Source: an uncultured Gammaproteobacteria bacterium
GTDB taxonomy: Bacteria; Patescibacteriota; Microgenomatia; UBA8517; UBA10165
Length of the DNA stretch: 64,000 nucleotides
Direction: 5' to 3'
Assembly: GCA_964366515.1 (NCBI GenBank)
Contig: CAYIUF010000001.1
Span: 51,388-115,387, forward strand
Of the stretch, positions 1 through 64,000 are shown in pieces. Below the pieces are notes generated by a model that had not been told where the DNA came from, searched no databases, and saw only the letters and a program-made list of their open reading frames with translations. Positions within the stretch are counted from its first letter, which is position 1; the number at the start of each line of letters is the position of its first letter. A program made the translations under genes and the position numbers.

Positions 1-188
1 TGGACCCCGAAAATTTTGAAATGTACCTTCAGGCATTTCGGTATGGAATGCCCCCGCATGGCGGATTTTCTTTTGGACTGGAAAGAACAACAATGAAGCT
101 CCTTAATCTGCAAAACATTCGCGAAGCCTCACTCTATCCAAGAGACATGGAAAGGGTTGATTTTTCGTTCTCAAAAAAAGGAAAGTGA
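1..188 (+). CDS. C-terminal fragment of a class II aminoacyl-tRNA synthetase (aspartyl/asparaginyl-type motif 3), 5' partial at window edge
   Basis: Frame 3 translates to ...DPENFEMYLQAFRYGMPPHGGFSFGLERTTMKLLNLQNIREASLYPRDMERV...* ending at the TGA at 186-188. RYGMPPHGG...GLER is the class II motif-3 region typical of archaeal/eukaryal-type AspRS/AsnRS. A class I LysRS is present elsewhere in the window, arguing against class II LysRS. Confidence 0.6.
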   Translation, partial: DPENFEMYLQAFRYGMPPHGGFSFGLERTTMKLLNLQNIREASLYPRDMERVDFSFSKKGK

Positions 189-1102
189 GTATGCCCCGCA
201 CACCCCAAAAACCCGACGGAAAATATAATCTCCTAATCTTGTCTGGCCTTTTAGTGGTGGTTGCGGCAGTTGTCGGCGGCCTCACAACTTCCAAACCCGT
301 CGAGGAGCCCAAAGTTTTGGCAGAAGCAATCCAAAAGCCAATTGAAATTGTAGAAAAAAATGTTCCCTTGCCCCAGCTTTCCTCAAAATCTATTTTTGCC
401 ATGGATCTTGAAACGAAAAAAGTACTTCTTGCAGTTAATGAAAAAGAGCCCTCGCTTCCTGCCTCAACAACAAAAATAGCAACTGCCATTGTTGCTATGG
501 CGCATTACAAACCGGAGGAAATTTTAACCGCAGGAAACGTTAAAGAAATTGATGGACACAAAATGGGATTATTTTTTGGAGAACAAATTACTGTCGAAAA
601 TCTCCTTTATGGACTTTTGGTTTTTTCAGGAAACGACGCAGCAGAAGTTTTGGCAGAAAACTACCCAGGGGGAAAGCAAAATTTTGTTGCAGTTATGAAC
701 CAAATTGCAAAAAACCAGGATCTTCAAAATACAAACTTCACAAATCCACAAGGATACGATGAGTACCTCCATTTTTCCTCATCAGAAGATATAGTAAAAC
801 TTAGTCTATATGCATTGGAAAACCCAGTATTTGCAAAAATGGTTGGAACCAAAAACTACAAAGTAACAAATATAGATGGCTCGGTAATCCATCAAGTTTC
901 CTCAACAAACAAACTGTTAGGAAATATGCCGGGCGTTTTAGGAGTTAAAACCGGATGGACTGAAAATTCAGGCGAAGATCTTGTAACGCTTTACGAAAAA
1001 GACGGACATCGTGTTCTCATGTCAGTTCTTGGAAGCCAAGACCGTTTCGGAGAAACAAAAAAGATTCTTGAATGGGTTTTTCAAAACTACGAGTGGAAAT
1101 GA
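185..1102 (+). CDS. D-alanyl-D-alanine carboxypeptidase (PBP5/6-type serine peptidase), N-terminal membrane anchor
   Basis: SxxK (ASTTK), SxN (FSGND) and KTG (KTGWT) active-site motifs are present in order. A hydrophobic N-terminal segment is present. GTG at 185 or ATG at 191 could be the start. Confidence 0.85.
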   Translation: MSMPRTPQKPDGKYNLLILSGLLVVVAAVVGGLTTSKPVEEPKVLAEAIQKPIEIVEKNVPLPQLSSKSIFAMDLETKKVLLAVNEKEPSLPASTTKIATAIVAMAHYKPEEILTAGNVKEIDGHKMGLFFGEQITVENLLYGLLVFSGNDAAEVLAENYPGGKQNFVAVMNQIAKNQDLQNTNFTNPQGYDEYLHFSSSEDIVKLSLYALENPVFAKMVGTKNYKVTNIDGSVIHQVSSTNKLLGNMPGVLGVKTGWTENSGEDLVTLYEKDGHRVLMSVLGSQDRFGETKKILEWVFQNYEWK

Positions 1103-1153
1103 AATTCCCACTCTCTGACGAACGCAGTGAGGAACATGAATGGAAGTAACGAA

Positions 1154-2245
1154 TTAATTCCCGTAATACTCCGGAGCTATCGCTGGAACAATTGCACGGA
1201 AGCCCGAATCATCTCCACCGTCAAAAACTACAACAGGCTGCAAAAATTGCTGTGGTTTCCCGGAATCATAGTAAGCCAAGTAAACTCGCCTTACTGTTGC
1301 CGCATTTCCGGTTGTGGGTGGAGCAATAACCAATCCCTTCCCAGCCTGCAATTCTTCCCAAGCAACTTTAGAAGTTTTGACTGGATACGTTGCCTTTTGC
1401 CCCTCATCAATTGGGAAATAATGGTATTCTCCGGCAATAACCTGCTTAGGCCCAGAAGTTTCCCCGGTTACCAAAAGCCAAACTGTGCTTCGGTCATTTC
1501 TTTGCGTGATAACCCGCATGCCGTCATAATTTCGCCTTAAAAAGTTTACCCTTACAAAATTTGCTTCAGACAAAGACCCAACCCTAGTTAAAGCCTCAGT
1601 CCCAGATGCTAAATACTCAACCTCTTGGTTGCCGTTTTGAAGATCCTCAGGATATAGCCCCCCGCGGGTCAAAAATGAGCGTGCCGTATTTATAGCTTCT
1701 GCCTCAGACCTTGGCTTCAGCGTCAAAAGCCCCGGATCGGCACTTAAGTTATAACTCAAAGATGTAGTTTTGTTTACAATATTTATGTCCAAGGTTGCGG
1801 GCACATCGCGGTGGGTGAAGCGATATATAACGTCGCTCAAAGGCGCACCAGTCGGAGAAAAGCTCAAAGACTGGGCAATCTTTTTGGATTCGGTCAAATC
1901 TGCAAACGACGCCTGTGGGGTAGGCATAAAGAACACATTTACTTGTCCGGGGAACGTTGGAAGCTCGCCTTCGGGAAGAGAAAGCGTAAAGCCCAGGGAA
2001 TTTGCAGAAAATCTGGAGTCAAATGTAACTGCCGGTAGTTTTCCAAAAGTTACCTCGGGTTTTGGCGGGGGCTTTGGGAAAACTTGCCTATACGCCCAAT
2101 AGCCGCCCATAAAAACAACTCTCGCAAATATCAAGACCACCAATAAAATTGATCCGTATTTTATGCCTCGTCTTGCCCAAAATGCAGTTTCAGTTAATGT
2201 CATTACCGTGAACTTCAGTATACGTTCCAAACGTGTTAGAATCAA
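1154..2245 (-). CDS. hypothetical membrane-anchored extracytoplasmic protein
   Basis: Long ORF of 363 aa with a single N-terminal TM helix (ILLVVLIFARVVFMGGYWAY). No recognisable catalytic motif. Divergent from gltX. Confidence 0.5.
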   Translation of the reverse strand: MILTRLERILKFTVMTLTETAFWARRGIKYGSILLVVLIFARVVFMGGYWAYRQVFPKPPPKPEVTFGKLPAVTFDSRFSANSLGFTLSLPEGELPTFPGQVNVFFMPTPQASFADLTESKKIAQSLSFSPTGAPLSDVIYRFTHRDVPATLDINIVNKTTSLSYNLSADPGLLTLKPRSEAEAINTARSFLTRGGLYPEDLQNGNQEVEYLASGTEALTRVGSLSEANFVRVNFLRRNYDGMRVITQRNDRSTVWLLVTGETSGPKQVIAGEYHYFPIDEGQKATYPVKTSKVAWEELQAGKGLVIAPPTTGNAATVRRVYLAYYDSGKPQQFLQPVVVFDGGDDSGFRAIVPAIAPEYYGN

Positions 2246-2253
2246 TCTGAAAT

Positions 2254-3540
2254 ATGGCTAAAATCAGAGTCAGAATTGCGCCCTCGCCAACAGGGTTTGC
2301 CCATGTAGGAACTGCATATACTGCGCTTTTTAACTACGCTTTCGCAAGAAAACTTGACGGAGATATAGTTCTCCGCCTTGAAGATACAGACACAAAAAGA
2401 GAAGTAGAAGGCGCAGAAGAGGCAATTTACTTAAATCTTGACTGGCTTGGAGTTTCTTGGGATGAGGGGCCCGACAAGGGCGGCGCGTTTGGGCCATACC
2501 GTCAATCCGAGCGTCTTGACTTGTACCAAAAGAAAGCAAAAGAGCTAGTCGATAAAGGCTTGGCCTACGAAGACGAAGGCGCAGTCCGCTTTAAGAATCC
2601 CGGGGAAGACATTTCATGGAACGACCTGATCCGGGGTGAAATCACGTTCCCGGGGCAAGAAGTCCAAGATTTTGTAATCCTAAAGTCCGATGGGTTTCCA
2701 ACATTCCATTTCGCAGTTGTGGTCGACGATATTGCAATGGAAATATCCCATGTAATTCGCGGCGAAGACCATATCTCAAACACGCCAAAACATTTGGCGC
2801 TCTTTAGGGCATTTAGCGCAGCCCCGCCTGAATTTGCCCATTTCCCAACTCTTAGGAGTCAAGATAAAACCAAACTCTCAAAACGCCGCGACCCAGTAGA
2901 TTTAGGGTTATACAGAAAAGAAGGATACCTCCCCGAAGCACTCGTAAATTTCTTGTGCCTTCTTGGGTGGTCGCATCCTGAAGAAAAAGAAATATTCTCA
3001 CTTTCTGAATTCGTAGAAAACTTCACGCTTGAAAGAGTTAGAAAATCCGGGCCAGTTTTTGATGTTAAAAAACTTGACTGGATAAATGGTATGTATATTC
3101 GCCAAATGGAAGATGAAGTACTGGCTAGATTATTAAATGACCACATCACGGCAGACACATCTGTAGAATTTCTAAAAACGGCAGTTCCTTTAATCAAAGA
3201 AAGAATAAATAAACTGGAAGATGCAGAGCCTCTCCTGTCTTTTTTTTGGAACCACCCAACCATAGGTCGAGAAACCTTTATAGACGAATCCTCAGCTGGT
3301 CATATCGCAGATGCATTGGTCACTTTAAGACGTACCCCCGAGTGGAATCTTGACGAAATAAATAGTTCGCTGTCAAAAACAATTGAAGAAAAAAGCTTCA
3401 AAACGGGAAACTTTTATATGACGCTAAGACTTGCCCTTGCAGGAACAAAAATCACTCCTCCAATAAATGAGTCTATGGTAATCTTAGGTAAAGACGAGGT
3501 ATTGCATCGCCTCGAAGAGGCGCAAAAAGTGCTTCTCTAG
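2254..3540 (+). CDS. gltX: glutamyl-tRNA synthetase (short form)
   Basis: N-terminal PSPTGFAHVGTA (HIGH-type motif) and KLSKR (KMSKS motif). 428 aa. Confidence 0.9.
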   Translation: MAKIRVRIAPSPTGFAHVGTAYTALFNYAFARKLDGDIVLRLEDTDTKREVEGAEEAIYLNLDWLGVSWDEGPDKGGAFGPYRQSERLDLYQKKAKELVDKGLAYEDEGAVRFKNPGEDISWNDLIRGEITFPGQEVQDFVILKSDGFPTFHFAVVVDDIAMEISHVIRGEDHISNTPKHLALFRAFSAAPPEFAHFPTLRSQDKTKLSKRRDPVDLGLYRKEGYLPEALVNFLCLLGWSHPEEKEIFSLSEFVENFTLERVRKSGPVFDVKKLDWINGMYIRQMEDEVLARLLNDHITADTSVEFLKTAVPLIKERINKLEDAEPLLSFFWNHPTIGRETFIDESSAGHIADALVTLRRTPEWNLDEINSSLSKTIEEKSFKTGNFYMTLRLALAGTKITPPINESMVILGKDEVLHRLEEAQKVLL

Positions 3541-3543
3541 AAA

Positions 3544-4578
3544 ATGAAACCTGCCCCCACATCAGACCAAATCAGAACTAGGCTTAAGGTAAGACATCTT
3601 CAAACAAAGGCCGCCTTAGCCCAAAAACACCCGCAAGCCCAAAATTTTCTTGAAGAAGCGGGGATTGATCTAGGGCAAATCAGACAACACTCAACAAAGC
3701 TCTTGACAGCTGGCGCTCTCGGCGGCGCCCTTCTTATTCCAGGCGCAGTGCAAACCGACGAGATAAAGCCGGAACCCTTGATCAAACGTCCCGAAGCAAC
3801 AAGCCCAGCAGCCCAAGTCCAAGAAGGGACTGTTGAGCTGGATTCGTCAAATGATCATAAAATCACCCTACCAACACCCATTGCTCAAGCCCTAGAAAGC
3901 GGCGGACAAATTCAAAAAACCGGCTCAAGAGAATTTATCGTTGCAAACTTTCAAAAATCTCTGCCCCAAATTGTGAATAAATTTAACCCACCATTTTTAA
4001 CTCGAGAAGATGAAAAAATTGTTGAAAAAATAATTACAAATGGTACTAAAGTACCAACAAAAGCAACGCTGGAAGGCGAACACTTAAATACAACTTATGG
4101 ATATATTGGCGCAGAACAGCATCTAAAGAGGTTCCCGGGAGACACAATAGACCGACATTCGTCAAAAGTTGAAGGAATGGCCCCTGGGCTTGGAGGGTTT
4201 GGATACTTTACTGAAAATGGGGTCTTAACACCGGATGCAATTGAAAGAGAAAAGTACTATGTTTGTGCCCAGCTTATGTATTTGCCAGATTGGAAAGAGC
4301 GAGTAAGGTACTTGGCCAAATGGTACAAATGGAGAAAAATGATAGTTGTAAATGCCGACAATGGAAACGCTGTTGTTGCTGTAATGGGCGATGCCGGCCC
4401 CGCCGCATGGACTGGAAAACACTTTGGAGGAAGCCCAGAAGTGATGACAGAGCTCGGGGGATCAAAATACAAAAAGGGGAGAGTAATTATGATGTTCGTC
4501 GACGATCCGAATAACGAAATTCCCCTTGGGCCAATAAAGTACAATGAGTTGCCCGATAAAATAGTGCAAGCTATATAA
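3544..4578 (+). CDS. membrane-anchored protein with C-terminal RlpA-like double-psi beta-barrel (DPBB) domain
   Basis: The C-terminus (MIVVNADNGNAVVAVMGDAGPA...GSPEV) resembles the RlpA DPBB core (rVrVtNlaNGrsvvVrvnDRGPf). TM-like segment near residues 55-70. Confidence 0.5.
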   Translation: MKPAPTSDQIRTRLKVRHLQTKAALAQKHPQAQNFLEEAGIDLGQIRQHSTKLLTAGALGGALLIPGAVQTDEIKPEPLIKRPEATSPAAQVQEGTVELDSSNDHKITLPTPIAQALESGGQIQKTGSREFIVANFQKSLPQIVNKFNPPFLTREDEKIVEKIITNGTKVPTKATLEGEHLNTTYGYIGAEQHLKRFPGDTIDRHSSKVEGMAPGLGGFGYFTENGVLTPDAIEREKYYVCAQLMYLPDWKERVRYLAKWYKWRKMIVVNADNGNAVVAVMGDAGPAAWTGKHFGGSPEVMTELGGSKYKKGRVIMMFVDDPNNEIPLGPIKYNELPDKIVQAI

Positions 4579-4667
4579 GAACCTGTGCTAGTCGCACAGA
4601 ACCTTGTCAGTAAAAAATAATGAGCAAGTTATTCTATATGAGCGAAGCGAATTGAAGAAATTTTTAT

Positions 4668-4991
4668 ATGTCAAAAGTTTTTTATGATCACTTAATAGTT
4701 CTAGAGGAGGTTGAAGTTGAACTAAATAAACTCGACCTAGATCGTGATGAAAGGCGAGAGCTTGAGCATTTAATTGAAGAAATGACCCATCACAGGGTTC
4801 TAGACCGTGTATTAACCCATCTTCCAAAACAACATCACGAAGAGTTTCTAAAAAGGTTTGCAAAAACGCCCCACGACCCCGGGCTAATAGAATACCTAGA
4901 CGACAAAATTGAAGAAAGCGTTGAAGAGCACGTCAAAGATGAGATGGGCAAGCTGAAACACGAAATATTAAGTGATTTGTCCAAAAAATGA
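4668..4991 (+). CDS. hypothetical small acidic protein
   Basis: 107-aa ORF that is highly charged (E/D/K/H rich). No motif recognised. Confidence 0.4.
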   Translation: MSKVFYDHLIVLEEVEVELNKLDLDRDERRELEHLIEEMTHHRVLDRVLTHLPKQHHEEFLKRFAKTPHDPGLIEYLDDKIEESVEEHVKDEMGKLKHEILSDLSKK

Positions 4992-5034
4992 GATTGCCAC
5001 GGTCACCGTGGGCGACCTCGCAATGACATTTGGC

Positions 5035-5241
5035 CTATTTCGCAACTCTTCCCCAAAGCAAATAAATTGCAGAAAGTCCTACAAGTACGTAAAAAAGATC
5101 TGAAGCGCCAGAAAATGACCCCAAAACCTTTTCAACCAAATTAAGGTTGCCTGCCCCTAAGAAATTTCCCAAACCAACCAATCCCCAGTTTACTCCCCCA
5201 ACTATGACTAGCCAAAAAGCAACTGTGTGTAAATTTTTCAA
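5035..5241 (-). CDS. DUF378-family small membrane protein
   Basis: 68 aa with VGGVNWGLVGL and two TM helices, characteristic of DUF378. TTG start preceded by GGGAGGTGA RBS at 6-7 nt. Confidence 0.7.
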   Translation of the reverse strand: MKNLHTVAFWLVIVGGVNWGLVGLGNFLGAGNLNLVEKVLGSFSGASDLFYVLVGLSAIYLLWGRVAK

Positions 5242-5335
5242 AGTGTATCACCTCCCTTGACCTTCTTTAATCAAACATCTTTGCTCTGAGTTTGCAAGAA
5301 GAAAAAAAGACGAAAGTTTCGATATACTAGAGAAA

Positions 5336-5668
5336 GTGGACAGAAACTTCGGAGGAATCATTTGGACAAACCATGCCTTACAAAGGCTTGGACAGCGCGG
5401 AATAAAGCAGGGGGATGCGTTTGCAACATGGCGCAATCCTGACCAGTCTCGCCGTGCAACAGCCACAAATTCCTGGATTTACTACAAAACATACGGCAAT
5501 CAAAAAATCGAAGTTGTTGCCGCAAAAAACAATAAAGGCGAATGGGTTGTTTTGTCTGTTTGGTCGCGCTCAATTTTCGACAAGCCATTCTTCGCAAAAT
5601 CAACAAACGTTTGGGACAACCTCCTCGAGAAGTTTCTTCAAGCAGTCTTCGGGCGGGTCAAAAAATAA
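5336..5668 (+). CDS. DUF4258-like small protein (possible toxin-like fold)
   Basis: IIWTNHALQRLGQRGI resembles the HAxxRMxERGI signature of DUF4258. Assignment made from memory only. Confidence 0.4.
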   Translation: MDRNFGGIIWTNHALQRLGQRGIKQGDAFATWRNPDQSRRATATNSWIYYKTYGNQKIEVVAAKNNKGEWVVLSVWSRSIFDKPFFAKSTNVWDNLLEKFLQAVFGRVKK

Positions 5669-5722
5669 TTCCCACGAAAAAGGGCTAGCAATCTTTTGAA
5701 AAAGAAATACTAGCCCTAGTGC

Positions 5723-6430
5723 TCAGGCTGTGACTGTGGCCTTTTGACGTGCTACGAACTCGCGGCCTTTGCCAATCGTGGTGTTGACGGGGACACCATT
5801 CTTGCACAGTGGACAATCCTCCTCGGCCCAGGCATCCAAGCTGACGTTTGCAAGGGCAAAGAGTTTTGGTACACCAATATCCTCTGCAGTCACGCCTCCT
5901 CGGTTCACCAAGACCCCAACTCCAATGACCTCGCCGCCAGCTTCCTGAACAGCCTTGACGACCATTTGGACTGACCCTCCGGTGGTCAAAATGTCATCAA
6001 CGACCAGGACACGCTTTCCTTTGAGACGTTCACCATACCCTCGATAAAAAGTAAAGTGCTGCGCGATGGTGCCATCAGAGTATCGAAACGGCTCTCCGAC
6101 CTTTTCTGCATAGACGCCGATGACCTCACCTCTGCTGTGGACGTTCTCGGCGAATTCTCGCAAGTGGAAAGCAGTAGCCCACTGCAAGATAACCCCACCA
6201 ACTACTGGCCCAACAACGACTTGCACCCGTTGATCTAAAAACTCGTATGCAGTGGCTTCGCATAGCTTGTAGGTTGCGTCGATGTCGGGGTAAATAGCGT
6301 CTTTGTTTACGTAGGCACTGCCATGTTTGCCCGACGTATAGACGAAGTGGTCATTTGCCAAAACCGCACCGGCTTTGGCGAGTATGTCCAACACCTCTTC
6401 TTCCGAGAGACGGTATTTCGCAAAGTTCAT
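5723..6430 (-). CDS. pyrE: orotate phosphoribosyltransferase
   Basis: PRPP-binding motif VLVVDDILTTGGS. Strong RBS AGAGGAG 8 nt upstream of ATG. GC-richer than flanks. Confidence 0.8.
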   Translation of the reverse strand: MNFAKYRLSEEEVLDILAKAGAVLANDHFVYTSGKHGSAYVNKDAIYPDIDATYKLCEATAYEFLDQRVQVVVGPVVGGVILQWATAFHLREFAENVHSRGEVIGVYAEKVGEPFRYSDGTIAQHFTFYRGYGERLKGKRVLVVDDILTTGGSVQMVVKAVQEAGGEVIGVGVLVNRGGVTAEDIGVPKLFALANVSLDAWAEEDCPLCKNGVPVNTTIGKGREFVARQKATVTA

Positions 6431-6479
6431 TTGGTACTCCTCTTTCTTAAGGCTCGTGCCTCACATGACTCTTGTCTCA

Positions 6480-7247
6480 TCATGCTGCTTTGCTTCTTGT
6501 TCCACCAGCTGCATAGATCTCGTCCCAGATCCTCTGCGCTGCGTCTCTTGGGGAACCAATCTCGGCAGGTGGCTGCGTGATCGGCCTTCCGATTACGAGA
6601 ACATCTGCGCCGGCAAGCATTGCATCTGCAGGTGAGAGGACACGACTCTGGTCACCTTTGACCGCCCACAATGAACGAATTCCTGGTGTCCATCTCTCCA
6701 ACTGAGCCACTTCGGGGTCGTCCCGCAAAGTCGAAGCCTCCTTTGGAGAGCAAATGATCGCATGCCCACCAAGATCAGCAAAGGTACGAGCAAACTGGAG
6801 CACCTTGGTTGGGGCATCTACTCCGTAGATTTCAACACACTCCTCGCTAGAAAGTGACGTTAGTACCGTGACGCCCTGAACCCTGCTGGTTCCGCGATAC
6901 TGAAATGCCCTCAAAATGGACTCATTGCCAGTTGAGACATGGAGGTTGAAGTAGGCGACGTTGTACTCAGAAATCGCCTGTACTGCCAAGGCTACAGTCT
7001 CTGAAATGTCCTTGAGTTTCCAGTCGAGCATTACGTCTATGACAGCTGAGTTCATAGCCCTCAGTACTTGCGGAGTACCCTGGCCATGCAAGAGTTGAAG
7101 CCCTACCTTAAAGTAGTCCACATACCCTCGCAACTGATCTACGAGCCTGAGTGCTTCAGGAATCGTAGGCACATCCAAAGCAACAGCTATTTTTGTCAAA
7201 AAACTTTCTCCTTTGTTAATGTCCTGGAGCTTTGCGCTCTTGAGCAA
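6480..7247 (-). CDS. pyrF: orotidine 5'-phosphate decarboxylase
   Basis: IAVALDVP, DWKLKDI (DxKxxDI) and VIGRPI motifs. TTG start as called by the ORF track, so start is uncertain. GC-rich. Confidence 0.85.
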   Translation of the reverse strand: MLKSAKLQDINKGESFLTKIAVALDVPTIPEALRLVDQLRGYVDYFKVGLQLLHGQGTPQVLRAMNSAVIDVMLDWKLKDISETVALAVQAISEYNVAYFNLHVSTGNESILRAFQYRGTSRVQGVTVLTSLSSEECVEIYGVDAPTKVLQFARTFADLGGHAIICSPKEASTLRDDPEVAQLERWTPGIRSLWAVKGDQSRVLSPADAMLAGADVLVIGRPITQPPAEIGSPRDAAQRIWDEIYAAGGTRSKAA

Positions 7248-7259
7248 TCCTAATCGTGA

Positions 7260-7742
7260 GTGTATGCTCTGTCAAGTCGAACAATGACTAAAGAAAGACT
7301 AAGTCTCAAAGAAACCCAAGAAAAAGATATTATTGTCAGAAATTCAGGAATTATAGAATTCCAGTTTGTTGAAGACCCGCCGGATGGGAATTTAGCAATC
7401 GCCCAAGGAGAAAAAGATATACCCTTCCCAATAAAAAGAACATATTGGATAAATAAACTTAATAGGCCCGAGGCGGTACGCGGAAAACATGCCCACATCG
7501 AACTTGAGCAGGTAATTGTTTGCCTAAACGGATCTTTTACGTTGCATTTGGACGATGGAGCAAAAAAACAAGATATTATTATGGACAGTCCTTACAGGGG
7601 GGTGATTTTAGGAAAAATGCTTTGGCATAAGATGACAGATTTTTCCAAAGACTGTGTAATTTTAGTTCTGGCCGGAGATGTTTACAAAGAAGCAGACTAT
7701 ATCAGAAACTATGAGGATTTTCTCGCTCGACTAGCTCAGTGA
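7260..7742 (+). CDS. WxcM/FdtA-like cupin (dTDP-4-dehydro-6-deoxyglucose 3,4-ketoisomerase family)
   Basis: The RGKHAHIELEQVIVCLNGS motif resembles the FdtA/QdtA His-pair active site. About 150 aa cupin size. Confidence 0.6.
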   Translation: MYALSSRTMTKERLSLKETQEKDIIVRNSGIIEFQFVEDPPDGNLAIAQGEKDIPFPIKRTYWINKLNRPEAVRGKHAHIELEQVIVCLNGSFTLHLDDGAKKQDIIMDSPYRGVILGKMLWHKMTDFSKDCVILVLAGDVYKEADYIRNYEDFLARLAQ

Positions 7743-8130
7743 TCTTTTCTTTGTTTGCCTGGAAGTATTTATTAAAAAATCCAGTATGTTCCATTTTTTC
7801 AGCCTCAGAGACTGTGAAAAATCCCAACTGTTGACCTTCGTCCCCAAGTTTTACAAGTTCTGCCTCTTCATCAGTCAGGTATGAAACATAGCGATAAGCA
7901 ATAGCTCCGCTTGGGTGCTTTTGTTCTTCAATAAATTCAATATGCTTTGGGGTTATACAAATTTCCTCCTGAAGCTCTCTTCTCATCGCTTCTTCCGGAA
8001 TCTCCCCTTCTTCAATTCCGCCGCCGGGTAAATTCCAAACATTAGGCCAAGGAATACTTGGCTTGTCATCCCGAAGAATCAAAATAAATTTCTTGTTATA
8101 AACTACAAATGCTTTGGAACCAGAAGTCAT
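7702..8130 (-). CDS. NUDIX hydrolase
   Basis: Nudix box GGGIEEGEIPEEAMRRELQEEICI (Gx5Ex7REUxEExGU). Confidence 0.85.
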   Translation of the reverse strand: MTSGSKAFVVYNKKFILILRDDKPSIPWPNVWNLPGGGIEEGEIPEEAMRRELQEEICITPKHIEFIEEQKHPSGAIAYRYVSYLTDEEAELVKLGDEGQQLGFFTVSEAEKMEHTGFFNKYFQANKEKITELVERENPHSF

Positions 8131-8387
8131 ATGGAATTGTACTCTGAAACGAGGGCTTCTTTTTGAGCTTTAGACAATTGCTTCAAAGCATATTCTCTTT
8201 TCATCGCCCCAGATCGTGTAGGGTGAGTTTCACTATACACAAGCTCACAAGTATCAAAATACTTTGTGTATTTTGCAGAACGGGGACTTTTAGTTTGATG
8301 TTCGGAAATTCGTTTCTCTAAATTATTAGTGTATCCAACATATAGTGTGTTTGAAGAAGTTCGGAGAATGTAAACGAAGTAATTCAT
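8127..8387 (-). CDS. GIY-YIG nuclease-domain protein (YhbQ/UPF0213-like)
   Basis: MNYFVYILRTSSNTLYVGYTNNLEKRISEHQ is a classic GIY-YIG motif. Start taken at the internal Met, because the tool ORF extends 60 aa upstream without domain content. ATGA overlap with the NUDIX start. Confidence 0.7.
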   Translation of the reverse strand: MNYFVYILRTSSNTLYVGYTNNLEKRISEHQTKSPRSAKYTKYFDTCELVYSETHPTRSGAMKREYALKQLSKAQKEALVSEYNSI

Positions 8388-8641
8388 TGAAAGTAAGAAG
8401 ACAGAAGTAATATTAACATCCAGGGGTATAATTAAGTAATGATCGTCAAAAGAAAAGCAGGCTATTTTGTTATCTCTAAAAAAACAAGAAGAAACCTCGG
8501 CGGGCCATACAAAAAACGCGAAGAGGCGCTTGTCAGGCTCCGTCAGGTGGAATTTTTCATACACAAGAAGAGGTGAAATTTTGCTGCGGGATTAAGAAAT
8601 TGAATACAATTTCTTGGTCTCCTCGCAAAATATGAATTTTG

Positions 8642-8713
8642 CTGCGGGACTAGGGGTCGAACCTAGATCTCCGGTTTCAGAGACCGGCGTCACTACCATT
8701 AGACTATCCCGCA
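8642..8713 (-). tRNA. tRNA-Gln (anticodon CUG)
   Basis: Minus strand folds as: acceptor TGCGGGA/TCCCGCA (7 bp), U8, D-arm with GG, anticodon stem CCGGT/ACCGG with loop CTCTGAA (anticodon CTG), T-arm CTAGG-TTCGACC-CCTAG. CCA is not encoded. Confidence 0.8.
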
Positions 8714-8723
8714 ATACACATGT

Positions 8724-8732
8724 ATTTTACCA
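8724..8732 (-). promoter_or_regulatory. extended -10 element (TGGTAAAAT) about 10 nt upstream of tRNA-Gln
   Basis: Minus strand reads CGTGGTAAAATACATGTGTAT immediately 5' of the tRNA. TGn plus TAAAAT. Confidence 0.45.
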
Positions 8733-8885
8733 CGAAACTTAGGTTCGGAGAAGATCTCTCTTAAAACATACACTCATACATAGGGGTGTATGTTGTTACT
8801 ATGTTCTAGAACGTGGAAACAAAAAAATTCTTCACCACAGTGCGTGGAGAATTACAAACAATAACAAACGTACTAGGGGGAGTCC

Positions 8886-9338
8886 TTACTTTTTTGCTTT
8901 GGAGAGTTTATAGCCGCCGAATGCTAGAGCTGAGAAAGCTGGAATAGCAAATACTATTGGAAATCCTGTCTCGGGAAGCTTTCCGCCTTTAGTCATCGCA
9001 GACGAAGTCGCACTTGACGTCGCAGATGGTGAGCCTGTCGAACCCATTGCACCCTTCGTATCGCTTGCCACTCCTCCAACTGGAGTTTGAGCAGGTGTAA
9101 CTCCCGCAGGAAGTGTAACCTCAGCCGGTGGCTGGCTCTCGCCTGGCGTAGGCTCGATATTCAAAGAAAGGTTATTATCTTGTACCTGAGGAGTTGAAGC
9201 CTTCTCGTCACGATTTGAGAGGATTCTGTAGCCCACAAAAAGAGCCAAAAGAACCAAAAGTGCGCCTAAAACTGGGGGACCATATGTTGGCCAGTAGTAA
9301 GCAAGGCGCTCGCGGGTTTGATTATATCGATTTTCCAT
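8886..9338 (-). CDS. LPXTG-motif cell-surface protein (sortase substrate) with Pro/Thr/Ser-rich linker
   Basis: N-terminal TM/signal segment, low-complexity P/T/S/A region, and a C-terminal LPETG followed by hydrophobic stretch FPIVFAIPAFSALAFGGY and basic tail KLSKAKK. Confidence 0.7.
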   Translation of the reverse strand: MENRYNQTRERLAYYWPTYGPPVLGALLVLLALFVGYRILSNRDEKASTPQVQDNNLSLNIEPTPGESQPPAEVTLPAGVTPAQTPVGGVASDTKGAMGSTGSPSATSSATSSAMTKGGKLPETGFPIVFAIPAFSALAFGGYKLSKAKK

Positions 9339-9383
9339 CTAGGTGTTGAGGCAGAGAATGAGGCAGATTGATATGTTGGTAAC

Positions 9384-9412
9384 ATTTTACTACGGGTTCA
9401 AGGGTGTGTCAA
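9384..9412 (-). promoter_or_regulatory. sigma70-type promoter (TTGACA-17-TAAAAT) for the LPXTG gene
   Basis: Minus strand: TTGACA (9412-9407), 17-nt spacer, TAAAAT (9389-9384), 45 nt upstream of ATG. Confidence 0.55.
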
Positions 9413-9448
9413 GTGCGGCAACCCCACTACGCTAAGGCTCCGCGGGGC

Positions 9449-9486
9449 AAAGGAAAAAGCACCGCAAAGAGGGATATTTGCGGTGC
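9449..9486 (-). terminator. rho-independent terminator downstream of the 9494-9865 gene
   Basis: Minus strand: GCACCGCAAA-TATCCCTC-TTTGCGGTGC (10-bp stem) followed by TTTTTCCTTT. Confidence 0.6.
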
Positions 9487-9493
9487 AAAAGGG

Positions 9494-9865
9494 CTAATCT
9501 TTGAACTCAACGATGAGCTTGTGCCTTCCAGCCGACAGATGCGCAAAACTCTGAGCAAACACACACCCCCCTGGAGTCAAGCGAGCGGAAACAACCGGAT
9601 GCCAAACATGCCCACCAACCCAACGATAGAGCTTAAGAATACACGCCTCGCAAGGCCCGGGCGCCGTCATGCGAAAATACAGTGTTCCTGAAACGCTTGT
9701 GCTTACGCTGACTCCCCAGAGATCCAACTTGCCAGACGTGTAGAGGAATTCACTTTGTTCCTCCGGATCGTAGCTAAGATCGATTAACAATCGACCTACA
9801 AACGCGATAACAGCTTCCTTCCAATCTGGTCGCGTGTGCGTGTCCACCAGCGCGGTTGCTATCAT
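9494..9865 (-). CDS. hypothetical protein, GC-rich orphan gene
   Basis: 123-aa ORF with strong RBS AAAGGAGAG 5 nt before ATG and its own terminator. Visibly higher GC than neighbours. No motif recognised. Confidence 0.5.
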   Translation of the reverse strand: MIATALVDTHTRPDWKEAVIAFVGRLLIDLSYDPEEQSEFLYTSGKLDLWGVSVSTSVSGTLYFRMTAPGPCEACILKLYRWVGGHVWHPVVSARLTPGGCVFAQSFAHLSAGRHKLIVEFKD

Positions 9866-9949
9866 GTACTCTCCTTTGTATATGTGCTTGTCCGAATAAT
9901 AGAAGCCTCATCTTGCAAAGTCAAACCGAAATCTAATATAGTGGATTAT

Positions 9950-9971
9950 GAACCTGTTTCAAAACAGGTTC
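9950..9971. promoter_or_regulatory. 22-bp near-perfect palindrome GAACCTGTTTCAAAACAGGTTC in a divergent intergenic region
   Basis: Halves GAACCTGTTT / AAACAGGTTC are exact reverse complements. Located between divergent genes (9865 minus, 10037 plus). Confidence 0.35.
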
Positions 9972-10036
9972 TCACGACTCACATTAAACAAGTTAGCGAA
10001 GCTAACGCGTGAGTTTTTGAAACGAGTTATATCCCT

Positions 10037-10723
10037 GTGGCCAAAGTACATATTCAATTTACAAGATACCCGCTTCTTCTAGTTCCTGTCCTGCTCATCG
10101 TCGCCCTCGGAGTACTATTCTTTACTACCTCCAAAAAAACCACAAAAGCCGCCTCAAGCTGTGGGGCAACTTCAGTCTCAGGTCTGTTCGATCCCGAAGA
10201 ATTTGCCTATTTTGGCGGTGAGAAGTTTAAAGTCCCCCTAGAGGATCAGACCTCCCTAGCCCAAGTTCTCGGCGCAGAAGCAGAAGATGGCGAGCGCTGG
10301 ATTGAAGTTGACCTATCAGACCAAAAACTAACAGCAAGAGAAGGCGACGCAGTTTTCTTGGAAACCTCAATTGCAACAGGCCTTCCCTGGACCCCAACCC
10401 CAACTGGGGAATTTAGAGTCTGGGGCAAATTTAGATATACAAAAATGGAAGGCGGCCGGGGCAAGTACTATTATTACCTGCCCAACGTCCCATACGTTAT
10501 GTTTTTTGAAAACTCCGACATCCCGGGATTCCGCGGCTACGGCCTTCACGGCACCTATTGGCACAACAGCTTTGGGACTCCAAGAAGCCATGGATGTGTC
10601 AATCTCCCAACCCCAGTTGCAAAGGAACTATTTTATTGGACAGGCCCGGCCTTGCCGGAAGGCAAAGGTACAGCCCGCGCCTCAAGCGAAAATCCCGGGA
10701 CAAGGATTGTGATCCACGAATAA
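10037..10723 (+). CDS. L,D-transpeptidase (YkuD domain), membrane anchored
   Basis: Catalytic signature HG...SHGCVNL. N-terminal TM helix. Confidence 0.85.
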   Translation: MAKVHIQFTRYPLLLVPVLLIVALGVLFFTTSKKTTKAASSCGATSVSGLFDPEEFAYFGGEKFKVPLEDQTSLAQVLGAEAEDGERWIEVDLSDQKLTAREGDAVFLETSIATGLPWTPTPTGEFRVWGKFRYTKMEGGRGKYYYYLPNVPYVMFFENSDIPGFRGYGLHGTYWHNSFGTPRSHGCVNLPTPVAKELFYWTGPALPEGKGTARASSENPGTRIVIHE

Positions 10724-10731
10724 CACCCTCG

Positions 10732-10785
10732 TGGTATACTACCAAACACACTTGACGACTATCACTCGGTGTGTTAGACTGCTAA
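10732..10785 (+). promoter_or_regulatory. lon upstream region: extended -10 TGGTATACT, a second TTGACG-17-TAGACT promoter, and an overlapping CIRCE-like inverted repeat
   Basis: TGGTATACT at 10732-10740. TTGACG 10752-10757, 17-nt spacer, TAGACT 10775-10780. CTATCACTC-N9-GACTGCTAA at 10759-10785 matches the CIRCE consensus TTAGCACTC-N9-GAGTGCTAA at 15 of 18 positions. Confidence 0.4.
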
Positions 10786-10800
10786 ATACAGTAAATCTGC

Positions 10801-13281
10801 ATGGCTGATATCTCATCCCTAACAAACCTAACTCTACCGGTAGTTGCATTACGCGGGTCGGTAGTCTTTCCCCGAACTGAAAGCATCCTAACTTTCGGTC
10901 GTCCAAAAACAAAAGCAGCAGTCAACGCCGCTTATCAAAACGACAAGCTTTTGGCAATCTTTACCCAAAAAGATGCAAGAATCTCAGACCCAGTCCCCGA
11001 AGACCTCTTCCCAATAGGAACCCTTGTTGAAATCCAGCAAATAATGCCGGCAGATGAAGAAATCCATGTCTTAGTCTCAGGCCGCGCAAGAATAAAAATA
11101 AACGAAGTTGTAGCCCAAAATCCCTTCCCGGTATACAAAATTGAACAAGTAGAGGAGGAAATTATGAACTCAGGAGACGAAGAGGCAAGAGCAAAACATT
11201 TAGTCTCGCTTTTTGAAAAAGCAATTCGCCTTGGAAAACCAGCAGATGTCCAAACAGTAATGCGTCTTCTTTCTGCAAAAATAGAGCCAGCAGAATTGGT
11301 TGACCAAATTGCATATTTATTGGACGTTAAGACTCCGGTAAAACAAGAACTTTTAGAAACCTTAAATCTTGAAGAACGGGCAAAAAAGGTTGAAGACCTC
11401 CTGGGGCGTGAAGTTGGGATTCTAGAACTTGAAAAATCAATCTCTTCAAAAACCCAAAAGAGATTTGAGGAACAAATGAAGAGAGCAATGCTTAAAGAAC
11501 ATCAAAAAACAATTCAACAGGAATTAAAAAGCCTGGATGGGGAAGAAACCGGAGATGACGAAGTAGACGATCTTAGAAAAAGAATTAAAGAAGCAGGAAT
11601 GCCCGAAGATGTCAGAAAAAAGGCAGAAAAGGAACTAAAGCGCTTGGTTCAAATGTCCCCAAACCATCCGGAATCTGGATATGTCAGAAATTATCTTGAG
11701 TGGTTATGCGAAATGCCCTGGAGTACAAAGTCCCCGGACAATGTCTCAATAAAAAATGCAGGGATAATATTAGACAAGGACCATTACGCGCTAAAAAAAA
11801 CAAAAGAGAGAATTTTGGAATTTTTGGCCGTCATGCAACTTAAAAATGAGGCAAAGAAAAAAGAAATAGAGTCTCAAGTTGGGCAAGAGGGTAGTGCCAA
11901 TGGTGAAATTGTAGAAACCATGGAAGGCTCGCCAACAATTCTTTGCTTTATCGGCCCTCCGGGAGTTGGTAAAACATCAATTGGGCGATCAATTGCAAGG
12001 GCTTTGGGGAGAAAATTTGTCAGAATTTCTTTAGGTGGAGTTCGGGATGAAGCAGAGATTCGTGGCCACAGAAGAACATATGTTGGAGCGCTTCCCGGAA
12101 GAATTATCCAGGGAATGAAAAATGCGGCAACCAAAAACCCAGTATTTATGCTTGACGAGATAGACAAGCTGGGGATGGACTTTAGGGGCGATCCCTCAAG
12201 TGCGCTTTTGGAAGTCTTAGACCCGGAACAAAATAAAGAGTTCTCAGACCACTACCTGGAAGTCCCCTTCGATTTATCGGAAGTTATGTTTATCTGTACG
12301 GGAAACATCTTGGAAACAATCCCTCCGGCTCTGAAAGACAGAATGGAAATCATCCGCTTTGCGGGCTATACAGAGGATGAAAAATTCAACATAGCAAAAG
12401 ATTATCTTTGGCCAAAACAGCTAAAAAACCACGGTCTGTCTGCCCAAATCCTGCTAAACTCCAAGGCTCTGCGGGAAATTATCAGCAAATACACAAGAGA
12501 AGCAGGAGTAAGAAACCTTGAAAGAAATCTTGCAACAATCTCAAGAAAAATCGCAAGAGATCTGGCAGAAGGGAAAAAAGAGACAGCAAACATACAAAAA
12601 GAAGACTTAAGAAAACTCCTGGGCCCTGCGCAATATTCTTCGCTTATTGCTGAGAAAAAAGATGAAATCGGAATTTCAACCGGGCTTGCAGTTACCGCCT
12701 CAGGCGGCGAAATAATCTTTGTTGAAACGGCGCTCATGCCAGGAAAAGGAAAACTAACCCTAACAGGCCAGCTTGGAGAGGTAATGCGCGAATCGGCTTT
12801 GGCGGCATTCTCCTATGCCCGTTCCCATTCTGAGGAACTTGGGATAAGAGACGAAGTTGCAAGAAAAATTGATGTTCACATCCATGTACCAGAAGGCGCA
12901 GTTCCCAAAGACGGACCCTCAGCAGGAGTTGCTATGGCAACCTCTCTAATTTCAGCATTAACTGGAGTTAAAACTAAAAAAGATGTTGCAATGACTGGCG
13001 AGATAACATTGCGCGGAAGAGTTATGGAAATAGGCGGAGTTAAAGAAAAAGTAATTGCAGCCCACAGGGCAGGAATAAAAACCGTAATCCTTCCCAAAGA
13101 CAACGAAAAAGATATGGATGATGTTCCAGACAAGGTCAAAAAAGACATCAAGTTTGTCTTTGCAGACCATCTAGACCAAGTTTTGGAAACTGCAGTTGAT
13201 GGCTTCAAGAAAACCAACGGCCATCCCAAAGCTCCAGAAGCTCTCCCAGCCCCAATAGTCCCCGCCTTCCTGGCTGGATAA
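10801..13281 (+). CDS. lon: ATP-dependent protease La
   Basis: Lon N-domain, AAA+ Walker A GPPGVGKTS, and catalytic PKDGPSAG serine motif. 826 aa. Confidence 0.95.
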   Translation: MADISSLTNLTLPVVALRGSVVFPRTESILTFGRPKTKAAVNAAYQNDKLLAIFTQKDARISDPVPEDLFPIGTLVEIQQIMPADEEIHVLVSGRARIKINEVVAQNPFPVYKIEQVEEEIMNSGDEEARAKHLVSLFEKAIRLGKPADVQTVMRLLSAKIEPAELVDQIAYLLDVKTPVKQELLETLNLEERAKKVEDLLGREVGILELEKSISSKTQKRFEEQMKRAMLKEHQKTIQQELKSLDGEETGDDEVDDLRKRIKEAGMPEDVRKKAEKELKRLVQMSPNHPESGYVRNYLEWLCEMPWSTKSPDNVSIKNAGIILDKDHYALKKTKERILEFLAVMQLKNEAKKKEIESQVGQEGSANGEIVETMEGSPTILCFIGPPGVGKTSIGRSIARALGRKFVRISLGGVRDEAEIRGHRRTYVGALPGRIIQGMKNAATKNPVFMLDEIDKLGMDFRGDPSSALLEVLDPEQNKEFSDHYLEVPFDLSEVMFICTGNILETIPPALKDRMEIIRFAGYTEDEKFNIAKDYLWPKQLKNHGLSAQILLNSKALREIISKYTREAGVRNLERNLATISRKIARDLAEGKKETANIQKEDLRKLLGPAQYSSLIAEKKDEIGISTGLAVTASGGEIIFVETALMPGKGKLTLTGQLGEVMRESALAAFSYARSHSEELGIRDEVARKIDVHIHVPEGAVPKDGPSAGVAMATSLISALTGVKTKKDVAMTGEITLRGRVMEIGGVKEKVIAAHRAGIKTVILPKDNEKDMDDVPDKVKKDIKFVFADHLDQVLETAVDGFKKTNGHPKAPEALPAPIVPAFLAG

Positions 13282-13300
13282 AACTGTGGTAAAGTAAACC

Positions 13301-13777
13301 ATGGACAAGAAAGCGCTTCTGATAGGTGGGACCATCATCTTTGCATCAGTAGGTGCGTTTTATGTTGCAACACAGAGAGAAAAATCAACAACCACCTCTA
13401 CAGAAACTCAACAAGCGCCAGAAGCTCAAAAATCTCAAGACGAGCTTTCGAGCAATGGCAGATATGTGGAATATACAAAAGCCGTACTTGAGCAAAATGC
13501 AGACAAGCGTAGAGTTTTGTACTTCTATGCCTCTTGGTGTCCAACCTGCCAGCCGGCAGACGATAAATTCAAAGAAAACTCAGACAAAATTCCAGAGGAC
13601 ACAAGAGTGATAAGAGTCAACTACAATGACCCCAATACAGACCAGGAAGAAAAAGACTTAGCAAAAAAATACAACGTTACATACCAACACACATTTGTCC
13701 AAATAGACAAAGAGGCAAATGTGGTAGCAAAATGGAATGGTGGGGGAATTGAGGAACTTCTGAAAAACATTAAATGA
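13301..13777 (+). CDS. membrane-anchored thioredoxin-fold protein (CxxC = WCPTC)
   Basis: N-terminal TM helix. YFYASWCPTCQ thioredoxin-like active site. Confidence 0.7.
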   Translation: MDKKALLIGGTIIFASVGAFYVATQREKSTTTSTETQQAPEAQKSQDELSSNGRYVEYTKAVLEQNADKRRVLYFYASWCPTCQPADDKFKENSDKIPEDTRVIRVNYNDPNTDQEEKDLAKKYNVTYQHTFVQIDKEANVVAKWNGGGIEELLKNIK

Positions 13778-14517
13778 TTCTTCTTGTCCTTTTTGCTTTT
13801 TTGGGCGGAATTGTAACAATTCTCTCTCCCTGCATCTTGCCAATCTTGCCAATTGTTTTATCTGGCGGTGTAACTTCCGGAAAAAGAAAACCCCTTGGAA
13901 TAGTTTTAGGTTTTGTTTTAAGCTTTACTTTCTTTACACTGTTTCTTTCGGCCATTGTTAAAGCCTTTGGAATTTCTGCTGACAACCTAAGATCTGCTTC
14001 TGTGGTTATTATTTTATTCTTTGGCATTAGCCTACTTATTCCTCAAGTACAACAATTTTTAGAAAAGTTGTTTTCTGGGCTAACCGGGAACCTTAGGATT
14101 AGCACTAAGGATGGCTTCTGGGGAGGAATTTTGATTGGCCTATCTTTAGGTCTTCTTTGGACCCCTTGCGTCGGGCCAATTATTGCCTCGGTTATAACTT
14201 TAGCAGCAACAAGTACTATTAACTTATCTGCATTTTTTATAACACTTGCTTACTCGTTGGGAACTGCTTTGCCCATGCTTGCTGTTATGTATGGCGGGAG
14301 GAGTCTTTTAGAAAAAACGGGACTAGCAAAAAACGCAGGATATATCCAAAAATGGTTCGGACTATTAATGATTTTAACAGCAATTGGAATATTCTTCCAA
14401 GTAGACAGAAGATTCCAAACGTATATTCTTAATACTTTCCCAAATTACAGTGAGAACCTAACAAAGCTTGAAGACAACAAAATGATTGAAGAAGGGCTTG
14501 AGAGAATAAATAAGTGA
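13774..14517 (+). CDS. ccdA: cytochrome c-type biogenesis/thiol-disulfide electron transfer membrane protein CcdA (DsbD core)
   Basis: Two conserved Cys in TM regions (LSPCILP, WTPCVGP) and six TM helices. ATGA overlap with the upstream thioredoxin gene. Confidence 0.8.
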   Translation: MILLVLFAFLGGIVTILSPCILPILPIVLSGGVTSGKRKPLGIVLGFVLSFTFFTLFLSAIVKAFGISADNLRSASVVIILFFGISLLIPQVQQFLEKLFSGLTGNLRISTKDGFWGGILIGLSLGLLWTPCVGPIIASVITLAATSTINLSAFFITLAYSLGTALPMLAVMYGGRSLLEKTGLAKNAGYIQKWFGLLMILTAIGIFFQVDRRFQTYILNTFPNYSENLTKLEDNKMIEEGLERINK

Positions 14518-14587
14518 CCCCACCGGGAGTCGAACCCGGGTTCCCAGAATGAGAATCTGGTGTCCTTGGCCTCTAGACGATGGGGCC
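14515..14587 (-). tRNA. tRNA-Glu (anticodon CUC)
   Basis: Minus strand GGCCCCATCGTCTAGAGGCCAAGGACACCAGATTCTCATTCTGGGAACCCGGGTTCGACTCCCGGTGGGGTCA. Closely matches the canonical tRNA-Glu D-arm (TCGTCTAGAGGCC). Anticodon loop TTCTCAT. 3' end overlaps the ccdA stop codon. Confidence 0.85.
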
Positions 14588-14600
14588 GCCTGAGACACTG

Positions 14601-14606
14601 ATTATA
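14601..14606 (-). promoter_or_regulatory. TATAAT -10 box 13 nt upstream of tRNA-Glu
   Basis: Minus strand GAGGTATAATCAGTGTCTCAGGC precedes the tRNA 5' end. Confidence 0.4.
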
Positions 14607-14620
14607 CCTCATTCCAGGCT

Positions 14621-14651
14621 CCACAAAAAGCCCGGGCGCAAGAACCCAGGC
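14621..14651 (-). terminator. rho-independent terminator (GCCTGGG-loop-CCCGGGC + TTTTTGTGG)
   Basis: Minus strand 7-bp GC-rich stem followed by a T-run. Lies between the small KGG gene and tRNA-Glu. Confidence 0.5.
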
Positions 14652-14687
14652 TTCTCTCAAACCACACTCATAACAAATTCAAGGAAA

Positions 14688-14769
14688 CCGCGAATTCTTA
14701 ATTCGCGGAGGAATTGAACTTGATATGTCGTTCTCTCTCAGGAGTGAAACCGCGGACTAAAGTCCGCGG
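14688..14769 (-). terminator. two perfect palindromic hairpins (CCGCGAATT-ctt-AATTCGCGG and CCGCGGACT-aa-AGTCCGCGG) downstream of the KGG gene
   Basis: Perfect 9-bp stems at 14688-14708 and 14750-14769. The second is 10 nt after the stop of the 14779-14946 gene. Confidence 0.45.
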
Positions 14770-14778
14770 AGAACGTCA

Positions 14779-14946
14779 TCAGTACGTATCGTCCATATCC
14801 CTTTCTAGAATAAATCCATCCCCGAATTCCTCTTCCTTTTCTCTGGCTCTGCTCCTTGCACGAGCTTCCCCGCCAAGCCTTGCAATCTCAGTCCTTTCTC
14901 GTTTTGATAAAGCCGCAAACCCTTGTTTTTTCTTTTTCCTAGCCAT
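14779..14946 (-). CDS. small KGG-repeat stress-induced protein (YciG-like)
   Basis: 55 aa, MARKKKKQGFAALSKRERTEIARLGGEARARS, resembling the KGG stress-protein repeat (GFAAM..E..REIASKGGKA). RBS GGGGGTGAGAAAG immediately upstream. The tool ORF is longer (to 15123) but without support. Confidence 0.55.
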   Translation of the reverse strand: MARKKKKQGFAALSKRERTEIARLGGEARARSRAREKEEEFGDGFILERDMDDTY

Positions 14947-15345
14947 GTACTTTCTCACCCCCTTTTCTTGTGTGTGCACTTTACCAATAGCAGACCAGAA
15001 ACTAATTTCATGAGGGCAAGAAACAGAAAAGAGCGTCACTACGGGACTGCGGCCTGAAGACAGGCCTTGACTTCGGCTATTCTTCGGGTGTTTAATGAGG
15101 TGTGACTCAAAAAATAAACTCAAAAGTAACAGTCTACGCAGTGTTTGACCACATAACTTTAAGTGTTAGGCCAAAGGTTATTTTGTGGAACGGCAGAATC
15201 CACAATATCGTTAAAGTCGGCCTCCATCACGTTTACAGGCGCGGCAGGACTGCTTTCCATGTTTTCTCCGTTGCATCAGAAACTTTATTCTTTCGCCTGG
15301 TTCTTGATACCGACAAGCTTTATTGGACTCTAGAGGAAGTACAAG

Positions 15346-16629
15346 ATGCAGAATCCAATTGAAAACTCGAGGTTTAAAAACCTCGTGGATTTGGGATTCA
15401 ACCAGAAAAGTGCCACAGTAATGCACCTAGACCTCAATTCGTGTTTTGCAACCATTGAACAGCAAGCAAACCCGCACCTCCGTGGCCGGCCTATTGCAGT
15501 CGCAGCATACGCCTCAAACAATGGCTGTATTTTGGCCCCATCTGTGGAAGCAAAACGTTTCGGTGTAAAAACCGGAATGAGAGTCAAAGACGGAAAAGTT
15601 CTATGCCCCAATTTACTTGTACTTCCCCCAGACCCCGACAAATACAGAAATGTTCATGTTAAGTTCAGAAAATTATTAAGAAGGTATACAGACAACGTCT
15701 TGCCAAAATCCATAGACGAGTTTGTTTTGGATTTAGAGGGGTTTCCCTCGCTCAAAAGTGGAATCGAAAATATAGCCCAAGAAATAAAAGACAAAATCAA
15801 AAAAGAAATAGGTGATTGGCTAACAATCTCAGTTGGAATTGCCCCGAACAAGTATTTAGCAAAAATCGGAGCAGGTTTGCATAAACCAGACGGTCTGGAC
15901 GTTGTGGATTCGCAAACCTTCCGTGGTATTTACCAAAACCTAAAACTAACAGACCTCTGTGGAATCAAAAAGGCAAACAGCAAACGTCTTGAAAGTATGG
16001 ACATTTTTTCTGTCGAAGACTTTTACAATGCACCCGTTTGGAAATTAAAAGCGGCATTTCATAGCATAGCCGGCTACTACTGGTATCTTCGCCTCAGAGG
16101 TTTTGAAATAGACGACGTGGAATATGCAAGAAGAAGCTATGGAAACTCCTACGCATTGCCAAAGCCGTATACAAACCCCAAAGACCTTGCCCCAATTTTA
16201 CAGAAACTTTGTGAGAAGGCCGGATCCCGAATGAGAAGAGCTGGCTACATGGCCCGCGGAGTTCACCTATCTATAACATTTCGAGATTGGAACGGCTGGC
16301 ACCACGGCCAAACGCAAAACAGTTTAATTTTCGACTCCAGAGATATTTATAAAACCGCTTTTCAAATCCTTCTTTCTTGCCCCGATATAAAACCAGTCCG
16401 CAATTTAGCAGTATCTTGTTTCAATATTGAAAAACCAGAAAGCCACCAAACATCTTTTTGGGAGGAATACGACAAAAAGAGGAGACTTGTTCGCGCCGTG
16501 GACCAGGTAAACAATCGCTGGGGAGGTTTTGTAATTACCCCCGCGAGAATGGCAGGGACAGGAGGGGTTGTGCATGACCGAATTGCCTTCGGGGGAGTCA
16601 AGGAGCTTGAGGAAATCATCACATCCTAG
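15346..16629 (+). CDS. dinB: Y-family DNA polymerase (DinB/Pol IV-like)
   Basis: HLDLNSCFATIEQ (DxD-FFA-VE region), SIDEFVLDL (catalytic D/E), and SVGIAPNKYLAKIGAGLHKPDG motifs. Confidence 0.85.
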   Translation: MQNPIENSRFKNLVDLGFNQKSATVMHLDLNSCFATIEQQANPHLRGRPIAVAAYASNNGCILAPSVEAKRFGVKTGMRVKDGKVLCPNLLVLPPDPDKYRNVHVKFRKLLRRYTDNVLPKSIDEFVLDLEGFPSLKSGIENIAQEIKDKIKKEIGDWLTISVGIAPNKYLAKIGAGLHKPDGLDVVDSQTFRGIYQNLKLTDLCGIKKANSKRLESMDIFSVEDFYNAPVWKLKAAFHSIAGYYWYLRLRGFEIDDVEYARRSYGNSYALPKPYTNPKDLAPILQKLCEKAGSRMRRAGYMARGVHLSITFRDWNGWHHGQTQNSLIFDSRDIYKTAFQILLSCPDIKPVRNLAVSCFNIEKPESHQTSFWEEYDKKRRLVRAVDQVNNRWGGFVITPARMAGTGGVVHDRIAFGGVKELEEIITS

Positions 16630-16635
16630 CAGGGT

Positions 16636-16664
16636 TTGACTTCCATCTTTGGGCATCCTACAAT
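16636..16664 (+). promoter_or_regulatory. sigma70-type promoter TTGACT-17-TACAAT upstream of greA
   Basis: TTGACT 16636-16641, 17-nt spacer, TACAAT 16659-16664. About 65 nt before greA ATG. Confidence 0.55.
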
Positions 16665-16730
16665 ACACTGCGTAGAGATCACAGGACCCCAAGCGGCCGG
16701 AAGCCCAAGTCCCAAAAACCAAAATCTAAA

Positions 16731-17198
16731 ATGTCAAAAGGCAATGTAATCCAGCTCACAGAGGCTGGTTTTTCTAAATTAAAGAACGAGCTCGAGGATC
16801 TTGTTAAGAACAAGAGACCTCAGGCTGTGGATCGATTGTCCCAAGCTCGATCCATGGGCGACCTATCGGAAAACTCAGACTACCACCAAGCCAAAGAAGC
16901 CCTAGAGTTTATTGATGGTAGATTATCAGAGCTTGAGATGGTCATAAACCAAGCGAAGGTTGTGGGAAACCTTCATTCAACAAAAGAAGTAGGAGTCGGA
17001 GCAAAAGTTAAAGTCACAATTGGAAAATCAGAACAGGTCTTCAATATTGTCGGAGAATGGGAAGCAGATCCAAAAGAAAAGAAAATTTCCCATGAATCTC
17101 CTCTCGGAAAAGCCTTAATTGGAAGAAAAGTTGGAGAAACTGTTGAAGTCCAAGCCCCAGCTGGAAAAGTAGAATATACAATAGTCGGCATAGAGTAA
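16731..17198 (+). CDS. greA: transcription elongation factor GreA
   Basis: Full-length similarity pattern (N-terminal coiled coil, C-terminal FKBP-like domain, ...PLGKALIGRKVGE...). Confidence 0.95.
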   Translation: MSKGNVIQLTEAGFSKLKNELEDLVKNKRPQAVDRLSQARSMGDLSENSDYHQAKEALEFIDGRLSELEMVINQAKVVGNLHSTKEVGVGAKVKVTIGKSEQVFNIVGEWEADPKEKKISHESPLGKALIGRKVGETVEVQAPAGKVEYTIVGIE

Positions 17199-17219
17199 GA
17201 ATCCTGCTACAATAGCTTC

Positions 17220-18800
17220 ATGTATTGGGCCGATAAAATCGCAAAAGAAATAATCGCCAAAAACATAATAGATTCTGGAAAATTCAAGCCATATCTTGTG
17301 GACGATATGTTCACTCCGTCAGGCTTTCCTCATGTTGGCTCACTCCGCGGCCCTTTAGTCCATGATGCAATATACCGTGCCCTTAAAGATGCAGGAGTAG
17401 ATGTCCGTTTCACATATGTCTTCAACGACTTTGATCCAATTGACGGATTGCCAGAATTCCTCCAAGAAAAATTTTCAGAATATCTTGGGTTTCCGTTAAG
17501 AGAAGCACCTTCCCCAGAAGAAGGGTTTAATAGTTTCGCAGAATACTTTACAGAAGACTTAAAAAAAGTTCTTGGAAACCTTGGTGTCAAAGCAGAATTT
17601 TTATCCTCCTATGATATGTACAAAGAAGGAAAGTTTGATGAACAAATAAGAACAGCCCTTGATAATTCCCGAGTGATTCAAGATATTTATCTGGAAGTTT
17701 CAGGGAGCAAAAAGAAAGAAACAGGATGGCTTCCACTTCAGGTAGTTTGCGAAAACTGCGGCAAACTCGGAACAACAAAAGTCATAGAGTGGGACGGAAA
17801 AAAAGTGAAGTACACATGCGAACCCGAATTAGTTAAGTGGGCAAAAGGATGTGGACACAGTGGCGAGATTTCTCCGTTCGGTGGAAACGCAAAACTTCCA
17901 TGGAAAGTCGACTGGCCAGCACATTGGCAAGTTTTGGAAGTAACAATAGAAGGTGCCGGAAAAGACCATTCAGTCCCGGGAAGTTCTCGCGACGTTGCGC
18001 GTGCTTTGTGCGAAAAAGTTTTTCATTATCCTGAACCCTACAATCTTCCCTACGAATTTTTCTTACTGCGCGGTGGGAAAATGTCCTCATCAAAAGGCTT
18101 GGGCCTGAAGGCGCGTGAACTAACTAGTTTGCTTCCACCTTCCGTAGGTCGATTCCTATTCACAAGAACTGACTACCGCCAAACTGTAGAATTTGAACCA
18201 TTTGGTACTCTTGCTATCCCAGATCTTTTTGATGAATACGATGAATGTTGGCAGAAATACATAAATGGCGGAAACGAAAACTTAATTCGTGCTTTCGAGA
18301 TAGCGCAAGCCGGTGAACTACCAGAGAAAAAAGAAACCTTTCTTCCAAGATTTCGAGATGTTGTGAACTATCTCCAAATGCCGAATGTAAATCTGTCTGA
18401 AAAACTTGAGGAGGTAAAAGGTGCCCCTCTCACACAAGAAGAACAAGATATCCTAAAGGAACGAGAAGAGTATGCAAGAGTTTGGATGGGCAGCTATGCT
18501 CCCGAAGAATTTAGACTCCAAATGTCTGACAAGTTACCCCCTGAGGCAAGTGATTTAACGCAGGAACAAAAAGAGTTCTTGGAAAAATCTGTAAATTTGG
18601 TGGAAAGCATCGAATCTGCGGAAGAGCTCCAGGGAGCACTCTATAATCTTTCAAAAGAGTTAAGCATAAACACAAAAGACGCCTTTGCCGCAATCTACCT
18701 AAGTTTTATTGGAAAAACCCATGGCCCAAGGGCCGCTTGGTTTTTATTGCAATATCCTAAAGAGCAAGTGATTGAGAGATTAAAGGAGGCTTCAAAATGA
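17220..18800 (+). CDS. lysK: class I lysyl-tRNA synthetase
   Basis: MYWADKIA N-terminus, PSGFPHVGSLRG (HIGH-region equivalent), and KMSSSKG (KMSKS). Confidence 0.9.
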   Translation: MYWADKIAKEIIAKNIIDSGKFKPYLVDDMFTPSGFPHVGSLRGPLVHDAIYRALKDAGVDVRFTYVFNDFDPIDGLPEFLQEKFSEYLGFPLREAPSPEEGFNSFAEYFTEDLKKVLGNLGVKAEFLSSYDMYKEGKFDEQIRTALDNSRVIQDIYLEVSGSKKKETGWLPLQVVCENCGKLGTTKVIEWDGKKVKYTCEPELVKWAKGCGHSGEISPFGGNAKLPWKVDWPAHWQVLEVTIEGAGKDHSVPGSSRDVARALCEKVFHYPEPYNLPYEFFLLRGGKMSSSKGLGLKARELTSLLPPSVGRFLFTRTDYRQTVEFEPFGTLAIPDLFDEYDECWQKYINGGNENLIRAFEIAQAGELPEKKETFLPRFRDVVNYLQMPNVNLSEKLEEVKGAPLTQEEQDILKEREEYARVWMGSYAPEEFRLQMSDKLPPEASDLTQEQKEFLEKSVNLVESIESAEELQGALYNLSKELSINTKDAFAAIYLSFIGKTHGPRAAWFLLQYPKEQVIERLKEASK

Positions 18801-19360
18801 CAAAACAACAAGCTCTTGAACTACTCCATGAAAAACTGCAGTCCCCAAACTTAAGAAAACATTGCTACGCCGTCGGAGCCGTTATGAAAGCTTTAGCAAT
18901 GAGGCTTGATGGCGACCCGGAAAAATGGGAAGTGGTTGGGCTACTACATGACGGGGATTATGAAATGACAAAGTCAGATCCCAACAAACATACCTTGCTA
19001 ATGCATGAGTGGCTTAAAGAAAAAGGAGAAACAGACGAAGAACTTCTTGCCGCAATTCTCTCACACAACTATGTCCACACCGGCCAAAATCCACCGGCAA
19101 ATAAAATGGAATGGGCACTTTATTGTTGCGATGAGCTAACTGGCTTTATAATAGCAGTAACACTTGTTCGCCCGGAGAAACGGCTTTCATCTGTAACTTT
19201 GGAAAACGTTTTGAAAAAATGGGGAGAGAAAGATTTTGCAGCGGCTGTAAAACGAGAGCAAATTGAGGAATGTGATGCACGGCTCGGAATTCCTAAAAAC
19301 GAATTTATAGAGATAGCGCTCGGAGCCATGCAATCAATAAGTGAGGAGTTAGGATTGTAA
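18797..19360 (+). CDS. HD-domain phosphohydrolase
   Basis: H...HD...D metal-binding pattern (RKHCYAVG, LLHDGDY, CCDELTG). ATGA overlap with lysK. Confidence 0.65.
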   Translation: MTKQQALELLHEKLQSPNLRKHCYAVGAVMKALAMRLDGDPEKWEVVGLLHDGDYEMTKSDPNKHTLLMHEWLKEKGETDEELLAAILSHNYVHTGQNPPANKMEWALYCCDELTGFIIAVTLVRPEKRLSSVTLENVLKKWGEKDFAAAVKREQIEECDARLGIPKNEFIEIALGAMQSISEELGL

Positions 19361-19363
19361 GTA

Positions 19364-19379
19364 GCGCACTTCAGTGCGC
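19364..19379 (+). terminator. perfect palindromic hairpin GCGCAC-ttca-GTGCGC between HD gene and serS
   Basis: 6-bp GC-rich stem immediately after the HD gene stop. No T-run. Confidence 0.3.
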
Positions 19380-19401
19380 GCAATGAATTACGCTAGTACA
19401 C

Positions 19402-20634
19402 ATGATAAACATAAACTTAATCAGAGAAGACATAGAAAAAGTAAAAACTGGCGTTGCTAAAAAAGGATACGATGCCGGAAACATCGACCGCGTCTTTGAG
19501 TTAGATGAGAAGCGCCTCGCCTTACTAAAACAAGTAGAAGAACTTCGCCATGAACGAAATGTTGTTTCAAAAAAGCAAAACGTAGAACGAGGCCGCGCAA
19601 TCAAGGATGAGCTAAAAGAACTCGAACCCCAACTTGAAAGTGCAGAATCTGAAGTGAACACACTTCTAAACGAAATCCCCAATTTGCCTCAAGAAAGTGT
19701 CCCAGAAGGAGATGGAGAAAAAGACAACAAAGTCTTAAACGAATGGGGAAATATAAAAGAGTTTGGGTTTACACCGTTGGATCATGTGGAGTTAGGAAAA
19801 AGGCTAAATATTCTTGATTTTGAGACAGGAAGCAAGGTTTCCGGATCTGACTTTTATTATCTGAAAAATGACGGGGTCCTATTAGAACTAGCTCTTGCTC
19901 AATACGGAATAAAGTTTTTAACAGACCGCGGATTTACCCCTTTTCTTACCCCAGACCTTGCTCGTGAGCGTTTTTACTTAGGGACAGGATATTCTCCAAA
20001 AGGCGATGAAGCCCAAACATACAAAGTTGAAGGAACGGACCTTGGACTTATCGCAACAGCAGAAGTGACTCTAGCTGGCTACCATGCAGACGAAGTTTTA
20101 GGAGAAAAAGATCTCCCAAAAATGTACGCTGGCTACTCACATTGTTTCCGCATGGAATCTGGAGCATATGGGAAATATTCAAAGGGGCTTTACAGGGTTC
20201 ATCAATTCTCAAAAGTAGAAATGTTTGTTTACGCTTTGCCTAAAGAGTCTGAAAAAATCCATGAAGAGCTATTAAAAATTGAAGAAGAGTTTTGGCAGTC
20301 TCTAGAAATTCCTTATCGCGTTGTTGAAATGTGTACTGGAGATCTTGGGGCACAAGCTAGCCGAAAAATTGACCTTGAAGCCTGGATGCCAGGGCGGGGA
20401 GATTACGGAGAAGTAACTTCTACATCCAACACAACAGACTACCAAGCAAGAAACTTGAATATCAGATTCCGCCGCGGATCCGAGAGTGACTACGTGCACA
20501 CTCTCAACGGCACTCTAATAGCATCATCTCGAGGGATAATATCCATTCTTGAAAACAACCAACAAGAAGATGGATCAGTAATAATCCCTGAAGTCCTCCG
20601 CCCCCACATGGGCAAAGATAAGATCATAAAATGA
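19402..20634 (+). CDS. serS: seryl-tRNA synthetase
   Basis: N-terminal coiled-coil arm and class II motifs (FRMESGAYG, HQFSKVEMF). Confidence 0.95.
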   Translation: MININLIREDIEKVKTGVAKKGYDAGNIDRVFELDEKRLALLKQVEELRHERNVVSKKQNVERGRAIKDELKELEPQLESAESEVNTLLNEIPNLPQESVPEGDGEKDNKVLNEWGNIKEFGFTPLDHVELGKRLNILDFETGSKVSGSDFYYLKNDGVLLELALAQYGIKFLTDRGFTPFLTPDLARERFYLGTGYSPKGDEAQTYKVEGTDLGLIATAEVTLAGYHADEVLGEKDLPKMYAGYSHCFRMESGAYGKYSKGLYRVHQFSKVEMFVYALPKESEKIHEELLKIEEEFWQSLEIPYRVVEMCTGDLGAQASRKIDLEAWMPGRGDYGEVTSTSNTTDYQARNLNIRFRRGSESDYVHTLNGTLIASSRGIISILENNQQEDGSVIIPEVLRPHMGKDKIIK

Positions 20635-21425
20635 CGCGAGAGGAAAAATTTCAACAGCTTCTTGGAATCCACGAGAAATGGGGAAACAAACTTATCTTTA
20701 GCGAGATTATCGAAAGCGACCAGGCAAAAATATATCTAAGCGAAGAAGACCCAAGCTGTTACTACAACTACGCGACCCCCAAAACCGAGCCAGAAGAATT
20801 CAATTGGAATGAGTTTGATAAAGTCTTTTCTGAAAAAGGCAAAAACCCAGCACTCTACTTATCAGAAGAAAACCAGGCCAACGGATTTCTTGAAAGCGCA
20901 GTAAGACATAACTTCAAGATTGCTGCAGCCGACACTTGGTTATTGCTGGACACAGACTACTACAAGACAGCCGCCTCAGAAGTGGACGTTACCAATGTTA
21001 CACAAGAATCATTTGATGACTATAAAAACATTATGAACGAGGTCTTTGCAGACTATCCCGGAAACGAGGGTTACCTGGAAATGTGTAGGAAAGTCCAGAG
21101 TGGCGAAGCAAGAAGTGGAGTTTCCGATTTTGTTGCCGAATTTTATTTAATCAATGACGGGGCAATTCCAGTATCGGGGGCCGGTATGTTTTATTCAAAA
21201 AGAGGAGGTTTTGCTTATCTTCACAATACTGGAACACTTAAAGCCTTTCGCGGCAGGGGGTACCAGACCTCGCTTGTAAGGCACAGGATAGACAAGGCCC
21301 TATCGCTTGGAGTAACTAACATCTATTCGCTGGTTGAACATGGTGAACAGTCGTGGAGAAACTTAATAAAGGTGGGTTTCAAAGAAGCCCAAGTCGTCGA
21401 TCTAATGTCTAAGGCAGCTTCTTAG
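20631..21425 (+). CDS. GNAT-family N-acetyltransferase
   Basis: C-terminal acetyl-CoA binding motif (FRGRGYQTSLV). ATGA overlap with serS. Confidence 0.6.
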   Translation: MTREEKFQQLLGIHEKWGNKLIFSEIIESDQAKIYLSEEDPSCYYNYATPKTEPEEFNWNEFDKVFSEKGKNPALYLSEENQANGFLESAVRHNFKIAAADTWLLLDTDYYKTAASEVDVTNVTQESFDDYKNIMNEVFADYPGNEGYLEMCRKVQSGEARSGVSDFVAEFYLINDGAIPVSGAGMFYSKRGGFAYLHNTGTLKAFRGRGYQTSLVRHRIDKALSLGVTNIYSLVEHGEQSWRNLIKVGFKEAQVVDLMSKAAS

Positions 21426-22605
21426 AAGATATATATCTTTTGTTTTTCAACTTTTCCGGCAAGTAATCCACACCTGCTTTTTTCTCTCCGGCTTCTGAGT
21501 GGTGGTAGTCATATCCCTTCCCATACCCAATCTCTTTCATTAACTTTGTCGGTGCATTTCTTATATGCATTGGAACAGGTAAATTCCCGTACTTTCCCAC
21601 GTCTTCCCTTGCTTCTGCATACCCTGTATAAAGCGCGTTGGATTTAGGAGCTTTGGCCAAATACACAACTGCTTCTGCCAAGACAACATTACATTCTGGC
21701 ATTCCAATTTTGTCACAGGCTTCAAATGCTGCGTTTGTTACTAATAGTGCTCTCGGATCTGCCATCCCGATATCTTCTGCTGCGGCGCGAATAAGCCTTC
21801 TTGCAATGTACAAAGGATCTTGTCCTGCCTCCAACATTCTCGCAAGCCAATAAAGAGCTGCATCTGGATCCGACCCACGAATACTCTTGTGCAGAGCAGA
21901 AATAACGTTGTAGTATTCCTCTCCCCGAAGATCAAAATTGAGTTGTCTTCTTTGAAGCGCACTCTCCAAAGTGGAAAGTGAAATCTTCTTACTCCCAAGT
22001 TGCGCAGCAATCTCGAGAACATTCAGGAGTACCCGCGCATCTCCATTGGAAGATTCCACAAGAAATTGATGTGCATCTTCGTCGAGCTTCACACCAAGGT
22101 GTTTTACTGCCCGTGTTAAAATCTCCTCTAGCTCCCCTGTGGAATGCTGATTCAATACAAGTACACGGGTTCTTGATAAAAGAGGACCAATAACTTCAAA
22201 CGAGGGATTCTCAGTCGTCGCCCCAATAAAAATCAAATCTCCGCGCTCAACATGTGGAAGCAGTTTGTCTTGCTGGGCTTTATTGAATCTGTGGATCTCA
22301 TCAATAAAAACAACCGGAGTTAACAAAGCTTGGTTTTGAGGTATAACTGCTTGGATTTCTTTTGTTGAAGCATTGACAGCTGAAAACTCATGAAATGTTG
22401 ATCCAAGTTCCGTTGCAATAATCCTTGCCAAAGTTGTCTTCCCGGTTCCCGGAGCCCCCCAGAGGATCAAAGAAGGGAACCTGCCGCCATTTCCGGCATT
22501 GGCCAAAAGCTTTCTTAAAATTGAATCTTTGCCGACCAAATGCTCTTGCCCAACGAATTCATCTAAAGTGTTTGGGCGAAGAGTTTCCGCAAGCGGCTGT
22601 GACAT
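21409..22605 (-). CDS. rarA: replication-associated recombination protein A (AAA+ ATPase)
   Basis: Walker A GAPGTGKTT, AAA+ core, and C-terminal MgsA-type helical domain. Confidence 0.9.
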   Translation of the reverse strand: MSQPLAETLRPNTLDEFVGQEHLVGKDSILRKLLANAGNGGRFPSLILWGAPGTGKTTLARIIATELGSTFHEFSAVNASTKEIQAVIPQNQALLTPVVFIDEIHRFNKAQQDKLLPHVERGDLIFIGATTENPSFEVIGPLLSRTRVLVLNQHSTGELEEILTRAVKHLGVKLDEDAHQFLVESSNGDARVLLNVLEIAAQLGSKKISLSTLESALQRRQLNFDLRGEEYYNVISALHKSIRGSDPDAALYWLARMLEAGQDPLYIARRLIRAAAEDIGMADPRALLVTNAAFEACDKIGMPECNVVLAEAVVYLAKAPKSNALYTGYAEAREDVGKYGNLPVPMHIRNAPTKLMKEIGYGKGYDYHHSEAGEKKAGVDYLPEKLKNKRYISSKKLP

Positions 22606-22646
22606 AGTTAGATTCTACTCCCTAACAAAACCCAAAACAATATTCT

Positions 22647-22690
22647 TTTGATACTTGTGGTACCTTTGGTACTTTTGGTACCTTTCCCAT
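22647..22690 (+). repeat. three tandem copies of TTTGGTAC(C) immediately upstream of the 22691 start codon
   Basis: CTTGTGGTACC TTTGGTAC TTTTGGTACC TTTCCC, seen directly. The tool ORF translates it as MWYLWYFWYLSH. Confidence 0.4.
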
Positions 22691-23317
22691 ATGTGGAAAC
22701 TTGCAGAAACCGTAGAAGAAAGAACCAGCCCCTATAACGGCAATATAAAAGTTATCAAAGGGCTGGAAGGAACGAGAATAATCGTTGGGGGTCTTTCCCA
22801 GTCTGGCTGGCTAGTTAAAAAAGTTTGGAAGGACGCCCTAAAAAAGATCAAAAAGCTAAAACCTGACGCAAAAGATATTTTGATTTTAGGTTTAGGCGGC
22901 GGTTCAATTGCCGAACTCTTACAAGAGTACTGGCCGACCTCTCGCAAAGTTGGTGTAGACATAGATACCGAGATGGTAGATCTCGGGCGAAAATACCTGG
23001 GGCTTGACTATGTTGAAAACCTCGAGGTAGTAATTGAGGAGGCAAACTCATGGATTAGAAAAAACAAACAAAAGTTCGACCTAATCTTAGTCGACCTTTA
23101 TCAAGGCGGTAGCATCCCAAAGGAATTCACCGAAGAGAAATTTATGTTGTCAGTTAAAAAAACTCTGAAGCCGGATTCTGTCGCCGCCTTCAACCATCTC
23201 TATTCTTATGTCGAGAAAAAAGATGCGGATGAATTCAGAAGTAAGTTGGGGAAAATTTTTCATGCAATGACGGTTGTTACCCCCGAAGCAAATATTATTT
23301 ACATTTGCCACCACTGA
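22691..23317 (+). CDS. spermidine-synthase-like (PABS/class I methyltransferase fold) protein
   Basis: ILILGLGGGSIAELL nucleotide-binding motif. Pattern VGVDID...FDLILVDLY resembles spermidine synthase. Start taken at the Met after the repeat tract. Confidence 0.5.
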   Translation: MWKLAETVEERTSPYNGNIKVIKGLEGTRIIVGGLSQSGWLVKKVWKDALKKIKKLKPDAKDILILGLGGGSIAELLQEYWPTSRKVGVDIDTEMVDLGRKYLGLDYVENLEVVIEEANSWIRKNKQKFDLILVDLYQGGSIPKEFTEEKFMLSVKKTLKPDSVAAFNHLYSYVEKKDADEFRSKLGKIFHAMTVVTPEANIIYICHH

Positions 23318-23439
23318 TACGATCTGGATCAGAAGTGAACAAAAGTTGTCAAACCAGTCTCAAGAGTGCTAACGAAAATTCGGAATCTGACCGGCACGAT
23401 ATATCGAGCCAATCTTAGCCTCTTTGCCTCAGCCAAACA

Positions 23440-23448
23440 TGGTATACT
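23440..23448 (+). promoter_or_regulatory. extended -10 TGGTATACT upstream of secA
   Basis: 23 nt before the secA ATG. GGTGAG RBS lies in between. Confidence 0.45.
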
Positions 23449-23471
23449 AATGGGCTTGTAATGGTGAGAAT

Positions 23472-26237
23472 ATGCTCAAAAATTTATTCAGCTTTTTAGA
23501 TTCCAACAAAAAAGAGACGGACAGACTAGGGAAAATTACTGAAAAAGTAAACAGTCTTGCCCCCGTCGCTCAAAAATTGAAGCTGCAAGAATTCTCAAAA
23601 AAAACTGAAGACTTCAAAAAGAAAATATCAAAAGGAGAATCTTTAGAATCAATCTTGCCCGAAGTTTTTGCAACGGGTAGGGAGGCAATTTGGAAAACTC
23701 TTGCAAAGCGTCCCTATGACGTTCAGATAATGGCAGGGATTGCGCTTTCCGAAGGAAAGATTGCAGAACAAAAAACTGGAGAGGGAAAAACTCTTTCAGC
23801 AATCTTGCCTTTGTATCTTCATTCATTAACCGGCAAGGGAGTCCATGCAGTTACAGTCAACGATTATCTCGCAAGACGCGATGCCGGATGGAATGGACCC
23901 GCATTCCATGCCCTTGGTTTAACAGTTGGAATAATTGTTCAAGAAGGAAAGTCATTTGTCTTTGATCCGGCGTTTCGCGATGACACACATGGCGACGAAC
24001 GCCTCGCCCATCTTCGCCCCGAGACCCGTAAAGTCGCTTATAAATCAGACGTTGTCTACGGGACAAACAACGAATTTGGTTTCGACTATCTAAGAGACAA
24101 CATGGTCTCTGATGTTTCAGAAATGGCCCAACGCGGCCACTATTTTGCAATCGTCGACGAGGTGGACTCAGTATTAATCGATGAAGCAAGAACACCCCTT
24201 ATTATCTCGGCTCCTGACATGGAACCAACGGACAAGTATTATAAATTCGCTCAATACATAGACCGCCTTGACCCAGAAAAAGATTATGTTATCGACGAAA
24301 AACTAAAAGCAGCAACCCTAACTGAGGCTGGAATCGGGACTGTTGAGAAAATATTGGGAGTTGAAAACCTTTACGAAAAAGATTTTGAGGTGATCCATCA
24401 CGTCGAAAACGCACTCCGCGCAAGAACGCTATTTTTGAAGGATAGGGACTATGTTGTAAAAGATGACGCCACAGGCGAGCCCGCAGTAACAATAGTTGAT
24501 GAATTCACAGGACGCCTAATGTTCGGAAGACGTTGGAGTGATGGGCTTCATCAAGCAATAGAAGCAAAAGAAGACGTCAAAATCCAACAAGAATCAAAAA
24601 CGCTAGCTACTATTTCTTTCCAGAATTATTTCAGAATGTATGAAAAACTTTCGGGAATGACAGGAACTGCAGCAACAGAAGCAGAAGAATTCCACAAAAT
24701 ATATGGACTAGACGTTGTCTCAATCCCAACATACAAACAAACAATTAGAGAAGACCAGCCGGACATTATTTACAAAACCGTAAAGGCAAAATATGAAGCA
24801 ATCGCCCAAGAAATCGACGACGTTAGAAAAACGGGAAGACCAGTTTTGGTTGGTACAACATCAATCGAAAAAAACGAATTGGTCTCACAACTTTTAACAA
24901 AAAAGAAAATTCCACACAACCTGCTTAATGCAAAAAACCATGAAAAAGAAGCGTCAATTATCGCAGAAGCTGGCAAACCAGGAGGGGTAACCGTTGCAAC
25001 AAACATGGCCGGCCGCGGAGTCGATATTATTTTAGGAGGTGCACTCCCGGAATTAGTAGGCGGGTCAGATCCGGAAAAATATAAAACTACAAAAGAGTAT
25101 AAGGAATGGGAAAAGCACCACAACCAAGTTTTAGAGTCCGGAGGACTTCATGTTATTGGAACGGAGCGCCATGAATCTCGAAGAATCGACAACCAGCTAA
25201 GAGGGAGAGCCGGCCGTCTTGGAGACCCTGGGGTTACCCGATTTTTTCTATCTTTAGAAGACGATTTAATGAGAATTTTCGGAGGAGAAAAAATAGCAAA
25301 TCTAATGACCTCCCTACAAATCCCGGAAGACCAGCCCATTGAAAATGGGTTGATATCCAGGGCAATTGAACAAGCTCAGGGAAAGGTTGAAGCGTTCCAT
25401 TTTGACAACAGAAAAAGAGTTGTTGAATACGACGACGTTGCAAATCAGCAACGAACAATTATTTACAAATTGAGAAAGCAAGTTTTAGAAAGCAAAAACC
25501 TAAAAAGTGAAATCCTTGAACGATTGGAAGGTCAGGTAGATGGTATGGTTTCTATTATTTTCGACTCAGGAAATGACCCGGATTTCGAACAGCTTTTGGT
25601 AATGTTTTTAGATATTGTTCCTTTCGAAGATTCGTCCCACAAAGATTTACTCGAGCAATTGAAAAAGGCGGGGGCAAGAGAAAGTGTTCGCGAGTTCTTA
25701 ATACATCTAGTAAAGACCTCATACGATACTCGCGAAAAGCAATTAGGCCAGGTAATGCGCCAAGCAGAAAAATATGCATACCTTTCATCAATTGATCAGC
25801 TTTGGATTGAACATCTAACAAATCTTGATGACCTAAGAGAAGGTGTGGGGCTTAGAGCCTACGGACAAAAAGAACCGATTACGGAATTCAAAAATGAAGC
25901 ATTTCAACTCTTTGATAAGTTGATGGTCGACGTTAATGCAAACCTTGCAAGAAGACTGTTCAGAACCGTTCCAGTTGGCGCGCCAACGATCAATGTGGAT
26001 CAAGCAACAACAAACGAAGATACAACAGACCAAGAGGGATTAATAGACAAAAGCGTTGCAAGCAACCTAACAGAAACCGCAGTAACCCGCGCCGCAAAGG
26101 CCATATCTGGCGGTGGGCAATCCAAACCTAAAGCCCAAATCGGCCGCAATGACCCTTGCTGGTGCGGGAAAGTTGACGCAAATGGCAAGCCTGTTAAATG
26201 GAAGAAATGCCACTATCCTCAACTACCCCGCAACTAA
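23472..26237 (+). CDS. secA: preprotein translocase ATPase SecA
   Basis: DEAD-like motor motifs and a C-terminal zinc-binding CWCGK...CH tail. 921 aa. Confidence 0.97.
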   Translation: MLKNLFSFLDSNKKETDRLGKITEKVNSLAPVAQKLKLQEFSKKTEDFKKKISKGESLESILPEVFATGREAIWKTLAKRPYDVQIMAGIALSEGKIAEQKTGEGKTLSAILPLYLHSLTGKGVHAVTVNDYLARRDAGWNGPAFHALGLTVGIIVQEGKSFVFDPAFRDDTHGDERLAHLRPETRKVAYKSDVVYGTNNEFGFDYLRDNMVSDVSEMAQRGHYFAIVDEVDSVLIDEARTPLIISAPDMEPTDKYYKFAQYIDRLDPEKDYVIDEKLKAATLTEAGIGTVEKILGVENLYEKDFEVIHHVENALRARTLFLKDRDYVVKDDATGEPAVTIVDEFTGRLMFGRRWSDGLHQAIEAKEDVKIQQESKTLATISFQNYFRMYEKLSGMTGTAATEAEEFHKIYGLDVVSIPTYKQTIREDQPDIIYKTVKAKYEAIAQEIDDVRKTGRPVLVGTTSIEKNELVSQLLTKKKIPHNLLNAKNHEKEASIIAEAGKPGGVTVATNMAGRGVDIILGGALPELVGGSDPEKYKTTKEYKEWEKHHNQVLESGGLHVIGTERHESRRIDNQLRGRAGRLGDPGVTRFFLSLEDDLMRIFGGEKIANLMTSLQIPEDQPIENGLISRAIEQAQGKVEAFHFDNRKRVVEYDDVANQQRTIIYKLRKQVLESKNLKSEILERLEGQVDGMVSIIFDSGNDPDFEQLLVMFLDIVPFEDSSHKDLLEQLKKAGARESVREFLIHLVKTSYDTREKQLGQVMRQAEKYAYLSSIDQLWIEHLTNLDDLREGVGLRAYGQKEPITEFKNEAFQLFDKLMVDVNANLARRLFRTVPVGAPTINVDQATTNEDTTDQEGLIDKSVASNLTETAVTRAAKAISGGGQSKPKAQIGRNDPCWCGKVDANGKPVKWKKCHYPQLPRN

Positions 26238-26247
26238 ATATCAATGC

Positions 26248-26306
26248 CCCGTGAGGATTTATCCTGAGTTTATCGAAGGAATCAAATCCAACATCGGGGC
26301 TTTTCA
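26248..26306 (+). terminator. structured hairpin region after secA (GCCCCG...CGGGGC + TTTTCATT with a nested AGGAT-tt-ATCCT hairpin)
   Basis: Long-range GC stem closing a 45-nt loop with internal palindromes, followed by a T-run. Confidence 0.4.
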
Positions 26307-26384
26307 TTGGTGAACACTACACCCCTACATAGGAGTGTAGTACTAAAGATTGCAACTGCTTTTGTTTTTCGTTAACGTGTTCTC

Positions 26385-27116
26385 ATGGGAATTATCAAGC
26401 CTCCATGGATATCCGATGAATGGTTTAAGCAATGTCCATTCAACTATTGCGACCATTTCGGAGACAAAGAAAAGCTCTCACTTGTTTGCAGAATTTGCAG
26501 GGAGGAAGAAGCGCACATTCAAAGGTGCAAAGAACAAGGAATCGACCCTTATGACCCCCGTGTAGTACTAAAGGTCGTAGATCAAAACTTCAAGAAAGCA
26601 ATGAGGTTAATTGAAAATGATGCTAAGCGTCTAGGTATTGACCTAACGGACATGCCGGAAGAACCCGAAAGAAAAGAAAAAGACATAATGTCACTTAAGA
26701 TCTACAAATTGGCTGAAAAATATGGCAACCACGTTCATCAAATCATTAATTACATTGGGAAACACGCATTTTCTCTGAACGACGATATTATGGTGAAAAC
26801 TATTGATGCACTATCTCACTCTCGTTTTTATGTAAACGCAAAAATATACCGTGCCCTCTGTAGTGCTCAAGAAGAATTAGACGATCCAGATGATGACCTG
26901 TTTGACTCAAAGACATCAGCTTTTTTGGCCTATATCGCCGTCGAACGAAACGTCCGTGCAATTTTATTCTTAACAAGAAGCATGAAAGCAAGTCCATTAA
27001 AACGCAGATTGCTTGAATTTGCAGATATTAGTGTGGAGTTCGCAGAACTTATAAGGCACGGATTTTTTGCACTTGACGATTTGGTATACGAAGAATTCGG
27101 GGCAGAAGAGTATTAA
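26385..27116 (+). CDS. hypothetical protein with N-terminal Cys-rich (zinc-ribbon-like) region
   Basis: CPFNYCDH...CRICREEEAH gives 4 Cys/His ligands within 30 residues. The remainder is helical and charged. No family recognised. Confidence 0.45.
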   Translation: MGIIKPPWISDEWFKQCPFNYCDHFGDKEKLSLVCRICREEEAHIQRCKEQGIDPYDPRVVLKVVDQNFKKAMRLIENDAKRLGIDLTDMPEEPERKEKDIMSLKIYKLAEKYGNHVHQIINYIGKHAFSLNDDIMVKTIDALSHSRFYVNAKIYRALCSAQEELDDPDDDLFDSKTSAFLAYIAVERNVRAILFLTRSMKASPLKRRLLEFADISVEFAELIRHGFFALDDLVYEEFGAEEY

Positions 27117-27158
27117 CTAGGGTTTGATATCAACCCCATCTTGCCTTAACCTGAAAGA

Positions 27159-28196
27159 ATGGATATCGGCGATACGATAAAAAACCACTCAGGCGGAAAA
27201 AACCTTAAATATATAAACGACACGATCCCTGGCATTACCAGGCTAAGAACAAAAAACGGCTTCACATTCTACGACCCCAATGGAGTCAAAATCTCAAACG
27301 AGAATATCCTCCTAAGAGTTAAAAATCTGGGAATCCCCCCAGCATGGGAAGAAGTTTGGATTTGCCCATATACCCACGGACATATCCAAGCAACTGGCAT
27401 AGATTCCAAAAAAAGAAAACAATATATCTATCATGAAGTTTGGGAGGAGATGCAGAAGCAAAATAAGTTTGACAAGGTAACCTTTTTTGGAAGATCCTTG
27501 CCTAAGATAAGAAGGAGAATAAGACAAGACATAAACAGCCGCGGCTTGGGAAAAAACAAAGTAGTTGCAACTGTTGTTTGGCTATTGGAACACACATTTG
27601 TCAGAGTTGGGAATGACGAATACGCCAAAGACAACAACTCGTTTGGGCTAACCACACTAAGAAACAAACATGTAAAAGTAAAAGGATCGCAAGTAAGATT
27701 TGAATTTGCAGGCAAAAGCGGAGTCCATCATTTGGTAGATATTAGCCACCCAAAGATAAGAAGAGTGATAAAACGCTGTATTGAACTCCCGGGATACGAA
27801 TTATTTCAGTGTGTTGACGATGAAACAGGAAAACATGCAGTAGATTCCTCAGATGTAAACGGCTACCTTCAAGATACAACAGGGGAAGATATCAGCGCAA
27901 AAGATTTTAGGACTTGGGGAGGGACATTTTTATCAGCAGTCACATTAAACAAGATGGGCGATCAAGAAAGCAAAAACAGACTTAAGCAAAACATCTCAGA
28001 AACCATAAAAGAAGTAGCAAAACATTTAAGAAATACCCCCGCTATCTGCAAAAACTATTACATCCATCCGGAAGTTTTACGAAAGTACGAAGAGAAAGAA
28101 CTAATTGCACATTTTGCAAATTCGCAAGCTATAAAAAGAGATTTATCAAGAAACGAACTCGGATTAATCAGGCTTCTTGAAAAATATGCAGGCTGA
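27159..28196 (+). CDS. DNA topoisomerase IB (poxvirus/bacterial TopIB type)
   Basis: RFEFAGKSGVHH, AKDFRTWGGT, and C-terminal active-site region CKNYYIHPEV (catalytic Tyr). Resembles Deinococcus/vaccinia TopIB motifs. Confidence 0.75.
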   Translation: MDIGDTIKNHSGGKNLKYINDTIPGITRLRTKNGFTFYDPNGVKISNENILLRVKNLGIPPAWEEVWICPYTHGHIQATGIDSKKRKQYIYHEVWEEMQKQNKFDKVTFFGRSLPKIRRRIRQDINSRGLGKNKVVATVVWLLEHTFVRVGNDEYAKDNNSFGLTTLRNKHVKVKGSQVRFEFAGKSGVHHLVDISHPKIRRVIKRCIELPGYELFQCVDDETGKHAVDSSDVNGYLQDTTGEDISAKDFRTWGGTFLSAVTLNKMGDQESKNRLKQNISETIKEVAKHLRNTPAICKNYYIHPEVLRKYEEKELIAHFANSQAIKRDLSRNELGLIRLLEKYAG

Positions 28197-29883
28197 CTCC
28201 TTCTCAAGCAAAAAGGCAGCAGCCATTCTTTGCATTGTGGGGATTATAGTGTGGGCCAACATGCTTGGCAATTCATTTGTTTGGGACGACGAAGAGATGG
28301 TTGTAAACAATAGTGGAATATTTCATTTTGGAAATATTCCAAATCTTTTTTCTTCAGCAACTTTCAATTCAGGCGGGTCGGCATTAGGCGGTTGGTTCTA
28401 TCGACCCCTGGTGATGCTCACATTTTTGTTAATCCACACAGTGTTCGGCTTATGGACCCCTGCATACCACCTTATACAACTTTGCTTCCACCTAACAGCA
28501 AGTGCTCTGCTCTTTCTAGTGCTAAGCACAACATTTGGTAAAATTGACTCGAAACGCGACCGTCTTGTAGCCCTCGTTTTGTCGCTGATTTTTCTGGTTC
28601 ACCCAGCCCACACTGACTCAGTAGGCTACATATCATCAATCGGCGAGCCACTATATACACTATTTGTGTTAAGTGCTTTTTGGCTAATCCTCAAACGTCA
28701 ATTTACCCGAAAAACACTCATACTAATAGGTGTTTTATTTACTCTTGGATTACTAACAAAAGAGGGAGCAGTAATTTTACTTCCATTAGGTATTCTTTGG
28801 AGTTGGCCTTTTCAAAAAACGCGAGAATTATTCCGTGTCGCAGTTTCTCTAATCTCAGGACTAAGCGTCTATTTGTTTATCAGACTTTCATTTTTTGGAA
28901 TTCAATTAGAGCGCCCTGATTTTATTGCACCAATTTCTGACGCATCTCTCAGTGAGCGAACACTGACAGGTGTCGCAAACTTTTTCACTTTTCTCAAAGT
29001 ATTCGCTTCCCCAAAAACCCTAGCAATAGCAAACCATGAAGTAATAAAAAGTCCCACAGACTATCGCTTCATTGTGGGAGGTGTTTTGCTTATCTTATTT
29101 CTCGGCGCAGCACTTTTCTTGTTTCTAAAAAAACAAAAACTAGTACTCTTCTTTCTCGTGTGGTTTCTGCTTTCTTACATCCCTGTATCCAATATTCTGT
29201 TTCCACTAGACATGTCCTTTGCAGACCGTTGGTTATACTTCCCAATGATAGGATTGTTGGGATTAATTGGATGCATGGTGTTAAAACTTAAAAACCAGCA
29301 TCTGATTACCACATGTTACTTATTGCTTGTTGTTGTGGGGCTGCTCTCTATTCGCACTATTATTAGAAATCGCGATTGGAAAAATGGTCTAACGCTTTAT
29401 TCACATGACGGAAAAATTAACGACAATTTTGATTTAAACAATAACCTAGGAGTTGAGTTATTTAGAAACGGGGACATACAAAATTCAAAAACACATTTTG
29501 AAAAATCAATTACCCAAAAAGATGATTGGAACATCCCACACAACAATCTTGGCGCAATATACGAAAGAGAAGGAAATTTAGAAGGGGCAAAAAGGGAGTA
29601 CGAAAGATCAGTCGAACTTGGGGACTATTACCTTTCTTTTGAAAACCTTTCAAATCTTTACGTCAAAACAAAAGACCCAAAAGCTCTTGAGTTTATTAAA
29701 TTCGCCTTTGGAAAATTCCCCAATAGCCCAGGTATCAATCGCTCAGCCGCTATTGCTTATTACCTGATAGGCGACCAAACCCAGGCTCTCTATTACGCAA
29801 GGCGTCTAACAGCTCTCCAGCCAGCCCAAGAAAACATAAGGCTGTACAACATCATCTTCAACAAACAACAGCTAGATTTTTGA
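28177..29883 (+). CDS. TMTC-like polytopic membrane protein with C-terminal TPR repeats (GT-C/DUF1736-type, putative protein O-glycosyltransferase)
   Basis: N-terminal FVWDDEEMVVNN motif typical of TMTC/bacterial homologues. At least 10 TM helices. C-terminal TPR-like repeats. Confidence 0.55.
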   Translation: MKNMQADSFSSKKAAAILCIVGIIVWANMLGNSFVWDDEEMVVNNSGIFHFGNIPNLFSSATFNSGGSALGGWFYRPLVMLTFLLIHTVFGLWTPAYHLIQLCFHLTASALLFLVLSTTFGKIDSKRDRLVALVLSLIFLVHPAHTDSVGYISSIGEPLYTLFVLSAFWLILKRQFTRKTLILIGVLFTLGLLTKEGAVILLPLGILWSWPFQKTRELFRVAVSLISGLSVYLFIRLSFFGIQLERPDFIAPISDASLSERTLTGVANFFTFLKVFASPKTLAIANHEVIKSPTDYRFIVGGVLLILFLGAALFLFLKKQKLVLFFLVWFLLSYIPVSNILFPLDMSFADRWLYFPMIGLLGLIGCMVLKLKNQHLITTCYLLLVVVGLLSIRTIIRNRDWKNGLTLYSHDGKINDNFDLNNNLGVELFRNGDIQNSKTHFEKSITQKDDWNIPHNNLGAIYEREGNLEGAKREYERSVELGDYYLSFENLSNLYVKTKDPKALEFIKFAFGKFPNSPGINRSAAIAYYLIGDQTQALYYARRLTALQPAQENIRLYNIIFNKQQLDF

Positions 29884-29889
29884 GCCCAT

Positions 29890-31137
29890 TTGAAGTACCA
29901 TTTGAAAACAATGAGGTATTCTCAAGTTTTCCCAAAAACTCAAAAAGACGCCCCAAAAGACGCAGAGTCAATAAACCATCAACTATTGGTTAGGGGTGGT
30001 TTTGTTGACCAATTGATGAGCGGGTCATGGACTTTTCTTCCTTTGGGTCTTCGTGTACTTCAAAAAGTAGTCCAAATAATCAGAGAGGAAATGAATGCAA
30101 TTGGCGGACAGGAATTAGTAATGCCGCTCCTGCACCCCAAAGAAATATGGAACGAAACGGGACGTTGGGATACTGCAAAAGAAGTGATGTATCAGTTCAA
30201 AGATTCCCGAGACAAAGAATATGCGCTTTCTTTCACACATGAAGAAATTGTAATTGATTTATGCCGAAAACATGTCCAATCCTACAAAGACTTACCCCTA
30301 AAGATTTATCAGTTCTCGACCAAATTTAGAAATGAACCTCGTGCAAAATCAGGAGTATTAAGAGGACGAGAATTCTTGATGAAAGATTTATATAGCATTC
30401 ATACAACTGAAGAAGACATGTATGAGTACTACTGGCAAGTCAAAGACGCATACCTCAGAGCGTTCAAAAGAATGGGATTTGAAAATGTACGAGTTATAGA
30501 AGCATCTGGCGGAGTATTCACAGACAACCACACTCATGAATTCCAGGTTTTGTCAGAAACCGGAGAGGATACTATATATTATTGCGACGAATGTGATTGG
30601 GGAGAAAACAAAGAAATTTTTAATGAAACTGTGGGAGGCAAATGCCCCAAATGCGGCAATGGAGAAATCAAAGAAACAAAATCCATAGAGGTTGGAAACA
30701 TTTTCCCGTTAGGAACAAGATACTCTGAGAAAATGAACTTTACATTTACAGACGAAAACGGAGAAAAGAAAAATCCCCATTTCGCAAGCTACGGAATTGG
30801 GCCCTCAAGAGTTGTTGGAACAATTGTTGAAACAAACCATGATGATCGAGGAATAATTTGGCCCGAGAATGTGGCGCCATACGATGTGCACCTGGTAAAT
30901 ATTGGGGTAGATGCAGACAGCATTTATGCAAAACTCCGGCAAGCAGGGGTTGAGGTTATATATGACGACCGTGATTTGTCAGCTGGAGAAAAATTTGCAG
31001 ATGCAGATTTGATAGGCATACCGGTTCGCCTTGTCGTATCCGAAAAAACCGGGGATAAGATTGAGTGGAAGAACAGAACAGACAACCAAACAGAACTCCT
31101 TAGTGTTGACGAGATCTTAAGCAGACTGAAGAAGTAA
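29890..31137 (+). CDS. proS: prolyl-tRNA synthetase, bacterial-type core lacking INS editing domain (Cys4 zinc ribbon in its place)
   Basis: Aligns along its length to the bacterial ProRS catalytic and anticodon-binding domains, but is only 415 aa. CDECDW...CPKCGNG sits between motifs 2 and 3. Confidence 0.9.
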   Translation: MKYHLKTMRYSQVFPKTQKDAPKDAESINHQLLVRGGFVDQLMSGSWTFLPLGLRVLQKVVQIIREEMNAIGGQELVMPLLHPKEIWNETGRWDTAKEVMYQFKDSRDKEYALSFTHEEIVIDLCRKHVQSYKDLPLKIYQFSTKFRNEPRAKSGVLRGREFLMKDLYSIHTTEEDMYEYYWQVKDAYLRAFKRMGFENVRVIEASGGVFTDNHTHEFQVLSETGEDTIYYCDECDWGENKEIFNETVGGKCPKCGNGEIKETKSIEVGNIFPLGTRYSEKMNFTFTDENGEKKNPHFASYGIGPSRVVGTIVETNHDDRGIIWPENVAPYDVHLVNIGVDADSIYAKLRQAGVEVIYDDRDLSAGEKFADADLIGIPVRLVVSEKTGDKIEWKNRTDNQTELLSVDEILSRLKK

Positions 31138-31141
31138 TTTA

Positions 31142-32320
31142 ATGGACTTCTCATTCAAGGTTGTCAAAAAAGACAAAACCACAAATGCCCGCGCAGGAAT
31201 AATATCGACCCCACACGGAGAAATCCTAACCCCTGCATTTTCTCCAGTTGCAACACGCGCAACCGTCAAAGCGCTAAGTGTTGAGGATTTAAAAAGTGCA
31301 AATTCCCAAGTCGTTCTTGCAAATACATATCATCTATATCTCCGCCCCGGGATAAGAATCCTAAAAGATTTCGGTGGTTTTGCACCATTTATGAAATGGG
31401 ATGGGCCAACGATAACTGATTCAGGCGGCTACCAAGTTTCATTTCTTTGGACTCCAAAAGAAAAAGTAGAACAAGAAGATAATGGGCGAGTTGCAAAAAT
31501 TACTGACGAAGGTGCTTTGTTTGTTTCCCACATAGACGGCAAAAGACACTTATTAACTCCAGAAAACTCTATGGAAATTCAAGCCGTACTCGGTGCAGAT
31601 ATCATAATGGCCTTTGATCAGCCATTAGGATCCGATTACACAGAGAAGAAAAAGATGGAGGCGTTCAAGCACACAATGCTTTGGGAGCAAAGGTCGTTTG
31701 ATGTGTGGCTCGCACTTCAAAGGAAAAGGAGAAACAAACAAGCACTATATGGAATAGTGCAAGGGGATATAGACAAGAATCTTAGACGAGAGTCTTTGAA
31801 ATTTGTACTCAGCACTGGGTTCCCAGGGGTAGCGATGGGCGGCCAATCGATAGGCGCTGACCCCAAGGTAACTGCCGATACTCTCGATACCGTACAAGAC
31901 CTGTGGCCGGTAGACCTGCCAGTACACGCCCTAGGCCTTGGCGGTGGGCCCGAAGGAGTTTTTGAAGCAGTCGAACGAGGTGTTGATACTTTCGACAACA
32001 CTTCAATTACGCGGATGGCACGCTCTGGGCTTTTATTCATTTACCCCGAAGACGGAGGAAATGTCAAAAACAAATTCAGAATCGAAATTCAAAAGGCAAA
32101 ATTTAAAAGTCAAAAATCCCCGTTCAGCAAAATATGCAAATGCTATGCCTGTACAAACTACCCGGCAGCCTATCTCCACCACTTAACTGTATCTCAAGAA
32201 ATTCTAGGGCTAAGGCTCACAACAATACATAATGTACATTTTATAAACGACTTGATGTCGAAAATCAGGGACTCAATTGTGTCGGGCGACTTTTCAGACC
32301 TGAAAAAAGTGTGGCTCTAA
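31142..32320 (+). CDS. tgt: queuine/archaeosine-type tRNA-guanine transglycosylase
   Basis: N-terminal TGT fold motifs (LTPAFSPVAT, VLANTYHL) and zinc subdomain CKCYACTNY...H. Confidence 0.85.
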   Translation: MDFSFKVVKKDKTTNARAGIISTPHGEILTPAFSPVATRATVKALSVEDLKSANSQVVLANTYHLYLRPGIRILKDFGGFAPFMKWDGPTITDSGGYQVSFLWTPKEKVEQEDNGRVAKITDEGALFVSHIDGKRHLLTPENSMEIQAVLGADIIMAFDQPLGSDYTEKKKMEAFKHTMLWEQRSFDVWLALQRKRRNKQALYGIVQGDIDKNLRRESLKFVLSTGFPGVAMGGQSIGADPKVTADTLDTVQDLWPVDLPVHALGLGGGPEGVFEAVERGVDTFDNTSITRMARSGLLFIYPEDGGNVKNKFRIEIQKAKFKSQKSPFSKICKCYACTNYPAAYLHHLTVSQEILGLRLTTIHNVHFINDLMSKIRDSIVSGDFSDLKKVWL

Positions 32321-32341
32321 CATTTTTGGTACAATTAAGCT

Positions 32342-32782
32342 GTGTTAAACGACCTACTTGCCCGACAGCTGCCAGGTATTTCTATCCCCTCGTTGGGTTC
32401 TCTTGATCCGGGAGTTTTAAAAATCGTAATTATTGCTTCCCTAGTGTTTTTATTTTTAATGCTTCTTGCTTTTACCCGGCACCACATAATCTCCCATTCG
32501 ATGAAAGGATTATGGGCAGGCATATTTTTGGGTGTTGTTTTGGTTTTAGGTCTTGAAGGCGGCGCATACTATTTATATTCAAACTACATTCTTGGGAATA
32601 AGGCTGCCGACCTTCCGGCTAATTTTCAGTTAGTTCTACAAGATAGCACAAAAAACTTAACACCAGTCTTGGGGAAAGCTGTCGAGAGAAGACGACCGAC
32701 ACAAAAAGAAGTCTTAACTGATTTTGAGTCTTTGTCGGTTGCAGAATCTAAAAACCTAAAAAAAGCTATTTGCGAAGAATGA
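32342..32782 (+). CDS. hypothetical membrane protein
   Basis: Two or three TM helices. C-terminus KKAICEE resembles the C-terminus of the next ORF. Confidence 0.35.
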   Translation: MLNDLLARQLPGISIPSLGSLDPGVLKIVIIASLVFLFLMLLAFTRHHIISHSMKGLWAGIFLGVVLVLGLEGGAYYLYSNYILGNKAADLPANFQLVLQDSTKNLTPVLGKAVERRRPTQKEVLTDFESLSVAESKNLKKAICEE

Positions 32783-33129
32783 ATATACTAACTTTTTTAA
32801 AATCGGGGCTAATCTTTGTAGGAGGAGCATTTTGCGCAATGTTTATATTAAATCTCGCATACCAGTCTCATCAAACAAAAGTTTTAGGGACAAGCACTCA
32901 AAGCCTGCAAATCCACGAGCAAGTGCAAAACATAGTTGGCGAAAAAGAAAAAGAACAACTGAGCATTCTTTCAAGAATATTGGGGAACATCGGACAATCG
33001 ATTGCCCAAAGTCCAATTCTCGCGCCATTGTTTACAACGAGCCAAGAAGTAACAACTGCAGTTGATTCGGTAAAAAGTCTTCCAAATGACCAAAAAAGCG
33101 CAATCTGCACCCAAATTTGCGGGCAGTAA
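32770..33129 (+). CDS. hypothetical membrane protein (possible paralogue of preceding ORF)
   Basis: N-terminal TM helix. C-terminal KSAICTQICGQ. Confidence 0.35.
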   Translation: MRRMNILTFLKSGLIFVGGAFCAMFILNLAYQSHQTKVLGTSTQSLQIHEQVQNIVGEKEKEQLSILSRILGNIGQSIAQSPILAPLFTTSQEVTTAVDSVKSLPNDQKSAICTQICGQ

Positions 33130-33147
33130 ACCTCCAGAGCTCTCGTT

Positions 33148-34239
33148 TTGGTACAATTCCCTCATGTTATGGAAACTTTACGAGACGAGTTAAAAGAATT
33201 AAAAGAACGCCTTTCTGTGCTTTTGGCAAAGCTTGATCTGGATGAAAAAAGAAAACAATTGAGAGAACTTGAGGCAAAATCTATAAAACCTGATTTTTGG
33301 CGTACAGATGAAAATCCCAAAAAAGTCATGCAGGAAGCAGATTCTATAAAAAGCGAACTCTCTACCGTGGAATCTTTGCAAACCCAAATCGACGACAGCA
33401 CTTCTGTGGCAGGCGAAGAATTGCTTCATGATGAAGTAGAAGCCGCAGTCAGAGCGATAAAAAAAGGCATTGACCAGCTTGAGACAAAAACATACCTTTC
33501 TGGTCGGTTTGACCAAAACGATGCAATTCTTTCAATCCATGCTGGCCAAGGCGGAACAGAAGCAATGGATTGGTCAGAGATGCTAAAACGAATGTACCTA
33601 AGGTATGCAGAAAGGCAGGATTGGAAAACAAGCGTTATCGAAGAAACAAGAGGAGAAGAGGCGGGGATAAAATCCGCAACAATTCTGATAAACGGAAAGT
33701 ATGCGTATGGATACCTAAAAAACGAAGCAGGAACACACAGGTTGGTTCGCCAATCTCCTTTTAACGCAGACAAGCTTCGTCAAACCTCCTTTGCAAGAGT
33801 TGAAGTTTTGCCTCAAATTGACCAGGCACCTGAAGTTGAAGTCAGAGACGAAGATTTGGAATGGCAGTTTTATCGCTCTGGAGGGGCAGGGGGACAAAAC
33901 GTTAACAAAGTTTCAACTGCAGTTCGTTTAATTCATAACCCAACGGGTATTGTAGTTACGGCCCAAGAAGAGCGTTTCCAAGAAAAAAATCGCGAAATTG
34001 CACTAAATCTTTTGCGCTCCAAACTTTGGGCAAGGCAAGAGGCTGAGGCAGAAGCCCAAGTAAAACAGCTTAAAGGCGAATACAGACCAGCAGCTTGGGG
34101 AACTCAAATAAGATCGTATGTACTACACCCATACAAAATGGTAAAAGATCTTCGTACAAACGTAGAAACAGGAAACGCAGACGCGATCTTAGATGGAGAA
34201 CTAGATGAATTCATTGAAGCAGAGCTCCGCAACCTTTAA
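33148..34239 (+). CDS. prfB: peptide chain release factor 2
   Basis: SPF tripeptide (RQSPFNADK) and GGQ motif. Continuous ORF with no +1 frameshift site. Confidence 0.9.
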
Positions 34240-34300
34240 CTACTTTTCTCTACCCCTTCTACCTTTTCTACTTTTTTGTCTTGTGGTATAGTGTGTGAGC

Positions 34301-34750
34301 ATGGAAAAACCTACACCTGCCAACATCCCTCAAAACATCTCCGGCCAGACTAACGTCGTAAAAGACATAGTTCTCCCCTCATTAATAATCCTCGCAGTTA
34401 TCTTAGTTGGTGTGGCAACGGGCTGGAAATTAAGTGGTTCTAAGGGAATGTCAACCAAGGGCACAGAAGGTTCAATAACTGACGCGAAAAAAGGAGAGGA
34501 AGTAGGCTCAACAGATACCAAGACCTTTAAGGATGAGGCAGAGGGAACAATCGAAGACGGCGGAGTAAACGGAGAAGGAACACACAAGCTAATAAGAACT
34601 GGCGGCGCTTCCCAAACGGCCGCTCTAACTTCCTCAGTTATTGATCTTGATGAATTTGTCGGCCAAAAAGTCCATATATGGGGAGAGTCCTTTGGTTCAA
34701 CAAAAGCAGCATGGCTGATGGATGTTGGAAGAATCAAGGTCATTGAATAA
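34301..34750 (+). CDS. hypothetical membrane-anchored protein
   Basis: N-terminal TM helix, Gly/Glu/Thr-rich extracytoplasmic part. ATG 9 nt downstream of an extended -10 TGGTATAGT (34283-34291). Confidence 0.45.
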   Translation: MEKPTPANIPQNISGQTNVVKDIVLPSLIILAVILVGVATGWKLSGSKGMSTKGTEGSITDAKKGEEVGSTDTKTFKDEAEGTIEDGGVNGEGTHKLIRTGGASQTAALTSSVIDLDEFVGQKVHIWGESFGSTKAAWLMDVGRIKVIE

Positions 34751-34767
34751 AAAGTCCCATTGCCCAA

Positions 34768-35451
34768 ATGATTAAGTTTGACTCAGCCACAAAAAAATAT
34801 GGTTCGACCTTAGCACTCGACGATGTAAGTTTTGAAATAGGTGAGGGGGAATTCGTTTTTATAACCGGACACTCAGGAGCCGGTAAAACGACCCTAATAA
34901 GGCTTTTACTTCGCGAAGTTTCCCCAACTTCCGGAAAAGTTCTAATTGAAGGCCGAGATATAAAAAGCCTCAAAAGTTCAGACATCCCCCAATATAGGAG
35001 AAAATTAGGCGTAATCTTCCAAGACTTTAAGCTTTTGCATGACAGAACTGTTTATGAGAATGTGAAAATTGCAACAGAGATTGATGGAAGAACGACTCAA
35101 GAGGAGGAAAAAAAAGTCAAAAAGGCATTAGACGAGGTCGGGATGATAAGCAAAAGCAATCTTTTTCCACGCCAGCTTTCAGGAGGCGAGGTGCAAAGGA
35201 CTGTTATCGCAAGAGTATTAGTCCAAGAGCCGAAAATAATTCTAGCAGACGAACCAACCGGGAATCTTGATCCCCAGACGGCAAGACAAATTGTTGACCT
35301 TTTGGACAATGCCGCAAAGGAGGGGGTTACGGTTCTTATGGCAACACATAATGCAGATATTGTTGATGCCCTAAAACACAGGGTAATACACCTCAAGGAG
35401 GGCAAGGTAGAAAGCGACAAGGCAAAAGGAAAGTACGAAAAAAATGATTAA
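34768..35451 (+). CDS. ftsE: cell division ATP-binding protein FtsE
   Basis: ABC ATPase Walker A GHSGAGKTT, signature LSGGEVQR, Walker B ILADEPTGNLD. Followed by ftsX. Confidence 0.9.
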   Translation: MIKFDSATKKYGSTLALDDVSFEIGEGEFVFITGHSGAGKTTLIRLLLREVSPTSGKVLIEGRDIKSLKSSDIPQYRRKLGVIFQDFKLLHDRTVYENVKIATEIDGRTTQEEEKKVKKALDEVGMISKSNLFPRQLSGGEVQRTVIARVLVQEPKIILADEPTGNLDPQTARQIVDLLDNAAKEGVTVLMATHNADIVDALKHRVIHLKEGKVESDKAKGKYEKND

Positions 35452-36346
35452 CACAGCAATAAAACATATAAGACGCGCACCATACCAAGCACTAACAGCA
35501 ATCTTGATAATGACAATCACATTTTTTGTTGCAACGTTGATGATTGTTATTGCATACGCTTCTTCAACGACACTGAAATATTACGAAACCAAGCCCCAAC
35601 TCATTGCATATTTTAAAAGAGATTTTAAGGCCGAAGATGTCGCTTTAGTTAAGTCCAAACTTGAGGCAGACTCTCGGGTCGAAAACGTTAGGTTTGTCTC
35701 GCAAGATGAGGCCCTTGAGATATACAAACAATTAGAGGTAAACAACCCCCAGGTCACAGAGTTTGTCAGCTCAAAAATTCTCCCCCCAAGCTATGAATTT
35801 TCGGCCAAAGACTTAAATTTTACACAAGATTTGATAAATGAGATCGAAGAATTGCCTTCGATTGAGGAAGTGCGATTTACTGCAAGTCTTGGGGGAAAAG
35901 AGAACCTAAAAGAAGTAGTTTCCCGCCTAACCAGTATTTCAAAAAACATAAGAGTAGGAGGAGCAGTTACCTTAACCATCCTTTTGCTGTCATCTCTTCT
36001 TGTACTTTTAGTAATTATCGGTATGCGAATTTCAACAAGACGTGATGAAATAGAAATTCTCCAACTAATCGGAGCAACCCCAGGCTTTATAAGGGGGCCA
36101 TTTATTCTAGAAGGGGTATTTTACGCGGTAGTCGGCGCTTTGCTGGGATGGCTCCTGGCTCTGCTTACTACAGTTTATCTCTCTCCATCGCTAGTTCGCT
36201 TCTTTCAGACAGTTCCATTTCTTCCAAGAGACATCCTAGCCCTTCTTTCATTATTTGGAATAATCTTGGCAGGAGAGGTGCTTTTGGCAATAATACTTGG
36301 AACCGCAGGAAGCTTCGTCGCAATAAAACGATACCTCAAAATTTGA
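35444..36346 (+). CDS. ftsX: cell division permease FtsX
   Basis: N-terminal TM, periplasmic domain, and three C-terminal TM helices. Adjacent to ftsE. Confidence 0.9.
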   Translation: MINTAIKHIRRAPYQALTAILIMTITFFVATLMIVIAYASSTTLKYYETKPQLIAYFKRDFKAEDVALVKSKLEADSRVENVRFVSQDEALEIYKQLEVNNPQVTEFVSSKILPPSYEFSAKDLNFTQDLINEIEELPSIEEVRFTASLGGKENLKEVVSRLTSISKNIRVGGAVTLTILLLSSLLVLLVIIGMRISTRRDEIEILQLIGATPGFIRGPFILEGVFYAVVGALLGWLLALLTTVYLSPSLVRFFQTVPFLPRDILALLSLFGIILAGEVLLAIILGTAGSFVAIKRYLKI

Positions 36347-37497
36347 GAAACTTAATACTCTTTCTGACCAGTCTTTTTATTTTGCTTGGCGTTGGCGCAA
36401 GTTTTACTGTGCCGTATGTGCATGCCGATTGCGATCAGCTGTGTGAAATCCAAAAGAAAATAGCAGAAACAGAAAAACTAATTACAGATACCCAAAAGCG
36501 AGCATCCACGCTTCAAAACGAAATTTTATATCAAGACAAGCAAATTGAATTAACAATTCTAAAAATTTCGCAAACCGAGACCGAGATTGAATCACTATCA
36601 GGCCAAATAAATAGTCTTGAGATGTCCTTGGCAGGGCTTTCCGAAGTGTTTGCCCAAAGGGTTGTTGCAAGCTACAAAATTAAAAGGCTTGGCGAGCCTG
36701 TAACACTCCTTCTTTCTGCAAGCAATGTCTCCGACTTTATTTCTCGCCTCCATTACCTTCAAAAAATTCAAGCAAATGACAGGGAAACTCTCGTCCAAAT
36801 GCAAACAACCCAATCAAATTACGAGGGACAAAGAGAAAAGCGAGAGGAATTAAAAACAAAACTTGAGTCTCAAAGTGCAAAGCTCGCAGCCCAAAAAGCA
36901 CAAAAACAATATCTTCTACAAGTAACAAGAAACGACGAGAAAAAGTACCAACAACTACTTTCTGCAGCAAAGGCCGAGTTGGAAGCAATCCAAGCCATTA
37001 TTGCGGGAAAAGGATCAGAAACCGAGGTTGGATCAATATCCCAGGGTTCGCGCATAGCTTCAATTATCCAAGGGTCATCGTGTAATTCAAGCGGTGGACA
37101 TGTCCATTTCATTGTTAGCAAAAATGGTATTACGGAAAATCCTTTTAGCTATCTTAAAAGTGTAGATTACGAGAATTGCTCGGGCTCATCCTGCGGATCC
37201 GGCGATGGAGATCCATTTAATCCACAGGGCCAGTGGGATTGGCCAATCTCACCAAAAATAAAGTATAGCCAGGGGTATGGAACAACGTGGGCTGTAAACA
37301 ACTCCTGGGTTGGGAAAATCTACAATTTCCATAATGGAATCGATATAAACAGCGATAACTCAGAAGTCAGGGCCGTAAGGAGCGGCATCTTGTTTCGCGG
37401 AAGCTACTCCGGATCAAGCGGATGCAGTTTAAGATATGTCAGAGTCGACCACGCCGACTCGGATCTGGATACATTTTACCTCCACATAAATTACTGA
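36343..37497 (+). CDS. EnvC/PcsB-like murein hydrolase activator (coiled coil + M23/LytM peptidase domain)
   Basis: Signal/TM segment, long coiled coil (LQNEILYQDKQIELT...), and C-terminal M23 motif FHNGIDIN...VRAVRSGIL. The TTG start overlapping the ftsX stop is preferred over the longer tool ORF (36148). Confidence 0.7.
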   Translation: MRNLILFLTSLFILLGVGASFTVPYVHADCDQLCEIQKKIAETEKLITDTQKRASTLQNEILYQDKQIELTILKISQTETEIESLSGQINSLEMSLAGLSEVFAQRVVASYKIKRLGEPVTLLLSASNVSDFISRLHYLQKIQANDRETLVQMQTTQSNYEGQREKREELKTKLESQSAKLAAQKAQKQYLLQVTRNDEKKYQQLLSAAKAELEAIQAIIAGKGSETEVGSISQGSRIASIIQGSSCNSSGGHVHFIVSKNGITENPFSYLKSVDYENCSGSSCGSGDGDPFNPQGQWDWPISPKIKYSQGYGTTWAVNNSWVGKIYNFHNGIDINSDNSEVRAVRSGILFRGSYSGSSGCSLRYVRVDHADSDLDTFYLHINY

Positions 37498-37509
37498 TAA
37501 TATGGGTTA

Positions 37510-38379
37510 GTGTTAAAAGCACTAATAGTCTTCGTTTCTACGCTCACCTTTGTGGCATTTCCTGCATCTGTTTCCGCTTCAATGTACATCAATGAATTTG
37601 CGTCTGATACTTCTGGAAATACGGGCGACGAAGATTGGGCGGAAATTTACAATAGTGGCCCGGACACAGTAGATCTTTCTCTGTACAGATTAAGGGATAG
37701 CACTCCCACAAACAAAAAAGACCTCTCGGGAAGCCTCCCCGCCGGTGGTTTTGCGGCTTTTGATTGGACAGACCGATTGAACAAGACTGGAGATACTATA
37801 AAGTTGTTGCTAATTGCAGACGAGACCACACCCGTTGATCAAGTGGCATACGGAGACAACTCAGGGAGTGTAATCTCAGCACCAAGCGCTGGCCAATCAG
37901 GCGGGCGCCAATCGGATGGCAACTCTACGTGGGTTTTATTCTCTACTACAAGTAAGGAACACTCAAACAACTCCTCAATTCCAGCCCCCACATCTCCACC
38001 AGCTACCCCAACAACCGTAACTCCTACCCCGGCTCCAGCAACTCCTACTTCCGTACCCCCAACATCAACCCCAACATCAAAACCCACAAGCACACCTACT
38101 CCAAAACCAACAACGTCAAATGCTTCGCCAACTCCAACAACAACCAATATCAATCAAGGCCAAGAAGAGACCGTGCTCGGAATACAAAATGAAAATACTT
38201 TAACAAGCGATGGCCCAACAGAAGCAACCCCAACTCCAAAAACCGCTGGATGGAAAACTCCAGCAATTGCGGCAGTATTAATATTCCCAGGCCTAGGAAT
38301 GATTGGTTATAGCATTTATTCATATTTGAAAAAGGCCAAGGATGGTACTATTGAAGGTAGTGATTTTGAAGATTCTTAA
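37510..38379 (+). CDS. secreted lamin-tail-domain (LTD) protein with Pro/Thr-rich linker and C-terminal membrane anchor
   Basis: Signal peptide. LTD pattern YINEFASD...DWAEIYNSGPDTVDLSLYRL. About 60-residue PT-rich low-complexity tract. C-terminal PKTAG + hydrophobic helix + KKAK. Confidence 0.55.
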   Translation: MLKALIVFVSTLTFVAFPASVSASMYINEFASDTSGNTGDEDWAEIYNSGPDTVDLSLYRLRDSTPTNKKDLSGSLPAGGFAAFDWTDRLNKTGDTIKLLLIADETTPVDQVAYGDNSGSVISAPSAGQSGGRQSDGNSTWVLFSTTSKEHSNNSSIPAPTSPPATPTTVTPTPAPATPTSVPPTSTPTSKPTSTPTPKPTTSNASPTPTTTNINQGQEETVLGIQNENTLTSDGPTEATPTPKTAGWKTPAIAAVLIFPGLGMIGYSIYSYLKKAKDGTIEGSDFEDS

Positions 38380-38749
38380 GCTCTGGCTGCCTCCCGCCCT
38401 TTGGGCCGGATTAATTTTCTACCTTTCCTCTACTGTTCCCGGCTCAGTTTCAGGCCCTCCGTGGATTGATTTTATTATCAAAAAATCAGGACACATGCTC
38501 TTATATGCGGTTTTGTGGATTCTCCTATATCGTGCCACCCACCGGCCTTATCTCTCCTTGCTATTCGCGATAAGCTATTCGCTATCCGATGAATACCACC
38601 AGTCATTCGTTCCTGGAAGACACCCAGCAGTAATGGATGTGGGTTTTGACGCGCTCGGTGGTACAATCGCTCTGTGGGCACAAAAGAGCTTCTTACCAAA
38701 AGCGCCGAAGAAACTAAAAAAGCTGGCCGAGAATTTGGAAATTCTCTAA
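38342..38749 (+). CDS. VanZ-like family membrane protein
   Basis: SDEYHQSFVPGR...DVGFDALGG is a VanZ signature. Start uncertain, since it overlaps upstream and downstream genes. Confidence 0.6.
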   Translation: MVLLKVVILKILKLWLPPALWAGLIFYLSSTVPGSVSGPPWIDFIIKKSGHMLLYAVLWILLYRATHRPYLSLLFAISYSLSDEYHQSFVPGRHPAVMDVGFDALGGTIALWAQKSFLPKAPKKLKKLAENLEIL

Positions 38750-39135
38750 AGGGCGGGGAGGTAATTGGTTTAGTTGGAGATCTTGGAGGAGGCAAAACCA
38801 CATTTGTTCAAGGGATTGCAGAAGCACTCGGAGTTGAAACCAGAACAATTAGCCCCACATTTATAATCGTCCGGGAGTATAAGATAAATAAGAATTTTTC
38901 TTCAACTTCGTATAAAAACAAATTTGGTGGAAATTTATATCATGTTGATTTATATCGGCTTGAGGGGAATCTCAAAAACGAACTCGAAAGTCTTGGAATA
39001 TTAAATTTCGCAAAAGACCCTAAAAACGTGGTCGTTATTGAGTGGGCAGATAAAGCAAGAGAATACCTGCCAGAAAATACAAAGTGGATTACTTTTGAGA
39101 ATTTAGGGAAAAACGAAAGGAAGATTACACTATGA
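38674..39135 (+). CDS. tsaE: tRNA threonylcarbamoyladenosine biosynthesis protein TsaE
   Basis: GDLGGGKTTF P-loop, SPTF, and HVDLYRL motifs. Confidence 0.8.
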   Translation: MGTKELLTKSAEETKKAGREFGNSLKGGEVIGLVGDLGGGKTTFVQGIAEALGVETRTISPTFIIVREYKINKNFSSTSYKNKFGGNLYHVDLYRLEGNLKNELESLGILNFAKDPKNVVVIEWADKAREYLPENTKWITFENLGKNERKITL

Positions 39136-39434
39136 AATTAAGAATAGACACTTCAGATTCTGAAAATATCACAGTCGAAGTAGGGAGTACAAAAATACTC
39201 GCAAGTTCCCGCGAAAAAAAGTCGCAAATGCTTCTTCAATCAATTAAAGAGGCCATTGATAAAGAAAAGGTCTCACTTAGCGACTTAACGCAAATTGAAG
39301 TTAATACGGGCCCCGGGTCGTTTACGGGACTTCGTATGGGGGTGTCCGTTGCAAACGCCCTTGGGTGGTCGCGAAATATACCCGTGAACGGTAAAGATGT
39401 GGGAAAAGACGGCCCCGTGGAACCGCAATATTAA
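39132..39434 (+). CDS. tsaB: TsaB-like protein, N-terminal half only (100 aa)
   Basis: MKLRIDTS... and GPGSFTGLRMGVSVANALG motifs of the YeaZ/TsaB N-terminal domain. ATGA overlap with tsaE. Confidence 0.65.
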   Translation: MKLRIDTSDSENITVEVGSTKILASSREKKSQMLLQSIKEAIDKEKVSLSDLTQIEVNTGPGSFTGLRMGVSVANALGWSRNIPVNGKDVGKDGPVEPQY

Positions 39435-39453
39435 GTGTTATATACTGTTACCA

Positions 39454-40305
39454 ATGCTCACACACCTCACTCACTTTCTCTTTCCGCGAGAAAAAAACAA
39501 TCATAGAGCACACATACTCCACCCGTTCTCTCTGTTTCTGTTTGTAGGAGTCTTCTCAATCCTTCAAATCCTTGTTTCATTCAATCCAAGTTTTATCCCA
39601 AGGGCACTTGGCACAACGATAATAAGTCCCCAAAATATAATCGAACTGGCCAACAAAAAAAGGGCAGAGCTTGGTCTAACGGAGTTAAGAATCGACCCGA
39701 CTTTAAGTAAGTCCGCAGAAACCAAAGGAGCAGACATGATTGCTAGAAATTACTGGGCGCACAATGCACCAGATGGAACAGAACCCTGGCATTTTTTCAA
39801 AGAAGCGGGATATTCCTATAGATTCGCAGGCGAAAACCTTGCTCGTGATTTTACAAACCCGCAAGACGTGATCGACGCATGGATTGCCTCACCCACACAT
39901 AAAGAAAACTTGTTTTCAACCAAATACCAAGAAATTGGAGTTGCAGTTATTGAAGGAAATCTGAAGGGTAAAGACACAGTTCTGGTTATTCAACATTTCG
40001 GGACGAAATTAACAGAAAGCCCAATTGCACAATCACCGCCAATAACCCTTGCGGCAGAAGGATCAATCGAAGGAACATCGTTAGGAAGCGTAAAAGGCTT
40101 CTCACAAGTTGCAAGTTGGTTCTCGCTGACGCGCGGGTTGGGGATCTTCTTGCTTTCCATATTTGTTGTAATTCTGGGAGTTGATATGATTGTAATAAGA
40201 GCAGGCAATATAAATAGATCTGCGTCAAAAAGCCATGCCCATATAATCTTTTTGGTTGCAATAATCCTTGGCGCGCTAGCCCTTAAATCCGGCCTAGTTA
40301 TATAA
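39454..40305 (+). CDS. CAP/SCP (PR-1-like, YkwD-type) domain protein with N- and C-terminal TM segments
   Basis: YWAHNAPDGTEPW...GENLARDF...WIASPTHKENL CAP motifs. Start chosen at the Met 9 nt after a TATACT box. Confidence 0.65.
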   Translation: MLTHLTHFLFPREKNNHRAHILHPFSLFLFVGVFSILQILVSFNPSFIPRALGTTIISPQNIIELANKKRAELGLTELRIDPTLSKSAETKGADMIARNYWAHNAPDGTEPWHFFKEAGYSYRFAGENLARDFTNPQDVIDAWIASPTHKENLFSTKYQEIGVAVIEGNLKGKDTVLVIQHFGTKLTESPIAQSPPITLAAEGSIEGTSLGSVKGFSQVASWFSLTRGLGIFLLSIFVVILGVDMIVIRAGNINRSASKSHAHIIFLVAIILGALALKSGLVI

Positions 40306-40339
40306 TCGCTAAAGCTCATATGTCGAATACGCCATAAAA

Positions 40340-40600
40340 ATGAAACATACACTAAAATATCTTTCCCACCACATGAGCCTAATTGGAATTGCCGCCTTGG
40401 GCCTATGGGGAATAGTCGGGTTTTCTTACGACCCTGCTTTCCAGTCAGCGGTAGTTTTAGCCCTAAGCGTTGCATTTGTTTGGTGGGGCATTGTCCATCA
40501 TTGGCTTCATGAAGGCATGAGGTTTCAGATTATTTTTGAATATGTAGCCGTTGCAGTTTTGGGAGCGGTTGTACTTCTCTCGATTATTTGGAGCAGGTGA
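40340..40600 (+). CDS. hypothetical small membrane protein
   Basis: 86 aa, three hydrophobic helices. Confidence 0.4.
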   Translation: MKHTLKYLSHHMSLIGIAALGLWGIVGFSYDPAFQSAVVLALSVAFVWWGIVHHWLHEGMRFQIIFEYVAVAVLGAVVLLSIIWSR

Positions 40601-41135
40601 GTTCGTGCCTGGCAAGTGGTATACTTCTTGGATGATAATTGGAACAGGCGATGTGTTTACAAGCCCTACAAAAGGCCCACTCGCGCTTGAAGGTGTCATT
40701 GACGAAATAGCCTTATTTGTCGGAGAATCTGCAGAACATTCATATAGAATCGTTATCGGGACAGATTCTCAAGCAAAAAGAACAAATGGCGAGGCTGAAA
40801 TCGACTTTGTAACGGCAGTCGTTGTCCACAGAATTGGCTACGGAGCAAGATATTTTTGGAAAAGAGAGAAACAGAAAAGAAAATACGTTTTGCGCGAAAA
40901 AATCTACACAGAAACCATAAAATCTCTTGAATTTGCAGAAAGCTTTGTTCCAAAAATTAGGGACAGAATAACCTCAGCAAAATATGACTTGGAAATCCAC
41001 ATAGACGTAGGCCCAATTGGCCCTACCCGGGACATGATCAAAGAAATTGTTGGAATGGTCCGAGGCTCGGGCTATACCCCAAAAACCAAGCCCGAATCGT
41101 ATGGCGCCTCTTCAGTCGCCGACCGCCACACCTGA
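40551..41135 (+). CDS. YkuK/DUF458-like (RNase H-like fold) protein
   Basis: RIVIGTDSQ motif characteristic of DUF458. Start uncertain. Confidence 0.45.
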   Translation: MQFWERLYFSRLFGAGEFVPGKWYTSWMIIGTGDVFTSPTKGPLALEGVIDEIALFVGESAEHSYRIVIGTDSQAKRTNGEAEIDFVTAVVVHRIGYGARYFWKREKQKRKYVLREKIYTETIKSLEFAESFVPKIRDRITSAKYDLEIHIDVGPIGPTRDMIKEIVGMVRGSGYTPKTKPESYGASSVADRHT

Positions 41136-41145
41136 ACCTTATAGG

Positions 41146-41174
41146 TTGACAAACTATCGGTTTTGTGGTACAAT
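41146..41174 (+). promoter_or_regulatory. consensus sigma70 promoter TTGACA-17-(TGG)TACAAT
   Basis: TTGACA 41146-41151, exactly 17-nt spacer, extended -10 TGGTACAAT 41166-41174. Drives the 41448 gene through a roughly 265-nt leader. Confidence 0.6.
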
Positions 41175-41447
41175 ATACCGTTCACAAATTGAGGCTATTT
41201 AGCCTCACAAAGTACCTTAATTTAGCCTTAAAGGCAGCATTTCTGGAGTATCTGGAGCGTTGCGTCTAGGTAGCCAGAGAGTTGACTTTAAGACAAGAAA
41301 AAAACATTTGAACAATCCCATAAAACATCCGATCGGATAGTTTTTGTCCACGACTGGCACCCTCAGTACCCATAAACTTTGTGAGTATTGAGAGGGAACG
41401 AAACCGTTTCGTTTCACAAGCACATTTCAGCAAGAAGGAGCACGAAA

Positions 41448-41912
41448 GTGGGAACAGTTCGCGGACAAGTCGCAATCTGCATCCCCGAGGATTTGGCAGC
41501 AATGCGCAAGTCTCTTGGGTTGCCTGACCAGCCTCCCGAGCCATCGTTTGATCTCTCGAGTTTCAACCTCGAAGCCGACAACTGGAGGACTTCGCTTCCC
41601 TTGGAAGAGGAAGACTTCGAGTCCGGCGCGGGTATGATGCATCAGGGCAAGTTGGTCGTCGCAGTCAGAAGTGGCGGCACAAGGCACAGGCACCGGATGC
41701 ACGACGATGAACTGGCATGTGTTGCCTTCATCGCCGCCCGCCGAGCCTACGCAGACACGCGTTTTGAAGATATGCATCTTTTCGATGCTATCCTTGACCG
41801 GCGAATCGAAGCTCGGTTCGGCGCGTCAGAGGAAACCAAAAAGCAGATTCGCCAGCAAATGTCGGACACCTTCGACAAGCTCGACGATCTCTGCGGCCCG
41901 CTCGGCTACTAG
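41448..41912 (+). CDS. hypothetical protein, GC-rich
   Basis: GTG start 7 nt after AAGGAG. 154 aa, no family recognised. Composition visibly GC-richer than flanks. Confidence 0.5.
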   Translation: MGTVRGQVAICIPEDLAAMRKSLGLPDQPPEPSFDLSSFNLEADNWRTSLPLEEEDFESGAGMMHQGKLVVAVRSGGTRHRHRMHDDELACVAFIAARRAYADTRFEDMHLFDAILDRRIEARFGASEETKKQIRQQMSDTFDKLDDLCGPLGY

Positions 41913-41921
41913 GAGGATTTC

Positions 41922-42104
41922 GTGACTAAAGACAGATCGCCGCCCAGAAACAAAGTGAAGCCCGAAGTGAGAAATCAGATTATCAAGGAGCTCAAAAGGG
42001 TTGCCAAGACTGACCCAAGCCCAAGAAACCGCCAGGAGGCACAAAAAAGGCTAGACGCAATTCTCTTAACTGCACCAAAAGACGAAAAGCCCCGTGAGGA
42101 CTAA
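41922..42104 (+). CDS. hypothetical small basic protein
   Basis: 60 aa, K/R/P rich. AGGAGG 6 nt upstream of GTG. Co-oriented with 41448. Confidence 0.45.
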   Translation: MTKDRSPPRNKVKPEVRNQIIKELKRVAKTDPSPRNRQEAQKRLDAILLTAPKDEKPRED

Positions 42105-42125
42105 AATCCAATACCGGGGCTTTAT
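42089..42125 (+). terminator. possible terminator hairpin GCCCCG...CGGGGC + TTTAT
   Basis: 6-bp GC stem with a 20-nt loop followed by a T-rich stretch, overlapping the stop of the small basic ORF. Confidence 0.3.
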
Positions 42126-42157
42126 AATGCTTAAAATACTTGTGGTATATTAGTAAC

Positions 42158-42697
42158 ATGTCTGAAGCAGGCGTTCATCAAGAAGCTCCAACCATTCCAA
42201 CGACAGACGATCCAAAGGAATTTTTCGACCGTTTTCGAGAAAGCAAGTTTTACAAAGACGCCTCAGATGGGTTTTATACAGGCAAGACACTAGCATCAGA
42301 TGTCACCGAAGAAGAAAAAGACCTAGCGTTCTTAGAAAGTGATATCGCAAAAATCGCGCTTATCGACTTCACTCAACAAGAATTAGGATTTCACTACAAC
42401 TATACTAACTACACTCCCGAATCGAGAAAAGCGATTGGAGAATATGTTGCAACAGTTGAAGACCAAGCGGAAATGATTCGCGAAGGAGCAACTCAGCATG
42501 AGATTGCAACTGTAGACGGGATGCGGTTTTTAAACCATGTCGCCGCAGCAAAACAGCTAGTCAAAGACGGAACTGCACCAACAGAGAAAATGGGCAGAGC
42601 CTTGGCGAGACTCATCCTGGTTGATAAAAAACTGGATACATTAAACTCAGCAAGAGAACCAGACGTAAAACGACTCGAAAGAAAACTTGGTGTGTAG
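42158..42697 (+). CDS. hypothetical protein
   Basis: 180-aa ORF. ATG 6 nt after the extended -10 TGGTATATT (42143-42151). No motif recognised. Confidence 0.5.
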   Translation: MSEAGVHQEAPTIPTTDDPKEFFDRFRESKFYKDASDGFYTGKTLASDVTEEEKDLAFLESDIAKIALIDFTQQELGFHYNYTNYTPESRKAIGEYVATVEDQAEMIREGATQHEIATVDGMRFLNHVAAAKQLVKDGTAPTEKMGRALARLILVDKKLDTLNSAREPDVKRLERKLGV

Positions 42698-43372
42698 TTA
42701 ATCCCTCTCCAATAAATCAGGTCGGGTCTTTTTAGTTCGTTCTAATGAAGCGGTTTTTTTCCAAGCCTCTATTTTTTTGTGATTTCCAGACAACAATACT
42801 TCTGGAACTTTCCAACCTCGATACTCTTCAGGCCTTGTGTACTGAGGGTATTCCAGAAGACCATCCTCAAATGACTCATGTATCGTTGCATCCTCTTTTG
42901 TTAAAACACCTGGCAGAAGCCGTACCACCGTGTCAACAACTGCCATTGCAGGAATTTCTCCTCCGGTTAATACATAATCTCCGATTGAAATCTCCTCATC
43001 AATCAAATGCTCCCTTACCCTGTGGTCAACAGTTTCATAATGCGCCGCAATAAGAATCAAATGGTCACACTTCGAAAGTGACCGTGCACTCTTCTGTGTA
43101 AAGGGTTTCCCCCCGGGGTCCAGCAAAATCGTGTGGGAGGTTGGGGATCTTAGGGCTGTTAAGGCTTTGTCGAGAGCCTCCACCATTAAGACCATTCCGG
43201 TTCCACCCCCGTATGGTTTATCATCCACGATCTGGTGCCGACCTTCGGCCCAACCTCTTAGTTGATGAATATGGATTTCTACTAATAACTTGTCCTGAGC
43301 TCGCCGAAGGATGCTCTCAGAAAATGGCCCTTCAAACATCTCCGGAAAAAGAGTTAGTATATCGATTCTCAT
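42698..43372 (-). CDS. trmD: tRNA (guanine37-N1)-methyltransferase
   Basis: SPOUT/TrmD motifs (DILTLFPEM, PYGGGTGMV, GGEIPAM). Confidence 0.95.
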   Translation of the reverse strand: MRIDILTLFPEMFEGPFSESILRRAQDKLLVEIHIHQLRGWAEGRHQIVDDKPYGGGTGMVLMVEALDKALTALRSPTSHTILLDPGGKPFTQKSARSLSKCDHLILIAAHYETVDHRVREHLIDEEISIGDYVLTGGEIPAMAVVDTVVRLLPGVLTKEDATIHESFEDGLLEYPQYTRPEEYRGWKVPEVLLSGNHKKIEAWKKTASLERTKKTRPDLLERD

Positions 43373-43395
43373 ATTTGCATATTGTACACTACCTT

Positions 43396-44142
43396 GTGGC
43401 TAAATTTGTCGTAGTTGTCCCTACCTACAACGAGCGGGAAAATATAAAAAGTTTAATTGACAAAATATGTCTCGTGCTTAAAAACACAAAAGGATGGAAA
43501 ATACTCATAGTTGACGACAACTCCCCAGACGGCACAAGCATGGTTGTACGAAACCACAAATTGTACAAAAAGGAAGTGCACATTCTAATAAAAGAAAAAA
43601 AGGAAGGATTGGGAAATGCCTATCTTGCAGGGATGGGACGAGCGTTTGAAAAAATGGATGCAGATTTTGTAATAACAATGGACGCAGACCATTCCCACAA
43701 ACCGGAATATCTGCCAGTGTTTCTAACGAAAATGTCGGAAGGAAAAGACTTCGTTGTGGGCTCCCGATACATTGGCGAGGGTGCAATCCCCAAAGAGTGG
43801 CCGCTTTATAGAAAAGTATTATCAATTGGTGGAAACTTAATAGTCCCCCTCTTCGTGGGGTCCCGAAAGCTAACTGACTGGACATCCGGTTTCCGTGCCA
43901 TAAGAAAAAACGTCTACCACAAAGTGAGGCCATTAATCTTAAAAGACCATGCGCAAAACAAAGGATATACATTCAACATTTCTTTTGCGTATCACACAGT
44001 GGATTCTAAATTTATGACAGGGGAAGTGCCGATCAAATTCCCAGACAGAAAGCACGGGCAGTCCAAGCTCGGGTTGGAATATCTAATTCATACTCCAATC
44101 TTTTTGATTTCCACTCGACTTGGGAAACTCTTCTCGGTATAG
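43396..44142 (+). CDS. GT2 polyprenyl-phosphate sugar synthase (Dpm1/PpgS-like)
   Basis: GTG start gives VAKFVVVVPTYNERENI. DDNSPDGT, DADHSH (DxD) motifs. The tool ORF 43141 is N-extended into trmD and was rejected. Confidence 0.8.
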   Translation: MAKFVVVVPTYNERENIKSLIDKICLVLKNTKGWKILIVDDNSPDGTSMVVRNHKLYKKEVHILIKEKKEGLGNAYLAGMGRAFEKMDADFVITMDADHSHKPEYLPVFLTKMSEGKDFVVGSRYIGEGAIPKEWPLYRKVLSIGGNLIVPLFVGSRKLTDWTSGFRAIRKNVYHKVRPLILKDHAQNKGYTFNISFAYHTVDSKFMTGEVPIKFPDRKHGQSKLGLEYLIHTPIFLISTRLGKLFSV

Positions 44143-44183
44143 TGAAAACACAATGAAAATAGTAATAATGGCGTAACCGACAT

Positions 44184-45413
44184 ATGAACGTAGTGATTAT
44201 AATCCCCACATACAACGAAGCCGAAAACATCGGCCGAATGCTCGACATCTTAGTAACAGAAGAGCTGCCCAAGATTAAAGACAATAAAGTCGAAATCCTT
44301 GTAGTCGACTCAAAATCCCCAGACGGAACTGCAAATATCGTCCGCGAGAAAATGAAAAAGTACAAACAGGTGAACATTCTCGAAACTGACAAAGGGGGAC
44401 TAGGAGCAGACTATGTAAAAGGAATGCGATATGCAATGCAAACCCTAAAAGCAGATGCTGTCATGGAGTTTGATGCTGACTTCCAACATGATCCTCGGGA
44501 TATAAAGAGGTTGATTGCCGCAATGGACGGCGGAGCAGATCATGTAATCGGGTCGCGTTACATAAAGGGCGGGGCAATACCTAAAGAATGGGGAATCCAC
44601 AGAAAAGCAATGAGTTTTTTTGGAAGTCAATTTGCACGCCTTGTTTTATTTTTGTTCGGCGTCCATGACATGACATCCGGGTTTAAACTTACAAAGTCTG
44701 AATTTCTGGGAAAAGTTGATCTTGAACATCTTTACTCGAAATACTATGCCTATAAAATCCAGATTACATATGAATTGGCAAAACTTGGAGCAGGTATTGT
44801 AGAGGTACCGATAATTTTCTACGAAAGAAAAGAGGGGACGTCAAAAATCTCTCGAAAAGATCTGATAGATTCTTTTTTGGTTGTAGTAAAGCTTCGCATT
44901 AGAGACTCAAAAAGATTTTTGAAATTTGGTGTTGTGGGGCTTTTGGGTTTTACAATAAACGCAATAGCCTTGGAGGTTTTTGCAAGAATGGCATTTACTG
45001 CAAGCCTTGCAAGCTGGTATGGGATAGTAACACCGGTTCCCTCTTTCCATGTACTATCCCAACCATCTGCCTGGGCTGCTGCAGCCGCAGCAGAAGTTGC
45101 CATAATCTCAAACTTTTTCCTCAATAATTATTGGACGTTCGCGGGGAAAAGCATCACTTCACCGGTAAGGTTTGTATGGAAATTTGCCCAATTTAATTTA
45201 ACTTCAATTGGGGCCGTTGTTATACAGGCAGTCGTAATCGGATTTGCAGTATTTTTATTCGGGGACAAAACTGTCGTTCGCCAGCTGGCACTAGTTTTAG
45301 CAGTCGGAGCCTTTATTGTCCCCTACAACTATACAATGTATAACGTATTCATTTGGAAGACCTGGAAAGTTCCCGGGCTAGGTTGGATTCAAAACAGAAA
45401 AGGCACTTCCTAA
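44184..45413 (+). CDS. GT2 polyprenyl-phosphate sugar synthase fused to C-terminal GtrA-like membrane domain
   Basis: IIIPTYNEAENI, VDSKSPDGT, DADFQHD motifs. C-terminal 4-TM GtrA-like segment (KFGVVGLLGFTIN...NNYWTF). Confidence 0.8.
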   Translation: MNVVIIIPTYNEAENIGRMLDILVTEELPKIKDNKVEILVVDSKSPDGTANIVREKMKKYKQVNILETDKGGLGADYVKGMRYAMQTLKADAVMEFDADFQHDPRDIKRLIAAMDGGADHVIGSRYIKGGAIPKEWGIHRKAMSFFGSQFARLVLFLFGVHDMTSGFKLTKSEFLGKVDLEHLYSKYYAYKIQITYELAKLGAGIVEVPIIFYERKEGTSKISRKDLIDSFLVVVKLRIRDSKRFLKFGVVGLLGFTINAIALEVFARMAFTASLASWYGIVTPVPSFHVLSQPSAWAAAAAAEVAIISNFFLNNYWTFAGKSITSPVRFVWKFAQFNLTSIGAVVIQAVVIGFAVFLFGDKTVVRQLALVLAVGAFIVPYNYTMYNVFIWKTWKVPGLGWIQNRKGTS

Positions 45414-46570
45414 AGCAACGGAGTCCAATCAGGAATTGGCGTTGTATTGTTTTGAATAAATACAATTGCAAAAAGGTAGATAGGAATAATCAAAAGAAGC
45501 ATTATCCATCTAAAGTCTCTTGCCGCGATAACTTTACTGAATGCTATAAATGCAAACGGAACCAGAGGCAAACTGTACCTTGCAAGATCTCTGTGAGAGA
45601 CAAACAAGAGAGACAAGAAAAATAGACCAGCAAAAGACGCAAGAAGCGCAAATTTTTGACGAATTAAATAAAGAACAGTTAAAGCTCCAAATAAGTAAAT
45701 CCAAACAACTTCCTCAAGCCAAAAAGTCCCAACCCACGTTTGTCCGGGGTTAAAAATCTGGAATGGAGGAAACATAAGGTGAATGTTGTCCCCCGAATTA
45801 AAGTAAGCAAAAAAGCTTCCGTATTGCTTTCCATACCAATACCAAAGTCCAACCAAGCTCAAGGGAATCAGAGAAATTGGGTATATTTGCCAAGGAAGTC
45901 TTTTGATCCATTTCGAAAAACTTACATGAGCAAGCTGTCCAAAAGTCGGAACAGCAATAGCAATTATGTATGAAAAAAACAATAGAATTCCGGGCGGCTT
46001 AGTAAGTTGGGCCATGGCCCCAAAAAGTGCCGCCAGCCAATATGACTTTTTGTTAAAGAAATAAATTGAAGTCAAAATTGTAAGTATGAATAGCGGCTCC
46101 GGCGACCCTACGGAGCGTGTAATCAAATACCTTGCAGGAAGAACCAGAAAGAGTATTGATAGCCATAGCGCATCTTTCTCGAGTCCGATCTGCCTTAGCA
46201 ACAAATAAAACACAAACGAAGCTAAGATACTAGAGATGCATGTGACCATCATCATTGCATAGGGGTAAGTTAAAAACGGCAAAACTGTGGCAACTCCGCG
46301 TATCAGCAGGGGGAACAAGGGATAATGCGCTGTGTAGTATATCGGAGGCAAAGGGAAGGAAAAATTTTGGGCAATTTTCTCTGGATTATAAAGGGTCTTG
46401 GCGGCAACTATGTAATACGGGCCGTCAAAATTTGAAACAACCGTCGCCATCCCATCCCTTTTTAATGGAATTCCCCATATTTCAGGCAATCTTAATGCAA
46501 AAGGAAGCCAAAGAATAATAGTTGTCGCAAGCGACGCAAGGGCAATAAAAAGAAAACTTCTGACCTTCAT
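45410..46570 (-). CDS. polytopic GT-C-fold membrane protein (putative glycosyltransferase)
   Basis: About 11 TM helices. ATG 9 nt after a TATACT box. The tool start (TTG at 46606) is possible. Confidence 0.45.
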   Translation of the reverse strand: MKVRSFLFIALASLATTIILWLPFALRLPEIWGIPLKRDGMATVVSNFDGPYYIVAAKTLYNPEKIAQNFSFPLPPIYYTAHYPLFPLLIRGVATVLPFLTYPYAMMMVTCISSILASFVFYLLLRQIGLEKDALWLSILFLVLPARYLITRSVGSPEPLFILTILTSIYFFNKKSYWLAALFGAMAQLTKPPGILLFFSYIIAIAVPTFGQLAHVSFSKWIKRLPWQIYPISLIPLSLVGLWYWYGKQYGSFFAYFNSGDNIHLMFPPFQIFNPGQTWVGTFWLEEVVWIYLFGALTVLYLIRQKFALLASFAGLFFLSLLFVSHRDLARYSLPLVPFAFIAFSKVIAARDFRWIMLLLIIPIYLFAIVFIQNNTTPIPDWTPLL

Positions 46571-46624
46571 CAAATCAATAGTATATGTCGCAGGCGACGC
46601 GCGCAATATGATATCCTTGGGACG

Positions 46625-47353
46625 ATGCGTACCTTGACCGTGGTGGTTCCGGTTTACAACGAAGAAAAAGATATCCCAAGAAACATGCCCGTTTTGTATA
46701 GGTTTCTTGCAAATAACTTCAAAAACTACACTTGGCGACTGATCATTGCAGACAACGGACCCTCAAAAGATAGAACCCCGGAAGTTTCAAAGATACTTGC
46801 AAGAAAATATAAAAACCTCGTTTATGTGAGAATTCCTCGCCCGGCGCGCGGGAACGCGTTGAAAGAAATTTGGCTCAAAGAAAACGCGGATTTACTTGTT
46901 TATATGGATGTAGATTTATCCTCAGACCTAAACTTCCTCCCCCAACTTGTACGAGCTCTTGAAGAAGGAGCAGATATCACAATTGGCTCAAGACTCAAAA
47001 AAGGCGCGAAGGTTTACGGGAGAACTTTCCTTCGAGAAGTAATGTCGAGAGGATACAACATAATGATTAAGATTTTCTTCTGGACGAAATTTTCAGACGC
47101 CCAATGCGGCTTCAAGGGGATTCGACGCGAGGCGGCTCTGAAATTACTGCCGCACGTAAAAGATAGAGCTTGGTTTTTTGACTCTGAACTTTTGATAATT
47201 GCGGAAAAATCAGGATATAAAGTCCGGGAAATACCAATTGTTTGGCGCGATGACCCGGCCTCAACTGTGAAGGTGGCAAAGACCGCCTGGGGAGATATTA
47301 AAGGATTATACAGACTTTTCACCACACGTCCTTGGAAAAAAGTTGCCAAATGA
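46625..47353 (+). CDS. GT2 polyprenyl-phosphate sugar synthase
   Basis: VVVPVYNEEKDI, ADNGPSKDRT, MDVDLSSD (DxD) motifs. Confidence 0.85.
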   Translation: MRTLTVVVPVYNEEKDIPRNMPVLYRFLANNFKNYTWRLIIADNGPSKDRTPEVSKILARKYKNLVYVRIPRPARGNALKEIWLKENADLLVYMDVDLSSDLNFLPQLVRALEEGADITIGSRLKKGAKVYGRTFLREVMSRGYNIMIKIFFWTKFSDAQCGFKGIRREAALKLLPHVKDRAWFFDSELLIIAEKSGYKVREIPIVWRDDPASTVKVAKTAWGDIKGLYRLFTTRPWKKVAK

Positions 47354-48834
47354 AGAAAGACCACATTCTCCTTATCCTAATACTTCTTTTCGCAGCATTT
47401 TTTCGCCTTTGGCGGATTGATGAATATCTTCCTTTTTTGGGGGACGAGGGTCGCGATGTTCGAGTTGTGTACCGCTTTATTACCCAGTTTGATCTGATGT
47501 TCATTGGCCCCAGAACCTCAATTGGGGATATGTATCTTGGGCCGCTTTACTACTACTTTATATTCCCCTGGCTTGCGCTATTTCATTTTTCTCCAACAGG
47601 CCCCGCAGTTGCCGTAGCCTTAACCGGAATCGCAACGGTCGCATTTATTTATCATGTTGCCCGGGAATGGTTTGGGAAAACAGCAGCAATTGTTAGCGCA
47701 TTTTTATATGCAATATCGCCTAAAGTAATTGAACTTTCAAAGCATTCATGGAACCCTAACATAATGCCATTCTTTGCGCTCCTCTGCGTGTACGGTATGT
47801 GGAGAGTGTGGGCAAAAAAACAAATGTGGTGGCTTCCAATCGTCGGAGTGTCATTCGCGTTTGTCCTGCAGTCACACTACCTTGGGCTGCTACTCCTCCC
47901 AATACTTGGGTTGTTGTGGGTGCTAGGGTGGCTGGAAGCAAGACGCACACACAGCACTAAACGTTTCTTCGTTCTTTCGTTCCTCAGTCTCTCCATTTTC
48001 GTGCTGCTTATGTCTCCCTTGTTTTTATTCGACTATAAACATGGTTGGCATAACATGCAGTCAATGAAGCTGTTTTTTACACACAGACAAGAAACGGTTT
48101 CCGCGCGCCCCTGGAATGCAATCCCCACTGTGTGGGTATTGTGGAATGCGAAAGTCGTGCAGGAGATTATAGGGGTCGCACAAAAAAGTGTAGGTGCCGC
48201 AGTCGCTTTGATTCTGGCAGTATTAACCGGAATCTTGCTGTGGACTGAAAGAAAGCGGCTAACAACCTCCCGGGCTTCGTTTCTTCTATTGGTTGTATGG
48301 ATCACAGTCGGCTTAATCGGTATCGGTTCCATCAAACAAAACATCTTCGCCCATTATTTTGGCTTTATGTTTCCTGCGCCTTTTCTATTGGTGGGTGCAC
48401 TTTCTGAAAAGTGGTGGGACAATAAAAAGTGGGCAGTCTTGTGTGTTTTGGGCACAGTAGCGGTGTTTAGTCTAATAAACAACCCTCTAAAAAATCCGCC
48501 CCAGCGCCAAATGCAGAGAGTCCAAGAGATTGATAAAAAAATTATTGAAGAATCAGGGGGCCGCGCATTTAATTTTGGGTTAGTTGCAGAAAGAAACTAT
48601 GACGAAGGATATTTATACTTCTTTGAATTGTGGAAGGCCCCAGTACGCCAAGCCGATCCACAGCACCTGGCTGAAACAGTAACAGACCAACTATTTGTTG
48701 TCTGCGAAAATTTACCCTGCAATCCAACAACCAGCTCAAAAGCAGAAATTGCACATTTTGGACCAACAAAAATTGAAAAGGAATGGGACACAGGCGGAGT
48801 TAAACTTTACAAACTGTCACACCACCAATTGTGA
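47350..48834 (+). CDS. ArnT/PMT-family GT-C glycosyltransferase (paralogue 1)
   Basis: N-terminal LPFLGDEGRDV...GPLYYY motif region and more than 10 TM helices. ATGA overlap with the preceding GT2. Confidence 0.7.
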   Translation: MKKDHILLILILLFAAFFRLWRIDEYLPFLGDEGRDVRVVYRFITQFDLMFIGPRTSIGDMYLGPLYYYFIFPWLALFHFSPTGPAVAVALTGIATVAFIYHVAREWFGKTAAIVSAFLYAISPKVIELSKHSWNPNIMPFFALLCVYGMWRVWAKKQMWWLPIVGVSFAFVLQSHYLGLLLLPILGLLWVLGWLEARRTHSTKRFFVLSFLSLSIFVLLMSPLFLFDYKHGWHNMQSMKLFFTHRQETVSARPWNAIPTVWVLWNAKVVQEIIGVAQKSVGAAVALILAVLTGILLWTERKRLTTSRASFLLLVVWITVGLIGIGSIKQNIFAHYFGFMFPAPFLLVGALSEKWWDNKKWAVLCVLGTVAVFSLINNPLKNPPQRQMQRVQEIDKKIIEESGGRAFNFGLVAERNYDEGYLYFFELWKAPVRQADPQHLAETVTDQLFVVCENLPCNPTTSSKAEIAHFGPTKIEKEWDTGGVKLYKLSHHQL

Positions 48835-49814
48835 AAATATATAAAGAAGCACAAGCAATTTTAGATAAAATTAATGTTGCCAAAAATATACTCCTGTTTT
48901 TGCATGTTAACCCAGACGGGGACAGCATAGGATCAAACCTGGCTCTCGCTCGAGTTTTAGAGGGCATGGGGAAAAATGCCGCAATTTATTCTGCTGACGA
49001 ACCCCAGGAGAATCTAGATTTTTTACCCGGTCTTGAAAAAGTAATTCGCGAAGATCCCAATAAAGCAGATTTCGAAAAATATGATCTTTTAATTTTTTTA
49101 GATAGTGCCGAGGGCCTTCGCGTAACAAGACACGATCATTTGCCAGTCCCGGAAAAACTACCAACAATTGTAATAGATCACCATAGTACAAATGAAGGTT
49201 ACGGACAGGTAAACCTTATCGATTCAACAGCATCGTCAACTTCAGAAATTCTCTATAGCTTGTTTGAATCATGGAAAACAAAAATAGACCCAGGGACTGC
49301 CAACTGTTTGCTTGCGGCAATTTTCTCTGACACCGGAACCCTTAGGTGGGCAACAAACGAAAACACACTGGAAGCCGCAAGTCAGTTAATAAAAAACGGC
49401 GCAAACCTTGAAAAAATAAACTTTAACCTTTACTCAAGAACTCCACTTAATATGGTAAAGTACCAAGCCGAAGTAGTCAGAAGAATGAAAAAGGAAGCAG
49501 CCGGCAAAAAAAAGTTTCTCTGGGCGGCAACGTCATTTGAGGATATCGAAAAGCTGGGGGGAACAAAAATTGCAGTTGGAGGGTCAGACATTGGAAAAAC
49601 TGTGGAAGGAGTTGATTTTGCCCTTGTGATAAGAGAGGAAGAAAAAGGGGTAATAACGGGGTCCTTGCGCGCAAGAACGAATGTTGACGTTTCAAAAATT
49701 GCATCTTCTTTAGGCGGCGGGGGTCATAAAGCGGCAGCAGGCTTCTCCATAAAGTTCGAAGGATCATTTAACGACAAAGTCGGTGAAATCATTGAAAAGA
49801 TCAAATCATCATGA
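48831..49814 (+). CDS. nrnA: DHH-DHHA1 phosphoesterase (NrnA-like nanoRNase/pAp phosphatase)
   Basis: HVNPDGDSIGS, DHH (VIDHHS), and GGGGHKAAAGF motifs. Confidence 0.8.
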   Translation: MKIYKEAQAILDKINVAKNILLFLHVNPDGDSIGSNLALARVLEGMGKNAAIYSADEPQENLDFLPGLEKVIREDPNKADFEKYDLLIFLDSAEGLRVTRHDHLPVPEKLPTIVIDHHSTNEGYGQVNLIDSTASSTSEILYSLFESWKTKIDPGTANCLLAAIFSDTGTLRWATNENTLEAASQLIKNGANLEKINFNLYSRTPLNMVKYQAEVVRRMKKEAAGKKKFLWAATSFEDIEKLGGTKIAVGGSDIGKTVEGVDFALVIREEEKGVITGSLRARTNVDVSKIASSLGGGGHKAAAGFSIKFEGSFNDKVGEIIEKIKSS

Positions 49815-51301
49815 TGAAAAACAAGCTCATTTCCTTCTTCCTGAGTATTATTCTGGTACTTGCCGCATTCGTCAGGGTTTATAGAACAAACGAAATCTTG
49901 GGCCTTTATTTCGACCAAGGTCGAGACGCGCAAGTAATTTGGGATTTTGTCCATAGTGGACGCTTATTTCTAATTGGCCCAACTACCGGAATCGAAGGAA
50001 TTTTTCGCGGCCCCTGGTACTACTGGCTGATTACTCCATTTTATTGGTTAGGAGGAGGCAACCCCGTTTGGCCTGCTGTGTTTCTAGCATTAACCACAGT
50101 GGCGGCACTTTTTATCATGTTCCATCTTTCATATGTGATTGCAGGTAAAACTGCAGGATTTCTTGCTTTGATAATCGGATCATTTTCATTCTTCTTTATG
50201 TTGGCCGCTCGCTGGCTTTCAAACCCCACGCCAATGTTTTTGATAAGTATGCTTCTTCTATACTCGCTGTTTTTAATACTAAACGGCAAAAAATGGGCAT
50301 GGATTGGTGTTTCATTCCTGGTCGGTTTGTCTATGCAGTTTGGGAGTGCAACGGAGGTATTTCTTTTTCCGGCTATTGCCGTATTTGCAATTTGGCAAAG
50401 GAAGATGTTGCCAAGCAAAAAAATTCTACTTTTATCAGTTGCTGCGCTTGGTGTAACGGTACTTCCTCAAATTGTGTTCGATATAAAACATGAAGGAATA
50501 TTACAAATTGGAATAAAAAGATTTCTTTTTGCGGAAGATAGTTTCAAGGCCTCGCTCTGGGAAGTAGCAAAACAAAGGGCAGATTTTTACTTGGGGGTTT
50601 TTGGATCAAAATTGTTTCCTTCATCGGGAGAATACCGAAACTGGTTTATATACGGTGGAATTGTGGCACTGTTGGGAACGTTCAAATATTGGAAGGTAAA
50701 CAAATATTTTCTGACCACACTCCTAATATTTTCTGCGCCACTTATTGGAATGCTATTTTTCCAGGGCAATAGCGGAAATGTTTACGATTACTACTTTACC
50801 GGATACTATTTTGTGTTTGTGATTTTGTTTTCGAGCGTTTTCTCTTACATTGCAAAGAGTCTGTTGGGCAAAGTGATTTTAGGAATATTTATCTACCTAT
50901 TTTTGATGGACAACATTGTAATTACAAGAAATTATATAAATGATCGCGGGGAAGGTGAGAACACAATAAATTTTGGCAACCAAATGCGAGCCCTCAATTG
51001 GGTATACGCGGATCTGGGTGAGTGCGACAAATTTAATCAAGACGCGTACGTACCGCCAGTTATCCCACACGCATACAACTATTTGTTTACATGGTATGGA
51101 GCCGAAATTGATTGTTCTCCTGTGGAGGAGCAAGTAAGTCTCTTATATACTATTTATGAAGTTGATCCGCCGCACCCCGAAAGGCTTAAGGCATGGCTTG
51201 ATAGGCAAAAGGGAATAGGCATTATTGAGAAGTCAGATCGCTTTGGAGGAATTACCGTAGAAAGAAGGATGAGAATCTCAGATGGTGAAAAACACGAGTG
51301 A
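49811..51301 (+). CDS. ArnT/PMT-family GT-C glycosyltransferase (paralogue 2)
   Basis: LYFDQGRDAQV...GPWYYWL N-terminal region similar to the 47350 protein. Polytopic. Confidence 0.7.
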   Translation: MMKNKLISFFLSIILVLAAFVRVYRTNEILGLYFDQGRDAQVIWDFVHSGRLFLIGPTTGIEGIFRGPWYYWLITPFYWLGGGNPVWPAVFLALTTVAALFIMFHLSYVIAGKTAGFLALIIGSFSFFFMLAARWLSNPTPMFLISMLLLYSLFLILNGKKWAWIGVSFLVGLSMQFGSATEVFLFPAIAVFAIWQRKMLPSKKILLLSVAALGVTVLPQIVFDIKHEGILQIGIKRFLFAEDSFKASLWEVAKQRADFYLGVFGSKLFPSSGEYRNWFIYGGIVALLGTFKYWKVNKYFLTTLLIFSAPLIGMLFFQGNSGNVYDYYFTGYYFVFVILFSSVFSYIAKSLLGKVILGIFIYLFLMDNIVITRNYINDRGEGENTINFGNQMRALNWVYADLGECDKFNQDAYVPPVIPHAYNYLFTWYGAEIDCSPVEEQVSLLYTIYEVDPPHPERLKAWLDRQKGIGIIEKSDRFGGITVERRMRISDGEKHE

Positions 51302-52064
51302 ACTACCATATTTGTCTGTAGTTGTCCCTGCTTACAACGAAGAAGTAAATATAAAAAGGGGCGCAACGGATCGTCTGCTTTCGTATATGAAAAAGCAAGA
51401 CTATACCTGGGAGGTTTTGTTTGTTGACGATGGCTCTCAAGACAATACTGCAAGCTTACTTTCCGAACTTACAAAAAAAGAAACAAGAGTGCATTTGATT
51501 AAAAACCCTCATCAGGGCAAAGCGGCAACTGTAACAACCGGAGTAATGCAATCAAAAGGAGAAATAATTCTTTTTACAGACACAGATCAAGCAACTCCAA
51601 TGAAAGAAGTTGAAAAATTTTTGCCATACTTTCAAGAAGGCTACGACGTCGTGATCGGCTCCCGGAGCGGGAGGGCTGGAATGCCGGTATTTAGAAAAGT
51701 TATGGCATATGGTTTTGTTATTTTAAGAACAATCGTGCTCCGCCTCCCATTCAAGGATACCCAAACTGGATTCAAAGCATTTACTAGGGATTCAGCGCAC
51801 AGAATTTTTGCAACATTAAAAATCTTTGGAACAAGCGGGGTAATGGGCCAGACAAGAGTCATTAAAGGTGCCGCTGTAAAAGCAGGTTTTGACATAGAAA
51901 TACTGTTCGTGGCCCGAAAATTAGGCTACAAAATCAAGGAGGTCCCGGTTGAATGGCACCATCCAGGGACAACACGCGTCAATCCCTTAAAAGACTCAAT
52001 TGAGGCTCTAAGCGACATGATTAGGATTAGATGGTATGCCTTGCGGGGAGAATACAAAGGTTAA
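51282..52064 (+). CDS. GT2 polyprenyl-phosphate sugar synthase
   Basis: VVVPAYNEEVNI, VDDGSQDNT, TDTDQATP motifs. Confidence 0.85.
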   Translation: MVKNTSELPYLSVVVPAYNEEVNIKRGATDRLLSYMKKQDYTWEVLFVDDGSQDNTASLLSELTKKETRVHLIKNPHQGKAATVTTGVMQSKGEIILFTDTDQATPMKEVEKFLPYFQEGYDVVIGSRSGRAGMPVFRKVMAYGFVILRTIVLRLPFKDTQTGFKAFTRDSAHRIFATLKIFGTSGVMGQTRVIKGAAVKAGFDIEILFVARKLGYKIKEVPVEWHHPGTTRVNPLKDSIEALSDMIRIRWYALRGEYKG

Positions 52065-52140
52065 TTATCAATTTCCAATTTTTAATTTTCAATGAATGTT
52101 CAAAACATTTAAATTTTCAAATTCATTTCAAATTTCGAAT
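52065..52140 (+). repeat. A/T-rich degenerate tandem repeat tract (TTTCAAAT/AATTTTCAA units) spanning the start of the next ORF
   Basis: caatttccaatttttaattttcaatgaatgttcaaaacatttaaattttcaaattcatttcaaatttcgaatttcaaatttaaaattcc, seen directly. Confidence 0.4.
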
Positions 52141-53646
52141 TTCAAATTTAAAATTCCCCTGCTGTTTTTGGGAATATTCTTACTAGCTTTGTTCCTCCGT
52201 ACGTACAATATCTTCTCAATTCCCATCTTTGCAGATGAGGCAATTTATATAAGATGGGCGCAGGTTATGCGCGCTGTCGCCTCCCTAAGATTTCTTCCAT
52301 TATCAGATGGCAAACAGCCCTTGTTTATGTGGATGATGATTCCGCTTCTCAAGGTGGTCACAGACCCTCTTGTGGCAGGCCGGATACTATCTGTGCTTTC
52401 GGGTCTTGGCGCTTTGGTGGGTGTATTTTTATTAACCAACAAACTGTTTGGCAAAAAACCTGCGTTGTTTGCGTCTTTTTTATATGCAATTTCCCCGTTT
52501 ACTGTTTTTTTCGACAGAATGGCACTAGTTGATAGCATGTTGGCAATGTTTGGGATCTGGTCACTCTACCTTGGTGTGCTAACTGCACAAACCTTAAGAC
52601 TGGACTACGCAATGTTAACCGGATTTGCCTTAGGCGGAGCATACCTAACAAAGTCCCCTGGAATATTCTTTCTTGCACTCCTTCCGACAACAATCTTGGC
52701 TGCCAAATGGAAAGACAACAAACATTCAAACTTAAATCAAGTTGGGAAACTCATCGGTTTGTGGAGTGTTTCATGGATTATCGGTCTCGGCTTGTATAAC
52801 ATCCTAAGGCTTGGCCCAGAATTTCATATGTTGGCAATAAGAAACAAAGATTATGTTTATAGCTTTGCAGATTTTTTCAAGCACCCCTTCGACCCGCTTA
52901 GGCCCCACATGGGGGATATACAATCATGGTTTTGGAATTTGCTGCCGGCTACAACTCTGGGCGCGGCGGTTTTCGGAATCGTAGCCAGTTTTAAAAAATC
53001 ATGGAAAATGGTACTACTTCTTCTTGCATGGTGCCTTGGCCCTCTGTTTGTCGAAGCCGCTTTAGCAAAAGTCTTTACAGCAAGATATGTCCTTTTTACT
53101 GCAACCCCCATGTTTATACTGGCTGGCGCAGGCGCCGCATTTGCGGCAAAGAAAATTAAAACTTTAACTGTTGTTGGACTACTTGGAGCAATGCCCCTCA
53201 CCATAAACTATCTACTTCTAACTGCTCCTGAAAAAGCCCCCCTCCACAAAAACGAAAGGGCAGGGTATCTGGAGGAGTGGACATCAGGAACAGGAATCAG
53301 AGAAATTGCAAAATATATAAAAGCTGAGAAGATAAAAAATCCTGAACAAAATATAGTTGTTGGGACAGAAGGTTATTTTGGAACCCTCCCGGACGGTTTA
53401 CAGATTTATTTATCAGATATTCCGGGAATTGTTGTAAGAGGGGTTGGGGTTACAATCTTTGATGTGGATTCTTCTCTTATTGACGCAAAAAAAGCAGGCA
53501 ACAGAGTATTTCTTGTAGTTAACTCAACGAGATTCAAGATTGAGAATCCAGAACTTAAGGGATTGGTTTTGGTAAATCAATATCTCAAAGCAAAAAGATC
53601 AAATGGCACTCAAGAAGCATTAACGCTTTGGGAGCTTGCCAAGTAA
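52096..53646 (+). CDS. ArnT/PMT-family GT-C glycosyltransferase (paralogue 3)
   Basis: IFADEAIYIRWAQ...ALFASFLYAISPF resembles the other two paralogues. The first 20 codons lie in the repeat tract, so the true start may be internal. Confidence 0.65.
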   Translation: MFKTFKFSNSFQISNFKFKIPLLFLGIFLLALFLRTYNIFSIPIFADEAIYIRWAQVMRAVASLRFLPLSDGKQPLFMWMMIPLLKVVTDPLVAGRILSVLSGLGALVGVFLLTNKLFGKKPALFASFLYAISPFTVFFDRMALVDSMLAMFGIWSLYLGVLTAQTLRLDYAMLTGFALGGAYLTKSPGIFFLALLPTTILAAKWKDNKHSNLNQVGKLIGLWSVSWIIGLGLYNILRLGPEFHMLAIRNKDYVYSFADFFKHPFDPLRPHMGDIQSWFWNLLPATTLGAAVFGIVASFKKSWKMVLLLLAWCLGPLFVEAALAKVFTARYVLFTATPMFILAGAGAAFAAKKIKTLTVVGLLGAMPLTINYLLLTAPEKAPLHKNERAGYLEEWTSGTGIREIAKYIKAEKIKNPEQNIVVGTEGYFGTLPDGLQIYLSDIPGIVVRGVGVTIFDVDSSLIDAKKAGNRVFLVVNSTRFKIENPELKGLVLVNQYLKAKRSNGTQEALTLWELAK

Positions 53647-54259
53647 GATCACCTTGAATAAAGCCGCAAGAGAACACTTCAAAAAAACCGACCCAATTTT
53701 ATATAAAGCACTAGAAAAAGTTGGTAAAGTGGAAATGGACAAGCCAAGAAGTCCGAAAGTATATTTTGAACATCTTGTTCGCTCAATTGTTTTCCAACAG
53801 TTGTCCGGGAAAGCTGCAAATACAATATATAGTAGATTCATGGCGTTGCTTCCAAAAGGAAAGGTGACCCCAGAAACTATCTTAAAACTAAGCGATGAAG
53901 AGATTCGTGGAGCAGGAATTTCAGGCCAGAAGATGGGCTATATCCGAGATTTATCGCAAAAGGTAAAAGATAAAGAAGTAGACCTTAACAATCTCCAAAA
54001 TTTAAGTGACGAGGAAGTAATAAGTGAGCTAACTAAAGTTAAAGGGATAGGCCGCTGGACAGCCGAAATGTTCCTCATGTTCACACTAACCCGCCCCGAC
54101 ATTTTCTCCCATGGCGACCTTGGCTTAAGGAATGCAATTAAAATGCTATACAAACTTGAAAACCCGACCCAAGAGCAAGTAGAACTCATTTGTGCAAAGT
54201 GGTCGCCACACAGAACATACGCTTGCAGAATCTTGTGGGAAAGCCTGGATAATCGCTGA
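53636..54259 (+). CDS. HhH-GPD DNA glycosylase (AlkA / 3-methyladenine glycosylase II-like)
   Basis: LTKVKGIGRWTAEMFLMF...D.GLRNAI helix-hairpin-helix GPD motif with catalytic Asp. Confidence 0.8.
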   Translation: MPSKITLNKAAREHFKKTDPILYKALEKVGKVEMDKPRSPKVYFEHLVRSIVFQQLSGKAANTIYSRFMALLPKGKVTPETILKLSDEEIRGAGISGQKMGYIRDLSQKVKDKEVDLNNLQNLSDEEVISELTKVKGIGRWTAEMFLMFTLTRPDIFSHGDLGLRNAIKMLYKLENPTQEQVELICAKWSPHRTYACRILWESLDNR

Positions 54260-54291
54260 AGCTCATATATCGAGTACGCTATAACAGATGA

Positions 54292-55149
54292 TCACTTCAA
54301 TATATAAATATCCTGGTTAGTCTCAGAAGTCCCCACAAGCTCGCCCGAGCCTCGGAGTATTGCCTCGTAGGGAAGGCAGTTGTTGCACCCGTTAGTGGAG
54401 CAGTTCAAAAGATTCAATTGCCTTGCAAGCTTAATTCGCTTTGCAACCTCCATCACCCTGTCAATTGCGTCTTTTTCTTCAGGTAAGACAGCCTCCTGTG
54501 GGGTGTCGCTTTTATCTATATACCAATAACTTGCTTTCGAAACTGGATACTTTTGAGTATTTTTAGTCAAAAGATAGTATATCGGAAGCTGTAAAGAGCC
54601 CTCAGACTCCTCATTTTTACCGGTCTTGAAGTCAACAATATGAACTGATCCATCGTCCATATATTCCAACCAATCAATCTTCCCACACAAAATTATGTTG
54701 TCTTCTTTGGAAAATAAATATCGCGGCAGTTCAAAATTAGATTTTGACCCGTCCTCTTCTCTTGGGGTGATTTTTATGGCCTTGTTTAGAAGTATTCCCG
54801 GATTTTTCTCTACTCGCGCAAGCATTGCCAAACCCCGCTCTTTGTATTCTGCTTCTTGCTCAGGAGTTCTAAACCCCCCCATTTTCCCTGAAACTTTTGC
54901 CCATGCTTCCTCAAACTTTTTAGATAAAGGCTCCTTAAATCTTTCGGCTGCAGGAAACGCAGACAAGGCCTCCAAAGTCTCATGAACCGCCTGCCCCAAA
55001 GCCAAAGGGGGAGACATAATGGTCATCTTCCTGTTTGTCGCCTTGCTCTTATACATATTTCGAAGATAATAAGACCGGGCACACTTCAAAAAATCTCCAA
55101 TTGAAGAATGAGATACCCAAACCGGCTGGCTTTCTCTGGGCTTGATCAC
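54292..55149 (-). CDS. PD-(D/E)XK nuclease with Cas4-like 4-Cys iron-sulfur module (RecB-family, stand-alone)
   Basis: N-terminal Cys (DFLKCARSYY), a VHIVDFKTGK core (DxK) consistent with a PD-(D/E)XK nuclease fold, C-terminal CSTNGCNNC triad. No cas genes or CRISPR nearby. Confidence 0.65.
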   Translation of the reverse strand: MIKPRESQPVWVSHSSIGDFLKCARSYYLRNMYKSKATNRKMTIMSPPLALGQAVHETLEALSAFPAAERFKEPLSKKFEEAWAKVSGKMGGFRTPEQEAEYKERGLAMLARVEKNPGILLNKAIKITPREEDGSKSNFELPRYLFSKEDNIILCGKIDWLEYMDDGSVHIVDFKTGKNEESEGSLQLPIYYLLTKNTQKYPVSKASYWYIDKSDTPQEAVLPEEKDAIDRVMEVAKRIKLARQLNLLNCSTNGCNNCLPYEAILRGSGELVGTSETNQDIYILK

Positions 55150-55259
55150 AAATACAATCTAGTGCAAATGAGGGAAGCGAGTCAATAAGAAATTGCAGAA
55201 TCTCAAATTAAGGGAATATACTATTAATAAACCGCCACTGATACTACGGCGGGTCAAAG

Positions 55260-55535
55260 GTGGTGAGAAATTTGAAACTTAATCCTCACAAAGTAGGTCT
55301 AACAGTAGGGACAATGTTTGTTATTGTCCATACCATCTGGGGTGTTGGCATAGCCCTTGGCTTTGCCCAAACACTTCTTGATTGGATGATGTCCTTGCAC
55401 TTTGTACAAGTGACCCATTCCTATTCAAGCTTTAACTTAACAAGCTTGCTTACTCTCTTAGTAGTTGCAGCAGTAAGGGGGTACGTAGGAGGCTACATCC
55501 TAGCCAGTGTATGGAACTACTGGAATAAAAAGTAA
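55260..55535 (+). CDS. hypothetical small membrane protein
   Basis: 91 aa, three TM helices, GTG start. Confidence 0.35.
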   Translation: MVRNLKLNPHKVGLTVGTMFVIVHTIWGVGIALGFAQTLLDWMMSLHFVQVTHSYSSFNLTSLLTLLVVAAVRGYVGGYILASVWNYWNKK

Positions 55536-55538
55536 AGG

Positions 55539-55808
55539 TTAGTATTGTCGGTACTTGTCGTGCGTACCGATATCAAGAAGAATTGCAGTTGTTTTATCAA
55601 TCCACATAAAAAATATCCTGCTCCCTTTATCAATTCTTATTGTCCAATAACGGGAGCCTTTAAGCTTTTCTAAATTCAAGCTAGGATGCTTCGGGTTGCT
55701 TACAAACACACGGAGAGCTTTTGTAGTTCTATTAAGAAGTTCGAAGTTGTTTCTCAAAAACTTTCTCCTCTCATGCAAGTATTTTTGAGAATATTTTAAT
55801 TCGATCAC
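55539..55808 (-). CDS. RelE/ParE-family type II toxin
   Basis: 89 aa. KLKGSRYWTIRIDKGSRIFF...DIGTHDKY matches the RelE/ParE core. Immediately downstream of the antitoxin. Confidence 0.7.
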   Translation of the reverse strand: MIELKYSQKYLHERRKFLRNNFELLNRTTKALRVFVSNPKHPSLNLEKLKGSRYWTIRIDKGSRIFFMWIDKTTAILLDIGTHDKYRQY

Positions 55809-55811
55809 GCC

Positions 55812-56081
55812 TTAGAAGCCCGCTTCTTTTCTCATTTCCTCAAAATCAGCCTCTAGCTCTTCTGGTGTAGAAATCGACTTTATTTTCCCAGACCTATATT
55901 CCTTTAAGGCCTCATCCGCGACCGCGTCTAATTGAAGCTTTTCCAAAAGATTAAGGCCAATAATTGCCCCCTGGGGCCTATTATTAGACATAACAACAAT
56001 GGGTTCTTTGGATTTATTTGCCTGCTCCAAAACCTTTTTATACCCTCTTTGAATTTGTCTTGCTGAAATCGTTGCTAACAT
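55812..56081 (-). CDS. Phd/YefM-family type II antitoxin
   Basis: 89 aa. RQIQRGYKKVLEQA...EPIVVMSNNRPQGAIIGL is typical of the Phd/YefM N-domain. 3-nt gap to the toxin gene. Confidence 0.7.
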   Translation of the reverse strand: MLATISARQIQRGYKKVLEQANKSKEPIVVMSNNRPQGAIIGLNLLEKLQLDAVADEALKEYRSGKIKSISTPEELEADFEEMRKEAGF

Positions 56082-56128
56082 ATGTAATCATATTATCACA
56101 TATGTTAATGTATGTCAAGTTGACATAC
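56078..56128 (-). promoter_or_regulatory. TA operon promoter TTGACA-17-TAATAT with operator palindromes
   Basis: Minus strand: TTGACA (56118-56113), 17 nt, TAATAT (56095-56090), 8 nt, ATG. A perfect 19-bp palindrome GTATGTCAAgTTGACATAC (56110-56128) overlaps the -35. Two copies of the self-complementary ACATATGT (56078-56085, 56098-56105) flank the -10. Confidence 0.6.
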
Positions 56129-56140
56129 AACAAGAGAACT

Positions 56141-56548
56141 TCATAAGTTCAAAATTAAGATAGAAAGTTGAAGTAGTGTGGCCAAAATGACCCAAGCCAA
56201 ATAAGGAACCTGTGCCCATGCAACAAAAGGTGAGTATTTATATATTGCCCGAATGCCCCAGACTATAGTCCCAAGGGCGACCAAAATGTCAATTGAAGCC
56301 AGAGGGACATTTTTTAAGCCAAAAAGAAGAGGAGTAAAAAGAAAATTGGCAATTAGATTTATAACAAACGGAGCCAAAACTTTCTTTGGAAACTTGCGAA
56401 TATAAACCTTGTAAAAGACATACCCAAAAGATAGAAAAATAACAGGATAAAGAACTCCCCAAATAGCTCCAATTGTTTCACCCGTTGGAGTCCAAGCAGG
56501 CTTTTCTAAAGCAGAGTACCATTCTTCCCAATTCCAAGAATCAAACAT
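56141..56548 (-). CDS. TspO/MBR tryptophan-rich sensory protein family
   Basis: W-rich 5-TM protein. LEKPAWTP, VLYPVIFLS, and NLIANFLFTPLLFG motifs. Confidence 0.75.
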   Translation of the reverse strand: MFDSWNWEEWYSALEKPAWTPTGETIGAIWGVLYPVIFLSFGYVFYKVYIRKFPKKVLAPFVINLIANFLFTPLLFGLKNVPLASIDILVALGTIVWGIRAIYKYSPFVAWAQVPYLAWVILATLLQLSILILNL

Positions 56549-56644
56549 AATTCGTCACCATTCTATATATTTAACTGAAACACAAACAGTAGATAAGTTC
56601 AATGGATCAAAGTCGAACGCGGACTAAGGATATCAAGCGGCGCT

Positions 56645-57469
56645 TTGGTGTGTTATTATACCTCGCCTCGCCAGACTTGGATGTTCAAAGAAAGATTTAC
56701 AAGAAGACAAGGTTTTGAAAGGGTGGCTGGCGTTGCAGGTGCAGCAGTCCTTGCCCCCGAACTTATCCCCGTAAGAATAAAAATCTTAACTTACCACGCT
56801 TTATCCTCTCCTGACCAAATCTACAACGATGTAATTGCCTTGATGAGATACGATGCAAATCGCACTCCAAAAACAGGTTACTTTCCGACTGATTTAGATA
56901 CTGCCGTTAAACTAATATCCCACGAGGAATCAGCAGACCAACATTTTCTTGTAGTGACATGCGACGATGGCCTTAGCTCACAAATGGATAATGCAAGAGC
57001 TGCGGCAGAAAGAATCGAGAAAGAGACAGGCAGCCCTTGCCCTGTGGAGTTCTTTGTTTTAACAAAGCTTGAAAATTCCCCAGACCCTGTTGAGGAAATG
57101 CCTGATGAAACCCTCTCCTACTTTGATGGAAATGAGGGCAAGCATGCAAACCTGGGGCAGTTAAAGACTATTGCCCGCGCAGGTATTCACAAAATTAGAA
57201 ACCATACGGTAAACCACGCTACGCTGCCTAATTTAACAATAGACGCAAGAAATGGAGAAGTTGAAGATGGGGAGAAGAAAGTGTTGGCAATCTATAGATC
57301 TGTAAAGGCAAAAACTCCGAGGAAAAAAGTGTTCGCATATCCAAGAGGGGCATATGCAGGACAAATTGATTATATATTAAGCCATTACGATATGGCGGTA
57401 AGCACAGAAGCAAAGGAAGTACATTTTATTTCCGATATGGGGCATATAGGAAGAGAAGGAAAAAGTTAA
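56645..57469 (+). CDS. polysaccharide deacetylase (NodB homology domain) family protein
   Basis: VVTCDDGLSS (TFDDG-type motif 1) and NHTVNHATL (His motif). Start uncertain. Confidence 0.5.
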   Translation: MVCYYTSPRQTWMFKERFTRRQGFERVAGVAGAAVLAPELIPVRIKILTYHALSSPDQIYNDVIALMRYDANRTPKTGYFPTDLDTAVKLISHEESADQHFLVVTCDDGLSSQMDNARAAAERIEKETGSPCPVEFFVLTKLENSPDPVEEMPDETLSYFDGNEGKHANLGQLKTIARAGIHKIRNHTVNHATLPNLTIDARNGEVEDGEKKVLAIYRSVKAKTPRKKVFAYPRGAYAGQIDYILSHYDMAVSTEAKEVHFISDMGHIGREGKS

Positions 57470-57654
57470 ATAAGGGCGAGAAGAAACTTTAAAGCAACGA
57501 GTACTAAAAACGCGAGGACAAACAAACGAGCATAATATGGAAGTGTTTTAACTACTGGAATTGAATCAACCAAAGCAACTGATTTTCGGGTGTGATGAAC
57601 TACTCTCCTAGAAGTTCTTCTCTTTGCAACTTTTCTTTTCTTTCGGGCAGCCAT
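57466..57654 (-). CDS. hypothetical small protein with basic N-terminus and C-terminal TM helix
   Basis: 62 aa. MAARKKRKVAKRRTSRR... then LFVLAFLVLVALKFLLALI. SecE-like architecture, but context does not support that call. Confidence 0.3.
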   Translation of the reverse strand: MAARKKRKVAKRRTSRRVVHHTRKSVALVDSIPVVKTLPYYARLFVLAFLVLVALKFLLALI

Positions 57655-57725
57655 GTGTAACTAACTATCTCTTAAAGGAGACATAAATGTCAAGTGGTTA
57701 TTTAAAAAACTGATAGAATAATAAT

Positions 57726-58151
57726 ATGGGGAAAAAACACAAAAGACGCAGGAAAAAGATTTTGATACTCACAAAACCTGTGGTGCCTGAAAAACTAATC
57801 ACCCTCTCAAGAAGCATACCGTTGAATGCAGCCCAGCAGGATAGGATATCTTTCTCAGTTTTGAGAAATGTAAAAAATAAACTAAGAAAAATTGAAAACA
57901 TCTCTTATGAAATTAACATCGATGGTAATTGGGAGTGGGTTGTTCGGTATGACGACCACGGAGGCAAGGGGTCGCTACATAAGCACTATCGAGTTTCGCT
58001 AAAAGACAATAGTGAAGTTGAATCCTCTACAGGAATAAAAAAGTATAAAAACAAAGATTACGAATTGACTTGGGTATGCAAAGACATTAAGCACAATCAT
58101 CAGACATATCGTTCAAAGTTTCTAAAAGCACAGGGACTTGACTTGTATTAA
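57726..58151 (+). CDS. hypothetical protein
   Basis: 141 aa with basic N-terminus. ATG 6 nt after the extended -10 TGATAGAAT (57711-57719). No family recognised. Confidence 0.45.
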   Translation: MGKKHKRRRKKILILTKPVVPEKLITLSRSIPLNAAQQDRISFSVLRNVKNKLRKIENISYEINIDGNWEWVVRYDDHGGKGSLHKHYRVSLKDNSEVESSTGIKKYKNKDYELTWVCKDIKHNHQTYRSKFLKAQGLDLY

Positions 58152-58206
58152 TCAAAAAACTACAGTATTATTACGATCCTCCCACACATAGACTGTAAAA
58201 GAAAAT

Positions 58207-58461
58207 ATGGGCACAAAGCTTCAAACTGAAAAGAATATAGATTTAACACACAAACTGATTGACTACTTGGTGAACGGCAAAGCTGTTCCTGAGCTACCAC
58301 AGGATGTGTCATTTGTCCCCTTTTCCAAAACTGACAAAAAACTTAATAAGGTAAATAACGAGCTGCTTGTAGCTATTTCCAAACAGGAGAAACCAGTCGC
58401 AATCGCTGAAGAACCGAAGTCTAGCGCAGAACCTTGGAAAATAACCCCGGTAAATTTTTAA
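58207..58461 (+). CDS. hypothetical protein
   Basis: 84-aa ORF convergent with, and overlapping by 4 nt, the restriction enzyme gene. Confidence 0.35.
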   Translation: MGTKLQTEKNIDLTHKLIDYLVNGKAVPELPQDVSFVPFSKTDKKLNKVNNELLVAISKQEKPVAIAEEPKSSAEPWKITPVNF

Positions 58462-61127
58462 CCCCCATTCTCAATGATTTCGATCTCCGATGGAGTAAGG
58501 CCGTAGAGTTTATAAACTTCTTGGTCAATTTTTTTATCAGCCTTTTCAATTTCCGAATTTACCAAATTCCACCTCTCAGAATTTCTTTCTAATGATTCCA
58601 GTTGCTTATTTAAGGACAGTATTTTTTCTGAAAGCTGCATAATCGCTTTGCTATCACCTGAAGAGGGTTCAATAATAGGAAATTTATCTAGATGCAGGTT
58701 TTTAAGTTGTGGCGTACTATTTCGATTAGTTACAGCAAAATTTTTGTAATAAATGTTAATGAGTTTTGAATTTAGAATAGCCAACAATAATAGTAGCTTA
58801 TCTCTCTCTACCCCATAAATAAAATACAAAGATTGTTCAGGATAAATACCAGAATCATCAAAAGTCGCTATAATATCGGATCCTGTCTTTCTAAGCAAAA
58901 TTTTATTTTTTACAGATAGTTTACTTTCATCTCGAGTTCTTCCGGTCAAATTTTTATCTGTGAAATTAAACCAATAAAATCCCTTAACCAAGTATCGTCC
59001 AATATTTTCACCCTTTATTATTCTAATTTCTTTTTCACTTTGTTTATTCAAGTGAATTTCAGTTGTCTTTGCACCGCAGCCTGAAGTAGATTCGGCAACC
59101 TGCGATAACAATTTTATCGATGGTTTTGCAAAGATTCTTTCAAATAGATTTTGTATCTTTTGATCGATATAGAAGAAGCTTTTATCATCTTGCTGATCAA
59201 ATACCTTCTGTACGATTTTTGAGTATCCTTGATTTTTATAGTCCCCAATCTCAATTATTTCTCGCAGCCCTGGTTTACTTTTTTGCAATACAAAAATCAT
59301 CGTGTCGGCAATAACGCCAGGAAAGTCAACATTAAAAAGTAGGTGTTTCAGTGTGAAGTTTTGTAAAATATGCTTTCTGAGTTCGACAAATTGCTGGTTA
59401 GAAGCGAGTCTGTCTGGAATAATAAAGCTAAAATACCCATCTTTTTTTAGTAACTCTAGACTCTTGTATATAAACATTTCGTACAAATTTGGCGCATATG
59501 TGTTGGACTTATATTTTTGCGTTAGAAACTCAATTTCTTTTTTAATGAAGTCATCACTTCTAAACTTTCCGCTCATTGATACCCATGGCGGATTCCCAAT
59601 CACAACATCAAAGCCTCCTTGTTTAAAAACCTCTGGGAACTCTTCCTCCCAAATGAAAGGCCTCTTTTCTCGATAATTTATCCCATAAACCGACCTTAGC
59701 TCAGTATCAGTTCCTGAGATCAAAGAGTTTCCGTTCTTAATATTTTTATCTAGGTTTGGTAACTTAAGTTTGCTGTCTAGAGCAAACAAGAGTAGGTTAA
59801 GTCGAGCAATTTCAATAGCTTGTGTGTCAAGGTCGACTCCGTAAATATTCTCCATAAGAATGGTTAGTTTTGTGAAAGTTCCCATAGGGCTTCCGAAGTC
59901 TAAGTGTTTCTGGTAAATAAAATTTGCTGCTTTAATCAAGAATGAACCCGAACCACAGGCAGGATCCAACACTTTTATTTTCTTTAGATCATTTATACTT
60001 TCACATTTATCCAAAACTGGTCCCAAGGTGTTTTTAACGATATAATCCACGACATAGTCGGGCGTGTAATAGATGCCCTGATCTTTTCTTTTCTTTGCAT
60101 CTTTATTAAGTGTGAGCCCTTTTTTTGATTTAAACAGTCTATAACCTAAATAGTTTTCATAAACACCACCAAGAACATCTGAGGGAATAACTTTAAAATC
60201 ATATTCGTAATACCCTTGTTTTCCCTGAAGTATTCGGAAAACCCTCTCAGTTGTGTTGTTCCAGTCTTCCCAGTCCTCAAGGGGATGCTCTGAAAATAAG
60301 TTTGAATCGTATATTTCATCCAACTCTCTAAACTTTGCAATCATAGATTTATATAATGGTATTTCATTACGAGTTTTACTGTTCTCCCAGTCTCGTATAA
60401 GCGGTATTAACGTTGGTGGTTCAATGCCTCGATCTTCTGCCACACGAATAAAAATTAGCCTATCTAAAAGTTTCTGTACACCTTCATCTAGCAGTTCATC
60501 GTCCACGTCGGGATTCATTTGTCCCAGTTTTTCTATTAATAGTTCTCGACACAAGGTAAGGTCTTTATACAAGGAAGAAGTAACAGAAACACGTTGAAGC
60601 TTTTTACCTATTTTTTCGGCTTCTTTATCAATTAGATTTTTTACAAACGCTTCTTTAGACAACAGCCATAGTTGGTCAAAGCGTTCTAGGTAATCGGTAT
60701 ATGGAATTTCGAAGTATAACTTGTCTGATAAATGGCTATCTATTACTTGAGCATTGAATACCTTTAGGCTTTCAAAGTCAGTGAGCACAGCCCATGTTGC
60801 GCCCTTATTCCAGGAGTATTTGATTGCTTGATTTGCATATTCTTCCCTGTGAAGGTCGCTCTTTAGGGGTTTAGCCTCCAAGTAGAATTTAAGTCTATTG
60901 CTTACATAAAACCCGAAATCAACACGACCATTTGATTGATGCTCCTCGGCAGTAACCTCACTCCTATCCGCAGTGTCCCAGCCAAGTGCATCGAATAAGG
61001 GACGGATGAAGCCATTCTTTGTGTCTTCCTCGGTGTATTTGTTTATATCCCCCGACTTCTTAACCAATTCATACTTTTCTATTAACTGCCTCACTTTCTC
61101 TCGCGCAGAGTGCATTGAATCATTCAT
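58458..61127 (-). CDS. Type IIG/IIL restriction-modification fusion enzyme (N-terminal PD-ExK endonuclease + gamma-class N6-adenine methyltransferase + target recognition domain; Eco57I/MmeI-like)
   Basis: N-terminal VDFGFYVSNRLKFYLEAKPL (D...ExK), MTase motif I LDPACGSGSFL, motif IV VIGNPPW. 889 aa. Confidence 0.85.
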   Translation of the reverse strand: MNDSMHSAREKVRQLIEKYELVKKSGDINKYTEEDTKNGFIRPLFDALGWDTADRSEVTAEEHQSNGRVDFGFYVSNRLKFYLEAKPLKSDLHREEYANQAIKYSWNKGATWAVLTDFESLKVFNAQVIDSHLSDKLYFEIPYTDYLERFDQLWLLSKEAFVKNLIDKEAEKIGKKLQRVSVTSSLYKDLTLCRELLIEKLGQMNPDVDDELLDEGVQKLLDRLIFIRVAEDRGIEPPTLIPLIRDWENSKTRNEIPLYKSMIAKFRELDEIYDSNLFSEHPLEDWEDWNNTTERVFRILQGKQGYYEYDFKVIPSDVLGGVYENYLGYRLFKSKKGLTLNKDAKKRKDQGIYYTPDYVVDYIVKNTLGPVLDKCESINDLKKIKVLDPACGSGSFLIKAANFIYQKHLDFGSPMGTFTKLTILMENIYGVDLDTQAIEIARLNLLLFALDSKLKLPNLDKNIKNGNSLISGTDTELRSVYGINYREKRPFIWEEEFPEVFKQGGFDVVIGNPPWVSMSGKFRSDDFIKKEIEFLTQKYKSNTYAPNLYEMFIYKSLELLKKDGYFSFIIPDRLASNQQFVELRKHILQNFTLKHLLFNVDFPGVIADTMIFVLQKSKPGLREIIEIGDYKNQGYSKIVQKVFDQQDDKSFFYIDQKIQNLFERIFAKPSIKLLSQVAESTSGCGAKTTEIHLNKQSEKEIRIIKGENIGRYLVKGFYWFNFTDKNLTGRTRDESKLSVKNKILLRKTGSDIIATFDDSGIYPEQSLYFIYGVERDKLLLLLAILNSKLINIYYKNFAVTNRNSTPQLKNLHLDKFPIIEPSSGDSKAIMQLSEKILSLNKQLESLERNSERWNLVNSEIEKADKKIDQEVYKLYGLTPSEIEIIENGG

Positions 61128-61171
61128 AATGAGTTAGAGAATTTTAGCAGAAAACCAGCCTTAAATATATC

Positions 61172-61978
61172 TTATAGATAGGAGGTCTGAGCAGCGACCC
61201 TTTTTAATTCGGTAAACCGACTTTGAGCCATCTCCAAGTATTTCGGATCAGAATCAATCCCCACAAAACTTCTGCCATACAAACTAGCAACAACCCCAGT
61301 TGTCCCACTCCCACAAAACGGATCTAAAATCGAATCACCTTTTCTTGTGCAAGACAAAATAATTCTCTTTAACAACTCTTGGGGTTTTTGGGTTGGATGC
61401 TTTCCAAACTTTCTTTCAATTAAACCTGGTGCATGTATTGCCCAGACAGAACCCATTTGTTCTCCCTGTTTTTTCAAAAAATCCTGCCCCCAGTCAGTCT
61501 TTTTTAAATACTCGTATGAAAACTTATGTTTCGCAATCTTTTCTTTCTTTGCCCAAATTAGGGACTCATGTTGGGCTTTAAACATTCTGCCCGAAATGTT
61601 ATCCGCAGATTTTGGTTTATACCAAGCAATCTCGTTTAATATGTGGAAACCTTCCAGTTCAAGTGCATACCCGCATTTGTAGATATTATGGTATGTTCCG
61701 GACAGCCATATTGTGCCGTCTGGCTTTAATAACCTTCGGCACTCACTTATCCACTTTTTGTGGAACTTAAAATCTTCCTCTACTCCTTCGGACTTATCCC
61801 ACCCTCCTTTGTTTACAGAAACTAACCTCCCAGACTCACTTGTAAATCCGCCATTCGACAATCTGTAGGGAGGATCAGCATAAATCATGTCAAAACTGTC
61901 TGCGGGAAGTTGAGGGAGAATTTCTAAACTATTACCGTGATATAACGTAAATCTGTCCTTTTGAAAATAGGGGTTCAT
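61172..61978 (-). CDS. beta-class DNA methyltransferase (N6-adenine or N4-cytosine), stand-alone
   Basis: Motif IV IYADPPY precedes motif I ILDPFCGSGTT (beta-class order). 268 aa. Immediately upstream of, and co-oriented with, the IIG enzyme. Confidence 0.9.
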   Translation of the reverse strand: MNPYFQKDRFTLYHGNSLEILPQLPADSFDMIYADPPYRLSNGGFTSESGRLVSVNKGGWDKSEGVEEDFKFHKKWISECRRLLKPDGTIWLSGTYHNIYKCGYALELEGFHILNEIAWYKPKSADNISGRMFKAQHESLIWAKKEKIAKHKFSYEYLKKTDWGQDFLKKQGEQMGSVWAIHAPGLIERKFGKHPTQKPQELLKRIILSCTRKGDSILDPFCGSGTTGVVASLYGRSFVGIDSDPKYLEMAQSRFTELKRVAAQTSYL

Positions 61979-62017
61979 CTTGGTCGGGACAGATTACCCA
62001 GATGATATACTCGGGCA

Positions 62018-62650
62018 ATGGAGAAGACAATCAGGGATTTTGTAGATAAACTCGCAAAAACAAAAGCCCCAGAAAACGCAGTGAATATGTTCTCATTTGA
62101 CGTTGCCCAAAACGAAACGCGCAGAAACAATTTGTATTTGTATCTTTCTCAAATGGCCGAAAAGAAGCCTGAGGTACTATTAGTAGGAGAAGCCCCGGGA
62201 TATCAGGGCATGCGTTGGACCGGCATGCCGTTTGGATCTGAATACCACATTCTCCGTGGCATTCCCGAAATTGGAATGTTCGGAGAAGAAAGAGGATACA
62301 AAAAAACTGACGAATGGGACAAGGTTTGGAAAGAACCCTCCTCAACAATCGTCTGGGGGACCATGAAAAGTATTACGAACGTTCCGCTAATTTGGGCTTC
62401 TTACCCATATCACCCACACCAGAGTGGAAAACCCCTAACAAACCGTGCCCCCTCAAATATCGAGCTAGAAATAGGCCGACCATTTTTGGCGGACTTGATA
62501 GAAATCTACAAAATCAAGAAAGTTTTAGCAGTTGGCTATAAAGCAGTTACAACTTTGGGTAAAATGGGAATTGAAGCTCCATATATAAGGCACCCATCCC
62601 ATGGCGGAGCAAAACTATTTGCCGAAGGGATCAGATTTCATTTGGACTAA
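62018..62650 (+). CDS. uracil-DNA glycosylase superfamily protein (GEAPG / HPS motifs, no Fe-S cysteines)
   Basis: Motif A LLVGEAPGYQG...GMPF and motif B IRHPSHGG. No Cys in the whole protein. ATG 6 nt after the extended -10 TGATATACT (62003-62011). Confidence 0.55.
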   Translation: MEKTIRDFVDKLAKTKAPENAVNMFSFDVAQNETRRNNLYLYLSQMAEKKPEVLLVGEAPGYQGMRWTGMPFGSEYHILRGIPEIGMFGEERGYKKTDEWDKVWKEPSSTIVWGTMKSITNVPLIWASYPYHPHQSGKPLTNRAPSNIELEIGRPFLADLIEIYKIKKVLAVGYKAVTTLGKMGIEAPYIRHPSHGGAKLFAEGIRFHLD

Positions 62651-64000
62651 GGAAGTTTTTCCAAGGGGTTTGTTCTCCACCCACGAAATACGATGTAGTT
62701 TATTGGATCTCTAATCTCAAAAACTAATTCTAAATTGTGTTCTTTCGCTTGCCCAGGAGAAATTGCAAGTTCATCTCCTACAATAATCTGTGCCCTTAAT
62801 GGATCTTTTCCCCAATCAAGGTTTCTGGTCTCAATGTTTGCGAATTTATAATAGTCATCAAAAAACAAATCTGTGTAATATCTATCCTTTATTCCTTTGT
62901 CGGTTTCCATTTGAAATTTATCTGGAGGATATTGGAGATGGAATGCTAACATTACGTATGCAGGTTTTATTCTTGAACGCTCAATTAAAAAATGAGCATT
63001 CGGCCTTTTTTTGATTTCTTCGGCAAGCTGTTGGAAACCATAACCCCAAACCTTTGCCCTTTCTGCAGGCAGGAAAACAAAATATGATCTCCAAAGAAGA
63101 ACTAAAGACCCAAGTATTAATAGAATTGCCAAAGAAAGCCAAAGTTTAATCTGCCTTCCTGCAATTAGCTTATCTATTCCAAGTGTTGTAATTGCGATTA
63201 TGGGCAAAACAAGTGGAAACGCTCTATGCGAGGCAAACGGGTCACGGGTTAATGCAGCAGGCAGGGGAGAAATCAGCATAAGCATTATCAAAACCCGATA
63301 AATCATCTCTTTTCTTCTCTTCCATAAAAAATACAACCCAACTAAATATGGAATAGCCATCCACGGGTAAAAAACAGCCAGTTCAGGCATAGATCTTTGG
63401 AGATCAGGGTCCGGAATAAAAAACAGAGGCCCTGGGGAAAAATATTGAATATAATTTGCCAGAAATTCACGCAGAAAACCTAAAAGTATAGAAACCTGCA
63501 TAGGCAGAAAATGTGCTATCTTTTCTGCCTGGGATGCAACTGTTGCTGAAAAGAGACTCTTCTTTGGGAAGAAAGCCGGAGTAAACAAAATAGTAAGATG
63601 TGGAATTTGTGTGATGAGGCCCACCGCAAAGGCCGGGATTAATTCAAATTTTTTTATCTTTGAAAATAAATCTTTTCTAAAGAGGAGTGTGAAACCAATT
63701 ACGTACAGCGGCGCCAGGAAGCGCTCAGTATATGCTGTATAGGAAGAAGCAGAAAGAAAAAAAATACTTAGAGCAAAAAGTGCCGGCCTTTTTAAACCCC
63801 AGATAGAAAACAAAACCCCCAAGCAAAAAAACAAGAAGGCCAAGCCAACCTCATCTCCAAGGCGGCTATACAAAACTACCCATGGAGATATTGTAAAGAG
63901 TAAAGTTCCAAGAAGAACTGAAGTTTTGTTTATTTTTAAAAGCCTCAGGAACAAAAAAGTAGTGACAATCAAAAGAAGTCCCGTCAAAGCCGCAACAAAC
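62647..64000 (-). CDS. polytopic GT-C-type membrane protein (putative glycosyltransferase), probably 5' partial at window edge
   Basis: At least 12 TM helices. The reading frame stays open upstream of the TTG called by the tool to the end of the window. Confidence 0.45.
   Translation of the reverse strand, partial: FVAALTGLLLIVTTFLFLRLLKINKTSVLLGTLLFTISPWVVLYSRLGDEVGLAFLFFCLGVLFSIWGLKRPALFALSIFFLSASSYTAYTERFLAPLYVIGFTLLFRKDLFSKIKKFELIPAFAVGLITQIPHLTILFTPAFFPKKSLFSATVASQAEKIAHFLPMQVSILLGFLREFLANYIQYFSPGPLFFIPDPDLQRSMPELAVFYPWMAIPYLVGLYFLWKRRKEMIYRVLIMLMLISPLPAALTRDPFASHRAFPLVLPIIAITTLGIDKLIAGRQIKLWLSLAILLILGSLVLLWRSYFVFLPAERAKVWGYGFQQLAEEIKKRPNAHFLIERSRIKPAYVMLAFHLQYPPDKFQMETDKGIKDRYYTDLFFDDYYKFANIETRNLDWGKDPLRAQIIVGDELAISPGQAKEHNLELVFEIRDPINYIVFRGWRTNPLEKLP

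Follow-up and report, generated by a model that had tools for sequence, protein, structure and literature searches.

The uracil-DNA glycosylase (UDG) superfamily, characterized by motif A (G-x-x-P-G…P-F), motif B (H-P-S, also termed motif 2), and the UDG fold, comprises families that differ in their versions of these motifs. SMUG1 (family 3) carries its catalytic Asn in GMNPG and has HPSPRN as motif 2. Family 4 enzymes (UDGa) combine a GE(A/G)PG motif and an N-R-x-P motif with four Cys for a [4Fe-4S] cluster, and family 5 enzymes (UDGb) possess an Fe-S cluster and a GLAPG/A motif 1 that offers no polar residue for catalysis. For family 4, a published study assigns stabilization of the leaving group to the His of motif 2 and coordination of the water to the Asn of motif 3 (PMC5387724). 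The hallmarks of UdgX, as given in a second study, are a GEQPG motif, a KRRIH R-loop, and an Fe-S cluster (PMC10359453). The DR0022-like acid UDG of Deinococcus radiodurans represents a family-4-like clade in which motif 1 begins with Leu (LEAP), and its E44A, N90A, and H159A variants each lose activity (PMC9796141). UDG-fold enzymes can also be anti-phage effectors, often in defence islands (PMC11078745; bioRxiv 10.1101/2025.10.29.685425; bioRxiv 10.64898/2026.02.25.707755). Brig1, Brig2, and Brig3, compared here by their descriptions, share the UDG-superfamily fold, and some of them adjoin restriction-modification (R-M) or BREX genes.

The UDG-like gene described here lies in a 64-kb stretch of DNA that was analysed as a whole (the window) and is divergently paired with a DNA methyltransferase (MTase) gene. 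With a rough probability of 0.7, we interpret its product as a repair glycosylase encoded by a backbone gene at a variable flank, with the MTase pairing being a local accident. With one identical protein on record and 156 homologues, the best of them at E = 1e-101, the ORF is evidently a real gene. The encoded protein contains motif A (G57-E-A-P-G-Y62…T-G69-M-P-F72), motif B (R191-H-P-S-H-G-G197), and motif 3 (T141-N-R-A-P145), along with further key residues E106, H132-P-H134, and the strand β2 segment L124-I-W-A127. The Pfam UDG model PF03167, present in most homologues, gives 27.3 bits, just above its gathering score of 24.3 (E = 4.4e-6). Superfamily membership, claimed in the first-pass annotation from GEAPG…GMPF as motif A and HPS as motif B, is upheld by this match. 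The NCBIfam family 4 models score far under their cutoffs (TIGR00758, 29 bits against 125.3; NF040953, 23 against 250). Source names for the homologues, where given, are the generic "uracil-DNA glycosylase" or "hypothetical protein". The features of the locus are collected in Table 1.

Table 1. Position and strand of the UDG-like gene, its neighbours, and the promoter-like elements between them
Feature	Position in window	Strand	Remarks
HhH-GPD superfamily DNA glycosylase	53624..54256	+	Pfam HhH-GPD 2.2e-17; orthologue in L083
Cas4/RecB-like PD-(D/E)XK nuclease, 285 aa	54292..55149	-	Pfam PDDEXK_1 1.9e-22
Insert, ~6 kb	55150..61171		Absent from syntenic L083, where PDDEXK_1 and MTase are 74 bp apart
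Type IIG R-M enzyme, 889 aa	58458..61127	-	HSDR_N-like N-terminal nuclease region, Eco57I/N6_Mtase, TaqI_C (Pfam)
Beta-class N6_N4 DNA methyltransferase, 268 aa, DPPY, CcrM/HinfI-like	61172..61978	-	Pfam N6_N4_Mtase 1.9e-56
Divergent intergenic gap, 39 bp	61979..62017		Between start codons of UDG-like gene and MTase
Promoter-like site TTGTCT-17-TATCAT	62030-62002	-	Consensus match; no more frequent than in shuffled sequence
Extended -10-like box TGaTATACT	62003..62011	+	Followed by 6 nt (cgggca), then ATG; candidate leaderless promoter
UDG-superfamily glycosylase gene (Cys-free, 210 aa)	62018..62650	+	ATG start; ORF translation
Convergent membrane-protein gene	62647..64000	-	4-bp overlap with UDG-like stop codon; runs off window

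An AlphaFold2 model of the UDG-like protein, built on 28 family sequences with a pLDDT of 94.5 and a pTM of 0.91, adopts a predicted UDG fold that is nearest to SMUG1. Fold comparison gave 16.5 for G. metallireducens SMUG1 over 188 of 210 residues, 15.5 for P. heparinus SMUG2 over 187 residues, 13.8 for family 4 (T. maritima) over 147 residues, 13.5 for UdgX over 148 residues, and 13.2 for family 5 over 146 residues; Foldseek ranks these five in the identical order. The family profile matches Xenopus SMUG1 over the full length (HMMER, E = 8.5e-7), pairing GEAPG with GMNPG, P-F with P-F, and HPS with HPS, and hhalign gives a homology probability of 96.4% between the family and SMUG1. A second, local profile match places "(S/T)NRAP..E" on the family 4 segment "NNRDPEEDE" (E = 8e-5). 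The motif A Glu, in its context, aligns with the catalytic position of both SMUG1 and family 4. The motifs had at first been read as a family 4/5 arrangement; motifs 1 and 3 are indeed family-4-like, yet the full fold and the full-length alignment are closest to SMUG1. We rejected as insufficient a description of the protein as a family 4 or 5 enzyme that has lost its cluster, because the full-length fold and alignment favour SMUG1 and SMUG2.

Comparison with individual families reveals where the UDG-like protein departs from each. With SMUG1 (PDB 5h93, 1oe4, 9gm2) it shares the fold and full-length similarity at ~20% identity, but the catalytic Asn of GMNPG is replaced by Glu (GEAPG), motif 2 is RHPSHGG instead of HPSPRN, motif 3, (S/T)NRxP, is of the family 4 type, and β2 ends in Ala in the window's clade. 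SMUG2 (Pedobacter heparinus, PDB 5h0k) is 15% identical, differs in its motifs, and matches the family profile over residues 20-88 only (E = 2e-4). In comparison with family 4 UDGa (T. maritima 1l9g, S. tokodaii 4zbx, T. thermophilus 1ui0), 147 residues align, and both family 4 motifs are present as G57EAPG61 and N142-R-A-P145, the motif-3 segment being aligned to 4zbx by HMMER. The protein nevertheless lacks the four Fe-S cysteines, the Cys that follows the motif-3 segment in 4zbx being Gly in the UDG-like family, and it carries an insertion of ~35-40 residues between motifs 1 and 3. Relative to family 5, it has a polar residue in motif 1 and no cluster ligands, and relative to UdgX, it has GEAPG, no KRRIH-like loop, and no Cys. 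DR0022 and the UDG-like protein are alike in the family-4-like motif-1 Glu, the motif-3 Asn, and the motif-2 His, but motif 1 is LEAP in the former and GEAP in the latter family, with G57 invariant, and the Glu-to-Asn spacing is 46 residues in DR0022 and 84 in the UDG-like protein. Judged from model and sequence, the protein joins a fold like that of SMUG1 and SMUG2 to motifs 1 and 3 of family 4 character and a motif 2 of its own, and it lacks defining features of families 3, 4, and 5, of UdgX, and of the DR0022-like clade.

The first-pass annotation had also described the protein as devoid of cysteine and unable to bind a 4Fe-4S cluster, and both statements hold: the translation contains 0 Cys in 210 residues, and no conserved four-Cys set was found among 262 family members of at least 170 residues. 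Of these, 39 have no Cys at all and 169 have two or fewer, and the sole Cys that occurs frequently is the residue after GYxG of motif 1. The absence of an Fe-S cluster is, on this sequence evidence, a property of the whole family, and since the family has no conserved Cys ligands, the lack of Cys is normal for it and not peculiar to the window protein. SMUG1 and SMUG2 are likewise not known to carry an Fe-S cluster, which would fit the nearness of the family to both.

Residues G57, E58, A59, P60, G61, Y62, F72, E106, N142, R143, P145, R191, H192, P193, G196, and G197 are invariant or nearly invariant in the family. These conserved motif residues, together with the parallels to family 4 and DR0022, argue that the UDG-like protein has what an active monofunctional glycosylase would need. 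The product is probably a stand-alone monofunctional DNA glycosylase belonging to a widespread subfamily without an iron-sulfur cluster. In the proposed mechanism, a deaminated pyrimidine, most likely uracil, would be flipped into the pocket with F72 stacking on the base, E58 and N142 would position the attacking water, and H192 would stabilize the leaving base, with the abasic site then passing to base-excision repair. The analyses establish family membership, fold, conserved residues, distribution, and synteny; substrate, catalytic roles, and repair function are inferred by analogy, and base-excision repair of uracil or a related lesion appears the likeliest function. In small-genome Patescibacteria, the UDG-like protein may be a uracil-repair enzyme.

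Substrate specificity is less certain at one position. Residue 127, at the C-terminal end of strand β2 (DSSP), is Asn in 125/207 sequences; Ala takes its place in 66, which form the window's clade, and Ser in 10 from Actinomycetota. This switch co-varies with positions 67 (L→R/W), 73 (T→S/C/G), and 198 (K→A) near the active site. HMMER pairs residue 127 with the "HN" asparagine of SMUG1, which we take to be the base-reading residue, whereas hhalign pairs the family HPH (P133) with the SMUG1 HNH instead; because the two programs disagree, the equivalence of residue 127 to the SMUG1 Asn is ambiguous. The exchange of Asn for Ala on β2 and the accompanying changes nonetheless mean that uracil specificity is not assured in the window's clade. 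A housekeeping enzyme whose remodelled pocket accepts non-uracil or a broader range of bases (hypoxanthine, xanthine, 5-substituted uracils, or mismatched bases) is therefore a tentative possibility, to which the Asn/Ala/Ser switch, its co-varying partners, and the HMMER placement point. The hhalign pairing argues against it, as does the fact that every other catalytic motif residue is intact, and repair of uracil or a related lesion remains the reading that we prefer. The switch at the end of β2 provides a handle on the evolution of specificity in the UDG superfamily.

A distribution scan with a degenerate pattern, using one genome per species, detected a relative of the UDG-like protein in at least 495 species genomes. 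The matches listed include Patescibacteria, Chloroflexota, Actinomycetota, Bacillota, Bacteroidota, Cyanobacteria, and Campylobacterota, with Blackburnbacteria and Saccharibacteria (Patescibacteria), Arthrobacter and Agromyces (Actinomycetota), and Clostridia among the groups represented. When 1.84 billion cluster representatives (50% identity) were searched exhaustively with an HMM, 784 matched at E<=1e-30, and the looser threshold of E<=1e-10 gave 1567; almost all of these are stand-alone proteins of 200-230 aa. Phage records searched by tblastn contained no relative. Distant homologues (31-39% identity) occur on 45 plasmids, some of them adjoining MazG-like pyrophosphohydrolases, type IV secretion genes, or polyvalent LPD proteins; a mobile-element branch of the family therefore exists, distinct from the window's clade. 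One Sphingobium copy has a degenerate motif 1. No published characterization of a subfamily with the motifs GEAPG(Y) and HPSHGG, whether as an Fe-S-free family-4-like or a SMUG-like enzyme, was found in the literature searched, from which a sizeable, phylogenetically broad, Fe-S-free UDG branch is thus missing. The novelty is limited to the level of an enzyme subfamily and does not extend to a new defence system.

Comparison with the syntenic relative L083, whose UDG-like protein is 65% identical, separates backbone from cargo at the locus. The gene order in L083 is DHH, PMT_2, GT2, PMT, (YfhO), HhH-GPD, PDDEXK_1, N6_N4 MTase, NUDIX, an 88-aa gene, the UDG-like gene, and the membrane-protein gene. 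The window shares this backbone in two blocks, 48.8-55.2 kb and 61.2-64 kb, whose proteins are 57-77% identical to their L083 counterparts. The Type IIG gene shares the insert with a 91-aa ORF, a Phd/YefM antitoxin and its putative toxin, and genes for TspO, a polysaccharide deacetylase, DUF7718, and DUF5647; flanking direct repeats and a tRNA were sought at the insert, and none were detected. PADLOC identifies the 889-aa enzyme as REase_MTase_IIG (1.4e-92). Compared with a window average of 42%, GC content falls to 33-37% from 58.4 to ~60.8 kb, a segment that takes in most of the Type IIG gene; the UDG-like gene is at ~43% and the MTase gene at 40.5%. The low GC content and the absence of the Type IIG gene from relatives indicate that it is acquired cargo.

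The 268-aa MTase, whose match to the NCBIfam CcrM-like model is below cutoff, has orthologues at 77-81% identity in L001 and L083, both without the Type IIG gene; its orthologues in L174 and L175 flank the UDG-like gene on the other side. From its orthology, the MTase is a conserved backbone gene of the lineage and not part of the Type IIG cargo, and its candidacy as a Type IIG partner was rejected on the 77-81% orthologues in relatives that have no Type IIG. The 285-aa PDDEXK_1 nuclease likewise has orthologues in L083, L175, and L097, and in relatives it adjoins the MTase within the backbone. The HhH-GPD glycosylase constitutes a second base-excision enzyme in the backbone block. On the opposite side, the membrane-protein gene, which has orthologues in L001 and L083 and a 542-aa homologue in L081, opens a conserved cluster of glycosylation and membrane-protein genes.

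The coordinates confirm the divergent arrangement of the UDG-like and MTase genes reported in the first-pass annotation, including the length of the gap. The NUDIX and 88-aa genes that lie between the two in L083 are missing from the window, and it is their absence that accounts for the close pairing, which would accordingly represent a local accident. The UDG-like gene itself probably belongs to the chromosomal backbone in a groundwater Patescibacterium that is related to Candidatus Blackburnbacteria.

The tight coupling to an R-M module proposed from the window alone is not supported by a wider survey. Among 80 species genomes with a UDG-like homologue, examined over ±10 kb, a homologue of the window MTase (phmmer) lies near the UDG-like gene at one locus, that of the closest relative, and a Type IIG homologue (889 aa; phmmer) within 10 kb at none. 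Conserved co-occurrence with Type IIG genes, the check put forward with the original proposal and the mark of a Type IIG accessory, is thus lacking at all 80 loci. The 148 immediate neighbours include baeRF families (13), thiolase, aldo-keto reductase, and NUDIX (3) as recurrent Pfam families, and no MTase or REase family recurs among them. All-against-all clustering of neighbours within 4 kb produced families of at most 17/80 loci, the largest being an HtrA-like protease and a baeRF protein, both derived from Chloroflexota synteny. A family widespread without R-M neighbours, the outcome named at the outset as speaking against coupling, is largely what we observe: the relatives span at least 495 species, with no recurrent R-M partner.

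A role as a defence accessory finds equally little in these surveys. The UDG-like protein itself has no PADLOC match. At 18 loci of the window's clade, PADLOC identified a few defence genes both among the 136 genes within 3.5 kb and among the 139 genes at 3.5-10 kb; they are no commoner in the near set than in the far set, and no partner recurs. It is very unlikely that the protein acts like Brig1/2/3 as an accessory to defence or R-M, excising uracil or a modified base from invading DNA in cooperation with neighbouring R-M systems. The precedent of UDG-fold anti-phage effectors would be compatible with such a role, as would the plasmid-borne distant homologues, the R-M and Shedu genes beside the UDG-like gene in close relatives (described below), and an Mrr gene upstream of it in L088, a more distant clade member (~46% identity). 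The conserved placement in defence islands or mobile elements expected of a Brig-type enzyme was not found across the 80 species genomes, and housekeeping repair is retained as the main reading.

R-M and defence genes are enriched on the flank of the UDG-like gene within this lineage. Most contigs of the closest relatives (>=61% identity) carry some MTase or R-M gene within ~3 kb of the UDG-like gene, and the cargo differs from one to the next. L178 (71% identity) has a divergent C5 cytosine MTase 102 bp from the UDG-like gene; L174 (69%) has a CfrBI-type REase and a 392-aa MTase on the same flank and the 268-aa MTase orthologue on the other side; and L082 (68%) has NmeDI_C and Shedu (SduA_C) nearby. 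L175 (61%) has PDDEXK_1 on one side and the MTase orthologue 46 bp downstream of the UDG-like gene, and the 3.4-kb contig of L176 (63%) contains no MTase, R-M, PDDEXK_1, or Shedu genes. In the window, R-M genes are found at the UDG-like site only, accounting for 2/63 large ORFs. Such neighbourhoods make some functional link conceivable. The flank opposite to the R-M cargo is conserved core synteny, formed by the glycosylation and membrane cluster. Because the cargo varies while the UDG-like gene is always present and the opposite flank is conserved, a hotspot is a better description than a fixed partnership. The UDG-like gene looks like a core gene bordering an integration hotspot, and its variable flank would have taken up different R-M or defence cassettes in different relatives.

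The same comparison bears on two further interpretations. In the first, the UDG-like gene, the 268-aa MTase, and the Cas4-like nuclease are functionally linked in a lineage-specific DNA-maintenance cluster that also includes HhH-GPD and NUDIX. In the window, L001/L083, L174, and L175, no more than ~1.3 kb separates the UDG-like gene from an MTase orthologue, and since the orthologues occupy different sides of the UDG-like gene, proximity survives rearrangement; a PDDEXK_1 orthologue is also nearby in the window, L083, L175, and L097, and elsewhere NUDIX is an immediate neighbour in 3/148 cases. The genomes with MTase proximity all come from one narrow lineage, however, in which shared ancestry may explain the arrangement; the MTase is not nearby in L082 or L176; and outside the lineage the link is absent (80 loci, 148 neighbours). 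To our knowledge, no mechanism connects an N6-adenine-type (DPPY) MTase with uracil excision, and a functional link of this kind is improbable. The second interpretation is similarly doubtful: the window's clade, with Ala for Asn on β2 and the co-varying changes at positions 67, 73, and 198, would be a functionally new UDG family that prefers, for example, a modified pyrimidine or a purine deamination product to plain uracil, and its constant position at the hotspot edge in Blackburnbacteria-like genomes would reflect a role against foreign DNA or in the cleanup of R-M and methylation damage. A hotspot flank combined with a local deletion explains the closeness to R-M genes better than function does, which provides a lesson for the scanning of genomes.

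The intergenic gap contains two promoter-like elements of opposite orientation, the minus-strand -10 box overlapping the plus-strand TGaTATACT box back to back. An extended -10 element 6 nt before the ATG and leaderless transcription had both been proposed for the UDG-like gene; the box is present as described, and leaderless expression is plausible from the sequence. A generic scan for -35/-10 promoters and terminators yielded no more than shuffled sequence would; it passed over the extended -10 box because no -35 element is present. Related boxes precede the UDG-like gene in other genomes, with TGgTATACT located 8 nt (L082) and 12 nt (L084) before the ATG, and TATAAT-like boxes located 6 nt before it in L088 and L090. 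Across the window, a -10-like box lies 5-13 nt before the start codon in 14/63 genes, and an SD-like motif occurs in 9/63. The leaderless-type start seems to be a genome-wide tendency, not one particular to the UDG-like gene.

The UDG-like gene, which encodes a 210-aa Cys-free UDG-superfamily protein, adjoins a DNA-metabolism block conserved in this lineage, composed of an HhH-GPD glycosylase, a Cas4/RecB-like PD-(D/E)XK nuclease, and the divergent N6_N4 MTase, to which a NUDIX hydrolase also belongs in relatives. A ~6-kb segment carrying the Type IIG enzyme gene is present in the window and absent from L083, a syntenic relative with the same backbone gene order. GC content drops to 33-37% across most of the Type IIG gene, and neither flanking repeats nor a tRNA was found for the segment. 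Directly beside the Type IIG gene, the DUF7718 gene encodes a 141-aa product and the DUF5647-like gene an 84-aa product whose match is under the Pfam cutoff, and the latter gene shares 4 bp with the Type IIG gene at the end of the Type IIG gene. A palindrome, probably the operator of the toxin-antitoxin pair, extends across the ATG (at 56081) of the Phd/YefM antitoxin gene.

Coordinates of features around the UDG-like gene and its homologues
Feature	Location	Strand	Details
DNA-metabolism block	window 53624-55149; L083 6367-9365
Segment with Type IIG enzyme	window 55150-61171		Phd/YefM antitoxin and putative toxin, TspO, polysaccharide deacetylase, DUF7718, DUF5647, Type IIG enzyme
Palindrome	window 56076-56107		16+16 nt, no spacer, 88% complementary
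DUF7718 and DUF5647-like gene pair	window 57726-58461		directly beside Type IIG gene
Candidate MTase -10 box	within window 62002-62030	minus	TATCAT, with TTGTCT 17 nt upstream
Candidate UDG-like gene -10 box	within window 62002-62030	plus	TATACT
baeRF upstream of UDG-like gene	L010, L022, L041, and other Chloroflexota loci
Distant plasmid homologue	L172 4823-6702		Sphingobium plasmid pTA15-1; 31-33% identity (both plasmid homologues)
Distant plasmid homologue	L173 5992-6621		Pseudomonas mendocina pPME5

The closest non-identical relative, the L178 homologue from the same groundwater sample series (71% identity), is flanked by a divergent C5 cytosine DNA methyltransferase and a convergent PaaX/Cas2-like protein (L178 2-178 and 954-1202). 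At L083 9940-10000, in-frame sequence ahead of the homologue's called GTG start codes for the N-terminal residues of the family (SFIDKLAKV…). This sequence comes after a TAG and has no canonical start codon; possible explanations are a misassigned start, an N-terminal truncation, or damage to the gene. Elsewhere, a bacterial eRF1-like protein (baeRF; baeRF_family10/2/3) is the immediate upstream neighbor of the UDG-like gene on the same strand in 13 of 80 species genomes. Neighbors of the distant plasmid homologues include type IV secretion genes, a MazG-like NTP pyrophosphohydrolase, and either LPD7/LPD23 polyvalent proteins or an integrase. Motif 1 is degenerate in the Sphingobium copy (ARDLG, P-L), which may be inactive.

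The divergent MTase and the UDG-like gene have candidate -10 boxes that lie back-to-back and share 2 bp, and RNA polymerase could be contested between the two candidate promoters. Among the 63 window genes (ORFs of at least 100 aa), a Shine-Dalgarno-like motif is present in only nine, and a -10-like hexamer ends 5-13 nt ahead of the start codon in 14, with TGnTACAAT at 6 nt being a frequent form (e.g., 17220, 32342, 38674, and 57726). Together, these sequence features suggest that leaderless mRNAs are frequent in the source organism. One of the 63 large window ORFs matches Pfam Topoisom_I (E 1.4e-39), the catalytic core of the eukaryotic-type topoisomerase IB, an enzyme type uncommon for a bacterium.
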